This document shows, one piece after another, positions 1-37,484 of a DNA stretch of 37,484 nucleotides. The stretch spans positions 1 to 37,484 of the forward strand of contig JBLMWN010000154.1 in assembly GCA_050257255.1 (NCBI GenBank), read 5' to 3'. Numbering within the stretch: the first letter of the stretch is position 1; each line of letters begins with the position of its first letter. The stretch is from Betaproteobacteria bacterium. Its GTDB lineage: Bacteria > Nitrospirota > UBA9217. The notes beneath the pieces were generated by a model, which saw nothing but the letters and a program-made list of their open reading frames with translations, had not been told where the DNA came from and made no database searches. Position numbers and translations under genes: made by a program.

Positions 1-126
1 CCGCAGAAAGAGTGGGGGAACCTGTCGCACCTTCTCATTTTCCACGGAAGGGCGGTCTGTCAGGCCAAAAAACCTAATCATGCCGCGTGCGTCCTATTCA
101 GTATCTGCCCCTCAAGAAATATCTGA
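1..126 (+). CDS. nth: Endonuclease III-family (HhH-GPD) DNA glycosylase, last 41 codons only (5' end outside window)
   Basis: Frame 1 is open from the window edge to TGA at 124-126. It reads PQKEWGNLSHLLIFHGRAVCQAKKPNHAACVLFSICPSRNI. This matches the Nth C-terminal Fe-S loop HGR-x2-C-x6-C-x2-C-x5-C, except that His occupies the second ligand position. It is absent from the ORF track because there is no start codon in the window. Confidence 0.6.
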   Translation, partial: PQKEWGNLSHLLIFHGRAVCQAKKPNHAACVLFSICPSRNI

Positions 127-406
127 ACCATCTGCCCGAACCCGACGCAGAAACCGCGATCGATTCATTTCCTTCCGGGAGGATAACCGACCTGTCTGAT
201 CAACTACAATCTCAGAGATGATCGTAATTCCGGTTTTGCACGCATTGAGGGGGATGGCGATAGAGAAACACTGTTTCGGACCCGGACTATTTTATTGTCT
301 TTGGCCTTTCTTTTGTGATACAATAAAATAATTTTATTGCTCAACTGCATTCATAATCTTTTCCATCCTGCCTCAGCTGGTTTCCTTATAGAGAGGAACA
401 ACATCG

Positions 407-1240
407 ATGAATTACTGCTTTCAGCGGTCGTTATACCTGATCGTCTCATCCGGTGCCGCACTCTTGATGATGGGCGCCAGCCCGGAGAGACACAGCTCGA
501 CGAGCAGCGTAACCAGCAACACGACAAACAGCATGGCGAGCAGCGTGACAGGCAGCGTGACAAACAGAATGACGAACAGCCTGCATAGCGTGGTGACGAG
601 CAGCATAACGACCCGACCTACTGCCAGCGTTATGAGCAGGCCGACCGGCACCCCCGTAACTCTTTCACCCTATGCTGAAGAGCTCGCGAAGACCATCAAG
701 TTCGACCGACAGGTGCTCATCATGGTCAAGGAGGAGACCCACGAGCGCATCCAGCGGCTGATCGGTTATGATGAGGACGGCTACCAGATCATCGCACCGG
801 GCATCGCCGTGACCGTGCCCGAAGACAAGTCGGACTGCATCCTCTTTACGCTTCGCCGCAAACTTACGCCTCTCAAATACATGGCCTTTGTCGTGGAGAT
901 GAATGCAGCGCTCAAGGCCGACAAGATCGGCATCCTCAAAGGTACGGACAAGTACGAGATCCTCCGGATCATGCATACCGACGGCGATGAGTATGATATT
1001 TCCAACCAGGATGTGATAGACCGGCTGAAGGAGTGGGAGAAAATCGCCTCCTTTGACGTCACCGGTGCCGACAGCGACTGGGTTGAAATCGAGTTTAAAA
1101 CGCTTCCGAAGGACCTGACAGCCTTTGCCGAGGAAGTGTACGATTTCAGCCCTGATGCTGTTGACGAGGGGCCGGGCACCGTCGAAGGATTGATCAAGGA
1201 AATACAAAAGACGAAGCGGCTTTTCCTGCTCTGGGATTGA
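407..1240 (+). CDS. Hypothetical protein. Hydrophobic N-terminus, Ser/Thr/Asn-rich degenerate repeat linker, and a globular C-terminal domain resembling DUF4253
   Basis: 277-aa ORF. The C-terminal ~200 aa (LSPYAEELAKTIKF...KRLFLLWD) is non-repetitive with GC-rich wobble positions. The ...LLWD tail and size recall DUF4253 (from memory, not searched). The start is uncertain: there is an in-frame ATG at 632 and no clear SD at either start. Confidence 0.6.
   Translation: MNYCFQRSLYLIVSSGAALLMMGASPERHSSTSSVTSNTTNSMASSVTGSVTNRMTNSLHSVVTSSITTRPTASVMSRPTGTPVTLSPYAEELAKTIKFDRQVLIMVKEETHERIQRLIGYDEDGYQIIAPGIAVTVPEDKSDCILFTLRRKLTPLKYMAFVVEMNAALKADKIGILKGTDKYEILRIMHTDGDEYDISNQDVIDRLKEWEKIASFDVTGADSDWVEIEFKTLPKDLTAFAEEVYDFSPDAVDEGPGTVEGLIKEIQKTKRLFLLWD
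497..640 (+). repeat. Degenerate ~36-bp (12-codon) tandem repeat inside the 5' part of the 407..1240 ORF
   Basis: CGAGCAGCGT(A/G)AC recurs at ~499, ~535 and ~592. ACAAACAG(C/A)ATG recurs at ~524 and ~559. The peptide units are TSSVTSNTTNSM, ASSVTGSVTNRM and TSSITTRPTASVM. Three reading frames are open across it (337..588 +, 351..563 -, 421..651 -). Confidence 0.7.
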
Positions 1241-1286
1241 GAAACAGAGGAAGGATCCGTGTAAAAGTCAGTGAAGCTTCAGGACC

Positions 1287-1315
1287 AAAAAAAGCAGGCG
1301 GGGTTTCCGCCTGCT
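1287..1315 (-). terminator. Rho-independent terminator of the 1389..1625 gene
   Basis: 9-bp GC-rich stem AGCAGGCGG (1293-1301) / CCGCCTGCT (1307-1315) with a 5-nt loop. On the minus strand it is followed by a run of 7 T (plus-strand A run 1287-1293). Confidence 0.75.
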
Positions 1316-1388
1316 TGATAACCAGTTGCTGCATTCACGATAACACTTTTTCCCGCTTTGGAATAATGAATTAGCGGTATAGGAGAAA

Positions 1389-1625
1389 CTACTTTGCTTC
1401 CGGAGCTGCTGGAGCCGGAGCTGCCTCTTCTTTCTTCATCTCTTCCTTCTTAGCAGCCTTCTTCTTTGCCTTCTTAGCAGCCTTCTTCTTCTTCGCCGGA
1501 GCCTTCTCTTCTTTCTTCTCCGGAGCTGCAGGGGCCGCCTCTGGCTTCGCCGCCTCCTGTGCGAACGCTACGCCCAGGGTAAGAGCAAACGCCATTGCCG
1601 TGAAAAGAGCAATAATCTTTTTCAT
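1389..1625 (-). CDS. Small secreted Lys/Ala/Glu/Pro-rich low-complexity protein (78 aa)
   Basis: Strong SD (GGGAGGTG 7-8 nt upstream of the ATG). Sec signal peptide MKKIIALFTAMAFALTLGVAFA|QE. Dedicated terminator downstream. The mature part has no recognisable domain. Confidence 0.7.
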   Translation of the reverse strand: MKKIIALFTAMAFALTLGVAFAQEAAKPEAAPAAPEKKEEKAPAKKKKAAKKAKKKAAKKEEMKKEEAAPAPAAPEAK

Positions 1626-1798
1626 GTGATTTCACCTCCCTTCCTGAATAAGTTTAATAACTCTAACAAATTAAGAGATTGTTGTCAAGCGTATTGTCCC
1701 TCGGCGCCGGCGTGAGGCTTCGCTTTTGAACCGTTGTAAGTAAGAAAGCCGGGCTTCAAACACCGTTTAACGACAAACCTTGTGAAATCAGTCATTTC

Positions 1799-1827
1799 TT
1801 GACAAACAGGAGGGATTCAGTTAGATT
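1799..1827 (+). promoter_or_regulatory. Sigma-70-like promoter upstream of the lipoprotein/kinase/regulator/copZ block
   Basis: TTGACA (1799-1804), 17-nt spacer, TAGATT (1822-1827), 32 nt upstream of the ATG at 1859. Confidence 0.45.
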
Positions 1828-1858
1828 TATTTGTGGTTATCGCCGAAGAGGAAAGATC

Positions 1859-2257
1859 ATGAAAAAACATTCTTTGGTAGTACTGAGTGCGGTAATTGCC
1901 GTTACGATGCTGTTTGGGTGCTCGAAAGGATACGAATCCCGGAAAAGCGCTGAAGAACTCAGCGTAACACTTTCTGTCGAGCGCTATCCGCTCGTGAAGG
2001 GCGATAACGCGCTGACTGTAAAGGTAAAAGACGCCTCCGGAAAAGTGGTCACCGACGGCACCGTGAATGTGCATTACTTTATGCCTCCCATGCCGGGGAT
2101 GGCGCCGATGGACTATAATACTCAGGCTATGCTCAAAGGTGACGCCTACGTGTTCTCAGCCAACATTCCTATGGAAGGCGGATGGAAGGTCGAGGTCTCC
2201 GTTGCTCGACCTGGCAAGCAAGCTGCTACGGCTACATTCAATATCGATGCCCGATAG
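1859..2257 (+). CDS. Met-rich lipoprotein with YtkA/FixH-like domain
   Basis: The internal ATG at 1859 is preceded by AGAGGAAAG. Lipoprotein signal MKKHSLVVLSAVIAVTMLFG|C. The body (LSVERYPLVKGDNALTVKVKDASGKVV...NVHYFMPPMPGMAPMDY...GDAYVFSANIPMEGGWKVEVSV) fits the YtkA-like/FixH beta-sandwich pattern with an MxxM-type loop. The track ORF start at 1799 is the TTG of the -35 box. Confidence 0.65.
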   Translation: MKKHSLVVLSAVIAVTMLFGCSKGYESRKSAEELSVTLSVERYPLVKGDNALTVKVKDASGKVVTDGTVNVHYFMPPMPGMAPMDYNTQAMLKGDAYVFSANIPMEGGWKVEVSVARPGKQAATATFNIDAR

Positions 2258-2327
2258 GCGCCAGCCGGCAGCCGGCGTTCAGTAAAACTGGGGCCGAATA
2301 CGGCGTTCCGGCTTCTGCCGTCCAAGT

Positions 2328-3431
2328 ATGATCAAATCAACCTTCAGGCGCATCAAGGGACTCAGAGCTTATGTGCTCGCAGGCCTCCTCGCGATCATCT
2401 CGCTCATCCACTATCTTGTCGGCGGGGCGCAGGCGGGTATCCTCCATGGGCTCCTCGGCCATCTGTATATCGTTCCGATAATCCTCGGAGCCTACTGGTA
2501 CGGTATCAAAGGTGGTGTATCGGTTTCGATATTGTCGACCGTGCTGTTTTCGCCGCACCTGTTCCTGCACTGGCGCGATCCGTTCTTGGATGTCTACAAT
2601 TATGTCGAGTTGTTCCTCTTTCTTCTGATTGGCGGCGTGACCGGCGTGTTGAGCCAGATGGAACGTAACCAGCGTATGCGGTATGAAGAGGCGTTACGGC
2701 GGCTCGATGATTCCCACCGGAAGTTGAGAGAGCAGACGGACATTCTGTTCCAGACGGAAGAGCAGTTGAGGCGCGCCGACCGTCTGTCGGCGCTCGGTGC
2801 GCTTTCGGCCAGCATGGCCCATGAGATTCGCAACCCCTTGGGCTCCATCAAGGGTGCTGTCGAGATACTGAAAGACGGCTACTCGCCCAATGACGCGAAG
2901 TACGAGTTCATCCAGATCCTGCTCAAGGAAACGGACCGGCTGAACAATATTGTGCAGGAGTTCCTCGGCTTCGCCAGACCCAAGCAGCCCGAGTTCCGCG
3001 AGGCGGACCTGAACGACGCCATCGAGTCCGTTCTCACGCTCACGGCACAGGAAGCAAAAAAATCGGGCGTCAGCATCGACAAAAAACTCGATCCGGCCAT
3101 TGGCAGGCGCAGCCTTGATGCGGGGCTGCTGAAGCAGGCTTTTTTGAACCTGATTCTGAACGCAATCCAGGCGATGCCAGGCGGCGGCGTGCTGACCGTA
3201 GAGAGTCATCTCAATAGTGATTCGATTGAGGTGAAGATAGCGGACACCGGTGTCGGGATATCGGGAGAAAACCGGAAGAAGCTTTTCAGTCCTTTCTTCA
3301 CGACCAAGAAGAACGGGACAGGGCTCGGCCTTGCGATCACCTACCGGATTATCGAAAACCACCGGGGCAGGATCGACGTCGCAAGCGAACCGGGAAAGGG
3401 AGCGACGTTCACGGTGAGAATCCCGATATGA
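2328..3431 (+). CDS. Sensor histidine kinase with a membrane-embedded N-terminus (NtrB/AtoS-like HisKA plus HATPase_c)
   Basis: H-box SASMAHEIRNPLGSI, N-box LNLILNAIQAM, G1 DTGVGI, G2 GTGLGLAI. About 110 aa of hydrophobic segments at the N-terminus with no large periplasmic loop. Confidence 0.9.
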   Translation: MIKSTFRRIKGLRAYVLAGLLAIISLIHYLVGGAQAGILHGLLGHLYIVPIILGAYWYGIKGGVSVSILSTVLFSPHLFLHWRDPFLDVYNYVELFLFLLIGGVTGVLSQMERNQRMRYEEALRRLDDSHRKLREQTDILFQTEEQLRRADRLSALGALSASMAHEIRNPLGSIKGAVEILKDGYSPNDAKYEFIQILLKETDRLNNIVQEFLGFARPKQPEFREADLNDAIESVLTLTAQEAKKSGVSIDKKLDPAIGRRSLDAGLLKQAFLNLILNAIQAMPGGGVLTVESHLNSDSIEVKIADTGVGISGENRKKLFSPFFTTKKNGTGLGLAITYRIIENHRGRIDVASEPGKGATFTVRIPI

Positions 3432-3623
3432 CAAAGCAGTTTGCCGCCAAGGACGCAGAGGAAAGTGTCATAACTATGTCGGACGCATATTGACGCTGAA
3501 AAGTAGGATTTAAAGCTTGCATGTGAACGTTTAGAATTTTAATCTGCGTTTATCTGAGAGAATCTGCGGCAGGGACTGTCCTTAGATTTTCTCTACGTCC
3601 CCCTGCGGTGAGAATTAATTGAA

Positions 3624-4976
3624 ATGAAAAAATCTTACATCCTTCTCATAGATGATGACGACAGCCTGCGCCGGGTCATGGAGTTCAGCCTGGCCGAAGC
3701 GGGATACCGCGTGCAAACCGCGACGAGCGGCGAAGAAGGCCTGCGCCTCTCCGAGAAGGACTCCTTTGACGCCGTGGTCACGGACATCACCATGCCGGGT
3801 CTGAGCGGGATGGAGGTCCTGGCCAGGATCCATGAGAGGGACGCCAATCTGCCTGTCATCATGATCACAGCCTACGGCACGATCGAAAACGCAGTGCAGG
3901 CAATGAAACAGGGAGCCTTCGATTACATCACCAAGCCCTTTAACCGGGACGAACTCCGGCTCACGCTGGGAAAGGCGCTCAGGATGCGGCGGCTCGAAAA
4001 GGAGAACGTCGAGCTCAGGGCCGAGGTCACGGACCGTTACCGCTTCGAGAACATCGTGGGCAGCAGCGAAAAGATCAAGGAAGTGCTCGACCTGGCCGGG
4101 CGGGTTGCTGCGAGCGACGCGACGGTGCTCATCACCGGTGAAAGCGGGACAGGCAAGGAGCTCCTTGCCAAAGGCATTCACTATAACAGCAAGCGGGCCG
4201 ACGGCCCTTTGGTGGCGGTGAACTGCGCCGCGATCCCCGAGAACTTGATCGAGAGCGAACTTTTCGGCCACATGAAGGGCTCTTTTACCGGCGCCGTCAG
4301 GGATAAAGAAGGAAAGTTCGAGCTTGCCGATGGCGGGACGCTGTTCCTGGACGAAATCGGAGACCTGCGTGTTGACCTGCAGGCCAAAATCCTCCGTGCG
4401 CTCCAGGAGCGCCAGGTGGAACGCGTGGGCGGCAGCAAACTCATCCCCGTGGACGTGCGCGTCATCGCGGCCACGAACCGGGATATCGAGCACGATGTCA
4501 AGGAAGGGAAGTTCCGCGAGGACTTGTACTACCGTTTGAGTGTGATAACGCTGCGGATGCCGGCGTTGCGCGAGCGCAAGGACGATATTCCGCTGCTCGT
4601 GAACCACTTTCTCAGGAAGTTCAACAGGGAAACCGAAGTGGCAATCGTGGCCGAAGCGCTCGCGGCGCTCAGGGCATTTGGCTGGCCGGGGAATGTGCGA
4701 GAACTAGAGAATGTCATCGAACGGGCGTCGGTGCTCAAGCGCGGCAACGTTGTCACGCTCGCTGATTTGCCGGAGAAACTGAGGAAAGAGGCGGGAGGGC
4801 TCGAGAATATTATTTTAAACCTGCCGGACGAGGGGATTGCGCTCGAAGACCTCGAGAGGAGTCTAATCGTCAAGGCCTTGGAAAAGCATAAGGGGAACCA
4901 GACTCACGCCGCCGAATACCTCGGTATCACGAGACCGACGCTCATTTACCGGATGGAAAAATACGGCCTGAAATAA
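3624..4976 (+). CDS. Sigma-54-dependent response regulator (NtrC family: REC, AAA+, Fis-type HTH)
   Basis: REC domain with DDDD...D(54)ITMPG. Walker A GESGTGKE, GAFTGA-type loop GSFTGA, Walker B LFLDEI, R-finger region, C-terminal HTH NQTHAAEYLGITRPTLIYRMEKYGL. Confidence 0.95.
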   Translation: MKKSYILLIDDDDSLRRVMEFSLAEAGYRVQTATSGEEGLRLSEKDSFDAVVTDITMPGLSGMEVLARIHERDANLPVIMITAYGTIENAVQAMKQGAFDYITKPFNRDELRLTLGKALRMRRLEKENVELRAEVTDRYRFENIVGSSEKIKEVLDLAGRVAASDATVLITGESGTGKELLAKGIHYNSKRADGPLVAVNCAAIPENLIESELFGHMKGSFTGAVRDKEGKFELADGGTLFLDEIGDLRVDLQAKILRALQERQVERVGGSKLIPVDVRVIAATNRDIEHDVKEGKFREDLYYRLSVITLRMPALRERKDDIPLLVNHFLRKFNRETEVAIVAEALAALRAFGWPGNVRELENVIERASVLKRGNVVTLADLPEKLRKEAGGLENIILNLPDEGIALEDLERSLIVKALEKHKGNQTHAAEYLGITRPTLIYRMEKYGLK

Positions 4977-5085
4977 ATTGATGCTCGATATATGATTCAC
5001 GATGCAGCAGGGGTGCCTTCACTTCCCTGACAAATCGTGCATTACCTATTGTGCATCATGAATCGTATCATAAAAGGAGGAAGGT

Positions 5086-5292
5086 ATGGTAACAAAGACA
5101 CTTAAGATACAGGGAATGACCTGCAATCACTGCGTAATGCGGGTTGCAAAGGCTCTCATGGCAGTACCCGGCGTGCAGGACGCGAAAGTGGACCTTCAGA
5201 AGGCTGAGGCGGCAGTCACGTATGACGACTCGGAAGTAACGACGGACAAACTTTCGGTCGCCGTGGTGGAAGCCGGCTACAAGATTGTATAG
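5086..5292 (+). CDS. copZ: Heavy-metal-associated (HMA) domain metallochaperone
   Basis: 68 aa with strong SD AAAGGAGGAAGG, GMTCNHC metal-binding motif and a ferredoxin-like HMA fold pattern. Confidence 0.85.
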   Translation: MVTKTLKIQGMTCNHCVMRVAKALMAVPGVQDAKVDLQKAEAAVTYDDSEVTTDKLSVAVVEAGYKIV

Positions 5293-5328
5293 GAGATTTC
5301 AGACATAATTCCCGAATCAGCTCGATAA

Positions 5329-5370
5329 GCCCTTCGTATGCAAGCATGAAAAAACGAAGGGCCTTGCTTT
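5329..5370 (+). terminator. Possible terminator after copZ
   Basis: 9-bp stem GCCCTTCGT (5329-5337) / ACGAAGGGC (5354-5362) with a 16-nt loop holding an ATGC..GCAT mini-stem. It is followed by CTTGCTTTC. The loop is long and the T tract weak. Confidence 0.4.
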
Positions 5371-5470
5371 CAGCACGAGAGGTCGTGTATGTCGCGTGAA
5401 TGAGCAGGGAGAGAAAGGAACTTCTGCGGTATCCTGTTCCTCCACTCGCGGATTTTTCTCCCCGGGTAGC

Positions 5471-5499
5471 TTGACAACCAAGGTATCCGTCAGTATAAT
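5471..5499 (+). promoter_or_regulatory. Consensus sigma-70 promoter for the aldolase gene
   Basis: TTGACA (5471-5476), exactly 17 nt, TATAAT (5494-5499). Both hexamers are perfect consensus, ~50 nt upstream of the start codon. Confidence 0.65.
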
Positions 5500-5550
5500 T
5501 CCAGCGTGTTGTAAACACCGGTCGTTAATATTAATTTGATGGAGGGACTC

Positions 5551-6630
5551 ATGGCCAAGTCGCTGCGGGATCTGATGCCGGTTAATGCAAGGAAAAAACT
5601 GGGGAGCGCGAGCACGTTGAAAGTGCTGTCCTCTCACGATGTCTTCCGGGTGCTGAAAGAAGACAGGGTGATCATCATGGCATGCAACACCAGGATCAAG
5701 CATGTGATCCCCGGGATCATGCGTGCGGCCCAGGACCTGGACGCTGTCGTGTGCTATGAGCTCGCCAAGAGCGAGAGTGACCTGAAGGGCGGATACACGG
5801 GCATGACCCCGTCCCAGTACGCGGACGCCGTATTCGGCTATGCCGAGGCCGTGAAGCTGACCAAGCCGTTTTTCATCCACGGCGACCACGTGACGACCAA
5901 GAGCCCGGATCCGGCGGTTGTGGGCGCGTCCGGCGACCTGGTCAAGGCGCAGCTCGAGGCTGGCTACACATCGGTGGCGATCGATGCATCGTTCAACGAA
6001 ACCAACGACAACATCAAGATCAGCGCCGAATTGGGGAAAATGGTGCTTAACGCGGGGGCCGGGCTTGAGGCTGAGGTGGGCGAGATCAAGTCGACGAAGG
6101 AGGGCGGCGAGATTACGACCGTGGAGGAGGCGGTGGAGTTTATCGAGGGCATGGAAAAGGCCGGCGTGCATATGGACCTTCTGGCGACCAATAACGGCTC
6201 GAAGCACGGGAACTACAAGCCCGGTGAAGAGGTGCACATCGAACTCAAGCGCACGGGCGACATCTACAACGCAATCAAGAAGTGGGGAGTCTGCATTGCG
6301 CAGCACGGCATCACGGGCACGCCGCTCGATCTGGTGGGCCAGTTCGCCGATTACGGGATCAGAAAAGGCAACGTGGGAACCAACTGGCAGAACATAGCGC
6401 ACGACTGTCTTCCTGCCGACCTCATGAGCAAGATGCGCGAATGGGCGAAGAAAGAAAATAAAGACATCAAGTTCGCGACCAAGCAGTTCCTGTCCGATAT
6501 TAATTCGATCCCCATGGACTGCGTGAAAAAGACCGAAGAAACAGCGTACAAGTCTGCCGTTGAGTTTATCACCGCGTTCCGCGCAAAAGGCACTGCGTCG
6601 CTCGTGGAAAAACAGCTGCTGGCCGGTTAA
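5551..6630 (+). CDS. Class II (metal-dependent) fructose/ketose-bisphosphate aldolase family protein
   Basis: Motifs FIHGDHV, AIDASF, EAEVGEI, NNGSKHGNY and AQHGITGTP match the F_bP_aldolase class II catalytic and metal ligands. The ATG at 5551 is preferred over the track's TTG at 5536 because GGAGGG (5541-5546) lies 4-5 nt upstream of it. Confidence 0.85.
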   Translation: MAKSLRDLMPVNARKKLGSASTLKVLSSHDVFRVLKEDRVIIMACNTRIKHVIPGIMRAAQDLDAVVCYELAKSESDLKGGYTGMTPSQYADAVFGYAEAVKLTKPFFIHGDHVTTKSPDPAVVGASGDLVKAQLEAGYTSVAIDASFNETNDNIKISAELGKMVLNAGAGLEAEVGEIKSTKEGGEITTVEEAVEFIEGMEKAGVHMDLLATNNGSKHGNYKPGEEVHIELKRTGDIYNAIKKWGVCIAQHGITGTPLDLVGQFADYGIRKGNVGTNWQNIAHDCLPADLMSKMREWAKKENKDIKFATKQFLSDINSIPMDCVKKTEETAYKSAVEFITAFRAKGTASLVEKQLLAG

Positions 6631-6793
6631 CATTCTTTTTTAAGCCGCTATTTGACGGGATCATCAACAACAGGCGCTTCTTGCGCGGCACAGACGATGC
6701 TGATGGTTCTCGGCTCCACGAGGAGACGGTATTATCTGTGTCGCTTCTTGTTTGCTCTGGTCCTGACCCCAGCCGAAAAATGAGAGGCAGCAG

Positions 6794-7552
6794 ATGGATC
6801 AGCCGACGAAGTGGAAAGTCCTATTCGCGAAAAGATTCAGGCGGCAGCTCCCCCTGGACATTGACCACTGCTCGCCGATTGCGCTCCGGACAATAATCCT
6901 CGATGTACATACTCCCGCTGCCATCCTCGACCGCATCGCCCAGGCTTACTGCGATGATGAAGAAATTCTGCGCGACCTCGTCCGCTGCCCCAACCTGGAC
7001 GAGACAACGCTCGCGTTCATTGCCTTGACGGCTTCGGAGGAGATGAAAACCTTCGTGGCCGGCACCCGGGTTGTTGATGTGGTGATGGGAGAAGCGTCCG
7101 GCGATGAGAAGGCCGAGGGAGACAGGAAAAAACTCAATATCCAGCAGCTCATTCAGAAAATGAGCCCTGCCCAGAAGATCAAGCTCGCTGTGTCCGGGGC
7201 GAAGGAGGCGCGGGGGCTGCTGATCCGGGAGGCGAGCAAGGTCATTGCCACATCGGTGCTGGAAAATCCGCGGATCACGACCGGCGAGATAGAGTTTTTT
7301 GCCAAATCAACGAATCTGAGCGAGGACGTCATCCGCAAGATCGGGACTAACACCGAATGGACAAGAAAAAATACTGTTGTCTCAGCCCTGGTGAACAATC
7401 CCAAGACTCCGGTCGGCATTTCCCTCGGATTCATCAACCGGTTGAATGATCGTGAGCTCGGTCTTCTTGAAAAGAGCCGCAATATTCCGGCGCCCGTCAG
7501 AAGAGCGGCCCAGGGCCTGCTTGCAAAGAAAAAGCTAGGCCTAAAAAAGTAG
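6794..7552 (+). CDS. Hypothetical protein with HEAT/leucine-rich-variant-like helical repeats
   Basis: 252-aa ORF with an SD-like GAGAGG. It has repeated motifs of the type xNP(R/K)(I/T)(T/P)xxxIxF (VLENPRITTGEIEFF, LVNNPKTPVGISLGF, VRCPNLDETTLAF). No catalytic motif was recognised. Confidence 0.6.
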   Translation: MDQPTKWKVLFAKRFRRQLPLDIDHCSPIALRTIILDVHTPAAILDRIAQAYCDDEEILRDLVRCPNLDETTLAFIALTASEEMKTFVAGTRVVDVVMGEASGDEKAEGDRKKLNIQQLIQKMSPAQKIKLAVSGAKEARGLLIREASKVIATSVLENPRITTGEIEFFAKSTNLSEDVIRKIGTNTEWTRKNTVVSALVNNPKTPVGISLGFINRLNDRELGLLEKSRNIPAPVRRAAQGLLAKKKLGLKK

Positions 7553-7633
7553 ACCCCGGATCTGCATGCTCCTTCCGACAGTCATGCTATACGAACCGCG
7601 TTCTCCCCAATACACAGTATCCGAGGTATCGTG

Positions 7634-8626
7634 ATGAAACGTTTGGCCATTATCATCGTTGCACTTGCGCTCTTGGCATCGGGATGCGCGAGGCCCAAGA
7701 CGGTCCAGAAGACCGAGTCAATCATGGGCACGGAGGTAACCATCACGCTCGTCACCCGGTCAGCCGAAGAAGGAGAAGCGGCCATCGATGCAGGGATGGC
7801 CGAACTGCGGCGGCTGGATGCCATGATGTCGCTTTACAAGGATGACAGCGAGATCACGAAGGTGAACCTGGCTGCAGGCAAGCACCCGGTGAAAGTTTCC
7901 CCGGAAATGATCGAGGTTGTGGAACGGGCAGCGGAGGTGTCGAAGCTTTCGGGCGGAGTATTCGATGTCACGGTCGGCCCCCTCGTTGTCCTATGGCAGA
8001 TTAGGCTGAAAGAGGGGAAAATTCCTACCGACGAAGAAATAGCAAGGGTCCGTCCCCTTGTGAACTACCGGAATATCGTCATTGATAAGAAGGTGTCCAC
8101 GATCTTTCTCAAGAAGCCCGGCATGATCATGGACTTTGGTGGCATGAAGGGATACATGGCGGACCGGGTAGCCGATATATTCAAAAAAAGAGGAATCAGC
8201 AACGCCGTCATTGCCCTTGCGGGAGATATCTGGGTATTGGGCCATCGGGACGACGGCAAGCCTTGGAGGATCGGTGTGCAACACCCGCGGGAACCCGACA
8301 AGGTCCTGACCGTCCTGGACCTCAATGACAAATACATTTCCACGTCCGGTGATTACGAACGGTTCGTCATCAGAGAAAAGAAACGTTATCATCACATCAT
8401 CAATCCCCGAACGGGAAAGCCGTCGAAAGGGGTCATCTCCGTGACCCTCGTCGGAGACAAGGGAGCGCTCATTGATCCTCTCTGCAAGGTTCCGTTCATT
8501 CTTGGCGCCGACGAGGGATTGAAGATCGCAAAGAGCGTCGGTGCTGAAGCAATTATTGTTGATGAACAAGGAAAGATCTTCATGACCGGCGGGATCAGGA
8601 ATTTGATGGACGAGCAAGGTCGCTGA
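7634..8626 (+). CDS. apbE: FAD:protein FMN transferase (ApbE family lipoprotein)
   Basis: Lipobox LLASG|C. ApbE motifs MGTEVTITL, SEITKVN, FDVTVGPLVVLW, DFGGMKGYMADRV, STSGDYERF, HHIINPRTGKP. ATG at 7634 (the track starts at GTG 7631). Confidence 0.9.
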   Translation: MKRLAIIIVALALLASGCARPKTVQKTESIMGTEVTITLVTRSAEEGEAAIDAGMAELRRLDAMMSLYKDDSEITKVNLAAGKHPVKVSPEMIEVVERAAEVSKLSGGVFDVTVGPLVVLWQIRLKEGKIPTDEEIARVRPLVNYRNIVIDKKVSTIFLKKPGMIMDFGGMKGYMADRVADIFKKRGISNAVIALAGDIWVLGHRDDGKPWRIGVQHPREPDKVLTVLDLNDKYISTSGDYERFVIREKKRYHHIINPRTGKPSKGVISVTLVGDKGALIDPLCKVPFILGADEGLKIAKSVGAEAIIVDEQGKIFMTGGIRNLMDEQGR

Positions 8627-8701
8627 GTCCTGCGACGGTTCGATTCCGGCGGATGCTCTCGCCCCGGTGCTTTTTGAAGATCATTGAACCAAGAATGAGC
8701 C

Positions 8702-9157
8702 ATGGGAAACTCCACTCGAATTAAAGTGATGTTCCTCTGCACCGGCAATTCCTGCAGGAGCCAGATGGCTGAAGGGCTTGCCCGCGAGATCGGCAAGGGC
8801 ATCCTCGAGCCGTACAGCGCAGGACTTATTGCCGCAGGCGTGCATCCGCGGGCAATCGAGGTGATGAAGGAAATCGGCATAGACATTTCAAAACAGAAAT
8901 CGAAAGAGATAGACGAAGGTCTGTTGCATACGATGGATGTCGTCATCACGCTCTGCACCAGCGCTGAACAGGCTTGTCCTTGGACTCCGCCGGACATGAA
9001 GCGGCTCCATTGGCCTGTCAAAGATCCGGTGGGGATAATCGGGAGCAGGGAAGAAGTCATGAAAGAGTTTAGGCGAGCACGGGATGAAATTAAGCAAAAA
9101 ATTGATGAATTCGTGAGGGCCTTGAATCAGGAGCGCGCCGGAACCCGGCATCGCTGA
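8702..9157 (+). CDS. arsC: Thioredoxin-coupled arsenate reductase / LMW-PTP family protein
   Basis: P-loop FLCTGNSCRSQMAEG (CX5R) plus the downstream Cys pair VITLCTSAEQACP typical of Trx-coupled ArsC. No arsR/arsB/acr3 is nearby. Confidence 0.8.
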   Translation: MGNSTRIKVMFLCTGNSCRSQMAEGLAREIGKGILEPYSAGLIAAGVHPRAIEVMKEIGIDISKQKSKEIDEGLLHTMDVVITLCTSAEQACPWTPPDMKRLHWPVKDPVGIIGSREEVMKEFRRARDEIKQKIDEFVRALNQERAGTRHR

Positions 9158-9206
9158 TACAGCCGTTCGTCCGTTTTAAAACAGCGTTATGATGTAAAAA
9201 AAACAG

Positions 9207-9235
9207 TTGCGCATACAAAGCGAGACTGGTATTAT
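9207..9235 (+). promoter_or_regulatory. Sigma-70-like promoter for the HesB-like selenoprotein gene
   Basis: TTGCGC (9207-9212), 17 nt, TATTAT (9230-9235), ~65 nt upstream of the ATG at 9301. Confidence 0.45.
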
Positions 9236-9300
9236 GGTAAACTTAATTTTACTCTTGAACCCGAGGACAGGGTTTATACAGATGACATCGAGGAGGAAGC

Positions 9301-9603
9301 ATGGTTAGTTTGACAGACAACGCGGTAAACAAGTTCAAGGAAGTCGTCTCCAAGCAGGGCGCTGCCGGAGACGGTGTGCGGATCTTCGTTGTTCCGGGCG
9401 GCTGAAGCCCCTCATTGGCTATGGACATAGCCAAAGCGGCACAGATGGGCGATACGACCATCGAAGTGAACGGTCTGAAGATTTTCCTGGAGGAACGGGC
9501 CAACGCCATGCTCGCGAATACGAGCATTGATTTCCACGAGCATCAGGGTTTCGTTCTCACCGGCATGCAGCCGAGCTCATGCGGCTCTTCCTGCAGCTGC
9601 TAG
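9301..9603 (+). CDS. HesB/IscA-like A-type Fe-S carrier selenoprotein (UGA at 9403-9405 read as Sec)
   Basis: ATG 9301 follows a perfect AGGAGG (9291-9296). The same frame as track ORF 9415..9603 is interrupted only by TGA at codon 35. Translation: MVSLTDNAVNKFKEVVSKQGAAGDGVRIFVVPGG-U-SPSLAMDIAKA...FVLTGMQPSSCGSSCSC. The U aligns with the first conserved Cys of HesB/IscA (GGCxG). A C-terminal Cys cluster is present and a SECIS-like hairpin lies 9 nt downstream. Confidence 0.85.
9413..9436 (+). promoter_or_regulatory. SECIS-like mRNA hairpin directing Sec insertion at UGA 9403-9405
   Basis: TTGGCTAT (9415-9422) pairs with ATAGCCAA (9427-9434) around a GGAC loop, with a possible extra C9413:G9436 pair after an A/A mismatch. 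Its position just 3' of the in-frame UGA is as in bacterial SECIS elements. Confidence 0.7.
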
Positions 9604-9630
9604 CACAAATTATTTAAAACCACTCACCAC

Positions 9631-9669
9631 AACCGCTGTTTCCGTCCGGAAGCAGCGGTTTTCTTTTTC
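9631..9669 (+). terminator. Strong Rho-independent terminator after the selenoprotein gene
   Basis: 13-bp stem AACCGCTGTTTCC / GGAAGCAGCGGTT (one G:U) with a 4-nt loop, followed by TTCTTTTTC. Confidence 0.85.
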
Positions 9670-9839
9670 TGCATCGACTGTCCAAATCTCATCACGGCAG
9701 ACGCAGCAATGCCGGCGATAGTGCATGAATAGTCGGCGTCATCGGCGCCGATATTTGCTACAATATAAACATGCATTTACCCTGATTGACTGTCCGCAAC
9801 ACAATGTATCTTAACCACACGGGGCCGAGGATAAGTCGT

Positions 9840-11345
9840 ATGAGAAAAACGATCTCAGCGCTGCTCTGGATCATCCTCCTGTTTAGCGCCGGTGCAACGG
9901 CATATGCAGCCGAGACGAAGCGGGAGGAGAGCAAGTGTCCGCCCGGAGCAGGGCAGGCGAAGGACAGCAGCGGCATCTGCGCAGACCCCGGCCAAGGACT
10001 CCTGCAACCGCTTCTGCAAATCGGGGAAAAAGAGCCCCCTTCCGAGACGGCAGGCGCGGAGGGCCCCCGTCAACTGGATTCAAGAGCTGGAACGATAATC
10101 GTCTATTTATTCTGGGGCACGGGATGCCCACACTGCGAGGATGAAAAACGTTATCTTGCCGAACTACAACGTAAATATCCTGACGTGGAAGTCAAGGAGT
10201 GCGAGGTCTTTTACAACAAGCAGAATCGCAGCTTGTTGACGGGCTTGCTGAAGGTCCACGGCATGCAGGCCTCCGGCGTCCCGATCACCTTTGTCGATGA
10301 TAAGGTGTTCGTGGGATTTTCTCAGCAAACGAAGGAAGCGATGGAAAAGGCGATACGTGCATGCCGTGTGAAGAGCTGCGTGGATCCGGCCGATTTCCTG
10401 AAGGATAGAGGACGGCTCATAAAACCGGAACGTGCGGCACAGGCGATTTCGGGAGTTACGGTCACAACTCCCGGGAAAGAAAAAGGCTTGTCCGTCGATA
10501 TTCCGCTGTTTGGAACGCGGGATGCCGGGAACACCTCTCTCCCGCTGCTTACGCTCGTCATCGCCGGGATGGACAGCTTCAATCCTTGTGCATTCTTCGT
10601 GCTCCTGTCTCTTCTCGGGCTTCTGGTCCATGCCCAGTCCCGCAACAAGATGCTGCTGGTGGGAGGGGTCTTTGTTTTCTTTTCCGGCGTCATCTACTTC
10701 CTGTTCATGGCTGCCTGGTTGAACCTGTTCCTGGTCATGGGGAATGTTTCAGCCATCACCAAAATTGCGGGCGGCGTTTCTCTGCTGATCGCGGCGGTCA
10801 ATATCAAGGACTTTTTCATTTTTAGAAAAGGGGTTTCGCTCACGATTCCGGACAGTGCAAAGCCGAAGCTCTTCGACCGGATGAGGAAACTGCTGCGGTC
10901 CACGTCCCTCTTTTCGATCATCGCAGGCACGGCGGTCCTTGCGATCGTGGCGAATTCCTATGAGATCCTGTGTACGGCCGGGTTTCCCATGGTGTTTACG
11001 AGGATCCTGACGCTCTATAATCTTACGACGACTTCTTATTATCTGTATCTGGCATTGTACAACATCGTTTATATTGTCCCGCTTTTTATCATCGTTTTGG
11101 CGTTCACCATCACGCTCGGGAGCAGAAAACTTTCGGAACGGCAGGGAAGGACATTAAAGCTTGTCTCAGGTACGATGATGCTGGGGCTTGGCGGAGTCCT
11201 TCTCGTCAACCCCACGCTCCTCAACAGTCTTATGATGTCCTTCGTTCTCCTGGCAGGATCGATAGCGGCCTCATTTATTGTCATCTCGGTGGCGGGAAAA
11301 TACGAGACGAAGAGTCTGGGTGAAAACCGGACAAGGATGCAATAA
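9840..11345 (+). CDS. Secreted thioredoxin-fold domain (CPHC) fused to a polytopic DsbD/CcdA-like membrane domain
   Basis: Signal peptide MRKTISALLWIILLFSAGATAYA from the ATG at 9840. A low-complexity linker is followed by the Trx motif LFWGTGCPHCE. Then come ~8 hydrophobic segments with Cys-containing motifs DSFNPCAFFVLL and EILCTAGFPMVF, reminiscent of the paired transmembrane Cys of DsbD-family electron conduits. Confidence 0.65.
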   Translation: MRKTISALLWIILLFSAGATAYAAETKREESKCPPGAGQAKDSSGICADPGQGLLQPLLQIGEKEPPSETAGAEGPRQLDSRAGTIIVYLFWGTGCPHCEDEKRYLAELQRKYPDVEVKECEVFYNKQNRSLLTGLLKVHGMQASGVPITFVDDKVFVGFSQQTKEAMEKAIRACRVKSCVDPADFLKDRGRLIKPERAAQAISGVTVTTPGKEKGLSVDIPLFGTRDAGNTSLPLLTLVIAGMDSFNPCAFFVLLSLLGLLVHAQSRNKMLLVGGVFVFFSGVIYFLFMAAWLNLFLVMGNVSAITKIAGGVSLLIAAVNIKDFFIFRKGVSLTIPDSAKPKLFDRMRKLLRSTSLFSIIAGTAVLAIVANSYEILCTAGFPMVFTRILTLYNLTTTSYYLYLALYNIVYIVPLFIIVLAFTITLGSRKLSERQGRTLKLVSGTMMLGLGGVLLVNPTLLNSLMMSFVLLAGSIAASFIVISVAGKYETKSLGENRTRMQ

Positions 11346-11454
11346 ACCGATAGAGGCATAGGGGGGGAGGGTGAAAAATGACTGCGATATCATCTATACT
11401 ATTATTAAGGGTCAGATGTTATGAAACAGAACGTGGAGAAATGGGGTTCCTGAC

Positions 11455-12195
11455 ATGATTGAGATCAGAAATTTATCTGTCAGCGTTGAAGGGAAAAGGA
11501 TACTCAATGCCGTGAATCTCCACATTGGCCGTGGAGAATCCATTGTTTTGTTCGGTCCGAACGGTTCCGGAAAAACTTCACTCCTGAAGACGATCATGGG
11601 TATCCCGCAGTACCGGGTGGAATCGGGGACCATTATCTACCGCGGCGAGGAAATCACACAGCGAAACATCGACGAACGTGCCAGACTTGGGATCGGCATC
11701 GCATTTCAGCACCCGCCGGCGGTAAGGGGCGTGAAGCTTGAAGACATGCTGCGCATCTGCATGGAAAAGAGCGGTGTCTTCAAGGAAGAAAGGGTCATCG
11801 AGGCTGCAGAGAAACTGAATTGCATGGAATTTTTGGACAGGGACGTCAATCTGGGCTTTTCCGGCGGGGAGATCAAGCGGTCCGAACTCCTTCAGCTCCT
11901 CGTCCAGAATCCCGAATTCGTAATGTTTGATGAACCTGATTCAGGCGTGGACCTGGTCAATATCAATCTGGTGGGTAGGGTTATGAATGAATTGCTCGAG
12001 AAAGACAAAAGGGAAGACAAGAGAACCAAAGGGGGGCTCATCATAACGCATGCCGGTCACATCCTGGATTATGTCAATGCCGACAGGGCATACGTTATGC
12101 TGGACGGCACCGTAAGCTGCTCCGGGAACCCGAGGGACATTCTGGAGGACATACGGACAAAAGGGTATGAGGAGTGCGTGAGATGTCGAAGGTAA
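11455..12195 (+). CDS. sufC: Fe-S cluster assembly ATPase SufC
   Basis: Walker A GPNGSGKTSL, signature GFSGGEIKRSELLQL, Walker B FVMFDEPDSGVD, H-loop ITHAG. The size and motif spacing are typical of SufC. Confidence 0.85.
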   Translation: MIEIRNLSVSVEGKRILNAVNLHIGRGESIVLFGPNGSGKTSLLKTIMGIPQYRVESGTIIYRGEEITQRNIDERARLGIGIAFQHPPAVRGVKLEDMLRICMEKSGVFKEERVIEAAEKLNCMEFLDRDVNLGFSGGEIKRSELLQLLVQNPEFVMFDEPDSGVDLVNINLVGRVMNELLEKDKREDKRTKGGLIITHAGHILDYVNADRAYVMLDGTVSCSGNPRDILEDIRTKGYEECVRCRR

Positions 12196-13409
12196 ATCTT
12201 AAGGAAAAGGCGAAACGTGCTGAAAAGAAACCCGCAGCCATCGGACCGGATATCGACCTCGCCGCGTATTCCGTCCAGGCTGAGGAGCACGGCGGGATAC
12301 AACGATTGACAGGATTGACCGATGAAGTAAAAGAGCGTGCTGTTACCGTGGGGATAGACACCGAGGAAGCGTGCAGGGCAGGGTCATTTTTTCAGATGGA
12401 CCATTCGGTCATCCTCTCGTCAGCCTATCAAAGCGGCCTCGAGGTGATGAGCACCACCGAGGCGCTCGAAAAATACGAGTGGCTCAGGGACTATTGGTGG
12501 AAGGCCGTGCAGGTGGACGCGGACAAGTATACTGCCCAGGCCGAGCTGAAGCGGCACCACGGCTACTTTCTGAGGGCGCTCCCCGGTGCAAAGGCGGAAT
12601 TTCCCCTGCAGGCCTGTCTCTACATGGCCAGGGAAGGGCTGGCGCAGAATGTCCATAATGTCATTATCGCCGAGGAGGGCTCGGAGCTCCATATCATCAC
12701 CGGCTGCACAACGGCGCAGCACGTGAGATCAGGGCTCCATGTCGGTGTCTCCGAGTTTTACGTGAAGAAGAACGCAAAGGTAACCTTTACCATGATTCAT
12801 AACTGGGCCGAGGACGTTGCTGTGAGACCGAGGACCGGTACGATCGTGGAGGAGAACGGCGTTTTCATGAGCAACTACATTTGCATGAGACCGGTAAAAA
12901 CCCTGCAGATGTACCCCGCTGCATACTGTGTCGGTGAGAACGCCACCGTCAGGTACAATACCGTTCTTTTCGCGCCCGAAGGATCGAACATGGATGTGGG
13001 CTCCAAAGTGTTCCTGAGGGCCAAGGGGAGCAGGGCAGAGGTCGTTGCACGGGCCATAACGAAGGGGGGCGCTATCGTCACGAGGGGGAACCTGATCGGA
13101 GAGGTCTCTGGAATCAAGGCGCATTTGGAATGCCGGGGGCTCATCCTCTCTGAACGAGGATCGATCCTCGCCATCCCTGAGTTGGACGGCAGAGTGAGCG
13201 GCGTTGATATGTCCCACGAGGCGGCTGTCGGGAAGATCGCGGAGGAAGAGATCCAGTATCTTATGGCGCGCGGGCTGACCAGCGATGAGGCAACGGCCGC
13301 CATCGTCAGAGGTTTCTTGGACGTCGAGATCAAGGGCCTGCCGGAGCATCTCAAGGGAGAGATAAAAAAGGCGGTCAGCTTGGGAGAAAAAGAGGAACGT
13401 CTTTTGTGA
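12183..13409 (+). CDS. Fe-S cluster assembly scaffold, SufB/SufD family
   Basis: 408 aa from the ATG at 12183, overlapping the sufC 3' end by 13 nt. It has a beta-helix-type SufBD core and a C-terminal AAVGKIAEEEIQYLMARGLTSDEATAAIVRGFL region characteristic of SufB/SufD. SufB and SufD cannot be separated by eye. Confidence 0.8.
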   Translation: MSKVNLKEKAKRAEKKPAAIGPDIDLAAYSVQAEEHGGIQRLTGLTDEVKERAVTVGIDTEEACRAGSFFQMDHSVILSSAYQSGLEVMSTTEALEKYEWLRDYWWKAVQVDADKYTAQAELKRHHGYFLRALPGAKAEFPLQACLYMAREGLAQNVHNVIIAEEGSELHIITGCTTAQHVRSGLHVGVSEFYVKKNAKVTFTMIHNWAEDVAVRPRTGTIVEENGVFMSNYICMRPVKTLQMYPAAYCVGENATVRYNTVLFAPEGSNMDVGSKVFLRAKGSRAEVVARAITKGGAIVTRGNLIGEVSGIKAHLECRGLILSERGSILAIPELDGRVSGVDMSHEAAVGKIAEEEIQYLMARGLTSDEATAAIVRGFLDVEIKGLPEHLKGEIKKAVSLGEKEERLL

Positions 13410-13444
13410 AGATTTTTTGAACTTGAATACGGACGAACATACGG

Positions 13445-14050
13445 CTATCTCATGTCAATCCCGAAGGCATGGGAAAACCTGTTGTGGGTCGTGAGGTCCA
13501 GTTCTATCGAAGACGACCTCAATGGATACAGCATTTTTTCAGGGCCTTCCAGCCTCGGTTCGATGACATATCGTGCTAGAGCGATGTCTTTGAAGCACCC
13601 GTCGCTCCTGTTCTTTCTGACCCGGTATTTCAATCCCATAGAAAACGCTCCATCATTGGAGGAAATTATGCTGTTCATGATGCTTGCGTATTTATCGACG
13701 TCATCGCCGGTCAATATGGCCAGCATCGTGAGTGATTTATATTTTTTTCTGCCGTGGAGGTAGAGATTCTTGACCGCATCTCCTCCCAGATAAATAACAT
13801 GGCCGGAATGGCTGATGAAGTAGTTGACGATCGGGCCGACGTGTTCCACGTCTTTTTTCTTCAGGAGGTGCGCATATGTTTCGGAAGATTTCTCGAGCCT
13901 GAACAGGGGTGTCGAGCTGAAATGGATCAGCGAAGGGTGGTTGACATCCAGGTGTCCTGGGAAGAAAAACGCTGACGGACTTTTCTTCCGAGGCGGTTCC
14001 GAAGCCGGCTTCGGAGACGTGGTCACGTCTTCAGTCTTGTGCTGAGACAT
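13445..14050 (-). CDS. Hypothetical protein (201 aa), lower GC than its neighbours
   Basis: The internal ATG at 14048-14050 has a good SD (CAGAGGAGC, 7 nt upstream). The track's longer ORF (to 14131) lacks one. No motif was recognised. It lies immediately downstream of fabF on the same strand. Confidence 0.55.
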   Translation of the reverse strand: MSQHKTEDVTTSPKPASEPPRKKSPSAFFFPGHLDVNHPSLIHFSSTPLFRLEKSSETYAHLLKKKDVEHVGPIVNYFISHSGHVIYLGGDAVKNLYLHGRKKYKSLTMLAILTGDDVDKYASIMNSIISSNDGAFSMGLKYRVRKNRSDGCFKDIALARYVIEPRLEGPEKMLYPLRSSSIELDLTTHNRFSHAFGIDMR

Positions 14051-14145
14051 TATGCCGCTCCTCTGAATGCCGATATTATAATCGAAACCGGGGGAAAAGA
14101 GAAGAGATTGTTTCGTGATAGTAGCGCACATGGATGTTATTTTTA

Positions 14146-15411
14146 TTATTGAAAACGTCTGAAAACAAGCGAGGCGTTGATCCCTCCGAAGCCGAGGGAG
14201 TTGGAAAGGACGGCTTGTATATTTTTCTTTCTGGCTTTGTTCGGCACGTAGTCAAGATCACATTCAGGATCAGGGGTCTCGAGGTTAATTGTCGGCGGAA
14301 CGACGCCCTGCTGCAGCGCGAGCGCAGCAACCCCTGCTTCCACCGCGCCCGCGGCGCCCAGCATGTGTCCGAGCATGGATTTGGATGAGCTTATTGCAAG
14401 TTTTCGTGCATGTTCGCCGAATGCTTTTTTTATGGCGAGTGTTTCTATCCTGTCGTTCGCTATAGTTGACGTGCCATGAGCATTGATATATTCGATATTT
14501 TCAGGCAACATATTCGCGTCGGAAAGCGCGAGCATCATCGCACGCGCCGGTCCTTCGCCGTCGGGATCGGGCCGGGTATAGTGATAGGCGTCTGATGAAA
14601 GCCCGTACCCCGCAAGCTCCGCGTAAATCCTCGCGCCCCGCTCTTGCGCATGCCCAAGCTCTTCGAGGATGAGTACGCCTGCGCCCTCGGAAAGCACGAA
14701 TCCGTCCCGGTCCCGGTCGAAGGGCCGGCTGGCTTTTCCCGGATCATTGTTCCGCAGGGATAGTGCTCTCGCCTGGCAGAATCCGGCGAGGACGAGCGGC
14801 GTGAGCGCAGCCTCGCTGCCGCCCGCAATCATGACATCGGCATCGTCGCGCTGGATGATCTTCATGGCTTCGCCCAGGGCGTGCGTTCCCGTTGCGCAGG
14901 CTGTCGACACGTCGAGGCACGGTCCCTTTACCCCGAGCCTCATGGAAAGATATCCGGATGCCATGTTGACGAGCGACATGGGCGTGTAAAAAGGAGAGAC
15001 CGCCTTCGGTCCTCTGTTTTGGAGCGCGGCCATGTTCTTCTCCGTTGTAGTCACGCCGCCGCGTCCCGAGCCGACGAGAACACCGATGCGGAACGCCCTC
15101 GATGGAGACTTTCGAGGACGGGCTCCGTGAGGCATGACAGCAAGCCCGGCGTCTTCCATTGCCATCAGCGCGGAGGCCAGGGCATACTGGATGAACGGAT
15201 CCGTCCGGTGAGCTTCCTTCACGGTCATGAAAGCGAGCGGGTCGAACCTCTTGATCTCTCCGGCAATCCGGCACGAGAAAGCCGATGCATCGAATTTGGT
15301 GATCCGCCCGATTCCGGAAGCGCCCCGGGTCAGTGCCTCCCATGTTGCGCCCACCGAGTTCCCGAGCGGTGTGAGCATGCCGATTCCCGTGATGACGACT
15401 CGTTTGTCCAT
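14146..15411 (-). CDS. fabF: Beta-ketoacyl-ACP synthase II
   Basis: N-terminus MDKRVVITGIGMLTPLGN, active-site DVSTACATG, INAHGTST and GHMLGAAG (Cys-His-His triad), C-terminal NSLGFGGINASLVF. Confidence 0.9.
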   Translation of the reverse strand: MDKRVVITGIGMLTPLGNSVGATWEALTRGASGIGRITKFDASAFSCRIAGEIKRFDPLAFMTVKEAHRTDPFIQYALASALMAMEDAGLAVMPHGARPRKSPSRAFRIGVLVGSGRGGVTTTEKNMAALQNRGPKAVSPFYTPMSLVNMASGYLSMRLGVKGPCLDVSTACATGTHALGEAMKIIQRDDADVMIAGGSEAALTPLVLAGFCQARALSLRNNDPGKASRPFDRDRDGFVLSEGAGVLILEELGHAQERGARIYAELAGYGLSSDAYHYTRPDPDGEGPARAMMLALSDANMLPENIEYINAHGTSTIANDRIETLAIKKAFGEHARKLAISSSKSMLGHMLGAAGAVEAGVAALALQQGVVPPTINLETPDPECDLDYVPNKARKKNIQAVLSNSLGFGGINASLVFRRFQ

Positions 15412-15615
15412 TGTGCGAGTATACGGTTTTCCCCTTTTTTTGTCAAAAGCACCCGTTGTGTCGCAGACATCACTTATCTGTCATTGTGGATTGGGTGTTG
15501 CAATCGAGCTTGAATGCCTGTGCAAAGGACATCCATAGTGCTGAAATTGCTCCTGCAAGGACTGCGCACCTGTATTAGACGGCCCGTTTCCGTTTGAAAA
15601 CAGAAGGAAATCAGT

Positions 15616-15643
15616 TTGACAATGCGTTAAATTGTGTTATAGT
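15616..15643 (+). promoter_or_regulatory. Sigma-70 promoter with extended -10 for the DUF4912 gene
   Basis: TTGACA (15616-15621), 16 nt, TGtTATAGT (-10 hexamer at 15638-15643), ~47 nt upstream of the ATG at 15690. Confidence 0.55.
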
Positions 15644-15689
15644 TTATTAGTAAACAGGCATTTTAAATTTACGGAAGGGGGTTTTTGAG

Positions 15690-16631
15690 ATGAAAAAGTC
15701 CGAACTGCTAACGATGGTAGTAAGTGAACTCAAAGCCCTTGCCAAGAAGATGAAGATCGTCGTGCCTGTGAGGGCGAAAAAAGCTGATATCGTTGACGCA
15801 ATTCTGGCTGCATCCAGAATCAAGAAAACAGAGACCGCGAAGGCTGCAGAGCCGAAGAAGGCTGCTTCCAAGGCAAGTGCGAAGGCAGAGAAGGCCGGGG
15901 CGTCTAAGAAAAAGGCCGTCCCAAAACGAGCTCCCGAACGGAAACTCCCGAAGCCCGTCGCTCCGGTTCATGACTGGAAAATGCCGCCCGGTACGGAGGA
16001 GCCGCTGCTGGCGCAGGAGCGCGTGTCCGAGTCAAAGTACTACACAGGACCGGCAAAGCCAATGGCGATTGCGGAGCACGGTGAACTGCCGCAAACCTAC
16101 GGTGAGGACAAGATCATGCTGATGACGCGTGATCCCTTCGTGGTACATGCCTACTGGGAAGCGACTCCGGCACGACTGGAGCGCGAGAAGGCCTGGCTCG
16201 GGTGGAGCAGCAAGCTCTGTGTCCGGATCTACGACATCACGGGAGTGCAGTTCGACGGACGGAACGCAGTCGGGTATTTCGATCAGGAGGTTTCCGAACG
16301 CGCCGGGAACTGGTATTTCGATCTCGGCCGGCCGAGCCACTCATTCTGCGCGGACCTGGGCCTGCTTTCGCCTGAAGGAAGGTTCCTGACGCTTGCTCGC
16401 TCCAACTATGTTACCATGCCGCGCGACGGCGTGTCCGACGTGATCGATGAGGAGTGGTTGCTCGTTGACGAAGAGTTTTGGAAGATCTACGGTTATCCGG
16501 AGGGCCTCCGCGGCGGCTCGTCTCCCGGGATGCAGGAGAAGGAGATGTCGCGGCGCAGGCGCCTGCGCATGCAGGCAATCACGTCGCCGGGTCTGTTTTC
16601 ACCCGGGTGGGTAAAAGCCAAACGGAAATAG
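15690..16631 (+). CDS. Rho_N-like N-terminal domain, Lys/Ala-rich linker and DUF4912 domain protein
   Basis: N-terminus MKKSELLTMVVSELKALAKKMKIVVPVRAKKADIVDAILAA resembles the Rho N-terminal helical motif. The C-terminal part (DKIMLMTRDPFVVHAYWE...NWYFDLGRP...) fits DUF4912, from memory. Confidence 0.7.
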   Translation: MKKSELLTMVVSELKALAKKMKIVVPVRAKKADIVDAILAASRIKKTETAKAAEPKKAASKASAKAEKAGASKKKAVPKRAPERKLPKPVAPVHDWKMPPGTEEPLLAQERVSESKYYTGPAKPMAIAEHGELPQTYGEDKIMLMTRDPFVVHAYWEATPARLEREKAWLGWSSKLCVRIYDITGVQFDGRNAVGYFDQEVSERAGNWYFDLGRPSHSFCADLGLLSPEGRFLTLARSNYVTMPRDGVSDVIDEEWLLVDEEFWKIYGYPEGLRGGSSPGMQEKEMSRRRRLRMQAITSPGLFSPGWVKAKRK

Positions 16632-16689
16632 CCCATGGTCCCCCGGTGTCCTCGCGCCGGCGGGGATGTTCTTCAAGAATCGAGCGTGT

Positions 16690-16723
16690 AAAGTCCATCC
16701 GTTTGCGGGTGGACTTTTCTTTT
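16690..16723 (+). terminator. Rho-independent terminator after the DUF4912 gene
   Basis: Stem AAAGTCCATCCG / CGGGTGGACTTT (one G:U) with a TTTG loop, followed by TTTTCTTTT. Confidence 0.75.
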
Positions 16724-16819
16724 GTCCCTCGCAGAAAGGCTCCCCGGATGAAGAAAAGAAGGAAGCACGCCCACAGGCGCACGGGCAGCGAGCCGACAGC
16801 AAAGGCCACTGGAGGCAGG

Positions 16820-18400
16820 ATGGAAAAAGGTTATCTCGCGCTGGTGCTGCACAGTCATTTGCCCTTTGTGCGGCACCCGGAGCACGATCAGTTTCTCGAA
16901 GAGGATTGGCTGTACGAGGCGATCACCGAGACCTATATCCCGCTCATCAATGTGTTCGACGGGCTTGTGAACGACGGCGTGGAATTTCGCCTGACCATGA
17001 GTCTCACACCCACGCTCATCTCCATGCTTGCCGACCCGCTGCTTCAGCAGCGCTACCTGCGGCACATTAACAAGCTTATCGGACTGGCTGACAACGAGAT
17101 CGAGCGCACGAAGCATGAACCGCAGTTCAATTCCCTCGCACGCATGTACCGGGACCTATTCGCCAACGCCCGGTTCGTTTTCGAGGAGAAGTACGGCCGG
17201 AACCTCGTGACAGCGTTCCGGAAGTTCCAGGATCTTGGCAAGCTCGAGATCATCACCTGTGCGGCAACGCACGGGTTTCTGCCGCTCATGGAAAACACCA
17301 AGGCAGTGCGCGCGCAGATCATGGTTGCTGTTGAGCATCATGCGAAACATCTCGGACAGGCGCCGAAAGGCATGTGGCTGCCGGAGTGCGGATACTATGA
17401 GGGACTCGACGAAATCCTGAAAGAGGCGGGCATCCGCTACTTTTTCATGGATTCCCACGGGATATTTCACGCCACCCCGCGGCCCAAGTACGGCGTCTAT
17501 ACGCCGATTTACTGCCGCTCAGGCGTTGCCGCCTTCGGCAGGGACATCGAGTCGTCCAAGCAGGTCTGGAGCTCCATCGAAGGCTATCCCGGCGACTACA
17601 ACTACCGTGATTTCTATCGCGACGTGGGATTCGATCTCGACTACGACTATGTCAAACCCTATCTCCATCATGACGGGGTGCGTGTGAACCTGGGCATCAA
17701 ATATTACCGGATCACCGGCGCATCAAACCACAAAGAACCTTATGTCCGGCAATGGGCCCTCGATCGTGCGGCAACCCATGCCGGCAATTTTTTGTTCAAC
17801 CGGGAGAAGCAGGTTGAATGGCTCAGCGGTGTGTTCGGGGACCGGAAGCCGATCATCGTTGCGCCCTACGACGCTGAGCTTTACGGCCATTGGTGGTTCG
17901 AGGGGCCGGACTGGATCAACTTCCTGATCCGCAAGACCGTGTATGACCAGAAAACGGTGCGTCTGATCACGCCGATGGAATACCTCGCCGAAAATCCCCG
18001 GTGCCAGGTCGCCACGCCCTCCCGGTCGAGCTGGGGATACAAGGGATATGCCGAAGTGTGGCTCGATGGGTCGAACGACTGGATCTACCGGCACCTGCAT
18101 AAGGCGGCGGACCGCATGATCGAGCTGGCGCAGGCCTTCCCGCGAGCCGAAGGACTACTTCATCGGGCGCTCAACCAGGCGGCGCGTGAGCTCCTGCTCG
18201 CGCAAAGCTCTGACTGGGCCTTCATCATGAAGACCGGAAGCCACGTAGAATACGCTGTCCGGAGAACGAAGGAGCATGTCCTCAGATTCACGAGGCTGTA
18301 CCAGGACATCAAAGGAAACTGTATTGACGAAAGATGGCTCGGCGATATAGAATATAAAGATAATGTTTTCCCGGATATCGACTACAGCGTCTATGCTTAA
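16820..18400 (+). CDS. GH57-family 1,4-alpha-glucan branching enzyme (DUF1957-containing)
   Basis: The ATG at 16820 is preceded by GGAGG (16811-16815). N-terminus MEKGYLALVLHSHLPFVRHPE, then ...WLPECGY..., DAELYGHWWFEGPDW and SSDWAFIM are typical of GH57 branching enzymes. The track's upstream extension crosses the terminator. Confidence 0.85.
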   Translation: MEKGYLALVLHSHLPFVRHPEHDQFLEEDWLYEAITETYIPLINVFDGLVNDGVEFRLTMSLTPTLISMLADPLLQQRYLRHINKLIGLADNEIERTKHEPQFNSLARMYRDLFANARFVFEEKYGRNLVTAFRKFQDLGKLEIITCAATHGFLPLMENTKAVRAQIMVAVEHHAKHLGQAPKGMWLPECGYYEGLDEILKEAGIRYFFMDSHGIFHATPRPKYGVYTPIYCRSGVAAFGRDIESSKQVWSSIEGYPGDYNYRDFYRDVGFDLDYDYVKPYLHHDGVRVNLGIKYYRITGASNHKEPYVRQWALDRAATHAGNFLFNREKQVEWLSGVFGDRKPIIVAPYDAELYGHWWFEGPDWINFLIRKTVYDQKTVRLITPMEYLAENPRCQVATPSRSSWGYKGYAEVWLDGSNDWIYRHLHKAADRMIELAQAFPRAEGLLHRALNQAARELLLAQSSDWAFIMKTGSHVEYAVRRTKEHVLRFTRLYQDIKGNCIDERWLGDIEYKDNVFPDIDYSVYA

Positions 18401-19784
18401 GCCATCGGTCCTGAAAGAACTTACGAAGATCGTCGATTCTGCCAACCTCTTGACATCGCCGGAAGAGCTGACCGTATATTCCTACGACGCAACCCGGCGG
18501 CAGGCCCTTCCCTGGGCCGTAGCGCGACCCGCATCGTCCTCTGAGATCTCGAAGATACTCACGCTTGCCAATCGCGAACTGTTCCCGGTTGTGCCGCGTG
18601 GCGCAGGGACCGGCATGTCAGGCGGGTCCGTTCCGGTTGAGGGCGGGCTCGTGCTCTCGTTTGAACGCATGAACAAGATTCTTGAGATCGACGAGGAGGA
18701 TTTCCTCGCGGTCGTTGAGCCGGGTGTTGTCACCGGCGATCTGCAGCGCGCCGTGGAGGCAAGGGGGCTCTTTTATCCGCCCGACCCTGCGAGCCACCAG
18801 TTCTGCACACTGGGCGGCAATATCGCCGAGTGCGCAGGGGGGCTCCGGGCGGCGAAGTACGGCGTCACGAAGGACTATGTGCTCGGCCTTGAGGTCGTGC
18901 TGCCCACGGGCGAGATCATCACCACCGGGGCGCGGACCATCAAGAGCGTGGCCGGATACGACCTGACGAAACTCATCATCGGTTCCGAAGGAACCCTCGG
19001 CGTGGTCACGACGAATATCCTAAAGCTCCACCCTTTGCCCGAGAGCGTCAAGGCCTAGGCCGCGTATTTCAATAAGGTGGACGAAGACGCGCGGGCATCG
19101 GCGAAGATTTTAGCGAGCAGGATCGTACCGCGTGCACTCGAGCTGGTTGATCAGGCGGCTCTCCGGGCCGTAGAGACCTATCTCAAGGAAGACCTTTCCG
19201 GGGGTGCCGCAGCCATGCTGCTCGTTGAGGTCGACGGACCCGTGGAGACCACAATGCGCGAAAGCGATCGGATCGCGGATATTCTGACCGGTTCCGGCGC
19301 AGCGCGGGTGCTCCGGGCCGAATCCGCCGCGGATCGGGAGCATCTGTGGAAGGCGAGGCGCTCGATTTCGCCTGCGCTCTATACCATCAAGCCCAAAAAG
19401 GTGAACGAAGACATCGTAGTCCCGAGGAGCAAAATAGCGGACATCCTGCGCGAGATTGATGCGATCGGCCGACGGCATGAACTCCTGATTGTGAATTTCG
19501 GCCATGCAGGCGACGGCAACATCCATACGAACATCCTGATCGATGAAGGGGATGTTCCGCGGGCGGAAGCAGCGGTAAAAGAAATCTTTGCAGCCACGCT
19601 CCGCCTGGGCGGCAGCATCTCGGGAGAGCATGGGATCGGTTTGTCAAAGGCAGCGTATCTCCCGATGGAGCTTGGCCCGGAAGCGCTGGGAGCGATGAAG
19701 CGAATCAAACAGGCACTGGACCCGAACAATATCCTGAATCCGGGGAAGATATTTGTCGATGCGAACGGCCCGAAGCCACGCTGA
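18393..19784 (+). pseudogene. FAD-linked oxidase (GlcD / D-lactate dehydrogenase family) interrupted by one in-frame TAG at 19056-19058
   Basis: Track ORFs 18363..19058 and 19077..19784 share a frame. The N-terminal part carries the FAD_binding_4 motif (VVPRGAGTGMSGGSVP). The C-terminal part is the FAD-oxidase_C domain (ISGEHGIGLSKA...LDPNNILNPGK). The sequence reads through as LPESVKA-*-AAYFNKVDEDA with no frameshift. The ATG at 18393 overlaps the GH57 stop (ATGCTTAA). Confidence 0.7.
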
Positions 19785-19796
19785 TCGGATTGCGGA

Positions 19797-20456
19797 ATGC
19801 GAAAGAGAAAACAAAGAGCACTGAACTGGATAAAAGGCGTCATCGTTGTCACGGCATTCTTGCTGGTGCCATATTCATCATCCTGGGCCGGCAGCGGTAT
19901 GTCATCCCAGACAACCGAGGAGCTCCGGACCGAGGTCCAGGCCCTGCAACAGGAGGCAGCCCGGCTCGAGGAAGAGAACGCGGGGCTCCGCAAGATGCTG
20001 GCGGAACAGGAAGATAACCATCTGTATGTCGTGGTGGATACCGAAAGCAATCGTCTGACACTGCGACAGGGGAATGCCGTGCTCCATACCGCCGTCTGCG
20101 GGACCGGCAGCCGCAAATTTATTGAAGCGGAGACGGGGACGAACTGGTATTTTGAAACGCCCATTGGGTCCTTCACCGTCCTCGGCAAGGAACGGAACCC
20201 GGTCTGGATAAGGCCGGACTGGTCCTATGTCGAGGAGAACATGCCTATTCCCTCCAAGAACGACCCCGATCGGATCGTGCGCGGAGTGCTGGGGAAATAT
20301 GCGCTGCTCCTCGGTAACGGGTATAAGATTCATGGAACGACGTGGACCAAGCTCTTGGGCACGCACTTTACACACGGATGCATCTCCTTAGGCAATGACG
20401 ACCTTGAACTGGTCCATAAAGCGGTGAAGATCGGGACCAAGGTGTACATTTACTAG
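19797..20456 (+). CDS. L,D-transpeptidase (YkuD domain) with signal/anchor and coiled-coil N-terminus
   Basis: YkuD pattern LYVVVDTESNRLTLRQGNAVL...GYKIHGTTW...FTHGCISLGNDD, with catalytic His and Cys present. Confidence 0.85.
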   Translation: MRKRKQRALNWIKGVIVVTAFLLVPYSSSWAGSGMSSQTTEELRTEVQALQQEAARLEEENAGLRKMLAEQEDNHLYVVVDTESNRLTLRQGNAVLHTAVCGTGSRKFIEAETGTNWYFETPIGSFTVLGKERNPVWIRPDWSYVEENMPIPSKNDPDRIVRGVLGKYALLLGNGYKIHGTTWTKLLGTHFTHGCISLGNDDLELVHKAVKIGTKVYIY

Positions 20457-20484
20457 AGGAGATGCTGCATGGCGGGCGAGAAAA

Positions 20485-21000
20485 ATGATGAACAATAAAA
20501 TCCTGTGCGCATTACTCCTGCTATCCCTTTTCCTTCTGGGGGCCGGCAACGGCGAGCAGGACCGGGACGAACGGGGTGCACTGAGCGACATGCAGGCGAC
20601 GCTTCGTGCACGGATCAAAGCCCTGAGGAACGAGCAGGATTATCTGCTGTTCCGTAATACGATGTACCGCACGGACTCGAAATACCTGGTCATCAACATA
20701 ACAAAAAGGACCGGTCAGCTCAAGTACAAGAACCGGCTGCTGAAGGACTTCCGGTTCCGCACCTCAAAGAATTTTCATAATGAAGCACTCCGGACCGGAA
20801 TTGTCGTATTGACAAAAAAAGTTGAAGGCAAGAACGGCCGGCATGCGCTGGTGTTCGGAAAATCGTTCATTGTTCAATGGAAACGAAGTACAGCCGACCT
20901 GCGGAAAACGGACACCCCATACATCTCGGTGACGAGAAAGGAATTATCGTCAATCTTCTACGCTGTTGAAGAAGGCTCGATGGCATATATCGAACGATGA
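20485..21000 (+). CDS. Secreted YkuD-like paralogue lacking the catalytic His/Cys (probable inactive L,D-transpeptidase homologue)
   Basis: Signal peptide MMNNKILCALLLLSLFLLGAG. KYLVINITKRTGQLKYKNRLLKDF aligns with the YkuD start of the upstream gene. FIVQW replaces KIHGT and TPYISV replaces THGCISL. Confidence 0.55.
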   Translation: MMNNKILCALLLLSLFLLGAGNGEQDRDERGALSDMQATLRARIKALRNEQDYLLFRNTMYRTDSKYLVINITKRTGQLKYKNRLLKDFRFRTSKNFHNEALRTGIVVLTKKVEGKNGRHALVFGKSFIVQWKRSTADLRKTDTPYISVTRKELSSIFYAVEEGSMAYIER

Positions 21001-21086
21001 CTTCGCAGCAAACATGGCAGATCCTTCCTGCTCCTTTTTCGTTGCTTGCTGAACGCCTTATCCTGCGCACTCCTTCCACTTTCAGG

Positions 21087-21114
21087 TTGACTCAGCTCTA
21101 TTTACCGGTATAAT
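21087..21114 (+). promoter_or_regulatory. Near-consensus sigma-70 promoter abutting the HD-domain gene start
   Basis: TTGACT (21087-21092), 16 nt, TATAAT (21109-21114). The ATG at 21121 lies 7 nt after the -10 box. Confidence 0.5.
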
Positions 21115-21120
21115 AATTCC

Positions 21121-22533
21121 ATGCGTGAGCTCATGAGCGGCGAAGAATTTTACGACGGTACGGCCCTCCTTGGCGACCCGGTGCACGGCTATATTTCTTT
21201 TACTACGCCGCGCGGCGTGGCGGAGAAGACCGAGAAAGACCTCATAGACACACCGTGGATGCAGCGTCTCCGCCAGATTTATCAGCTCCAGAGCGCGCGA
21301 TGGGTCTATCCCTCGGCCGAACACAGCAGGTTCCAGCATGTGCTCGGCGCAATGCATGTGGCAGGCAGGTTTGCACGCCATCTCTACCCATCCCTCAAGG
21401 CGGCAATACCCGATTGCCCCTCGGCCAATTACGTCGAAGAATTTCTCCGTATTGCCGCCATGCTCCATGATATCGGCCACGGCCCTTTCGGTCATTTCTT
21501 CGATGACAATTACCTTGCCCGGTTTGATCTCACCCACGAGAAGGTAGGTCAGTACATCATCAGGACCGAACTCGCCGACATCATTAAGGCCATCCGCCGC
21601 AGCCCTACGGGTGAGTTCGGCAAGGGAGAAAAGCTGAACCCGGACCAGGTGGCATTCTTGATCGGCAAGGGTACAGCGTCACCCTCTTCGAAGCAGCCGC
21701 GCTGGGTCGTTTTCCTCCAGCCCATTCTTTCGGGCATCTACACCGCGGACAACCTCGACTACGTGATGCGCGACGCTTACATGTGCGGTGTCGCGATCGG
21801 AGCAGTGGACATCGATAGGCTCATGTATTACACGTTCTTCACGGACAAGGGGCTCACGCTCCATAAGTCCGGCCTCACAGCACTGAACATGTTCCTGAAC
21901 GCCCGGCTGTATATGTACACGAACGTTTATTATCACAGGACCACTCGGGCTATCGACGAGCACCTCAAGGAACTCTTCAAAGACACTATGGCCGAACTCT
22001 TTCCGTACAACCCCCTCGAAAATATCAAAAAGTATCTCTTTCTGACCGACTGGTCCTTGCTCGAGGCGGTGCGGAAGTGGGGAAATATCAAGAACGGAGC
22101 TGTTGCGGCTTTGGGGAAAGAGTGGGCCGCCGTCCTCTCCCGCGAGGTCAAATGGAAGATGGCCTATGACGTTACGCTATCCATGCGCGTATTTGAAAAG
22201 GGCAAGACCATCATCGACGAGGCGGAGCTGGTGAAGCGCATCAAAAAGAACCTGCCCCCCAAAATCAAGGAGTTGCCCTTCCGCGTGGACATGGCGAGCC
22301 AGGACCCGAGGCCGATCAACCCGCTCATGATGGGCGAGCGACAGATCTATGTGTTCAATCCTTCAACCCGCAAGGTGGAAAAGGAACCGCTCAAGGATTT
22401 CTTTGATTATATCCCCGCGCGGGTGGTCCAGTGCCGCGTGTTCACGCTGAATCATGACCATGACAGGGAACTCGCCGACATTGTGGACAAGGTCCTCGGC
22501 ATCCAGGAAGAGAGCATCAAAACCAACGTGTAA
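21121..22533 (+). CDS. HD-domain phosphohydrolase, SAMHD1/dGTPase-like (dNTP triphosphohydrolase family)
   Basis: DPVHGYISF, HSRFQHVLGAMHVA, AAMLHDIGHGPFGH and DNLDYVMRDAYMCGV are the HD and downstream motifs of the dNTPase-like HD family. Confidence 0.8.
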   Translation: MRELMSGEEFYDGTALLGDPVHGYISFTTPRGVAEKTEKDLIDTPWMQRLRQIYQLQSARWVYPSAEHSRFQHVLGAMHVAGRFARHLYPSLKAAIPDCPSANYVEEFLRIAAMLHDIGHGPFGHFFDDNYLARFDLTHEKVGQYIIRTELADIIKAIRRSPTGEFGKGEKLNPDQVAFLIGKGTASPSSKQPRWVVFLQPILSGIYTADNLDYVMRDAYMCGVAIGAVDIDRLMYYTFFTDKGLTLHKSGLTALNMFLNARLYMYTNVYYHRTTRAIDEHLKELFKDTMAELFPYNPLENIKKYLFLTDWSLLEAVRKWGNIKNGAVAALGKEWAAVLSREVKWKMAYDVTLSMRVFEKGKTIIDEAELVKRIKKNLPPKIKELPFRVDMASQDPRPINPLMMGERQIYVFNPSTRKVEKEPLKDFFDYIPARVVQCRVFTLNHDHDRELADIVDKVLGIQEESIKTNV

Positions 22534-22800
22534 AAAGCACCCCGCCGCATTTTCTTCCCGTGGTCTTTTTCAGAACGGAACTTTTCATTAACTTCATTCC
22601 CGAGATGTCGCTAGCGCGACGGCTGCCTGAAGTGCCGAATGGAGCAGACGCCTGCTTGGAGAAGGAAAACAAGTATAATTGGTCAAGAAAAATTTTTTTA
22701 TTATTTTCGTTGCCTTTTTTATTTTTTTTGTATATCCTCTATTTATTAGGTGAAAGTGCCTTCTTAGCCGCTCGGGGGACCAATTTTTCATGTGGGGGCC

Positions 22801-24291
22801 ATGATTACGATCAAGGCAGAACATAAAGTTATTATTATCACGCTACTTGCCGTCATCCTCATTTGGACCGTCGAGGCCGCCTACGATTCTCTCATTGTCC
22901 ACAAAGGGCCCTTCCTTCATCTCCTTGGGAATGTAACCGCGCATGAGCCCTTTCTCCGGCTGTTCATGACACTGAGCCTTCTCATCGTCGGGATCGTCCT
23001 GGCCGGACAGGCGAGGGCCGCGGAAATGTCGCACAGACACTCTGCCGCGATCGAGATCTCCATGGACGGCATCGCCATTTACGACCAAGACGGAGCGTAC
23101 GTGTACGTAAACCAGGCTTACGCGTCAATCAACGGATATGCGGACCCCGCTGAGTTGATTGGCAAAACCTATACGAATACCTACGATGAAAAAGAACTGG
23201 AGAGAATGGACCAGGTTTGTTTTCCTGCTCTTCTGAAGAACGGGCGATGGCGTGGTGAGCTCGTTGCGAAACGAAAGAACGGCAGCACCTACTTTCAGGA
23301 AGCATCGGTTACCCTTCTTGAAGACGGCGGCCGGGTATGCATCATCCGCGATATAACGTGGCGTAAGCGGAGTGAGGAGCGTCTGCGCCGCTCCGAGCGG
23401 TCCCTAAACATGATTTTCAACAGCATCCGCGATCCCTTCTGCATTTTTGACAACGAATACCGTGTCATCCGGGCCAACGAGGCCTATGGGGCGCTCAAGA
23501 GCAAACGGGTCGACGATCTGATCGGACGGAAGTGCAATGAGGTGCTTGAGGACGGTAATACGGTATGCGAGGCCTGTGTGGTGGACAAGTCCTTCCATTC
23601 CAAGGACCCCTGCGCCATGGAAAAGCAGATCACGCTTCGAGACGGTTCCTCGATGTGGGTGGAAATCTACACCTATCCCATCCTCGATGAGGAGGGAAAC
23701 GTAACTCATGTCATTGAGTATACGCGCAACATTACGGAACGCAAGAAGTCGGAAGGCGAAAAATGGCGCTTGATCGAGCGGCTGGAATATCTGTCGAGAA
23801 CTGACAGCCTCACGGGCCTCACGAACAGACGGGCACTGACCGACAGCCTCACGTACGAAGTCGACCGCGCAAAAAGGTACAATTCCGAATTATCGCTCAT
23901 TCTGTGCGATATCGACAACTTCAAGGCGATCAACGACTCCTACGGACATGACGCCGGAGACCGGGCCTTGCAGGCCGTTTCCGCAACGCTCAAGACCCTT
24001 CTTCGGAAGGCGGATATCGCCGGGCGGTACGGAGGCGATGAATTCATGCTCATCCTGCCCGAGACCTCGATCGAGGGCGCCCAAAGCCTGGCCGACAAAC
24101 TGCTCACCGTGGTCAGAGACGCCGATCTGTTGTTCCACGACGGGAAACCGATACGACTTTCGCTGAGCATCGGCGTCGCCGGACTCAAGGCGGGCGATGA
24201 GAACATCGATTCCCTGATCAAGCGGGTCGACGATGCAATGTATATTTCCAAGCAGCACGGGAGGAACCGCGTTTCCTCCATCGGCATCTGA
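22801..24291 (+). CDS. Membrane-anchored PAS/PAC diguanylate cyclase (GGDEF with RxxD I-site)
   Basis: Two N-terminal transmembrane segments and two PAS-like regions. GGDEF domain with DIDNFKAINDSYGHDAGD, I-site RKAD and GRYGGDEFML. ATG at 22801 (the track GTG is at 22792). Confidence 0.9.
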   Translation: MITIKAEHKVIIITLLAVILIWTVEAAYDSLIVHKGPFLHLLGNVTAHEPFLRLFMTLSLLIVGIVLAGQARAAEMSHRHSAAIEISMDGIAIYDQDGAYVYVNQAYASINGYADPAELIGKTYTNTYDEKELERMDQVCFPALLKNGRWRGELVAKRKNGSTYFQEASVTLLEDGGRVCIIRDITWRKRSEERLRRSERSLNMIFNSIRDPFCIFDNEYRVIRANEAYGALKSKRVDDLIGRKCNEVLEDGNTVCEACVVDKSFHSKDPCAMEKQITLRDGSSMWVEIYTYPILDEEGNVTHVIEYTRNITERKKSEGEKWRLIERLEYLSRTDSLTGLTNRRALTDSLTYEVDRAKRYNSELSLILCDIDNFKAINDSYGHDAGDRALQAVSATLKTLLRKADIAGRYGGDEFMLILPETSIEGAQSLADKLLTVVRDADLLFHDGKPIRLSLSIGVAGLKAGDENIDSLIKRVDDAMYISKQHGRNRVSSIGI

Positions 24292-24351
24292 CTCTGCCGC
24301 CATCAACAGTACTGCACTGCGGTCACCGCATTCTTTCCCGTTTCCGGGACG

Positions 24352-26184
24352 CTATCGTTTTGTTACAAGCTCTTTCACTGTTTTGATGATTCGTGAAGAG
24401 GATATTCCCTCAAAATCCAGCAGTTCATCAGGCTTGCCGCTGCGCGGCATTTTCCGCACGGCGAGCGCGTACACCGGAACGCACGTCCCGGAGAGTGCGC
24501 TCATGACTGCCTCCCCGACTCCTCCTTCGGCGAAGTGGTCCTCCGCCGTGATGACCGCGCCGGTGTCGCGCGCGGCGCGGGAAAGCGCGGCAACGTCCAG
24601 CGGCTTGATGCTGTAGAGGTCAATCACGCGGATCAGGATGTTTTCTTTCTTTAATTCCTCATATGCCTTGAGCGCCTCATGGAGCGTGATGCCCGCGGCG
24701 ACGACCACGGCAACGTCGGACTTGCTCGACTTCAGGATCTTGCATCCGCCGATGCGGAACACTTCATCGTTGCGGTAAATGATCGGCGTGTCCTTCCTCG
24801 TGGTGCGCAGATAGGCTATGCCTTTGTGCCTGGCCATCTCTTCGACAAGCTTTTCCGCGGACACTGCATCGGAAGGGTAGAGCACCACACTGTTCAGAAG
24901 CGTCCTGAACAGGGCAATATCTTCAAGGCCCATCTGGGACGACCCGTCCTCGCCGATCGAGACACCGGCATGAGATCCGCAGAATTTGATATTGGCGTTC
25001 GAGTACTGACTCATGCGGATCTGGTCGAAGGCGCGGGTAAGGAAGGCGGAAAAGGTCGAGACGAAGGGGACATTACCCCGGATCGAAAGGCCCAGCGCCG
25101 CGCCGACCATGTTCTGCTCGGCGATGTACATTTCGAAGAACCGCTCGGGATACGTTGCCTTGAAGATCTCCGAAAATGTGGAATTGCTCACCTCCGCGTC
25201 GAGCACGACCATACCGGGATAGGCGGGAAAGATGCGTTCGAGCGCCGTCCCGTAAGCATGTCGGGTGGCAACGGGCTTGTCCGATGCGTAGGAAACGGGT
25301 TTCATTTCACCCGCTTTTTGCTCCGGCGGTCTTTTGTCCTCCGGTTTTTCGATTGTTCCCCTGACGGATCTATCGATTGGTTCGAGTTCCTGAAGGGCTT
25401 TTGCAAGCTCGTCCTTTTTGAGCGGCTTGCCGTGCCAGCCGTTTTTGTCTTCGATAAACGATACCCCTTTGCCTTTGATGGTTTTGGCAATGATCATGAC
25501 CGGCTTTTCCGCGGACTGCATCGCTTGTCTGTATGCCGTCAGTATCTGGGGCATGTGATGACCGTCGATTACAATCGGCTCCCAGCCGAAGGCCGCTACC
25601 CGGTCCTTATAAACCGAGAGGTCATGACCGTACATCGTCTCCCCGCGCTGGCCGAGGCGGTTCACATCCATGATGCCGATAAGGTTATTGAGCTTGTAGA
25701 AGGCGGCGATCTCCATGGCCTCCCATTGGGACCCTTCCGCCATTTCACTGTCTCCGAGGAGCACGTAGGTCCGGTAAGGCAGTTTATCGATATACTTGGC
25801 ATTCATCGCCATGCCGACGCCGATGGAAAGCCCCTGGCCGAGCGAGCCTGTAGCGGCTTCGGTATATTTGAATTCACGCGTCGGATGGCCTTCGAGCGGG
25901 CTGTCGAACTTCCGGAACGTCAAGAGTTCCTTTTCGGTCAAGGCACCGGCAGCGGCCCAGATCGAGTAGAAAAGGGGCGAGGCATGGCCTTTGGAAAAGA
26001 TCAGTCTGTCGTTGTTCGGATGGTGCGGGTTGTCGAGGTCGTATCTGAACGTTCCGCCGAACAGGAGACCGGTCATAAGATCTGCGGCAGACAGCGAAGA
26101 GGTCGGGTGTCCGGAGCCTGCTTCGGTGGACATGACGAGGCTGTAGTAGCGGATGAGCCTGGCGATGGATTCAAGGTTGTTCAT
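24352..26184 (-). CDS. tkt: Transketolase
   Basis: AGGAGG SD. TPP-binding motifs GSGHPTSSLSAADL, TGSLGQGLSIGVGMA and LLGDSEMAEGSQWEA. The Pyr and C-terminal domains follow in one 610-aa chain. Confidence 0.85.
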   Translation of the reverse strand: MNNLESIARLIRYYSLVMSTEAGSGHPTSSLSAADLMTGLLFGGTFRYDLDNPHHPNNDRLIFSKGHASPLFYSIWAAAGALTEKELLTFRKFDSPLEGHPTREFKYTEAATGSLGQGLSIGVGMAMNAKYIDKLPYRTYVLLGDSEMAEGSQWEAMEIAAFYKLNNLIGIMDVNRLGQRGETMYGHDLSVYKDRVAAFGWEPIVIDGHHMPQILTAYRQAMQSAEKPVMIIAKTIKGKGVSFIEDKNGWHGKPLKKDELAKALQELEPIDRSVRGTIEKPEDKRPPEQKAGEMKPVSYASDKPVATRHAYGTALERIFPAYPGMVVLDAEVSNSTFSEIFKATYPERFFEMYIAEQNMVGAALGLSIRGNVPFVSTFSAFLTRAFDQIRMSQYSNANIKFCGSHAGVSIGEDGSSQMGLEDIALFRTLLNSVVLYPSDAVSAEKLVEEMARHKGIAYLRTTRKDTPIIYRNDEVFRIGGCKILKSSKSDVAVVVAAGITLHEALKAYEELKKENILIRVIDLYSIKPLDVAALSRAARDTGAVITAEDHFAEGGVGEAVMSALSGTCVPVYALAVRKMPRSGKPDELLDFEGISSSRIIKTVKELVTKR

Positions 26185-26293
26185 AAGGGCCTCCTAACCC
26201 GGACAAGCCGGAACATTGAAACTTGGTCTTAATGATATTCTCCGCGTCTTTTGCGGCTCCGCACGAAAAAAATCTCGCCTTTTTGATTAGAAT

Positions 26294-26427
26294 AGAGTCT
26301 ATATTTAAAGTCCTTTTTCCGTCATGCCGGACTTGATCCGGCATCCAGAGGTGTCAGAAAAATCTTGGATTCCCGCTTTCGCGGGAATGACGATCTTGGT
26401 CTGATGAGCAGATAAAATACAGACTCT
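26294..26427. mobile_element. MITE-like 134-bp element downstream of nuoN, carrying a 71-bp double-hairpin repeat unit
   Basis: Terminal inverted repeats AGAGTCTATATTT (26294-26306) and AAATACAGACTCT (26415-27) match 12 of 13. They are flanked by the direct repeat AGAAT (26289-26293 and 26428-26432). Inside are hairpins ATGCCGGA-cttga-TCCGGCAT (26324-26344) and ATTCCCGC-tttc-GCGGGAAT (26369-26388). Confidence 0.6.
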
Positions 26428-26437
26428 AGAATAATAA

Positions 26438-27877
26438 TCAGAGCAAACTTTGTATCGTCTTTTTTATCAATTCGATAACCGGCCCCGGATACACCCCAAG
26501 ACAGACAAGGAGAAGCGTGAGCGTCCCGAGTGCCACGCTGCCGCTGCTTGTGCGTGATGCTGCCAGACCTGCCGGCCCCTCCTCTTCGGACCTTGCGAAC
26601 AACGCGACGATAATACGAAGATAATAAAACAGGCCGATAACGCTGTTGATCGCGAGAACGATCACCAACAGCCAGAGCGTTGACCCGACGCCCGCAGCAA
26701 CAACATAAAATTTCCCGACAAAACCGGCAGTCAACGGCATGCCTGCAAGCGAGAGGAGCATGGCGGTGAACACCCCGGCGAGCCATGGCCGCCTCCAGAC
26801 AAGGCCAAGATAGTCATCCATCCTGTCCGCGTCGCGGTCCGGACCGGAGAGTACGGTGACTACGCCGAATGAACCGAGTGTGGTAATGAAATAGGCGGCA
26901 AGGTAAAATGCCGCGGCAGTCAGGGCCATTGACCCGCTTGCCAGTACGGTCACAAGCAGATAGCCGAGATGAGAGATCGATGAGTATGCAAGGATGCGTT
27001 TCACGTTCGTCTGGAGCAGCGCCAGGAGATTTCCTGCGAACATGGAAGCGACGGCAATGATCGTCATGATCGTGAAAAGGGCCGGATAGGCATGGATGTC
27101 GATTTTCGTGAAATAGCGAAGGACGAGCGCAAACACTGCTCCCTTTGACGCGGTGGCAATGAAGGCCGTGACCGGCGCGGGCGCTCCCTCGTACACATCG
27201 GGCGTCCACAAATGGAAGGGGACTACTGCAAGCTTGAATCCGACGCCGACGATGATCATGCCGATTCCGGCCAGGAACGGCAGGCCGTGAACGCCCGGGC
27301 CTGACGCGCTCGAGCCAATCTCTCTGAATGCCATGCTTCCCGTCTCGGCATAGACGAGCGCCATCCCGAAAAGGATAAATGCAGACGAAACAGCAGCCAG
27401 GATCAGGTACTTGACGCCCGCCTCGACGCTTCGGTCGCTGTGACGGAGATACGCAGCGAGGGCATAGAGCGAGACGCTCAAAAGCTCGATGCCGAGAAAG
27501 AACGAAGCAAAGTGCGAAGCGGCAGCGAGCACGGCACAGCCGAGCGATGCGAGAAGCACCAGGAGATAAAATTCTTCCCGGTGACCGGCATGGATTTCCA
27601 GGTATGAATACGACAGGGCCGCAACGGCAAAGGCCGCAAGAACGATCAGCCCCATGAAAAAGAGTGCGTAGTGGTCGATCATGAGAAGCGGCGTTACTTC
27701 TCTCGGCGCCATGCGGGCCACACCGATGCAACCCGCGACCGTAAGCGCGAGACCGGCAAGCGTCAAACTCACCGTGAACGCGTGATTGCGATAGAACGCG
27801 ATCATGAGCATGACGGCAACCGCAGTGGTTGATGGGATGATCAAGGGTGCGAGAACCGTTAGATCCGTCATGTTCAC
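26438..27877 (-). CDS. nuoN: NADH-quinone oxidoreductase subunit N
   Basis: 479-aa polytopic antiporter-like subunit and last gene of the nuo run. Its start overlaps the nuoM stop by 4 nt. Confidence 0.9.
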   Translation of the reverse strand: MNMTDLTVLAPLIIPSTTAVAVMLMIAFYRNHAFTVSLTLAGLALTVAGCIGVARMAPREVTPLLMIDHYALFFMGLIVLAAFAVAALSYSYLEIHAGHREEFYLLVLLASLGCAVLAAASHFASFFLGIELLSVSLYALAAYLRHSDRSVEAGVKYLILAAVSSAFILFGMALVYAETGSMAFREIGSSASGPGVHGLPFLAGIGMIIVGVGFKLAVVPFHLWTPDVYEGAPAPVTAFIATASKGAVFALVLRYFTKIDIHAYPALFTIMTIIAVASMFAGNLLALLQTNVKRILAYSSISHLGYLLVTVLASGSMALTAAAFYLAAYFITTLGSFGVVTVLSGPDRDADRMDDYLGLVWRRPWLAGVFTAMLLSLAGMPLTAGFVGKFYVVAAGVGSTLWLLVIVLAINSVIGLFYYLRIIVALFARSEEEGPAGLAASRTSSGSVALGTLTLLLVCLGVYPGPVIELIKKTIQSLL

Positions 27878-29385
27878 CGCACGCCTCCTTGCATTGCCTC
27901 CGGCTGCTCATGCGATACGCTGCCTGCGATCGCGCTTATTACCGGCTCCGCTCTTCTCAGGAGCGGGCGCGGGAAAATGCCGAGCCAGAGTATCACGATG
28001 ATCATAACCGCCATCATGCCGGTCTCTCGCGCGGTAAGGTCGACAAGCTTCGGAACCTCTTTCTTTTCTCCATGGAATACCCGCTGAACGATCCAGAGTG
28101 AATAGATTGCCGCAAGGACAAGCCCGCTTGCGGCGATCACCGTCACGGTACTGTGGGTCCGGAACGAGCCGATGAAGACCAGGAATTCGGCAACGAAATT
28201 GCCGAAGCCCGGCAGGCCGAGCGAGGCCAGGGCAAAGACAAGCCCTACCCCGCTGAGGCGCGGCACCGTAGCCCAGAACCCGCCCATACGGTCCATCTCG
28301 CGGGTATGGATGCGCTCCTGGAGCATGCCCACTACGATAAAGAGCGCGCCCGTGCTCACGCCGTGCGCAACGATCTGCATGACCGCTCCGGAAAGCGCCG
28401 TCGGGTTGCCGACGAAAATGCCCAGAAGCACGAAACCCATATGGCTGACGCTGGTATATGCCACAAGACGTTTAAGATCGCTCTGGCCGAAGGCAAGCAC
28501 AGCTCCGTAGATGATTCCGATAATTGCAAGTAACAGCATGACCGGTGCGATTGATGTTGAAACCCCGGGAAAAAGAGGCAGGACAAAGCGCAGCAGTCCG
28601 TACGCACCGGTCTTGAGCAGGAGCCCCGCCAGGATAACGCTTCCGGCCGTCGGCGCTTCGGTATGTGCGTCGGGCAGCCAGGGATGGAATGGAACCACCG
28701 GCAGCTTCACAATGAACGCACTGAGGAATCCGAGCATGATCCAGAAAGCCGCGTTTGGCGTCATGGATGTTCCGAGGAGCAGGTTGTAGTCAAAGGTATA
28801 GGTGCCGGTTCCCCTGCCGTGGATAAAGTAGAGCGCAAGGATGGAAAGGAGCATCAGCAGACCGCCCGCCTGGGTGAAGATGAAAAACTTGAGCGACGCG
28901 TACACGCGATTGTCGTGGCCCCAGATGTTGATCAGAAAGTACATCGGCACGAGCATCAGCTCCCAGAAGAAGTAGAACAGGAAGAGGTCAAGGGAGAGAA
29001 ACACGCCGAGGATGCCGGCGAGTATCCAGAGGAGATTCAGGTGGAAGAACCCCACACGATCGCGGACTTCAGTCCAGGAGCAGATCACGGAGATAATGCC
29101 GAGGAACAGCGTGAGCGCCGCAAGCACCAGGCTCAGGCCATCCATGGCGAGATGAAGGCTGATCCCGAGCTGCGGGATCCAGGGCCTATTCAGTTCAATC
29201 AACCACGAACCGCGACTGAGGTCCAGCGGGACCGTCGATTCTGACCAGAGCCATGCCAGCAGGAGCGCATCGATCGCGAGCGAGGCAATCGAGACCCAGC
29301 GTGATGCCGTACTGTCTTTGTGGCCCAGAATCCACGCCGCGAGTCCGCCAAGAAGCGGTATGATGATGAGCCAGAGAAGGATCAT
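27874..29385 (-). CDS. nuoM: NADH-quinone oxidoreductase subunit M
   Basis: 503-aa Mrp/antiporter-like subunit with AGGAG SD. Motifs such as WLPDAHTEAPTAGSVILAG are typical of NuoM. Confidence 0.9.
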   Translation of the reverse strand: MILLWLIIIPLLGGLAAWILGHKDSTASRWVSIASLAIDALLLAWLWSESTVPLDLSRGSWLIELNRPWIPQLGISLHLAMDGLSLVLAALTLFLGIISVICSWTEVRDRVGFFHLNLLWILAGILGVFLSLDLFLFYFFWELMLVPMYFLINIWGHDNRVYASLKFFIFTQAGGLLMLLSILALYFIHGRGTGTYTFDYNLLLGTSMTPNAAFWIMLGFLSAFIVKLPVVPFHPWLPDAHTEAPTAGSVILAGLLLKTGAYGLLRFVLPLFPGVSTSIAPVMLLLAIIGIIYGAVLAFGQSDLKRLVAYTSVSHMGFVLLGIFVGNPTALSGAVMQIVAHGVSTGALFIVVGMLQERIHTREMDRMGGFWATVPRLSGVGLVFALASLGLPGFGNFVAEFLVFIGSFRTHSTVTVIAASGLVLAAIYSLWIVQRVFHGEKKEVPKLVDLTARETGMMAVMIIVILWLGIFPRPLLRRAEPVISAIAGSVSHEQPEAMQGGVR

Positions 29386-29437
29386 GGTTTAGAGACTCCT
29401 GACAAGCGGGTTTCTGTACTGTAAGTGACACGTTACA

Positions 29438-29474
29438 CCCTCTCCTTCAAGGAGAGGGATGGGGTGAGGATGGG
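29438..29474. repeat. Left inverted repeat of the DUF559 cassette (hairpin plus G-rich arm)
   Basis: CCCTCTCC-ttcaa-GGAGAGGG (29438-29458) then ATGGGGTGAGGATGGG (29459-29474). It is an imperfect reverse complement of 29839-29876. The DUF559 stop codon (29447-29449) lies in the loop. Confidence 0.65.
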
Positions 29475-29833
29475 TCATTTTTTATTACTTCCTGTAATAT
29501 TTTTTCTGAAACAGCTTCGAACTTTTGCAGGACTTCATGGTTCCAAAATCGAAGAACGCGAAAACCGGCTTTTTCCGGCAATTTCGTTCTGATGCCATCT
29601 TCGGCTCTTTGTTCCTGATGCTGACCCCCGTCAACTTCAATAACAAGCTGCTTTTCAAGGCAAACAAAATCGAGCATGAAATCTTCAAATGGGTGCTGCC
29701 TCCGAAATTTCAAACCGATCATTTGCCTGCCGCGCAGGAGGTTCCATAGTTTTCTCTCGGCGTCAGTCATGTTGCGTCGCAACGCGCGTTGTAGGTTGCC
29801 TTGATAAATTGCCTTGTTTGTCTGGCCTCGCAT
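29447..29833 (-). CDS. DUF559 domain protein (Vsr-like / PD-(D/E)xK endonuclease fold)
   Basis: LRRNMTDAERKLWNLLRGRQMIGLKFRRQHPFEDFMLDFVCLEKQLVIEVDGGQHQ...RTKLPEKAGFRVLRFWNHEVL matches the DUF559 consensus. GC is lower than in the flanking nuo genes. Confidence 0.85.
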   Translation of the reverse strand: MRGQTNKAIYQGNLQRALRRNMTDAERKLWNLLRGRQMIGLKFRRQHPFEDFMLDFVCLEKQLVIEVDGGQHQEQRAEDGIRTKLPEKAGFRVLRFWNHEVLQKFEAVSEKILQEVIKNDPSSPHPSP

Positions 29834-29838
29834 TGAAA

Positions 29839-29876
29839 CCCATCCCCACCTTGTTCCTCCCCTTGAAGGGGAGGAA
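29839..29876. repeat. Right inverted repeat of the DUF559 cassette
   Basis: CCCATCCCCACC (29839-29850), ttg, then TTCCTCCCC-ttgaa-GGGGAGGAA (29854-29876). The arrangement mirrors 29438-29474. Confidence 0.65.
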
Positions 29877-29943
29877 AACTTAATTACTCAGCCCCTCCCA
29901 TCCGATAGATGCATTCGCGGGCAGGCTTATGGAAGGCTACGGT

Positions 29944-31839
29944 TCACGGAAGAAAAATTATTATCCCCAAAAACACCACCGCGCCCAACGCAAGCGCCAT
30001 TGCGTACCAACGGATCCTGCCGGTTTGGGTTCTGCTCAAGACGCCGTGACCGGCACGATTCAGATACGCTATCCCTCTATAGCCGGAATCAATGAAGTCA
30101 CTTTTGTTGACATTGGCCAGCCAGAGGAAAGGGTTGATAAAGAGCATTCCATAGAGCCGATCAAAACCCCAGCCTGAGAACCAGAAACGCTGCAATCCGG
30201 CGCCGGCGCGAGATTGTGCTACCCGGCCTGCCATCTGAGGACTGCGGAGAAAGAAGCGATAGGCGATAAATATGCCCGCAAGCGAAACAAGCGAAGCAAT
30301 AACCTGAAACACAAGTTCGTTCCCGCCACCGGCCTGACGTGCGGCCTGATCATGGAACACCGGCTGCATGAAGTTCGAGAACAGAGACAGGTTGCCGAGC
30401 GTTTCGGGAAGCTCCACGAATCCCCCGACGATCGAAAAAAAAGCGAGGACGACGAGCGGTATAATCATGCTTGCGCCCGGTCGATGAGTCACTTCCATTT
30501 TTGTTGTACCGAAGAACGTGACGAAGACCATGCGGAACGTGTACAGTGAAGTGATGAATGCTCCAAGGAGTCCTGCTGCCCACAACCAGGGACTTCCGGT
30601 TTCTGATGACCAGGTTTTCCACAAGATAAGGTCCTTGCTGTAGAATCCGGCCGTCACGAGCGGCAGCGCCGAGAGTGAAGCCGAGCCGATGAGGAAGGAC
30701 CAGAACGTTGCCGGAAGCTTGTCACGCAGTCCGCCCATCCTGAACATGTCATGTTCATGGTGCTGGGCGAGGATCACCACGCCCGCGCCGAGGAAGAGGA
30801 GCGCCTTGAAGAACGCATGGGTCATGAAGTGGAACATGGCCGCTGACCAGGCCCCCACGCCGAGGCCAACGAACATGTAGCCGATCTGGCTGATTGTGGA
30901 GTAAGCGAGAACGCGTTTTATATCGCGCTGAGCGAGGGCGCTGAAGCCTGCCAGGAGAAGGGTCACCGCTCCTATTACGGCCACGGTTGTCCGGACCGCA
31001 GGCGCCAGCTCAAAGAGCACGTGCGTGCGTGCGATCAGGTAAACGCCGGCAGTGACCATGGTCGCCGCATGGATCAAGGCGCTCACGGGTGTCGGGCCCG
31101 CCATGGCATCGGGCAGCCACACCTGGAGGGGTATCTGGGCTGACTTGCCGAGAGCGCCGCCGAGAAGCAGAGCAGCGGCGAGGATCGCGGTTTCAGAGCC
31201 GGCTGGCCACGTGACCTGTGCAGTCCGCATCAGCTCCTGGATGTTCAGCGTTCCCAGGTTCGTGAAAAGAAGAAAAAGTCCGATTGCCATTGCCGTATCG
31301 CCGATACGGGTCACGATGAAGGCCTTGCGCGCGGCGCGGCCGTTCACGGGATCGGTATACCAGAAACCGATCAGGAGATAACTGCAGAGCCCCACGCCTT
31401 CCCACCCGAGATACAGGAGCACGAGGTTGTCGGCGAGCACGAGGGTGAGCATGGCGCCAACGAACAGGTTCATGTAGGCGAAGAAACGGCTATAGCCCTC
31501 TTCTTCAAGCATGAACTCGACGGAGTAGAGGTGAATAAAAAATCCGACAACAGTAACGACGAGAACCATAATCAGCGAGAGCGGGTCGAGCGAAAACGAT
31601 ATTGACGGTGCATAACCGTCAAACTGCATCCAGGTCCAGAGCGTCTGGGTAAAGGCAGAGCCTTGCGGCGGAGAGATAATGAAGCTGCAGCCGATTAGAA
31701 TGGCGAGTAGCGCCGAGATCCCGACCGTGCCCGCACCGACGAAGGCAACAGCCCCCCTGGGCATGCGGCGGCCCGCGATCGCCAGGATGATGAATCCTGC
31801 GAAGGGAACGGCGGGTATGAGGAAGAGAAGTTCGTTCAT
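29944..31839 (-). CDS. nuoL: NADH-quinone oxidoreductase subunit L
   Basis: 631-aa antiporter-like subunit with the long C-terminal extension typical of NuoL, including WLPDAMAGPTPVSALIHAATMVTAGVY. Confidence 0.9.
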   Translation of the reverse strand: MNELLFLIPAVPFAGFIILAIAGRRMPRGAVAFVGAGTVGISALLAILIGCSFIISPPQGSAFTQTLWTWMQFDGYAPSISFSLDPLSLIMVLVVTVVGFFIHLYSVEFMLEEEGYSRFFAYMNLFVGAMLTLVLADNLVLLYLGWEGVGLCSYLLIGFWYTDPVNGRAARKAFIVTRIGDTAMAIGLFLLFTNLGTLNIQELMRTAQVTWPAGSETAILAAALLLGGALGKSAQIPLQVWLPDAMAGPTPVSALIHAATMVTAGVYLIARTHVLFELAPAVRTTVAVIGAVTLLLAGFSALAQRDIKRVLAYSTISQIGYMFVGLGVGAWSAAMFHFMTHAFFKALLFLGAGVVILAQHHEHDMFRMGGLRDKLPATFWSFLIGSASLSALPLVTAGFYSKDLILWKTWSSETGSPWLWAAGLLGAFITSLYTFRMVFVTFFGTTKMEVTHRPGASMIIPLVVLAFFSIVGGFVELPETLGNLSLFSNFMQPVFHDQAARQAGGGNELVFQVIASLVSLAGIFIAYRFFLRSPQMAGRVAQSRAGAGLQRFWFSGWGFDRLYGMLFINPFLWLANVNKSDFIDSGYRGIAYLNRAGHGVLSRTQTGRIRWYAMALALGAVVFLGIIIFLP

Positions 31840-31865
31840 AGCTTAGAATTCCAGAGTGAGAGCGG

Positions 31866-32177
31866 CTACCCTTTCATCCTGCTTGCGGCATCCGAATCCA
31901 GAGTCTTGAAGCTGTGATACAGCTGGAGTACAAGCGCCAGACCCACGGAAACTTCGGCCGCGGCCATGGTCAGGATGAAAATGAACATGATCTGACCATC
32001 GACCCTTGCCCAGCGCGCTCCGGCGACAACGAAGGCCAGGCCCACCGCATTCAGCATGACCTCAACGCTCATGAGCATGAAAACGATATTCCGGCGTACG
32101 AGCACGCCGATCAATCCGAGTGCAAAAAGAACAGCGGCGAGGATGAGGCCATGTTCCATGGGAATGCCTGCGATCAT
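31866..32177 (-). CDS. nuoK: NADH-quinone oxidoreductase subunit K
   Basis: About 100 aa with three transmembrane helices. (M)[23 protein letters not shown] closely parallels the E. coli NuoK N-terminus. The start may be the internal Met at 32159. Confidence 0.9.
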
Positions 32178-32206
32178 TACTTCTCCTCCAGTACTGAGTA
32201 ACAGGA

Positions 32207-32701
32207 CTAATGTTTATGCGGCCTGCCGAGATGATAGGCCCCAATGAGACCGGCCAGGAGCAGCATGGAAGCCAGTTCAACACCGATCACGTAAGGGCCG
32301 AAAAGAGCTATTCCAACCTGCTTGGGCGTTACCATGGCAACAGCAGGAAGCCGCTCCCGCCCGGCAGTGAACATAAAGATCAATTCGACTGCAAGGATCG
32401 CACAGAGGATCGAAGGCCCGATCCATATCTTCGGCCGGATCCACTGAGCTTCCTGTTCGGCCGCCTGCGAGCCGAGGTTCAGCATCATGATCACAAAGAC
32501 GAAGAGCACCATGATCGCGCCGGCGTAGATGATCACCTCAAGCGCGGCGACGAAGGGCGCCCCGAGAGTGAAAAAAATCAGTGCAACCGCGAGCAGCGAA
32601 ACGATCAGGTACAACAGCGCGTGCACGGCACGCGACCTCGTGATGACCATGAACGTCGAGATGACCGCTACGACAGCTGATATGTAGAATAAAAGATTCA
32701 T
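32207..32701 (-). CDS. nuoJ: NADH-quinone oxidoreductase subunit J
   Basis: [37 protein letters not shown] parallels the NuoJ N-terminus. The ATG at 32701 has a GGAAAGG SD, whereas the track start (GTG 32719) has none. Confidence 0.85.
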
Positions 32702-32770
32702 GGGCCTTTCCGTATCCACAGATTACGCTGGTTGCGTGGTGTTAAAGCAGTGAAATATGCGGATAGTGTT

Positions 32771-33286
32771 CTACGGCAAGAGGCTTTTCGTGTCAACGGG
32801 CCGCTCTTCATTCTCCGCCTCGCCCTTGTCCTTCCCCTTGATCGCGAGTCCCGCGACGCGGTAGAAATTGTAATCAGGGTATTTGCCCGGTCCGCTGATG
32901 AGAAGGTCCTCTTTTTCGTAAACCAGGTTTTGTCGCTTATACTCGCTCATCTCAAAATCAGTCGTGAGCTGGATTGCATAGGTCGGGCAGGCCTCTTCGC
33001 AGTATCCGCAGAATATGCAGCGCGAGAAGTTGATGCGGAAGAATTCGGGATACCGTCTTCCGTGTTCATCCTCCGCAGCCTGAAGCGAAATACAGTCCAC
33101 CGGACACGCCACCGCGCAGAGGTAGCATGCCACGCAGCGCTCCCCGCCGTCCGGGTCGCGAGAAAGAATGATGCGTCCGCGCCACCGGGGAGGGATGGAG
33201 GGCTTCTCTTCTGGATACAGGATCGTCGCCCGCTTCCGGAGCATGGTCTTGAAGACCGTCCAGATTGTCTTGAGAAGGCTAAGCAT
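32771..33286 (-). CDS. nuoI: NADH-quinone oxidoreductase subunit I (2x[4Fe-4S] ferredoxin-type)
   Basis: Two CxxCxxCxxxCP motifs ([24 protein letters not shown]). YPEEK is near the N-terminus. The ATG at 33286 is preferred over the track's TTG at 33310. Confidence 0.9.
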
Positions 33287-33328
33287 AATTAATTCCTGCC
33301 ATAAGGTCAACGGAGATGCATCTTATCT

Positions 33329-33397
33329 GTCATTCTTGAGCAGGCAGGAATCCAGAGTATTTTAAAATCACTGGATTCCCGCTTTCGCGGGAATGAC
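33329..33397. repeat. Second copy of the ~70-bp double-hairpin repeat, in the nuoH-nuoI spacer
   Basis: TGGATTCCCGCTTTCGCGGGAATGAC at 33372-33397 is identical over 26 nt to 26366-26391. ATCCAGAG is shared upstream. The first hairpin is degenerate here (ATTCTT..AGGAAT). The 8-bp direct repeat TCTTATCT occurs at 33321-33328 and 33423-33430. Confidence 0.7.
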
Positions 33398-33451
33398 ATA
33401 GTGTAAGGATTATTCCTCTGACTCTTATCTCCGAGCTTTTTGGTCTCAAGT

Positions 33452-34405
33452 CTATCCTCTTAAAAGGATCACTGCTCCCGTCACCACCAGGTTCGCCAGC
33501 GACAGCGGCAGCATGACTTTCCAGCCGAATGACATAAGCTGGTCATACCGCGGCCGGGGAAGGGATGCCCGGAGCAGGATAAAGAAACAGATGAACACAA
33601 AGGTTTTGATCAAGAACCAGGCCAGTGGCGGCAGCACCGGCCCAAGCCAGCCACCGAAAAAAAGCGTCACCGTGAGCGCCGAAATCAGCGTGATACCGAG
33701 ATACTCGCCCACGAAAAACATACCGAACTTCATGCCCGAGTACTCCGAATGATACCCGGCAACAAGTTCGCTTTCCGCCTCCGGCAGGTCAAAGGGCAGG
33801 CGGTGCGTTTCAGCGATGCCTGCGATGAAGAAAACGACAAAACCAACGAACTGCGGCACCACGAACCACAGGCGGCGCTGGGCCTCGACGATTTCTCTCA
33901 GATTAAAGGAGCCGGCGATCATGACAACGCCCATAAGAGACAGGCCCATGAAAATTTCATAACTCAGCATCTGCGCCGATGCGCGTAGACCGCCCAAAAG
34001 AGAATACTTGCTGTCGGACGCCCATCCTGCCAGCGCCACGCTATATACCCCCAGAGACGACATGGCCAGGAAAAAAAGGAGCCCGATGTTCAGGTCCACG
34101 ATCTTGATGCCCGGCGCAAAGGGAATGACCGTGTAGGACATGAGAACCACCACGACGATCACGGCCGGAGCGATAATGAACACGGCCTTGTCGGCAAAGG
34201 GCGGTATCCAGTCTTCCTTGGTGAAGACCTTGATCATGTCTGCCAGCACCTGAAGGAGGCCGAATGGGCCGACGCGGTTCGGACCGTAGCGGTCCTGCCA
34301 CAGTCCGAGCAGCCTGCGCTCCATCCAGATGAGCATCCCCCCGATGGTCAATACCGCGAAAAGTACGCTGAAAATGATGACGAGTTGTCTTATTGTTTCC
34401 GACAT
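33452..34405 (-). CDS. nuoH: NADH-quinone oxidoreductase subunit H
   Basis: 317-aa polytopic protein. [24 protein letters not shown] and [24 protein letters not shown] are NuoH/ND1 signatures. Confidence 0.95.
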
Positions 34406-34417
34406 GTCATGACGCCT

Positions 34418-37117
34418 TTACAATTCTACTATATTAGGAAGAACAAAATTCAAAGATACGTTACGAGCTGAATACAAACCGGCCATGCCCCTGGGCATTT
34501 CCGATAAGACTTTCACGCCCATTGTGTGCACCGTGTCGGCAATTGATAATTCTATTGTTCCTCCGTCGGCCACCTTGAGCCGCGACGCATCATCGGGATT
34601 GAGCGCGAGGTAAGGCTTTGGCGCCCGATCAGCGATGCCGGGGGACAGGATGCTTAACTCCTCGGAGCCGAAAACATGATAGAACGGCACGATCAGCCAT
34701 TCATTCTCTTTTGATTTTACGGGTTCGGGCATATTCCGGAAGCAGGGTTCCTTATTAGTTACCGAAGGCTCAATCAATCTCCTGCCCGGATCGCCGTTGC
34801 GGAGCGGGCCGCCGACCTCCTGCTGAAACCTGTTCAAGGCCTGGACCGAATTCCAGCCGGGCGACCAGTAGCGTGAGATCAAGGGAGCCGGAGGCCGGCC
34901 TTCGTATCCTTCCATCGAGAAGGAGAGGGGTGAATCCGGGTCGTCAGGCGGCTTAGGTTCGTGGATATTGATGTTCGCCAGCATGGCGGTCCTGCCGCTG
35001 TATCGGTGAGGCTGGCGCGGGATCTTCTGATCGGCTATTCGGAAATCAGAGTCTGGGGCTAATTCCTGTAGCAGCGTGAACGCCGGCAACGTTGCTGTAA
35101 TGTCGGCTGTTATATCATCCAGATTCTGCCACGGTGCTTCTTTACGCCCCGATGCCGCCATTATATCGCTGATCCATCTCCAACTTTCCTGAACATCCAG
35201 ATCGGGCTTCATAACCTGATAGAACCGCTGGCAGCGGCCTTCGTTGTTTACGAGCGTCCCGCTAGACTCAGCAAACGTGCCCGCAGGGAGCGCAATCTCC
35301 ACGTTGGATGAAGTAGGGTTGATCAGATGATCCAGAGCGATAACGTGCCTGGCCTTGTTCAGGAAATCATCGACTGACCGCTGGTCTGCCCTTCGATAAA
35401 GGTCGTTTTCGAGGATGATCACCGTGTCGGCCCGGATATTTTGAACAGCGTGGAAGGCTTCATCCAGGTTTTTCCCGCTCAAAAGACCAAGCCCCATGCT
35501 GTTGCATTCAGGAACAGCGCAGCAAAGTCCCGCAGGTTTGCCGCTTTCACAGAGCGCCCATGCCACATCGGCCGCTGCCTGGACGATTGCTTCGCTGCCC
35601 AGGCTTGTACCGGCGACAATGAGCGGACGTTTCGCTTTCTTGAGCGCACCGGCGACCTCTTTTGCTTTTTTGATGACCGTTTCACGAAGGCCTGTGACAG
35701 CCGGAGCCTCGGAATTCAGTTCATGAGCAACTGCGAAACCGAGCCGGGCGATATCATCAGGTGCGGCATGGTAAGTCCTTGTTGCTACGTCATCCAGCCT
35801 GGTCCCTGCGACCGATGCAATAAAGAGCGGGCTTCTTTTATCTTGAGCGGCATTGCGGACAGCTGAATCGTCCCACTCCGGGACGTTGATCTTGCCGGCG
35901 ATTTCAAAGCTTTTCTGACGCACGGACCGCCGGAGCGCAAGGGCGAGCATGGGTGCAGTATTGGTCACGTCCTCGCCGAGCACGAGCACGGCATCAGACG
36001 TTTCTACGTCATGCAGCGACGGCGTGCGTGCCGGACCTTTTGTGAATTTCTCGATGATCATCGTGACAAGATGCTGCTCCTTGAGGGACATGCCTGAATA
36101 AAAATTGTCCGGGCCGACAAGCGTGCGAAGCGCAAAATTCGATTCGAGAGACGCGCGCGGAGAGCCGATTCCGATAATGCCCCTGCTCTGGGCAAGGATG
36201 TCATGAATGCGATTGAGTGCTGCTGCCTTTTCCACGGGTTTCTGCACGCCCTGCCCGGATTCTTTGAGCAGGGCCTTTCTGATTCTCCGGCCGCTGTTTA
36301 CGAACTCGTAGCCGAACCGTCCGCGGTCGCAGAGAAAGTAGCCGTTCACTGCGTGGTTGTAGCGATTCAGTATCCGTCTGAGCGTGCCGTACCGCTCGCC
36401 CGGTATGGTGTTGCATCCGATGCCGCAATGGACACAGACCGAGGGCGCGGTCTGGAGGTCCCATTTGCGCGTGTAGTGCCGCTTTAACGTTTTGTCCGTG
36501 AAAACGCCCGTGGGACAGACCTCAACGAGGTTGCCACTGAACTCGCTTTCGAGCATGCCGTCTTCGTCCCTGCCGAAATACACTGCGTCATGGCAGGCGA
36601 ATGCATGAAAGTCCCTGCCGCCAGCGTAGTCGCGATAGAACCTGACGCAGCGGTAGCACTGGATGCAGCGGTTCATCTCATGGTTGATGAACGGGCCGAG
36701 ATCCTGGTTCCGGTGCGTCCTTTTCCTGAAGCGCGTCCGACGGTAGTCGTGGCCGGTCATCACCGTCATGTCCTGCAAATGGCACTCGCCGCCCTCGTCG
36801 CAGACGGGGCAGTCGTGCGGATGGTTCAGCATGAGCCACTCAATCACGCTCGACCGGAATGCCCGCGCATCGCCGTCGTCCACCGAGAGGCGCAACCCTT
36901 CGGCCACCGGCGTCATGCAGGACATGACAATCCGGCCGCGCGTGTCCTTCTCGTCCCTGAACAATTTCACCGCGCACTGCCTGCAGGCGCCGACGGAGTG
37001 CATGGCCGGGTGCCAGCAGAAGTAGGGCAGGTCGAAGCCGAGCGAGAGGCAGGCCTGGAGAAGGTTCTGGCCTTCCTTGACTTGGTAGGGTTTGTTGTCG
37101 ATGAAGATGGTAATCAT
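34418..37117 (-). CDS. nuoG: NADH-quinone oxidoreductase subunit G (long, E. coli-type)
   Basis: MITIFIDNKPYQVKEGQNLLQACLSLGFDLPYFCWHPAMHSVGACRQCAVK...NHPHDCPVCDEGGECHLQD...RCIQCYRCVRFY parallels E. coli NuoG almost motif for motif. The ATG at 37117 is preferred over the track GTG at 37132. Confidence 0.9.
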   Translation of the reverse strand: MITIFIDNKPYQVKEGQNLLQACLSLGFDLPYFCWHPAMHSVGACRQCAVKLFRDEKDTRGRIVMSCMTPVAEGLRLSVDDGDARAFRSSVIEWLMLNHPHDCPVCDEGGECHLQDMTVMTGHDYRRTRFRKRTHRNQDLGPFINHEMNRCIQCYRCVRFYRDYAGGRDFHAFACHDAVYFGRDEDGMLESEFSGNLVEVCPTGVFTDKTLKRHYTRKWDLQTAPSVCVHCGIGCNTIPGERYGTLRRILNRYNHAVNGYFLCDRGRFGYEFVNSGRRIRKALLKESGQGVQKPVEKAAALNRIHDILAQSRGIIGIGSPRASLESNFALRTLVGPDNFYSGMSLKEQHLVTMIIEKFTKGPARTPSLHDVETSDAVLVLGEDVTNTAPMLALALRRSVRQKSFEIAGKINVPEWDDSAVRNAAQDKRSPLFIASVAGTRLDDVATRTYHAAPDDIARLGFAVAHELNSEAPAVTGLRETVIKKAKEVAGALKKAKRPLIVAGTSLGSEAIVQAAADVAWALCESGKPAGLCCAVPECNSMGLGLLSGKNLDEAFHAVQNIRADTVIILENDLYRRADQRSVDDFLNKARHVIALDHLINPTSSNVEIALPAGTFAESSGTLVNNEGRCQRFYQVMKPDLDVQESWRWISDIMAASGRKEAPWQNLDDITADITATLPAFTLLQELAPDSDFRIADQKIPRQPHRYSGRTAMLANINIHEPKPPDDPDSPLSFSMEGYEGRPPAPLISRYWSPGWNSVQALNRFQQEVGGPLRNGDPGRRLIEPSVTNKEPCFRNMPEPVKSKENEWLIVPFYHVFGSEELSILSPGIADRAPKPYLALNPDDASRLKVADGGTIELSIADTVHTMGVKVLSEMPRGMAGLYSARNVSLNFVLPNIVEL

Positions 37118-37198
37118 AAAAACCTTTGACACGGATTTGCACTGATTAAAATCCGGATAAAATCGGATACTTAGAAATTGTTTGTGAAAAAAACAAGC

Positions 37199-37484
37199 TT
37201 AGAAGACACGGCGAACGATTTTTAGCTTTTCTCCGAAATTGATCAGCAACCCGACCTTTACGCCTGTGGCCTTAAGATAATTAACCAACTGTGCTTCATG
37301 GACTTTTGTAAGTACGGAAACAGCTTTTAACTCAAGGATGATTTTATTGTCAACGAAGATGTCGGCAAAGTATTCGCCGACAAGCTTGTCTTCAAATCGA
37401 ACATTAATAGGGGCTTGTTGGATTGAGGGGAGTTTTTTTTGAACCAATTTGATCATCATGGCATTTTCGTAAACTTTTTCCGAA
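37199..37484 (-). CDS. GxxExxY family protein (PD-(D/E)xK-like), 5' end outside window
   Basis: The frame stays open to the window edge: ...SEKVYENAMMIKLVQKKLPSIQQAPINVRFEDKLVGEYFADIFVDNKIILELKAVSVLTKVHEAQLVNYLKATGVKVGLLINFGEKLKIVRRVF. The VGEYxADxxV, ELKAV, HEAQLxNYLKATG and GLLINFG motifs are the family hallmarks. It is AT-rich relative to nuoG. Confidence 0.8.
   Translation of the reverse strand, partial: SEKVYENAMMIKLVQKKLPSIQQAPINVRFEDKLVGEYFADIFVDNKIILELKAVSVLTKVHEAQLVNYLKATGVKVGLLINFGEKLKIVRRVF

Follow-up and report, generated by a model that had tools for sequence, protein, structure and literature searches.

An interrupted HesB/IscA-like gene of Nitrospirota whose UGA codon is almost certainly read as selenocysteine

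The HesB-like selenoproteins form a recognized family (PMC1794560, PMC13188914) that is found in anaerobes alongside other selenoproteins and whose function is uncharacterized. Members recognized by the model TIGR01911 are small (~90–100 residues), adopt the A-type-carrier fold and contain one selenocysteine (Sec), located in the Cys-loop that follows the conserved glycines, with the published motif U-x-G-P (PMC13188914, Table 1). Relatives with cysteine occur in arsenic resistance operons, such as the HesB-like orf7 of the ars1 operon of Bacillus sp. CDB3 (PMC4562236). The canonical A-type carriers IscA, SufA and ErpA (1S98, 1R94, 1X0G, 2D2A, 1NWB) share a fold and a three-ligand layout made up of residue 35, in a GG-C-SGF loop, and a C-terminal C-x-C motif, after which the chain runs on as CGCGxSF. 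In bacteria, Sec insertion is directed by a SECIS element, which in the E. coli fdhF type and the bSECISearch model is a coding-region stem-loop just after the UGA with Gs in its apical loop; the fdhF loop is GGUC.

Here, we describe a locus at positions 9301–9603 of a 37,484-nucleotide stretch of DNA from Nitrospirota, which was analyzed as a whole and is referred to as the window. The locus is almost certainly an interrupted gene whose UGA is read as selenocysteine, and very probably encodes one 100-residue selenoprotein of the HesB/IscA superfamily, with UGA35 recoded as Sec, in a unit with a promoter and a terminator of its own. The kind of protein is already known, as the preliminary description of this DNA had considered probable and as the literature bears out (PMC1794560, PMC13188914); the clade to which this one belongs is widespread in Nitrospirota.

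The interrupted gene and its protein family

The gene comprises the following features.

9291–9296, + strand: Shine-Dalgarno sequence AGGAGG, 4 nt 5′ of the ATG at 9301; AGGAGGA is invariant in 18 of 18 aligned loci
9301–9603, + strand: coding sequence of the predicted selenoprotein, HesB/IscA (A-type carrier) superfamily, 100 codons and a TAG stop at 9601–9603, from translation and PF01521
9403–9405, + strand: in-frame UGA at codon 35, with a probable Sec reading, from conservation and alignment to Cys35 of E. coli IscA
9415–9434, + strand: SECIS-like hairpin, 7-bp stem 9416–9422/9427–9433 with the apical tetraloop GGAC at 9423–9426
9580–9600, + strand: C-terminal Cys cluster C94-G-S-S-C98-S-C100, presumed source of the other ligands

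As first described, and as direct reading of the sequence confirms, the ATG at 9301 stands behind AGGAGG and opens a frame that is interrupted once, by the TGA of codon 35, which is the sole in-frame break before the TAG. The joined 100-residue product reads ...GDGVRIFVVPGG-U-SPSLAMDIAKA...SSCGSSCSC. A mechanical list of open reading frames splits the locus and reports only 9301–9405 (34 residues) and 9415–9603 (62 residues, TTG start). The same is true of public databases, where 118 of the 120 homologues listed are fragments of 60–63 residues and the other two are called with Trp at the TGA; the gene is indeed invisible to ordinary ORF calling, as had been claimed.

The PF01521 (Fe-S_biosyn) profile recognizes the joined product above its threshold of 26.3 bits, with scores of 37.8 when position 35 is entered as Cys and 33.5 when it is entered as X, and the match places residues 2–91 on profile positions 3–100 of 110, across the TGA, in agreement with the HesB/IscA identity first proposed. 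All three ligand positions of the A-type carriers (Cys35, Cys99 and Cys101 in E. coli IscA) have counterparts, the first being the putative Sec. The TGA aligns with the ligand Cys of the GGC/SGC motif in 1NWB, 2APN and 1S98, as anticipated in the preliminary description, and Cys occupies this column in 118 of 125 full-length relatives, in one further locus (L038) and in the carriers of known structure. The terminal C98-S-C100 aligns with the C-G-C of 1NWB (AQ_1857) and 2APN (HI1723), and C94, C98 and C100 are invariant in our alignment (A1), which is consistent with the earlier suggestion that the C-terminal cysteines provide the other ligands.

The main differences from the canonical carriers are the Sec in place of Cys35, the loop sequence GG-U-SPS rather than GG-C-SGF, and a C terminus that stops at CxC and has an extra upstream cysteine, Cys94. 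The protein also differs from previously described HesB-like selenoproteins in its C-terminal tail (CGSSCSC) and in its Sec motif, which is U-S-P-S rather than U-x-G-P; the variants U-R-P-S, U-G-H-S and U-G-L-S are found elsewhere in the clade, and C-U-G-P-P in a distant locus (L047). The protein stays short of the curated cut-offs of three family models. TIGR00049 (iron-sulfur cluster assembly accessory protein) scores 52.5 bits against a cut-off of 58.8, and TIGR01911 (HesB_rel_seleno) scores 15.5 bits against 66.35. NF038090 (IscA_HesB_Se) aligns end to end, residues 1–100 on 1–101 of 101, and describes proteins of the same length and architecture, with a score of 41.6 bits against a cut-off of 85; the annotation rules of NCBI would therefore probably not flag the gene. 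The nearest Cys relatives also fall below the NF038090 cut-off.

The AF2 model of the protein (P0001) is weak, with a pLDDT of 60.4 overall and values below 50 in the Sec loop and C-terminal tail, so it lends only weak support to the fold and was not used for ligand geometry. Foldseek searches with this low-confidence model returned AQ_1857, IscA and SufA as top matches (TM 0.64–0.66), with the [2Fe-2S] IscA structure 1X0G at 0.55 and DsrR (2K4Z) further down at 0.61.

Transcription unit, neighboring genes and cargo

The gene is flanked by the following features.

8702–9157, + strand: thioredoxin-type arsenate reductase ArsC (LMW-PTP fold), PF01451 82.8 bits, TIGR02691 165.9 against a cut-off of 174.3
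9207–9235, + strand: putative sigma-70-type promoter, −35 TTGCGC at 9207–9212, 17-nt spacer, −10 TATTAT at 9230–9235, from conservation
9631–9670, + strand: predicted intrinsic terminator, 13-bp stem and 4-nt loop (hairpin 9631–9660) followed by a T-run
9786–11345, + strand: glutaredoxin-like membrane protein, from profile matches
11455–12195, + strand: SufC, from profile matches
12174–13409, + strand: SufB/SmsB-like scaffold, from profile matches

The promoter-like element, which is preceded by an A-tract (9196–9203), is below the threshold of a consensus scan, and its conservation suggests a promoter function. Across 18 aligned loci, including loci with different upstream genes, the GTTG of the −35 region is invariant, the next C is nearly so and the TAnnAT of the −10 region is conserved; the pattern TTGCnn-17-TAnnAT recurs in 28 of 30 loci. 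A terminator-like hairpin with a T-run is found within 110 nt of the stop codon in 41 of 44 loci, with stem sequences that differ from locus to locus. The promoter-like element and strong terminator noted in the window are thus general to these loci, and the gene appears to be monocistronic, such that 9301–9603 would be transcribed alone.

Neighboring genes were counted with batch Pfam counts and tblastn. ArsC is the upstream neighbor in 19 of 38 genome loci and in 30 of 56 metagenome contigs, and a gene of the SBF family, the Pfam family that holds the Acr3 arsenite pumps, takes this place in three further genome loci. There is no terminator between arsC and the selenoprotein gene, the latter having its own conserved promoter-like element. 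On the downstream side, a SufC-like ATPase, of two paralogous types, lies within 1.2 kb in 28 of 37 metagenome contigs; among genome loci, it is directly downstream in 17 and follows the glutaredoxin-like membrane gene in 7 more, the window counted. Similar to the genes of canonical carriers, the gene adjoins SufC/SufB-type assembly genes. Unlike them, it is apparently monocistronic and stands outside any isc or suf operon, with the strong terminator between it and sufCB.

In the mechanism that we propose, Sec35 would substitute for the first cysteine of the three with which A-type carriers ligate their cluster, and Cys98 and Cys100, together with Cys94, would supply the remaining ligands from a flexible C-terminal tail. 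With Sec35 and Cys94/98/100 as ligands, the protein most likely holds a thiophilic metal center on a Se/S3 site and hands this cargo on. Our preference, held tentatively and at somewhat less than even confidence, is that the cargo may be an Fe-S cluster from the neighboring SufC/SufB-like system.

The placement of the nearest Cys relatives in arsD-X-arsA operons raises an arsenic-related alternative, in which the cargo would be As(III) or another soft metalloid; it is the main alternative, possible although on the unlikely side. The same selenoprotein would then bind As(III)/Sb(III) as a chaperone or buffer for the ars system, or serve as an Fe-S carrier specialized for arsenite stress, and its selenol, together with the C-terminal cysteines, would create a three-coordinate site of high affinity. 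The relatives in question, the CDB3 orf7 protein and the products of the arsD-X-arsA genes (L048–L051), include the closest full-length relatives and share the PSLAMD loop with the window protein. All four of the nearest Cys-form relatives sampled (38–47% identity) have arsD directly upstream, with arsA downstream in three and a SAM-methyltransferase gene in one, and one Cys-form operon runs on with arsC and an ArsP-like permease. These nearest relatives have the motif GG-CC-(G)PS and the tail SSCCG, and As(III) is classically ligated by vicinal cysteines, of which Cys12/13/18 of ArsD are an example. The window gene itself is linked to arsenic by its commonest upstream neighbor, the arsenate reductase gene. 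Next to more distant Sec forms lie ArsR-type HTH_5 genes (at L045 and L047), an LMWPc gene (also at L047) and an HMA gene (at L040), and outside the clade the recurrent neighbors are ars or metal genes, not suf.

Several features of the window gene argue against this assignment. No arsD, arsA, arsR or arsenite pump gene is found near it in the window, where the only ars gene adjoining it is the upstream thioredoxin-type arsC. It has its own putative promoter, and co-transcription with arsC is not demonstrable. The Sec forms are without the vicinal Cys-Cys pair, whereas the ars-operon proteins have that pair and the SSCCG tail, and their genes have no TGA and have not kept a stable hairpin. Within the clade, SufC/SufB-like genes are the more consistent neighbor, which again favors an Fe-S cluster as the cargo. 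A broader form of the arsenic proposal is rather improbable: U/CC-type HesB-like proteins in general would be components of arsenic systems, either as As(III) chaperones on the ArsD/ArsA side or as arsenite-proof Fe-S carriers, and in Nitrospirota a selenol would have replaced one thiol, leaving a stand-alone gene between arsC and SUF-like machinery.

Reading of the UGA codon

All 37 genome loci (37 distinct sequences), each with an ATG and a Shine-Dalgarno sequence, have the TGA in one shared column; it also stays in register in all eight more distant loci and in 73 of the 79 metagenome hits to the hairpin core that could be scored, an arrangement far beyond chance. One frame is selected on both sides of it. 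The 34 codons upstream of the TGA, whose conservation in homologues had been named beforehand as a test of the recoding, are under purifying selection, with a pN/pS of 0.19 in codons 2–34 (pS 0.68), and the value downstream of the TGA is 0.275. The orthologues thus combine a conserved UGA, coding conservation on either side of it and Cys at this position in homologues, as seen in bacterial selenoproteins.

The hairpin, TTGGCTAT-GGAC-ATAGCCAA at 9415–9434, begins nine bases 3′ of the TGA, where the preliminary description had placed it. The conserved stem is 7 bp; an eighth pair, 9415–9434, forms only in sequences with TTG as codon 39. The stem starts 9–10 nt past the UGA, and the loop 17 nt past it. 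The 42-nt segment that starts at the UGA has a folding energy of −14.9 kcal/mol (z = −2.93, equaled by 1 of 200 shuffles), and the longer stretch of 66 nt is unremarkable (z = −0.16). The consensus fold retains this stem alone. Covariation and compensatory changes in the hairpin were sought with RNAalifold and none were found, because every position is invariant, and the statistics of synonymous sites and the contrast with Cys forms were used instead. Ser36, Ala40, Asp42, Ile43 and Ala44 are each encoded by a single codon in 37 of 37 sequences, as compared with 0 of 29 comparable codons elsewhere, and pS is 0.30 in the hairpin codons versus 0.63–0.68 elsewhere. At one locus (L046), the pairing is preserved through a change from G-C to G-U. 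Cys-form relatives that encode PSLAMD or PSLALD do not retain the stable hairpin; for two Cys forms with an identical peptide, the z values are +1.05 and +0.24, versus −2.93 for the hairpin. The support for the hairpin is thus one of conservation rather than covariation, and it indicates a constraint at the RNA level that tracks the TGA and not the peptide.

In its position, its size and its G-containing apical loop, the hairpin matches the bacterial SECIS (PMC1794560, Fig. 4 legend). Compared with the fdhF element, it has no evident bulged U, and its loop has G-A where that of fdhF has G-U; compared with bacterial SECIS elements in general, its sequence shows an unusual lack of variation throughout the family. 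A search of the whole window against Rfam at gathering thresholds gave nothing relevant, and a permissive search of 9280–9680 gave no match to a bacterial SECIS model. In our proposal, the 7–8-bp GGAC hairpin, 9–10 nt past the UGA, would be the SECIS that recruits SelB and Sec-tRNASec to the ribosome, so that UGA35 would be recoded as selenocysteine during translation.

That the host decodes Sec is indicated indirectly, by the company that these loci keep. Genes for selA, selB, selD and tRNA-Sec are absent from the 37-kb window and from the flanks of the 37 loci, and MccSep is absent from the window itself. In nine relatives, however, the same contigs carry MccSep/ExtKL (NF040886, 605 bits) with a conserved TGA, and the Sec of MccSep was shown by mass spectrometry in Geobacter, in a near-identical peptide (PMC13510729). 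In addition, selB and selC have been reported in Nitrospirae (PMC8124441).

Read-through without Sec is a very improbable alternative. Trp, Cys or Gly would be inserted at UGA35 by a near-cognate or suppressor tRNA, and the hairpin would do no more than delay the ribosome or keep out release factor 2. The lack of Sec machinery genes in the window and in the flanks of the 37 loci would fit this proposal, as would the two database entries with Trp at codon 35, which reflect the annotators' choice of genetic code. It is opposed by the presence of Cys, the chemical analogue of Sec, in homologues at what is a metal-ligand position, by the fit of the hairpin to the bacterial SECIS (PMC1794560), and by the occurrence in this lineage of MccSep, an established Sec family whose TGA is conserved (PMC13510729). 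Furthermore, TGA is the commonest ordinary stop codon in the window, where it ends 12 of 25 ordinary genes.

Least probable of all is that there is no recoding and the TGA is a true stop in a pseudogene, a sequencing error or a boundary between two small proteins of 34 and 60–62 residues: this is the output of every gene caller, and the 34- and 60-residue pieces are separate database entries, but conservation of the TGA in more than 100 independent contigs excludes sequencing error and recent decay, purifying selection acts on each half and the two make one continuous Fe-S_biosyn domain (profile positions 3–100) of which neither half could fold alone, no Shine-Dalgarno sequence precedes Met41 or the TTG at 9415, and the hairpin would be left without explanation.

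A scan of the window for further genes with an in-frame TGA yielded one long candidate (27911–26322, − strand), which was rejected because Pfam places the real gene there, for a NuoN-type antiporter subunit, in a different frame. Recoding, as pyrrolysine or otherwise, at a TAG that splits an FAD-oxidase gene was rejected, as homologues carry Leu or Val at that position.

Distribution and significance

Nearly all members of the clade come from Nitrospirota, and none of its Cys-form relatives exceeds 47% identity. Public records contain it almost exclusively as 60-residue pieces labeled "hypothetical protein" or "IscA", across 191 protein clusters at 90% identity, at least 120 metagenome stretches and most of the Nitrospirota MAGs sampled. 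Full-length sequences were recovered from genomes (37) and metagenomes (54), and long contigs that carry the gene include CAVVUN010000015.1 (1.72 Mb) and CAVTRN010000002.1 (3.08 Mb). Because both curated selenoprotein HMMs miss the clade, censuses underestimate the number of selenoproteins in Nitrospirota, a gap that a newly built or retrained model would close. Sec seems to be obligatory in the clade, and the predicted SECIS hardly varies, so that the gene could serve as a handy marker for Sec decoding in these uncultured bacteria of the sulfur cycle. It also offers a good opportunity to learn how Sec acts at a position that ligates an Fe-S cluster or metal, and the location of its nearest Cys relatives between arsD and arsA suggests a possible, unexplored arsenic-related role for HesB-like proteins.

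The split reading frame and its conservation

Features of the HesB/IscA-like gene and its signals
9207-9235, + strand: predicted promoter TTGCnn-17-TAnnAT, conserved in 28 of 30 loci
9291-9296, + strand: Shine-Dalgarno sequence AGGAGG
9301, + strand: start codon ATG
9403-9405, + strand: in-frame TGA, codon 35
9415-9434, + strand: hairpin TTGGCTAT-GGAC-ATAGCCAA, starting nine bases after the TGA
9601-9603, + strand: stop codon TAG
9631-9670, + strand: terminator with a 13-bp stem and a T-run, from a terminator search

The frame reads exactly as the preliminary description had it, with an ATG behind AGGAGG and the TGA at codon 35 as the sole interruption. A mechanical ORF list splits this stretch into 9301-9405 (34 aa) and 9415-9603 (62 aa, TTG start). 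The joined 100-aa translation scores 37.8 bits against PF01521 (Fe-S_biosyn; threshold 26.3) with Cys at the TGA and stays above threshold with X there (33.5 bits), the match covering residues 2-91 in a single continuous profile stretch. Positions 9301-9603 are one gene, not two. That ordinary ORF calling misses such a gene, as anticipated, is also evident in the databases: among 191 relatives found in 5.8 billion proteins, 118 of the best 120 are C-terminal fragments of 60-63 aa, and the two full-length entries among these 120 read 'GGWSPS', the TGA having been called as Trp.

A scan of species-representative genomes yielded 37 TGA loci, 36 of them labeled Nitrospirota, Nitrospirae, Nitrospiria, or Nitrospiraceae and one Syntrophobacter sp. 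SbD1, together with one alphaproteobacterial relative that has Cys at the TGA column. All 37 have an ATG, an AGGAGG-type Shine-Dalgarno sequence, 34 conserved codons, and the TGA in the same column. The TGA is likewise present in all eight more distant loci (40-64% identity) found by protein look-up. In metagenomes, an exact match to the 18-nt hairpin core was found in at least 120 stretches, from which 80 loci were retrieved; the TGA is in register, inside a GG-TGA-(S/R)PSLAMDIAK frame, in 73 of the 79 that could be scored, representing 54 distinct full-length proteins. TGA ends 12 of the 25 ordinary genes in the window and is not a reassigned codon there.

Substitution rates over the 37 distinct sequences
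Codons 2-34, upstream of the TGA: pS 0.68, pN/pS 0.19
Codons 36-45, hairpin: pS 0.30, pN/pS 0.015
Codons 46-91, downstream of the TGA: pS 0.63, pN/pS 0.275

The low pN/pS on both sides of the TGA indicates that both halves are translated and constrained, including the 34 upstream codons whose conservation had been in question.

The promoter and an upstream A-tract are kept in 28 of 30 loci regardless of the upstream gene. In 41 of 44 loci the stop codon is followed by a terminator-like hairpin with a T-run, whose stem differs in sequence between loci, and such a hairpin occurs within the 150 nt upstream in only one of the 44. The gene, noted at the outset to have its own promoter-like element and terminator, is therefore a self-contained monocistronic unit. 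The leader between promoter and Shine-Dalgarno sequence (~55-65 nt) often contains a hairpin of similar position and differing sequence (window ~9242-9290; equivalents in related loci L001, L003, L004, L007, L011, L021, L029, and L033), such as CTGAGACAA/TTGTCTCAG in L004, CCGAG/CTCGG in L003, and AACCC/GGGTT in the window, which could be a stabilizing or regulatory element.

The SECIS-like hairpin and probable Sec decoding

The proposed hairpin with a GGAC loop nine nt after the UGA was recovered at 9415-9434. The folding energy of the 42 nt from the UGA onward is -14.9 kcal/mol, with z = -2.93 relative to dinucleotide shuffles. A longer stretch of 66 nt is unremarkable (z = -0.16), so thermodynamics alone does not make the case. 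The conserved element comprises a 7-bp stem (9416-9422/9427-9433) and the GGAC loop, with an eighth pair present only when codon 39 is TTG. For Ser36, Ala40, Asp42, Ile43, and Ala44, a single codon is used throughout the 37 sequences; elsewhere, 29 codons also specify an invariant, degenerate amino acid, and none of them is fixed in this way. RNAalifold detects no compensatory changes in the element, since it does not vary. Cys forms encoding PSLAMD or PSLALD use other codons, leaving five of seven stem pairs in L048 and abolishing the stem in L049, and neither is more stable than its shuffles (z = +1.05 and +0.24, respectively); in L046, two amino acids are changed and the stem is retained via a G-C to G-U change. 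Both observations tie the hairpin to the TGA and not to the encoded peptide. Its GGAC loop resembles the GGUC loop of E. coli fdhF, and the hairpin would be bound by SelB. The element fits the accepted picture of a bacterial SECIS in its position, size, and G-containing apical loop (PMC1794560, Fig. 4 legend).

No selA, selB, selD, or tRNA-Sec gene was found in the window or in the retrieved flanks of related loci. All retrieved loci were also screened for frames that stay conserved on both sides of a TGA. Apart from the positive control, one convincing protein emerged, a ~435-aa multihaem cytochrome c matching NF040886 ('multiheme c-type cytochrome (seleno)protein ExtKL') at 605 bits. This MccSep/ExtKL cytochrome is encoded a few kb from the HesB-like gene in nine loci (L003, ~13865, - strand; L008, L016, L018, L019, L021, L022, L028, and L034), with a fragment in a tenth (L037), and has a conserved in-frame TGA (AGHAIPDG-U-PTPNR, encoded as VEMTNRAGHAIPDG-TGA-PTPNR). 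MccSep is a polysulfide-reducing selenoenzyme described mainly from Desulfobacterota and Nitrospirota, and its Sec was proven by mass spectrometry in Geobacter (peptide VEMTNHAGHSIPDGUPTPNR) (PMC13510729). In addition, selB and selC have been described in a Nitrospirae lineage (PMC8124441). MccSep is absent from the window, where the corresponding slot (13445-14131, - strand) is occupied by a 228-aa ORF that is unrelated and matches no family. Sec decoding therefore has good support at the level of the lineage, which is not proof for the window's genome.

Putative ligand positions and family placement

In sequence alignments, the TGA falls, as proposed, on the first conserved ligand Cys, in the GGC/SGC loop, of the solved A-type carriers Aquifex AQ_1857 (1NWB), Haemophilus HI1723 (2APN), and E. 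coli IscA (1S98, Cys35). These carriers have Cys at the first ligand position, whereas the window protein would have Sec; 118 of 125 full-length relatives have Cys at this column. The terminal C98-S-C100 aligns with C-G-C of 1NWB and 2APN, consistent with the suggestion that the C-terminal Cys cluster supplies the remaining putative ligands, and Cys94, Cys98, and Cys100 are invariant among the aligned sequences. The AlphaFold model obtained for a full-length homologue has low confidence (pLDDT 60); its only significant structural neighbors are A-type carriers, namely AQ_1857, IscA, and SufA (TM 0.64-0.66) and [2Fe-2S]-bound IscA 1X0G (0.55), with DsrR further down the list.

Scores against curated NCBIfam models, none reaching its cut-off
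TIGR00049: 52.5 bits, cut-off 58.8
NF038090 IscA_HesB_Se: 41.6 bits, cut-off 85
TIGR01911 HesB_rel_seleno: 15.5 bits, cut-off 66.35

When 1.84 billion representatives were searched exhaustively, no full-length relative exceeded 47% identity. The nearest full-length relatives form a 'GG-CC-(G)PS...SSCCG' group, which fails both selenoprotein models. The family itself is not new, as had been suspected: HesB-like selenoproteins have been accepted since the mid-2000s (PMC1794560), and TIGR01911 is listed with the motif UxGP (PMC13188914). The clade is therefore not a new kind but a new, divergent branch of a known one, and apparently obligately Sec-containing.

Gene neighborhood and possible cargo

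Downstream neighbors of the window gene
9786-11345, + strand: glutaredoxin-like membrane protein, 519 aa, TTG start
12174-13409, + strand: SufBD-core protein, best NCBIfam match SmsB

In the window, a thioredoxin-type ArsC gene lies upstream, and the glutaredoxin-like membrane protein, SufC, and the SufB/SmsB-like scaffold follow downstream. The 519-aa protein combines a glutaredoxin/thioredoxin-like CPHC domain at its N-terminus with a long hydrophobic, multi-pass region, has no Pfam match above threshold (only a weak Glutaredoxin/YruB match), and is kept downstream in about eight related loci. The SufBD-core protein scores 210 bits against SmsB ('SUF-like minimal system', cut-off 650) and 187.5 against SufB; in related genomes, this position is taken by either of two paralogous SufC/SufB-like pairs. 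A SufC-like ATPase lies within 1.2 kb downstream in 28 of 37 metagenome contigs, with its two paralogous types in 14 each.

Elsewhere in the window, a DUF559 (endonuclease-like) gene (29447-29833, - strand) lies between Proton_antipo_M (NuoL/M/N-type) genes and looks like an insertion into the NADH-dehydrogenase operon. A GlcD-like FAD-linked oxidase gene (FAD_binding_4 and FAD-oxidase_C; 18363-19784, + strand) is split into two ORFs by a single in-frame TAG at 19056-19058. Recoding is ruled out by six related loci with Leu or Val there (VRT-L-AAFF; window VKA-*-AAYF); the TAG is a nonsense mutation or sequencing error, most simply via a single TTG-to-TAG change.

Homology to A-type carriers, a probable Sec in place of the first ligand Cys, and the three invariant Cys residues suggest that the protein carries a thiophilic center on a Se/S site. 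An Fe-S cluster is tentatively favored as the cargo on two grounds, membership in this superfamily and the repeated presence of one or the other of two different SufC/SufB-like pairs next to the gene. A metalloid-related role is the main alternative; it is judged somewhat less likely and draws on several neighborhoods. ArsC is the commonest upstream neighbor of the window-type gene (LMWPc family in 19 of 38 genome loci, with an SBF-family gene in three more; 30 of 56 metagenome contigs), and ArsR-type, ArsC, and HMA genes lie next to distant Sec forms. One such Sec form (L047, 550-840; GCA_040755805.1, JBFMAM010000081.1) has the motif D-G-C-U-G-P-P-LAMD, with Cys directly before Sec, a CCG tail, and an identical 18-nt hairpin core; its neighbors are an ArsR-type HTH gene, hypC, and an LMWPc gene.

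Nearest Cys relatives, with GG-CC-(G)PS motifs and SSCCG-type tails
L048: 735-1028
L049: 379-720
L050: 199-483
L051: 675-965

All four of these sampled relatives directly follow arsD and precede arsA (three) or a SAM-methyltransferase gene (one); in L051, arsC and a gene for an ArsP-like permease come next. This arrangement suggests an uncharacterized HesB-like component of ars operons, and a HesB-like orf7 of unknown function sits in a Bacillus ars operon (PMC4562236).

Both the observation and the selenoprotein interpretation of the preliminary description were right, and the hidden HesB-like selenoprotein is a solid finding within a known category. It exposes a Nitrospirota selenoprotein clade that is systematically mis-annotated and missed by current curated models, shows an unusually invariant presumed SECIS, and, through its nearest Cys relatives, offers a lead into ars operons.
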